From a virus: a DNA stretch of 6,109 nt. Positions within the stretch are counted from its first letter, which is position 1. Each line of letters opens with the position of its first letter. The DNA lies in the IMG/VR virus record IMGVR_UViG_3300045988_001145, positions 1 through 6,109 of that record; one strand, given 5' to 3'. The position numbers were made by a program, and so were the translations under genes. The notes under the pieces are model-generated. The model was not told the DNA's origin. It saw nothing but the letters and a program-made list of their open reading frames with translations, and did not search any database. Below, piece after piece: positions 1 to 6,109 of this stretch.

Positions 1-55
1 TCAGAGTTAAGATTTAAATAGCGATCAGAGGAAGTTTTATTAGAATTATTAACAA
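1..55. repeat. Terminal direct repeat, copy 1 (identical to 6055..6109): the overlap of a circular contig, not a biological repeat
   Basis: Base-by-base comparison shows tcagagttaagatttaaatagcgatcagaggaagttttattagaattattaacaa at both window ends. The VP1 reading frame runs through the junction without a stop. Confidence 0.95.
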
Positions 56-968
56 TAACAGAAGTTCCGGAAGAGGGATTAACTACGGTAGGATTATCAT
101 CAGGATTTGAAGATTTGACACCACCGGCAAGTATAATATTAGAAGACAAATCAGTACGAAGATAAGAAGGCAAAACAGCTACCGAACCATACTGGGAAGC
201 AGGGAGTACACCCATAAACATATCCTTAGGATAATTAGCATAACGAAGTTTAAACCATTCCTGAGAAAGATCAGAAATTTGAGCGCCATTCCAATAATCC
301 AAATTGTAAGAATAAGCTAAATGTTTCTCCCATTGAGAATTGCTAAAGGAATCAAAATAAATTTTCTGATAGCACAATAACGGAAGAAGATTAACAGCTA
401 CAGGACTCTTGTACAACAATGGATTCAAATTATCACTCATAGACTTAATACCAGTATAAGCCTCAGTAATAACAGCTTTCTTGGCATTAGAAGCGTCAAG
501 GAAAGAACCGTAATTCAGATAATCCAATAATTTACAAGCACCATAGAACCACGGGATATTAGCATCATCAAGAGTAGAAGGAGCTAAAGCCATCCAATCA
601 TTAATAGTTTTAGTCGTGGTAAATGGGACTTTAGTAAGTTGTGCAGTATTACTACCAACAGAAGCAGCAGAAGTCATATAATCAGACATCTGAGTAAATG
701 CCTGAGGAAGTGCACGAGAAATCAAGCGCAACGGCACAGCATAAAAGTCATAGTATTCCTTAATACGGGTATAAGCAGCCGTATTAACAGGCACAGTACG
801 CGTAAACCAATCCGAAGAGATACGATACTTATTACCAGGAATGGCAATTTGCCAATAGACAGGAAGAATTTCTCCAACCTTAGCAGAGAATAGCTTCTTC
901 GAACTTAAATCAAATGAGGATCGATGAGTAGGAATCTTAGCACGATCCAATGGGTTAAAATCACTCAT
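1..968 (-). CDS. VP1: Microviridae major capsid protein VP1 (phiX174 F-like), 5' portion. It continues across the circular junction into 6054..5277, giving 1746 nt (581 aa plus stop).
   Basis: ATG at 968..966. My hand translation reads MSDFNPLDRAKIPTHRSSFDLSSKKLFSAKVGEILPVYWQIAIPGNKYRISSDWFTRTVPVNTAAYTRIKEYYDFYAVPLRLI..., which matches the typical microvirus capsid N-terminus. I translated 781..968 and 1..180 by hand without a stop. The ORF track lists no stop-terminated ORF in this frame between them, so the frame is open to the window edge. 968 + 778 = 1746 is divisible by 3, so it joins the 5277..5966 ORF frame in phase. Confidence 0.9.
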   Translation of the reverse strand, partial: MSDFNPLDRAKIPTHRSSFDLSSKKLFSAKVGEILPVYWQIAIPGNKYRISSDWFTRTVPVNTAAYTRIKEYYDFYAVPLRLISRALPQAFTQMSDYMTSAASVGSNTAQLTKVPFTTTKTINDWMALAPSTLDDANIPWFYGACKLLDYLNYGSFLDASNAKKAVITEAYTGIKSMSDNLNPLLYKSPVAVNLLPLLCYQKIYFDSFSNSQWEKHLAYSYNLDYWNGAQISDLSQEWFKLRYANYPKDMFMGVLPASQYGSVAVLPSYLRTDLSSNIILAGGVKSSNPDDNPTVVNPSSGTSVIVNNSNKTSSDRYLNLNS

Positions 969-986
969 AATTAATTAATAATTAAA

Positions 987-2666
987 TTAGACCATACGAT
1001 TAAATATATTATTAGCATCATTAAGTTTCTTATGCTTAATCATGTCACGACAAAATGTTGCACTACGGTACCTGAGTTGCTCAAGAAGATGAACCGTCTC
1101 ACGTGAAATATCCGACAAGACATCCGTCTCGCACCCGTTCTGAGGCAACGCAAACATACAATCTGATATTTCCGGGAACCAGGAACGGAGAGCATATGTA
1201 TCTCGTAAACTTTCATAATTTTTTTTCGTCTCATACTCTATTCCCGTTTTAATGATAAAGCTAATACGACCGGAGTAAGCACTAATATCAGAACCGAAGA
1301 GAGGGAGATGCCAATTACGGAAGAATTTATGGACATATAAGAACAGCCTATACAGTTTATTAATATAAGATTCAATATCGACATCACTAGAGCAGTTAAC
1401 AAACCTAGTAAGACACCGAGAAGCATGTAATATAATTTTGTCATCATCAGCAAGAATAGAATTAACCTTAAGATATTTATAATAGGTACGAACAAGATCT
1501 AGAATTGAATCCTGTTTGTAGTCGATGAAGCCGAACCTTGCAATTCTTTGAGGCGTTCGGTGTACAGCGAGAAGAATTCGAGCAATCGAAGTACTATCAT
1601 CATTGCGAACAGACGAGAATCGGGGCAATAAGGTACGGATATACGACATGGGTGGAGTTGACCGAACACTGAGGCCGTTGAAGTTATAGACTCTTCCGTT
1701 AACGACAGAATCGATTTTTTGCTCAATTTGCGCATAAGGGTCTTCGTCTTCAACGTAATCGCAGCCTTTTTCAAAAAATCCAACGGATGCTCTCGATTTG
1801 GGTCTAAACGCGCGGCATGAGCGATATAGGAGGGGAGCAGAGCACAAGCTGTTAACGTAACTCGCAACGTACGACGAAGCTCCACCAGTGGAACGCTGGA
1901 AATCTGAACGACCGAGTGTCCAACTCTTATCGTGACAGTATCGTAAAACCTTGGCGACTTCGTCCGAGTTTGTGCATAATACGAGATGAAAATGCGGGCG
2001 GAAATGGACGGGTCCGTACTCACCCACAGCGTAGAAATGTAACGTTTCATATTTTCCTAGTTGTTTATACAAATGTTTACGTAAGCGTTTAATATAATTC
2101 TGGACATCAACATAGTTCAAGAAGGGAATAAGATTATCACGACCATATTGTTCAGAAACGGGATAATCCGTCTTGTCAACGGCTTGCGTCTTAGCGATAA
2201 AACTACGAATAGCGTCCATACTAAGAAACCAATTATCCTGAACAGGAGAGTACTCCTTGGTTTCACGGTCAAACGGCACAGTACCTTGAACTTGTTCGAA
2301 AAATATATGACGCAACATGGAGTTATCATCACATCGATACTCGGAAACAGGGATATATTGATGATGCTCATGTCCAAAATGAATATCTCCTGAAATACCT
2401 ACGGCATCCTCATATTCACTTTGCAAAACCTTACAATACATAAGAGGAATATGCTCATTGTCAAAAGTAAGAGTTACAAAAAAGGAATACTTGAAAGCAC
2501 TTCCAGCGGTCTTCACGCGCATGGACGCCTTTTTAGCCTTCCTATGAATACAATAATCGCATTGACCACAGTCCACGGCAATGCGTGCACCAGTATATTT
2601 ATTCGTAATAAACGAACGATGCTGACAATGATCAACAGCCTTAAGCAGATCAGGAGAAAATTTCAT
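987..2666 (-). CDS. VP4: Rolling-circle replication initiator protein (Microviridae VP4, phiX174 gpA-like HUH endonuclease), 559 aa
   Basis: It has an N-terminal Cys/His cluster (C14, H16, then CGQCDYCIH at aa 33-41) as in gokushovirus-type VP4. RCR motif I is FVTLTF (aa 63-68, nt 2463..2480). The HUH motif II is HFHLVL (aa 225-230, nt 1977..1994). The double-tyrosine motif III is YVASYVN (Y266 at 1869..1871, Y270 at 1857..1859), which compares with YVAKYVNK in phiX174 gpA. Confidence 0.92.
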   Translation of the reverse strand: MKFSPDLLKAVDHCQHRSFITNKYTGARIAVDCGQCDYCIHRKAKKASMRVKTAGSAFKYSFFVTLTFDNEHIPLMYCKVLQSEYEDAVGISGDIHFGHEHHQYIPVSEYRCDDNSMLRHIFFEQVQGTVPFDRETKEYSPVQDNWFLSMDAIRSFIAKTQAVDKTDYPVSEQYGRDNLIPFLNYVDVQNYIKRLRKHLYKQLGKYETLHFYAVGEYGPVHFRPHFHLVLCTNSDEVAKVLRYCHDKSWTLGRSDFQRSTGGASSYVASYVNSLCSAPLLYRSCRAFRPKSRASVGFFEKGCDYVEDEDPYAQIEQKIDSVVNGRVYNFNGLSVRSTPPMSYIRTLLPRFSSVRNDDSTSIARILLAVHRTPQRIARFGFIDYKQDSILDLVRTYYKYLKVNSILADDDKIILHASRCLTRFVNCSSDVDIESYINKLYRLFLYVHKFFRNWHLPLFGSDISAYSGRISFIIKTGIEYETKKNYESLRDTYALRSWFPEISDCMFALPQNGCETDVLSDISRETVHLLEQLRYRSATFCRDMIKHKKLNDANNIFNRMV

Positions 2667-2668
2667 AA

Positions 2669-2977
2669 CTATTTACGTTTGTCAATCACCTGGCGACGAT
2701 TACGAGCACCAAATGAAATATGAATAAATGTAGGATACAGTATTAACTGATCAAACACATGAACACCATCCGAAAAACTATGAATATATTCAAGTAACCG
2801 GTTATAAGTAGTAGAACCATAAGGTTTTATATCAATAGCCTCTCCAAACAAATGCTGAGATTTAGGTGCACCACCGGAAGCCTCATTCTGTTCGGGAGTA
2901 CGACGAGCACTAGTTATCGTAAAATGCACATTAGAAAGCAGCAAGTGCTCAAGAAAATGCATGAGAGTATAATTCAT
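2669..2977 (-). CDS. Minimal zinc D,D- or L,D-peptidase of the M15 (VanY / Peptidase_M15_3-like) fold; putative endolysin or virion-associated cell-wall hydrolase, 102 aa
   Basis: ITSARRTPEQNEASGGAPKSQHLFGEAIDI matches the family signature S-G-Y-R-x4-N-x3-G-G-x3-S-x-H-x2-G-x-A-x-D. That gives H42-x6-D49 (nt 2831..2854) as metal ligands, and a C-terminal FIHISF (H86, nt 2720..2722) fits the third ligand. Its start is ATGA-coupled to the upstream mini-ORF, and its stop lies 2 nt before the VP4 start. Confidence 0.75.
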   Translation of the reverse strand: MNYTLMHFLEHLLLSNVHFTITSARRTPEQNEASGGAPKSQHLFGEAIDIKPYGSTTYNRLLEYIHSFSDGVHVFDQLILYPTFIHISFGARNRRQVIDKRK

Positions 2978-3057
2978 AATCCGATGGCATTAAGAATATA
3001 ACCTAGAGCGGCGGAAACAGCACCAATCACAATTTTCCAAATATTACTACTTTTCAT
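2974..3057 (-). CDS. 27 aa single-pass membrane peptide (MKSSNIWKIVIGAVSAALGYILNAIGL); candidate holin or membrane partner of the downstream peptidase
   Basis: ATG at 3057..3055 and TGA at 2976..2974, which overlaps the peptidase ATG (ATGA). It has a Lys-containing N-terminus followed by a 19-residue hydrophobic stretch. It fills the 69 nt that would otherwise be non-coding between the 64 aa ORF and the peptidase. It is the 3' end of the listed 76 aa ORF 2974..3204. Off-frame ORFs elsewhere in this genome are also hydrophobic, so this is a weak call. Confidence 0.35.
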   Translation of the reverse strand: MKSSNIWKIVIGAVSAALGYILNAIGL

Positions 3058-3241
3058 CACGGCAAGTTTTAAGTTCAACAAAATCACTCTCTTCTTTAAT
3101 CGAATCCACAATAACAATAAGACCCAACGAAGAAACTCGTTCAGAATAATTTCCAAAACCATCGAGAGAATTAACGATATAAGGCGGAAGAACATCACGA
3201 CCACTAGTTTTTTCTTTGACTGAAATAATGAATTTTTGCAT
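3047..3241 (-). CDS. Hypothetical protein, 64 aa; first gene downstream of the predicted promoter
   Basis: ATG-initiated ORF with a balanced, protein-like composition (MQKFIISVKEKTSGRDVLPPYIVNSLDGFGNYSERVSSLGLIVIVDSIKEESDFVELKTCRDEK). It starts about 50 nt downstream of a Bacteroides-type -7 box. I recognise no family motif. Confidence 0.5.
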   Translation of the reverse strand: MQKFIISVKEKTSGRDVLPPYIVNSLDGFGNYSERVSSLGLIVIVDSIKEESDFVELKTCRDEK

Positions 3242-3292
3242 AATTGTAAAATGTTTAAAATGTTAATAACAGTTGTAACTTCTAACTGGGGG

Positions 3293-3323
3293 CAAATATA
3301 CGAACTATTTTTATAATTCCAAA
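3293..3323 (-). promoter_or_regulatory. Bacteroidota sigma-AB-type promoter: -33 TTTG (3323..3320), 19 nt spacer, -7 TATATTTG (3300..3293, consensus TAnnTTTG)
   Basis: The minus strand reads CTTTTGGAATTATAAAAATAGTTCGTATATTTGCCCC. Both consensus elements are present at canonical spacing, in the only large intergenic region, oriented toward the gene block and about 52 nt upstream of the ATG at 3241. Confidence 0.45.
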
Positions 3324-3518
3324 AGAAATCTATTTTTTCAGGTTCTACCGTAGGGTGTGAGTTGTGCGTTTATGGACAAGAGAGGGGCGAAACCGAGAGG
3401 ATAACTCGGGTTTTCCTTCGGACACAACTAGGGGCTTCGCTTAATTAACAAGTGGATGTATACAGAGGTGTATAGACACGGCAGGTCAGATAGAACCTGC
3501 CTTTGCGCGCCTTCGCGC

Positions 3519-3570
3519 TAAAATACCGGAGCGGGGCGCTCCTATAAGGAAGTCGCTCCGCTCCATTTTT
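3519..3570 (-). terminator. Candidate intrinsic terminator, possibly bidirectional, downstream of VP2
   Basis: A GC-rich stem pairs GGAGCGG (3528..3534) with CCGCTCC (3558..3564); a tighter alternative pairs 3528..3533 with 3537..3542 around a 3 nt loop. On the minus strand it is followed by GGTATTTTA (3527..3519), and on the plus strand by ATTTTT (3565..3570). It sits about 80-125 nt past the VP2 stop and upstream of the promoter. The U-tract on the coding strand is short and interrupted. Confidence 0.35.
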
Positions 3571-3643
3571 AGATCAGGCCCTACGCGGGCGGCGGGTGTA
3601 TATCGCTCAAACGCCGCGATGGGCTTCTAGTCCTGAAGAATGT

Positions 3644-4825
3644 TTACCGACCATTATAAATAGTAGTATTACGAGGTCCATAATCATTACGAAAAATCTG
3701 AGCACCGGGGCGCATAGCTCCGATTATATTACCAGCACCTTGGACAATACGGACGCCGTAGTCAATAGCGTTACGTAAGCCATAAGACTTAGTTTCCTTC
3801 TGTTTCTCCTTAGCAGACCATCTATAATAATCACGCAAAGCTTCATCTTGCTGAAGCTTGCCTTTCTTAATAGCATTTATATTTTTAAAATCCCAAGAAG
3901 AAGATAGGCCAGAAGCACGATTAGCATGAATATTAGCGTAGATAAGAGAATCAGCAGTCTCTTCAGCTACCCTGTTCTGAATCTTAAGGCCATTAGTCTC
4001 AACAGATAGCTTAACAGCTTTGGCCATCTCAGTTTTATACTGTGCCTCAGTAAGAGCACCTTGTGCATACAAATTAGCCAAAGTTTGACCTTTAATAAAC
4101 AAATCAGCCTGCTGTTGCTCGTCAAGGTACTTATTCAATACCTGTTGGGCCTCAGAATCAAGTAAAATCTGTGCCTCTTGAGCCGACGTAAGACGACCTG
4201 CAAACTCCATATTCTTAAGTTCCTGATACTCCTTAGACTGATCCAACAGAGCAGAACGTCTACCAGTAGAAGAATTCCAATAACCTGACTGGCCAATACC
4301 AATATTACGATAATTCGTATCACCGAGAATCTGTTGCATCTTATACGGAGTAAGAGAAGCATTCTGTTCAGCGTTAATCATAGCAGCACGAGCCTGAGCC
4401 ATAGAAGCAAGAGAAGAACCAACATCAGAAAAGTCGGGGCGAAATGCCTGAAGACTAGGAGAAGTAGCAGCAGAAGCAGCAACACCACCTGAGGCAGGAG
4501 ATTTAGAAACACCAGCACCAACAGAAGAACCAATATATGGATTAAGACCACGAGATACCATAGCCGATGGGCTGTTATACTCATTATTCTTGTCCCACAT
4601 AGATTCCTGCCAATTACGCTGTTTCTCAGCTTCGGCAGCATTGAAAGCATTATTCTCACGGTTAATCTGTAAATTAGTATCGTTCACTTTATTCTGAGAA
4701 GCAGAACCAATAGCATTGCCAGCAAGAGATGCACCAGCAGCAATAATACCACCAAGCACAAGCGGAGCAATATGTTTTTCAGAGTGCCCCATTAAGGGGC
4801 TCTCTCCAATATCGTAGAATCTCAT
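3644..4825 (-). CDS. VP2: Microviridae minor capsid / DNA pilot protein VP2 (phiX174 H-like function), 393 aa
   Basis: It has a Gly/Ala-rich hydrophobic N-terminal segment (IAPLVLGGIIAAGASLAGNAIGSAS). This is followed by NAFNAAEAEKQRNWQESMWDKNNEYNSPSAMVSRGLNPY, which matches the conserved VP2 core as I remember it (N-x-x-x-A-x-x-Q-R-x-W-Q-E ... Y-N-S-P ... G-L-N-P). The remainder is long, Q/A-rich and coiled-coil-like. Its position after VP1 and the small acidic ORF fits, and its start is ATGA-coupled to that ORF. Confidence 0.85.
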   Translation of the reverse strand: MRFYDIGESPLMGHSEKHIAPLVLGGIIAAGASLAGNAIGSASQNKVNDTNLQINRENNAFNAAEAEKQRNWQESMWDKNNEYNSPSAMVSRGLNPYIGSSVGAGVSKSPASGGVAASAATSPSLQAFRPDFSDVGSSLASMAQARAAMINAEQNASLTPYKMQQILGDTNYRNIGIGQSGYWNSSTGRRSALLDQSKEYQELKNMEFAGRLTSAQEAQILLDSEAQQVLNKYLDEQQQADLFIKGQTLANLYAQGALTEAQYKTEMAKAVKLSVETNGLKIQNRVAEETADSLIYANIHANRASGLSSSWDFKNINAIKKGKLQQDEALRDYYRWSAKEKQKETKSYGLRNAIDYGVRIVQGAGNIIGAMRPGAQIFRNDYGPRNTTIYNGR

Positions 4826-5265
4826 TGAACAGAAGAGTCAGGGGCGGACGACGAATCGGGCGCTGACTGTTGCTCTGCCAACATTGCTTCGGCATAGGCC
4901 GTTAATTCGGATTTCTGACTAGCCAATTCTTTCAGAACTGCCTGCCGTTCCGACATTGTCTGGCAATGACGCGAGATAACACAATTAAAGCGTTCCTCAT
5001 CAGTCATATTATCCATCAAAGTAGACTGAGTAGGATGCATCTGGGCAAGAATGTTATTCACATTCATATCACCAAGCAAACGTCGATACTTCTCTTGGTT
5101 AAGAAGAATGGAAGTTATATCATTCTGAATAAATGAACCATCTTCCAATTCATCAAACTGAACTGAATCAAATACAGATTCCTGATACACGGGATGACCT
5201 TCTACATCAGTAGGGATACCAATAGGGTCATCATCAATCTGAGTGGGATAAGCAAAATCTCTCAT
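4822..5265 (-). CDS. Acidic hypothetical protein, 147 aa from the ATG at 5265 (149 aa if the TTG at 5271 is used); possible VP3-like internal scaffolding protein
   Basis: The ORF fills the VP1-VP2 gap exactly, and its stop overlaps the VP2 ATG. It is strongly acidic: about 26 D/E against 9 K/R by my count. The start listed in the track at 5271 is TTG; the first ATG is at 5265..5263. The scaffold role is inferred from position and charge only. Confidence 0.7.
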   Translation of the reverse strand: MRDFAYPTQIDDDPIGIPTDVEGHPVYQESVFDSVQFDELEDGSFIQNDITSILLNQEKYRRLLGDMNVNNILAQMHPTQSTLMDNMTDEERFNCVISRHCQTMSERQAVLKELASQKSELTAYAEAMLAEQQSAPDSSSAPDSSVQ

Positions 5266-5276
5266 AATCAATCATT

Positions 5277-6109
5277 TTAATAAGGTAAACCATTACGATC
5301 CAAGTTTTGCACAGCATACACTTGGAAATTAACATTACAAAGCAACTGATCCTGTGCGACAGAATAAGAAGACGTAGTAACCTGAGGCAGAAAAATAGAA
5401 TTAAGCTGTTGGGGGAACACCTTCATAGACTTATAATTCCAAGCACCAGTTCGTGTCAATAGATTCTCACCACCAAGAGGTGCAGCCCAAGCCTGATAAG
5501 CCAATTGAGGTCGAAGAGCGCCATTCACACGATCAATATCAGACTTCCATTGCCAATAACGAAGATTATAGCCAATATTAGAAGTATTCGAACTAGACAT
5601 ATTTTTGCTATTACACAGAGCAGTAACAGGAACAGGTTGCATACCTAACTGATCAAATGCAGGTTGAGGGAAATCACTAATATTAGTACATAACAACTGA
5701 GGCGATTGTCCAGTAGAAGCCCAATCAAGCAATGGAACAGCATGGTAAACACACATAATTACACAATGTTCAGCTCCACAGTCATATGTGATCTGATGAC
5801 CAGAATTAGAACCAACACCTTTACCAGCGATACTAGCCTGTGAACTATCGGTATCAAGGTTAGTATTCACAACCTCATTAATATTAATAACAGAACTCCA
5901 TCCACCAATATAATGGGAATGATTACCCATATATTCGGGAGCCTTAATACCAAACTGAGCGGCCATCTGATCCGAATAATCCTTACTAGAGAATTGGACT
6001 ACTTCTTTCCAGCGCTGAAGATATTCAGTTGCACGAATTGAGAGAGCAGATAAATCAGAGTTAAGATTTAAATAGCGATCAGAGGAAGTTTTATTAGAAT
6101 TATTAACAA
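5277..6109 (-). CDS. VP1: Microviridae major capsid protein VP1, 3' portion (stop at 5277..5279). Bases 6055..6109 duplicate 1..55.
   Basis: The listed ORF 5277..5966 begins at an internal Met. The frame stays open upstream to the window end, where I read ...NSDLSALSIRATEYLQRWKEVVQFSSKDYSDQMAAQFGIK... across the junction. Confidence 0.9.
   Translation of the reverse strand, partial: VNNSNKTSSDRYLNLNSDLSALSIRATEYLQRWKEVVQFSSKDYSDQMAAQFGIKAPEYMGNHSHYIGGWSSVININEVVNTNLDTDSSQASIAGKGVGSNSGHQITYDCGAEHCVIMCVYHAVPLLDWASTGQSPQLLCTNISDFPQPAFDQLGMQPVPVTALCNSKNMSSSNTSNIGYNLRYWQWKSDIDRVNGALRPQLAYQAWAAPLGGENLLTRTGAWNYKSMKVFPQQLNSIFLPQVTTSSYSVAQDQLLCNVNFQVYAVQNLDRNGLPY
6055..6109. repeat. Terminal direct repeat, copy 2 (identical to 1..55)
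   Basis: Same 55-mer as 1..55. Removing one copy gives a 6054 nt circle, a typical Microviridae genome size. Confidence 0.95.

Follow-up and report, generated by a model that had tools for sequence, protein, structure and literature searches.

A strongly constrained 27-residue membrane peptide coupled to a leaderless M15 peptidase in a microvirus: a possible lysis component

Introduction

An M15 peptidase that lacks an export signal, encoded in the small genome of a single-stranded DNA phage, raises the question of how such an enzyme might gain access to the cell wall. To our knowledge, lysis by microviruses outside the phiX174 group has never been worked out experimentally; such microviruses are among the most abundant phages of the mammalian gut. 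Since 2012 the literature has treated the peptidase as a probable endolysin; without a leader, though, such an enzyme has no way of its own to the wall, and in many close relatives it is missing.

M15 peptidases in microviruses were reported as probable endolysins by Roux et al. 2012 (PMC3394797) and in later papers, and M15_3 peptidases of Microviridae also feature in Kirchberger et al. 2022 (PMC9239249) and in work on Occultatumvirinae roseophages (PMC11499846), which notes peptidase-less subgroups in another microvirus subfamily. The first-pass annotation of the present sequence had mentioned such ORFs as sporadically noted; they have indeed been reported, and are established literature rather than scattered sightings. 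The published enzymes belong to the same PF08291 family, come from gut Alpavirinae-type genomes, and have been described as horizontally acquired proposed endolysins that vary in presence and absence; the enzyme considered here is a truncated 102-aa form, unlike those published. Its GenBank relatives are already annotated ‘peptidase’. A membrane-spanning ORF of 27–30 aa, on the other hand, is absent from the descriptions in all three papers and from the GenBank records. The peptidase is thus already known and the peptide is new: it is not annotated in GenBank relatives, and no paper describing it was found, in keeping with the initial remark that no coupled membrane partner was known.

Annotation pipelines have overlooked this peptide gene, which is under stronger constraint than the enzyme and occurs in genomes both with and without it. 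Should the peptide prove lytic, no smaller phage lysis protein would be known, and it would offer a new membrane-active scaffold against Bacteroidota; otherwise it would still be a conserved core gene that present-day microvirus annotation lacks throughout.

Genome and transcription unit

The window, i.e. the whole stretch of 6,109 nt that was analysed, represents the circular genome of a gut microvirus, 6054 nt long, plus a 55-nt terminal redundancy. All of its genes lie on the minus strand, and Pfam and PHROG profiles identify those for Rep/VP4, pilot and capsid proteins, which bears out the assignment to ssDNA microviruses made from the letters alone. An Rfam scan of the window gave no credible RNA family. 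A single scan of reference genome contigs for the host had as its sole match an unrelated Woeseiaceae; evidence on the host comes from the promoter motif described below, prophage flanks and the literature, and the host is probably diderm. A prophage was seen on ENA contig k119_54725.

Three short genes precede VP4/Rep. The first is a 64-aa ORF (3047..3241, minus strand) of unassigned function, without a Pfam or PHROG match; it is conserved whether the peptidase is present or absent, and has coding periodicity in its own frame (0.43/0.23/0.52). It overlaps by 11 nt the start of a mini-ORF for a 27-aa peptide (2974..3057, minus), which is followed by the 102-aa peptidase (2669..2977, minus). 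The stop codon of the peptide (TGA) and the start codon of the peptidase (ATG) share an ATGA overlap (2974..2977, minus), which is a signal for coupling by termination and reinitiation. This overlap is kept in 93/93 peptidase-bearing type-A genomes, type A being the lineage of the window, in which the peptide lies upstream of the peptidase; one relative has GTGA instead of ATGA. Both ORFs and their overlap lie exactly where the first-pass annotation had placed them. VP4/Rep (987..2666, minus; Pfam PF23343, PHROG 942) begins 2 nt past the peptidase stop.

About 50 nt upstream of the 64-aa ORF lies a Bacteroides-type promoter-like motif, TTTG-N19-TATATTTG (3293..3323, minus). It is the single match within the window. 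Of 128 distinct relatives, 84 have it equally far upstream, with changes at the ‘nn’ positions only. The consensus is reportedly that set out for Bacteroides promoters by Bayley et al. in 2000. The motif is probably the promoter for all three short genes.

A truncated M15 peptidase

The 102-aa product is a leaderless M15_3 zinc peptidase. It carries the motifs SQHLFGEAID (with H42 and D49) and FIHISF (with H86), and scores 39 bits against Pfam PF08291 (Peptidase_M15_3; E=9.5e-10), above the cut-off of 23.2, which upholds the M15 assignment originally made from these two motifs. It also matches PHROG 894, ‘endolysin’ (1.2e-16), and for its relatives the PF08291 assignment was available precomputed. 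When the family profile was compared with PDB sequences, 1lbu was found at 3.1e-10. H42 and D49 align to H154 and D161 of 1lbu and to H66 and D73 of T5 endolysin, and R26 aligns to R138; with the family profile, all three ligand positions align to the H..D..H of Desert hedgehog-N. In the solved structures, the aligned residues are the Zn ligands. The proposed zinc site of H42, D49 and H86 (codons 2852-2854, 2831-2833 and 2720-2722, minus) thus holds up at the level of alignment, in which the enzyme has both the triad H-x6-D...H and the substrate arginine of SxxR. Across 60 diverse homologues, S23, R26, H42, D49, D76, H86 and S88 are invariant.

The enzyme is predicted to have the LAS (Hedgehog/DD-peptidase) fold. 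An AF2 model built on a deeper alignment reaches a pLDDT of 91.7, and the top 35 Foldseek matches are nearly all LAS proteins, the best being 1lbu, LysECD7, VanY, the T5 and RB49 endolysins, and ChiX. The structural match is moderate: 1lbu has E=1.9e-3 with probability 1.00 and a TM-score of 0.59, LysECD7 a TM-score of 0.61, and there are zero matches at E<=1e-3. This model replaced an earlier one made from close relatives only, whose shallow alignment gave a pLDDT of 84.6 and unconvincing Foldseek results.

The canonical catalytic domain is incomplete. The enzyme covers only positions 43-90 of the 108 in PF08291, and it lacks some 40 N-terminal residues, the FxLxEF segment among them, that canonical homologues of 130-147 aa possess. 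This short form is under purifying selection (dN/dS 0.20). Its maximum Kyte-Doolittle 19-residue mean (KD19) is 1.04, and there is therefore no signal or SAR-like segment, as first noted from the translation; in the AF2 model the N-terminus is a helix within the fold rather than a SAR domain. Without a signal or transmembrane segment, the enzyme needs a route across the membrane.

A constrained membrane peptide

The mini-ORF encodes the peptide MKSSNIWKIVIGAVSAALGYILNAIGL, identified by reading of the sequence, KD19 and codon constraint. Its cationic N-terminus (residues 1-8, net charge +2) is followed by a single transmembrane helix (residues 9-27, coded by 2977-3033, minus) that has a KD19 of 2.01 and reaches the C-terminus; the charged N-terminus and 19-residue helix of the original description are thus both there. 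The peptide fits the general description of a holin, a small integral membrane protein that has charged termini and one or more transmembrane domains; its lack of a hydrophilic C-terminal tail is atypical.

Conservation in relatives, which had been named as one of the checks, speaks clearly for a real gene. The mini-ORF is intact in ~70/70 peptidase-retrieved relatives. In 67 relatives, retrieved via the peptidase and not via the peptide, codon-position entropy is 0.21/0.00/0.73, i.e. second positions are invariant, and dN/dS is 0.055 in the mini-ORF's own frame as compared with 1.2 and 7.2 in the other two. Constraint is stronger on the peptide than on the peptidase (0.055 vs 0.20). The mini-ORF is a genuine, strongly constrained gene for a single-pass membrane peptide.

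The usual minimum length for gene calling exceeds 27 aa. The peptide has no Pfam or PHROG match and belongs to no known holin family. Among 50,697 phage records, tblastn with the type-A peptide finds matches in 35 microviruses only; the type-B peptide (see the next section) finds nothing. In GenBank, the type-A peptide is confined to microviruses and is never annotated as a CDS, and three ‘peptidase’ CDSs are over-extended across the mini-ORF.

Several other gene models were considered and rejected. The mini-ORF frame is open upstream, where it overprints the 64-aa ORF, and could encode a longer product of 73-76 aa with three hydrophobic segments; this was rejected because the upstream stretch shows the periodicity of the 64-aa frame and not that of the mini-ORF. 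The extension is moreover interrupted in two relatives (L035, L062) and in type-B genomes. A fusion of peptide and peptidase by frameshift or readthrough, which would give the enzyme a SAR-like anchor, is ruled out by type-B variants with two stops or out-of-frame spacing, and type A lacks a slippery site; the 125-aa ‘peptidase’ CDSs in GenBank are 5' over-extensions in the other frame. Derivation from, or mimicry of, the N-terminal helix of the VP2 pilot protein, with which the peptide shares NAIG, was not significant by shuffling (p=0.21).

Distribution of peptide and peptidase

At least three groups of microviruses pair an M15 peptidase with an equivalent peptide of 27-30 aa, which lies before or after the enzyme. 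In type B, whose VP4 is only 27% identical to that of the window, the peptide is upstream in 48/48 genomes and again the more constrained partner (dN/dS 0.05 vs 0.21 for the peptidase). Type C has a different, long-form peptidase clade with the peptide downstream, overlapping the 3' end of the enzyme gene; for this peptide pS is 0.63 and pN 0.13. Searches of IMG/VR for type-C relatives with the peptidase, a peptidase alignment and a peptide pattern returned nothing. In MT135399, Dulem virus 261 and the D_HF4_111 group, peptide and peptidase are 150-600 nt apart; adjacency to a leaderless endolysin, as expected for a holin, is found in types A, B and C and not in these genomes.

In nine complete-looking close relatives the peptide is intact and the whole genome is devoid of a peptidase; they share nearly identical capsid and pilot genes with peptidase-bearing relatives. 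In these nine, VP4 follows the mini-ORF after a common spacer of ~52 nt. The genomes are scattered in VP4 and local distance analyses yet have this one spacer, which points to recombination of a presence/absence allele. Peptide without enzyme accounts for ~9% of type-A genomes, and for 6 of 77 in an unbiased set. Since the peptide in peptidase-less genomes is under purifying selection (dN/dS 0.08), it has a function independent of the enzyme, and the enzyme is dispensable. Together with the 150-600 nt separations, the peptidase-less relatives mark the peptide as a core gene in its own right that does more than assist the enzyme.

The converse situation is rare. Among ~190 type-A and type-B genomes there is one exception (L282) in which a short-form peptidase is kept without an intact peptide, the peptide gene being broken; in another genome (L218) both functions are absent and the peptide gene has decayed. 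Dependence is thus asymmetric: the short peptidase almost never occurs without the peptide, while the peptide occurs without the enzyme. The conserved coupling and this near-absence of peptidase without peptide suggest that the enzyme depends on the peptide. Both genes are real and under purifying selection, they are coupled, the M15/LAS enzyme has no export signal, and the pairs recur in several lineages.

A possible role in lysis and its alternatives

The explanation that we favour, with a probability of roughly 0.45, is that the peptide is the membrane-acting component of lysis and, in addition, lets the leaderless peptidase reach the wall. The 64-aa ORF, the peptide and the peptidase would be expressed as one transcription unit behind the Bacteroides-type promoter. 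The peptide would insert in the inner membrane with its N-terminus inside, and a small/polar helix face (G12, A16, G19, N23, G26) may serve for self-association or for docking onto a host membrane protein. We infer a role in lysis that is late in timing: the peptide would compromise the membrane late in infection, and the enzyme, its synthesis tied to that of the peptide by the ATGA overlap in peptidase-bearing genomes, would be released through the peptide-induced lesion to reach peptidoglycan. By cutting stem peptides or cross-links there, it would speed or complete lysis. The peptide would be the core component, and the peptidase an accessory that is gained or lost.

The holin-like partner originally proposed is partly borne out: a constrained and coupled membrane peptide is there; it belongs to no holin family and persists without the peptidase, and its holin function is something that we infer. 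Several points count against the favoured explanation. Adjacency may only reflect that a single interval, that between VP2 and VP4, is permissive for insertions. We know of no characterised holin that is not far larger than 27 aa, nor of any single 19-residue helix that releases a 12-kDa protein. The genome with broken peptide and intact enzyme, and that with neither function, also weigh against it, as does the fact that no spanin-like gene was noticed in passing although the host is probably diderm. A bolder form of the same idea would make all the 27-30-aa peptides an Alpavirinae-type lysis effector, sufficient alone without peptidase, a gate for the truncated leaderless M15 endolysin when that is present, and the smallest of phage lysis proteins; in this generality it is somewhat unlikely. 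If it were to hold, these peptides would represent a hybrid between single-gene and holin-endolysin lysis, and a previously unannotated gene family.

The foremost alternative, which we regard as rather unlikely, retains lysis and separates the two proteins: the peptide would be an autonomous single-gene effector that either blocks a membrane step of wall synthesis, as do phiX174 E and LysM, or triggers autolysis, as does MS2 L, and the peptidase would be mechanistically independent, acting after envelope failure or on neighbouring cells and debris. Microviruses and leviviruses provide precedent for lysis by a small transmembrane protein. The purifying selection on the peptide in peptidase-less genomes (dN/dS 0.08), its presence in several lineages at variable distance from the peptidase, and the peptidase-less subgroups of another microvirus subfamily (PMC11499846) all suit such an effector, and the conserved small/polar helix face with N23/Q26 might, from its sequence, bind a host membrane protein. 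It is harder to reconcile with the conserved translational coupling and with a short peptidase that is nearly never without the peptide; a leaderless enzyme with no membrane route would contribute little before lysis, and no homology to E, LysM or L was detected.

A membrane function unrelated to lysis, such as superinfection exclusion or the anchoring of replication or assembly, would liken the peptide to the non-essential phiX174 K, with the peptidase as its neighbour because only the VP2-VP4 interval tolerates insertions. Such a role would fit a core peptide with a facultative peptidase, the two different peptidase clades, which flank the peptide on one side or the other or are separated from it by hundreds of nt, and the decayed peptide gene in L218. 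Against this stand the exact 4-nt ATGA coupling in 93/93 genomes, the overlap of the type-C peptide with the 3' end of its enzyme, and the enzyme's need for a membrane-breaching partner, for which a strict architecture filter found no other candidate in the genome; similarity to the pilot N-terminal helix, at p=0.21, lends no help. A role of this kind is unlikely. Most improbable of all is a role of the peptidase at entry, an alternative raised in the first-pass annotation: as part of the virion it would breach the wall for DNA delivery, and the peptide would not be its partner. M15 or other peptidoglycan hydrolases do occur in the virions of some dsDNA phages; accessory enzymes are not known to be packaged in T=1 microvirus capsids. 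Outside the microviruses, the nearest homologues are annotated as endolysins and lie within holin/spanin cassettes. Close relatives whose capsid and pilot genes are nearly identical can dispense with the enzyme, and an entry function is difficult to reconcile with this.

Relationship to known lysis systems

Peptides of this size can act on membranes: the type I toxins TisB (29 aa), DinQ (27 aa) and Hok, which are single-helix inner-membrane peptides of ~27-30 aa, show that peptides this small can depolarise cells. They are parts of chromosomal toxin-antitoxin systems, not phage lysis genes, and have no sequence similarity to the peptide.

The single-gene lysis proteins phiX174 E, levivirus LysM (37 aa) and MS2 L are likewise very small single-pass membrane proteins from tiny genomes. 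Like the phages that encode these, the peptidase-less relatives would lyse without a muralytic enzyme of their own; lack of such an enzyme, which defines single-gene lysis, applies to those nine genomes only and not to the window, where the peptide is coupled to one. Unlike the single-gene proteins, the peptide is encoded by a separate ORF, which is not overprinted within another gene and overlaps its neighbours by only 11 and 4 nt. A holin needs an endolysin in order to lyse the cell, and the peptide does not strictly co-occur with one, nine genomes having the peptide only.

The LAS fold is shared with the Serratia ChiW/ChiX system (a holin-like protein with an M15 L-Ala-D-Glu endopeptidase) and with the T5, RB49 and LysECD7 endolysins; for the corresponding Foldseek matches 5opz, 2mxz, 23ri and 8q2g, TM-scores are 0.41-0.61 at a sequence identity of only 14-26%. 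ChiX and the T5, RB49 and LysECD7 endolysins are M15 enzymes that have no leader and rely on a membrane partner; in these systems the partner is a holin-like protein of normal size with several TM segments, unlike the 27-aa peptide.

Closer in sequence are the homologous M15 endolysins of the dsDNA phages Siara (Stenotrophomonas) and Suba (Xanthomonas), with 41-46% identity over ~80 residues, which sit in holin/spanin lysis cassettes. No spanin or antiholin was noticed in passing in the window, unlike in these cassettes. The arrangement is otherwise similar, a small membrane ORF being translationally coupled to a leaderless enzyme; in Suba, a 39-aa putative holin, ‘holin’ being only an annotation, overlaps the endolysin by 4 nt. 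At 27 aa the peptide is smaller than the Siara and Suba holins and shows no similarity to them in sequence; it persists without the enzyme, and the genome that encodes it is ssDNA. The peptidase of the window and the Siara/Suba-type endolysins also have in common a C-terminal SFGxRNRRQV motif.

A conserved membrane peptide gene upstream of the peptidase

Directly upstream of the peptidase gene lies a 27-aa mini-ORF (2974-3057, minus strand), encoding MKSSNIWKIVIGAVSAALGYILNAIGL; its stop codon, TGA, shares an ATGA with the ATG of the gene that follows. That gene, a 102-aa ORF (2669-2977, minus strand), includes the motifs SQHLFGEAID and FIHISF. Both ORFs and their overlap are exactly as described in the first-pass annotation, which proposed a very small holin coupled to an M15 endolysin. 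Kyte-Doolittle hydropathy averages 2.01 over the 19 residues 9-27 of the peptide.

The mini-ORF is a conserved and newly recognised gene, whose product is a small membrane peptide. Among 76 IMG/VR loci obtained by the peptidase alone, the peptide playing no part in retrieval, it is present with its 4-nt overlap in every locus having upstream sequence. In 67 of these loci, the stretch of the mini-ORF free of any overlap shows codon-position entropies of 0.21/0.00/0.73; dN/dS is 0.055 when read in the ORF's own frame, against 1.2 and 7.2 in the two alternative frames. The proposed partner is therefore intact and under purifying selection, and is more strongly constrained than the enzyme (dN/dS 0.20). 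Its core, IGAVSAALGY(I/V)LN, is kept in Dulem viruses 226, 238, 241 and 243 and in Microvirus mar56, in which the enzyme is 50-66% identical.

The peptide is nowhere annotated as a CDS in GenBank relatives. In PP511396, PP511332 and PP511322 (L079, L081 and L082; Dulem viruses 226, 238 and 243), CDSs labelled 'peptidase' or 'hypothetical protein' are over-extended across it; these 125-aa CDSs begin 63 nt too early, the extra part being out-of-frame read-through of the mini-ORF region. A tblastn search of 50,697 phage records found the peptide in 35 microviruses only, and literature searches brought up no account of it.

The M15 peptidase

The M15 assignment of the enzyme holds. It matches Pfam PF08291 (Peptidase_M15_3) at 39 bits (curated threshold 23.2; E=9.5e-10) and PHROG 894 'endolysin' at 1.2e-16. 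A profile from 60 diverse homologues matches the Streptomyces Zn DD-peptidase 1lbu at 3.1e-10, and its H..D..H positions align with those of Hedgehog-N; with a smaller profile, H42 and D49 align with H154 and D161 of 1lbu and with H66 and D73 of T5 endolysin, in keeping with the Zn ligands first suggested. Invariant in all 60 homologues are S23, R26, N31, S40, H42, G45, A47, D49, D76, Q77, H86, S88 and R94. An AlphaFold model built from close relatives alone was of middling quality and matched no known structure convincingly; the model on a deeper alignment reached a pLDDT of 91.7, and its best 35 Foldseek matches are almost exclusively LAS-fold proteins, including 1lbu (probability 1.00, TM-score 0.59), LysECD7 (TM-score 0.61), VanY, the T5 and RB49 endolysins, ChiX and Hedgehog-N.

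The enzyme is a short form, in which about 40 N-terminal residues of the 131-147-aa homologues are absent; its dN/dS indicates purifying selection. As anticipated, a signal or SAR-like segment is missing: its Kyte-Doolittle 19-residue mean never exceeds 1.04.

This half of the finding is already known. M15_3 peptidases were reported in 11 human-associated Alpavirinae and Gokushovirinae genomes by Roux et al. 2012 (PMC3394797), who favoured acquisition by horizontal transfer and suggested that the proteins act as endolysins. Kirchberger et al. 2022 (PMC9239249) placed peptidases among lysis-associated accessory genes and described a recombined peptidase region of ~700 nt common to two distant microviruses. 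Cultured Occultatumvirinae carry an M15 gene, which is absent from some subgroups (PMC11499846), and 'peptidase' is already annotated in GenBank relatives, among them the Dulem viruses and MG945488 (82% nucleotide identity).

Recurrence beside M15 peptidases in other lineages

Comparable peptides occur in two further microvirus groups, types B and C, the window's own lineage being type A. Type B has the gene order of the window, with 27% identity to its VP4, 39% to its VP1 and 48-51% to its peptidase. Here MKSETKSKIWSAIIAAAVSLLTSIAQIFS stands directly 5' of a short peptidase in 48/48 genomes, with a peptide dN/dS of 0.05; in one of them (L282, IMGVR_UViG_3300045988_021117) the peptide gene is stopped at codon 4 and the peptidase is intact. 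Type C includes MG945328 and MG945336, the pair cited by Kirchberger et al. (PMC9239249) for the recombined region, and three pig microviruses. Its peptidase is a different, long-form protein of 131 aa, followed by M(L)TKE[QK]L[NT][KR]ISN[AG][LI]CALISA[VI]CAA[LI]SYF[FL][SN]; the ORF for this peptide uses a different frame and begins within the peptidase gene, at its 3' end (pS 0.63, pN 0.13).

All types share one design: Met, a cationic head of 7-10 residues, and a helix of ~19-21 residues with many Gly, Ala, Ser or Cys and a central [VIL]S[AL], at the end of which the chain terminates. A peptide of this design also lies 150-600 nt from the peptidase in MT135399, Dulem virus 261 and the D_HF4_111 group; none was found in gokushovirus WZ-2015a, mar43 or bajarodmic virus 151. 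Parallels exist in dsDNA phages. Xanthomonas phage Suba (LR743530) has a 39-aa ORF labelled 'putative holin' (L300:1729-1848), MMPDDLKAVLPPNFVKQFGIGLFIASNVAMILKQSRSEK, and, with a 4-nt overlap as in the window, a homologous M15 endolysin of 139 aa; in phage Siara, the homologous endolysin lies within a holin/antiholin/spanin cassette.

The peptide without the peptidase

A second IMG/VR scan, with the peptide pattern as query, returned 103 loci: 93 have the peptidase at the ATGA overlap, one is cut by the contig end, and nine (L091, L123, L127, L135, L142, L144, L156, L164 and L170) have no peptidase anywhere, nor did an HMM search of these nine genomes detect one. Their VP4 is 81-86% identical to that of the window, and the peptide is intact, with a dN/dS of 0.08; this value tends to be too low, since the pattern used for retrieval fixes the core residues. 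Retrieval by the neighbouring 64-aa ORF, which is unbiased toward the peptide, gave 77 evaluable genomes. Peptidase and intact peptide gene occur together in 70 of these (two with GTG starts), and six have an intact peptide gene and no peptidase. The remaining genome (L218, IMGVR_UViG_3300045988_000119) lacks the peptidase and has a decayed peptide gene (~3085-3170), in which Gly has become Asp twice, 7 nt are duplicated and the start codon is GTG.

The relation is asymmetric: the short peptidase essentially never occurs without the peptide (one exception in ~190 genomes), and the peptide does well without the peptidase. L218 and L282 are the single exceptions to the two co-occurrence rules; they are either true exceptions or defective genomes. 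The peptidase-less genomes all have a common homologous spacer of ~52 nt and a C-terminus ending ...SAIGV, yet are scattered among peptidase-bearing ones by VP4 and local distances; the peptidase thus behaves as a recombining presence/absence allele.

Possible roles in lysis

The original holin-endolysin reading stands as regards a conserved, coupled membrane peptide, but the persistence of that peptide in nine peptidase-less genomes counts against it. The simplest mechanism that fits, to which we give a probability of roughly 0.45, is that the peptide would be the membrane-acting lysis component of these phages, and the leaderless enzyme an accessory reaching the wall by way of the peptide-induced lesion. 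What is new is the partner, a holin-like or single-gene-lysis-like membrane protein so small as to be without precedent in ssDNA phages.

A less probable candidate is that the peptide causes lysis autonomously, as a single gene in the manner of phiX174 E or MS2 L, and that the enzyme does not depend on it. It is rather unlikely that the peptide is a membrane protein unrelated to lysis, adjacent to the peptidase solely for the reason that insertions are tolerated nowhere but in the VP2-VP4 interval. That the peptidase is a virion-associated entry enzyme seems highly improbable.

Genome context and host

The window holds a complete circular microvirus genome (6054 nt), its ends redundant over 55 nt, and every gene is on the minus strand. 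The gene order begins with VP1, which wraps the window ends, and runs through a VP3-like gene (4822-5271), VP2/pilot (3644-4825), a GC-rich non-coding region (3242-3643), a 64-aa ORF, the peptide gene and the peptidase gene to VP4/Rep (987-2666). The acidic 64-aa ORF (3047-3241, minus strand) overlaps the peptide start by 11 nt. It has neither Pfam nor PHROG match, is kept in all type-A genomes with or without peptidase, and may form one functional unit with peptide and peptidase. By eye, type-B genomes have a possible, weakly similar counterpart.

A Bacteroides-type promoter motif, TTTG-N19-TATATTTG (TTTG-N19-TAnnTTTG), lies at 3293-3323 (minus strand), 50 nt 5' of the 64-aa ORF. It is the single match in the whole window and is found at unchanged distance in 84/128 relatives, variation being confined to the unspecified 'nn' bases; this suggests a host among the Bacteroidota. 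On a 56-kb contig from a gut metagenome (L301:7343-7737), a microvirus 81% identical to the window lies integrated beside sulfatase, GH3 and acetyl-CoA hydrolase genes. Together, motif and flanking genes suggest that the host is probably a diderm member of the Bacteroidota. Homology with the integrated relative starts at ~3450, so an attachment (dif-like) site probably lies within the non-coding region, and the phage is probably temperate. This is consistent with the Xer/dif-type lysogeny described in the literature for Bacteroidales microviruses.

A possible overprinted gene in VP4

The VP4 +1 frame (1040-2377, minus strand) contains only 9 stops, where synonymous shuffling predicts 15 +/- 2.4; the +2 frame has 75. 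A 183-aa ORF in this frame (1499-2050, minus strand) coincides with a drop in VP4 third-position variability to 0.30-0.33. Open counterparts of 175-176 aa occur in Dulem virus 226 (58% identity) and in type B, the latter at 28-32% identity (E down to 2e-14) while VP4 is only 27% identical. The ORF may, on these sequence comparisons, be an overprinted gene, comparable to phiX174 gene B, which is located inside gene A.
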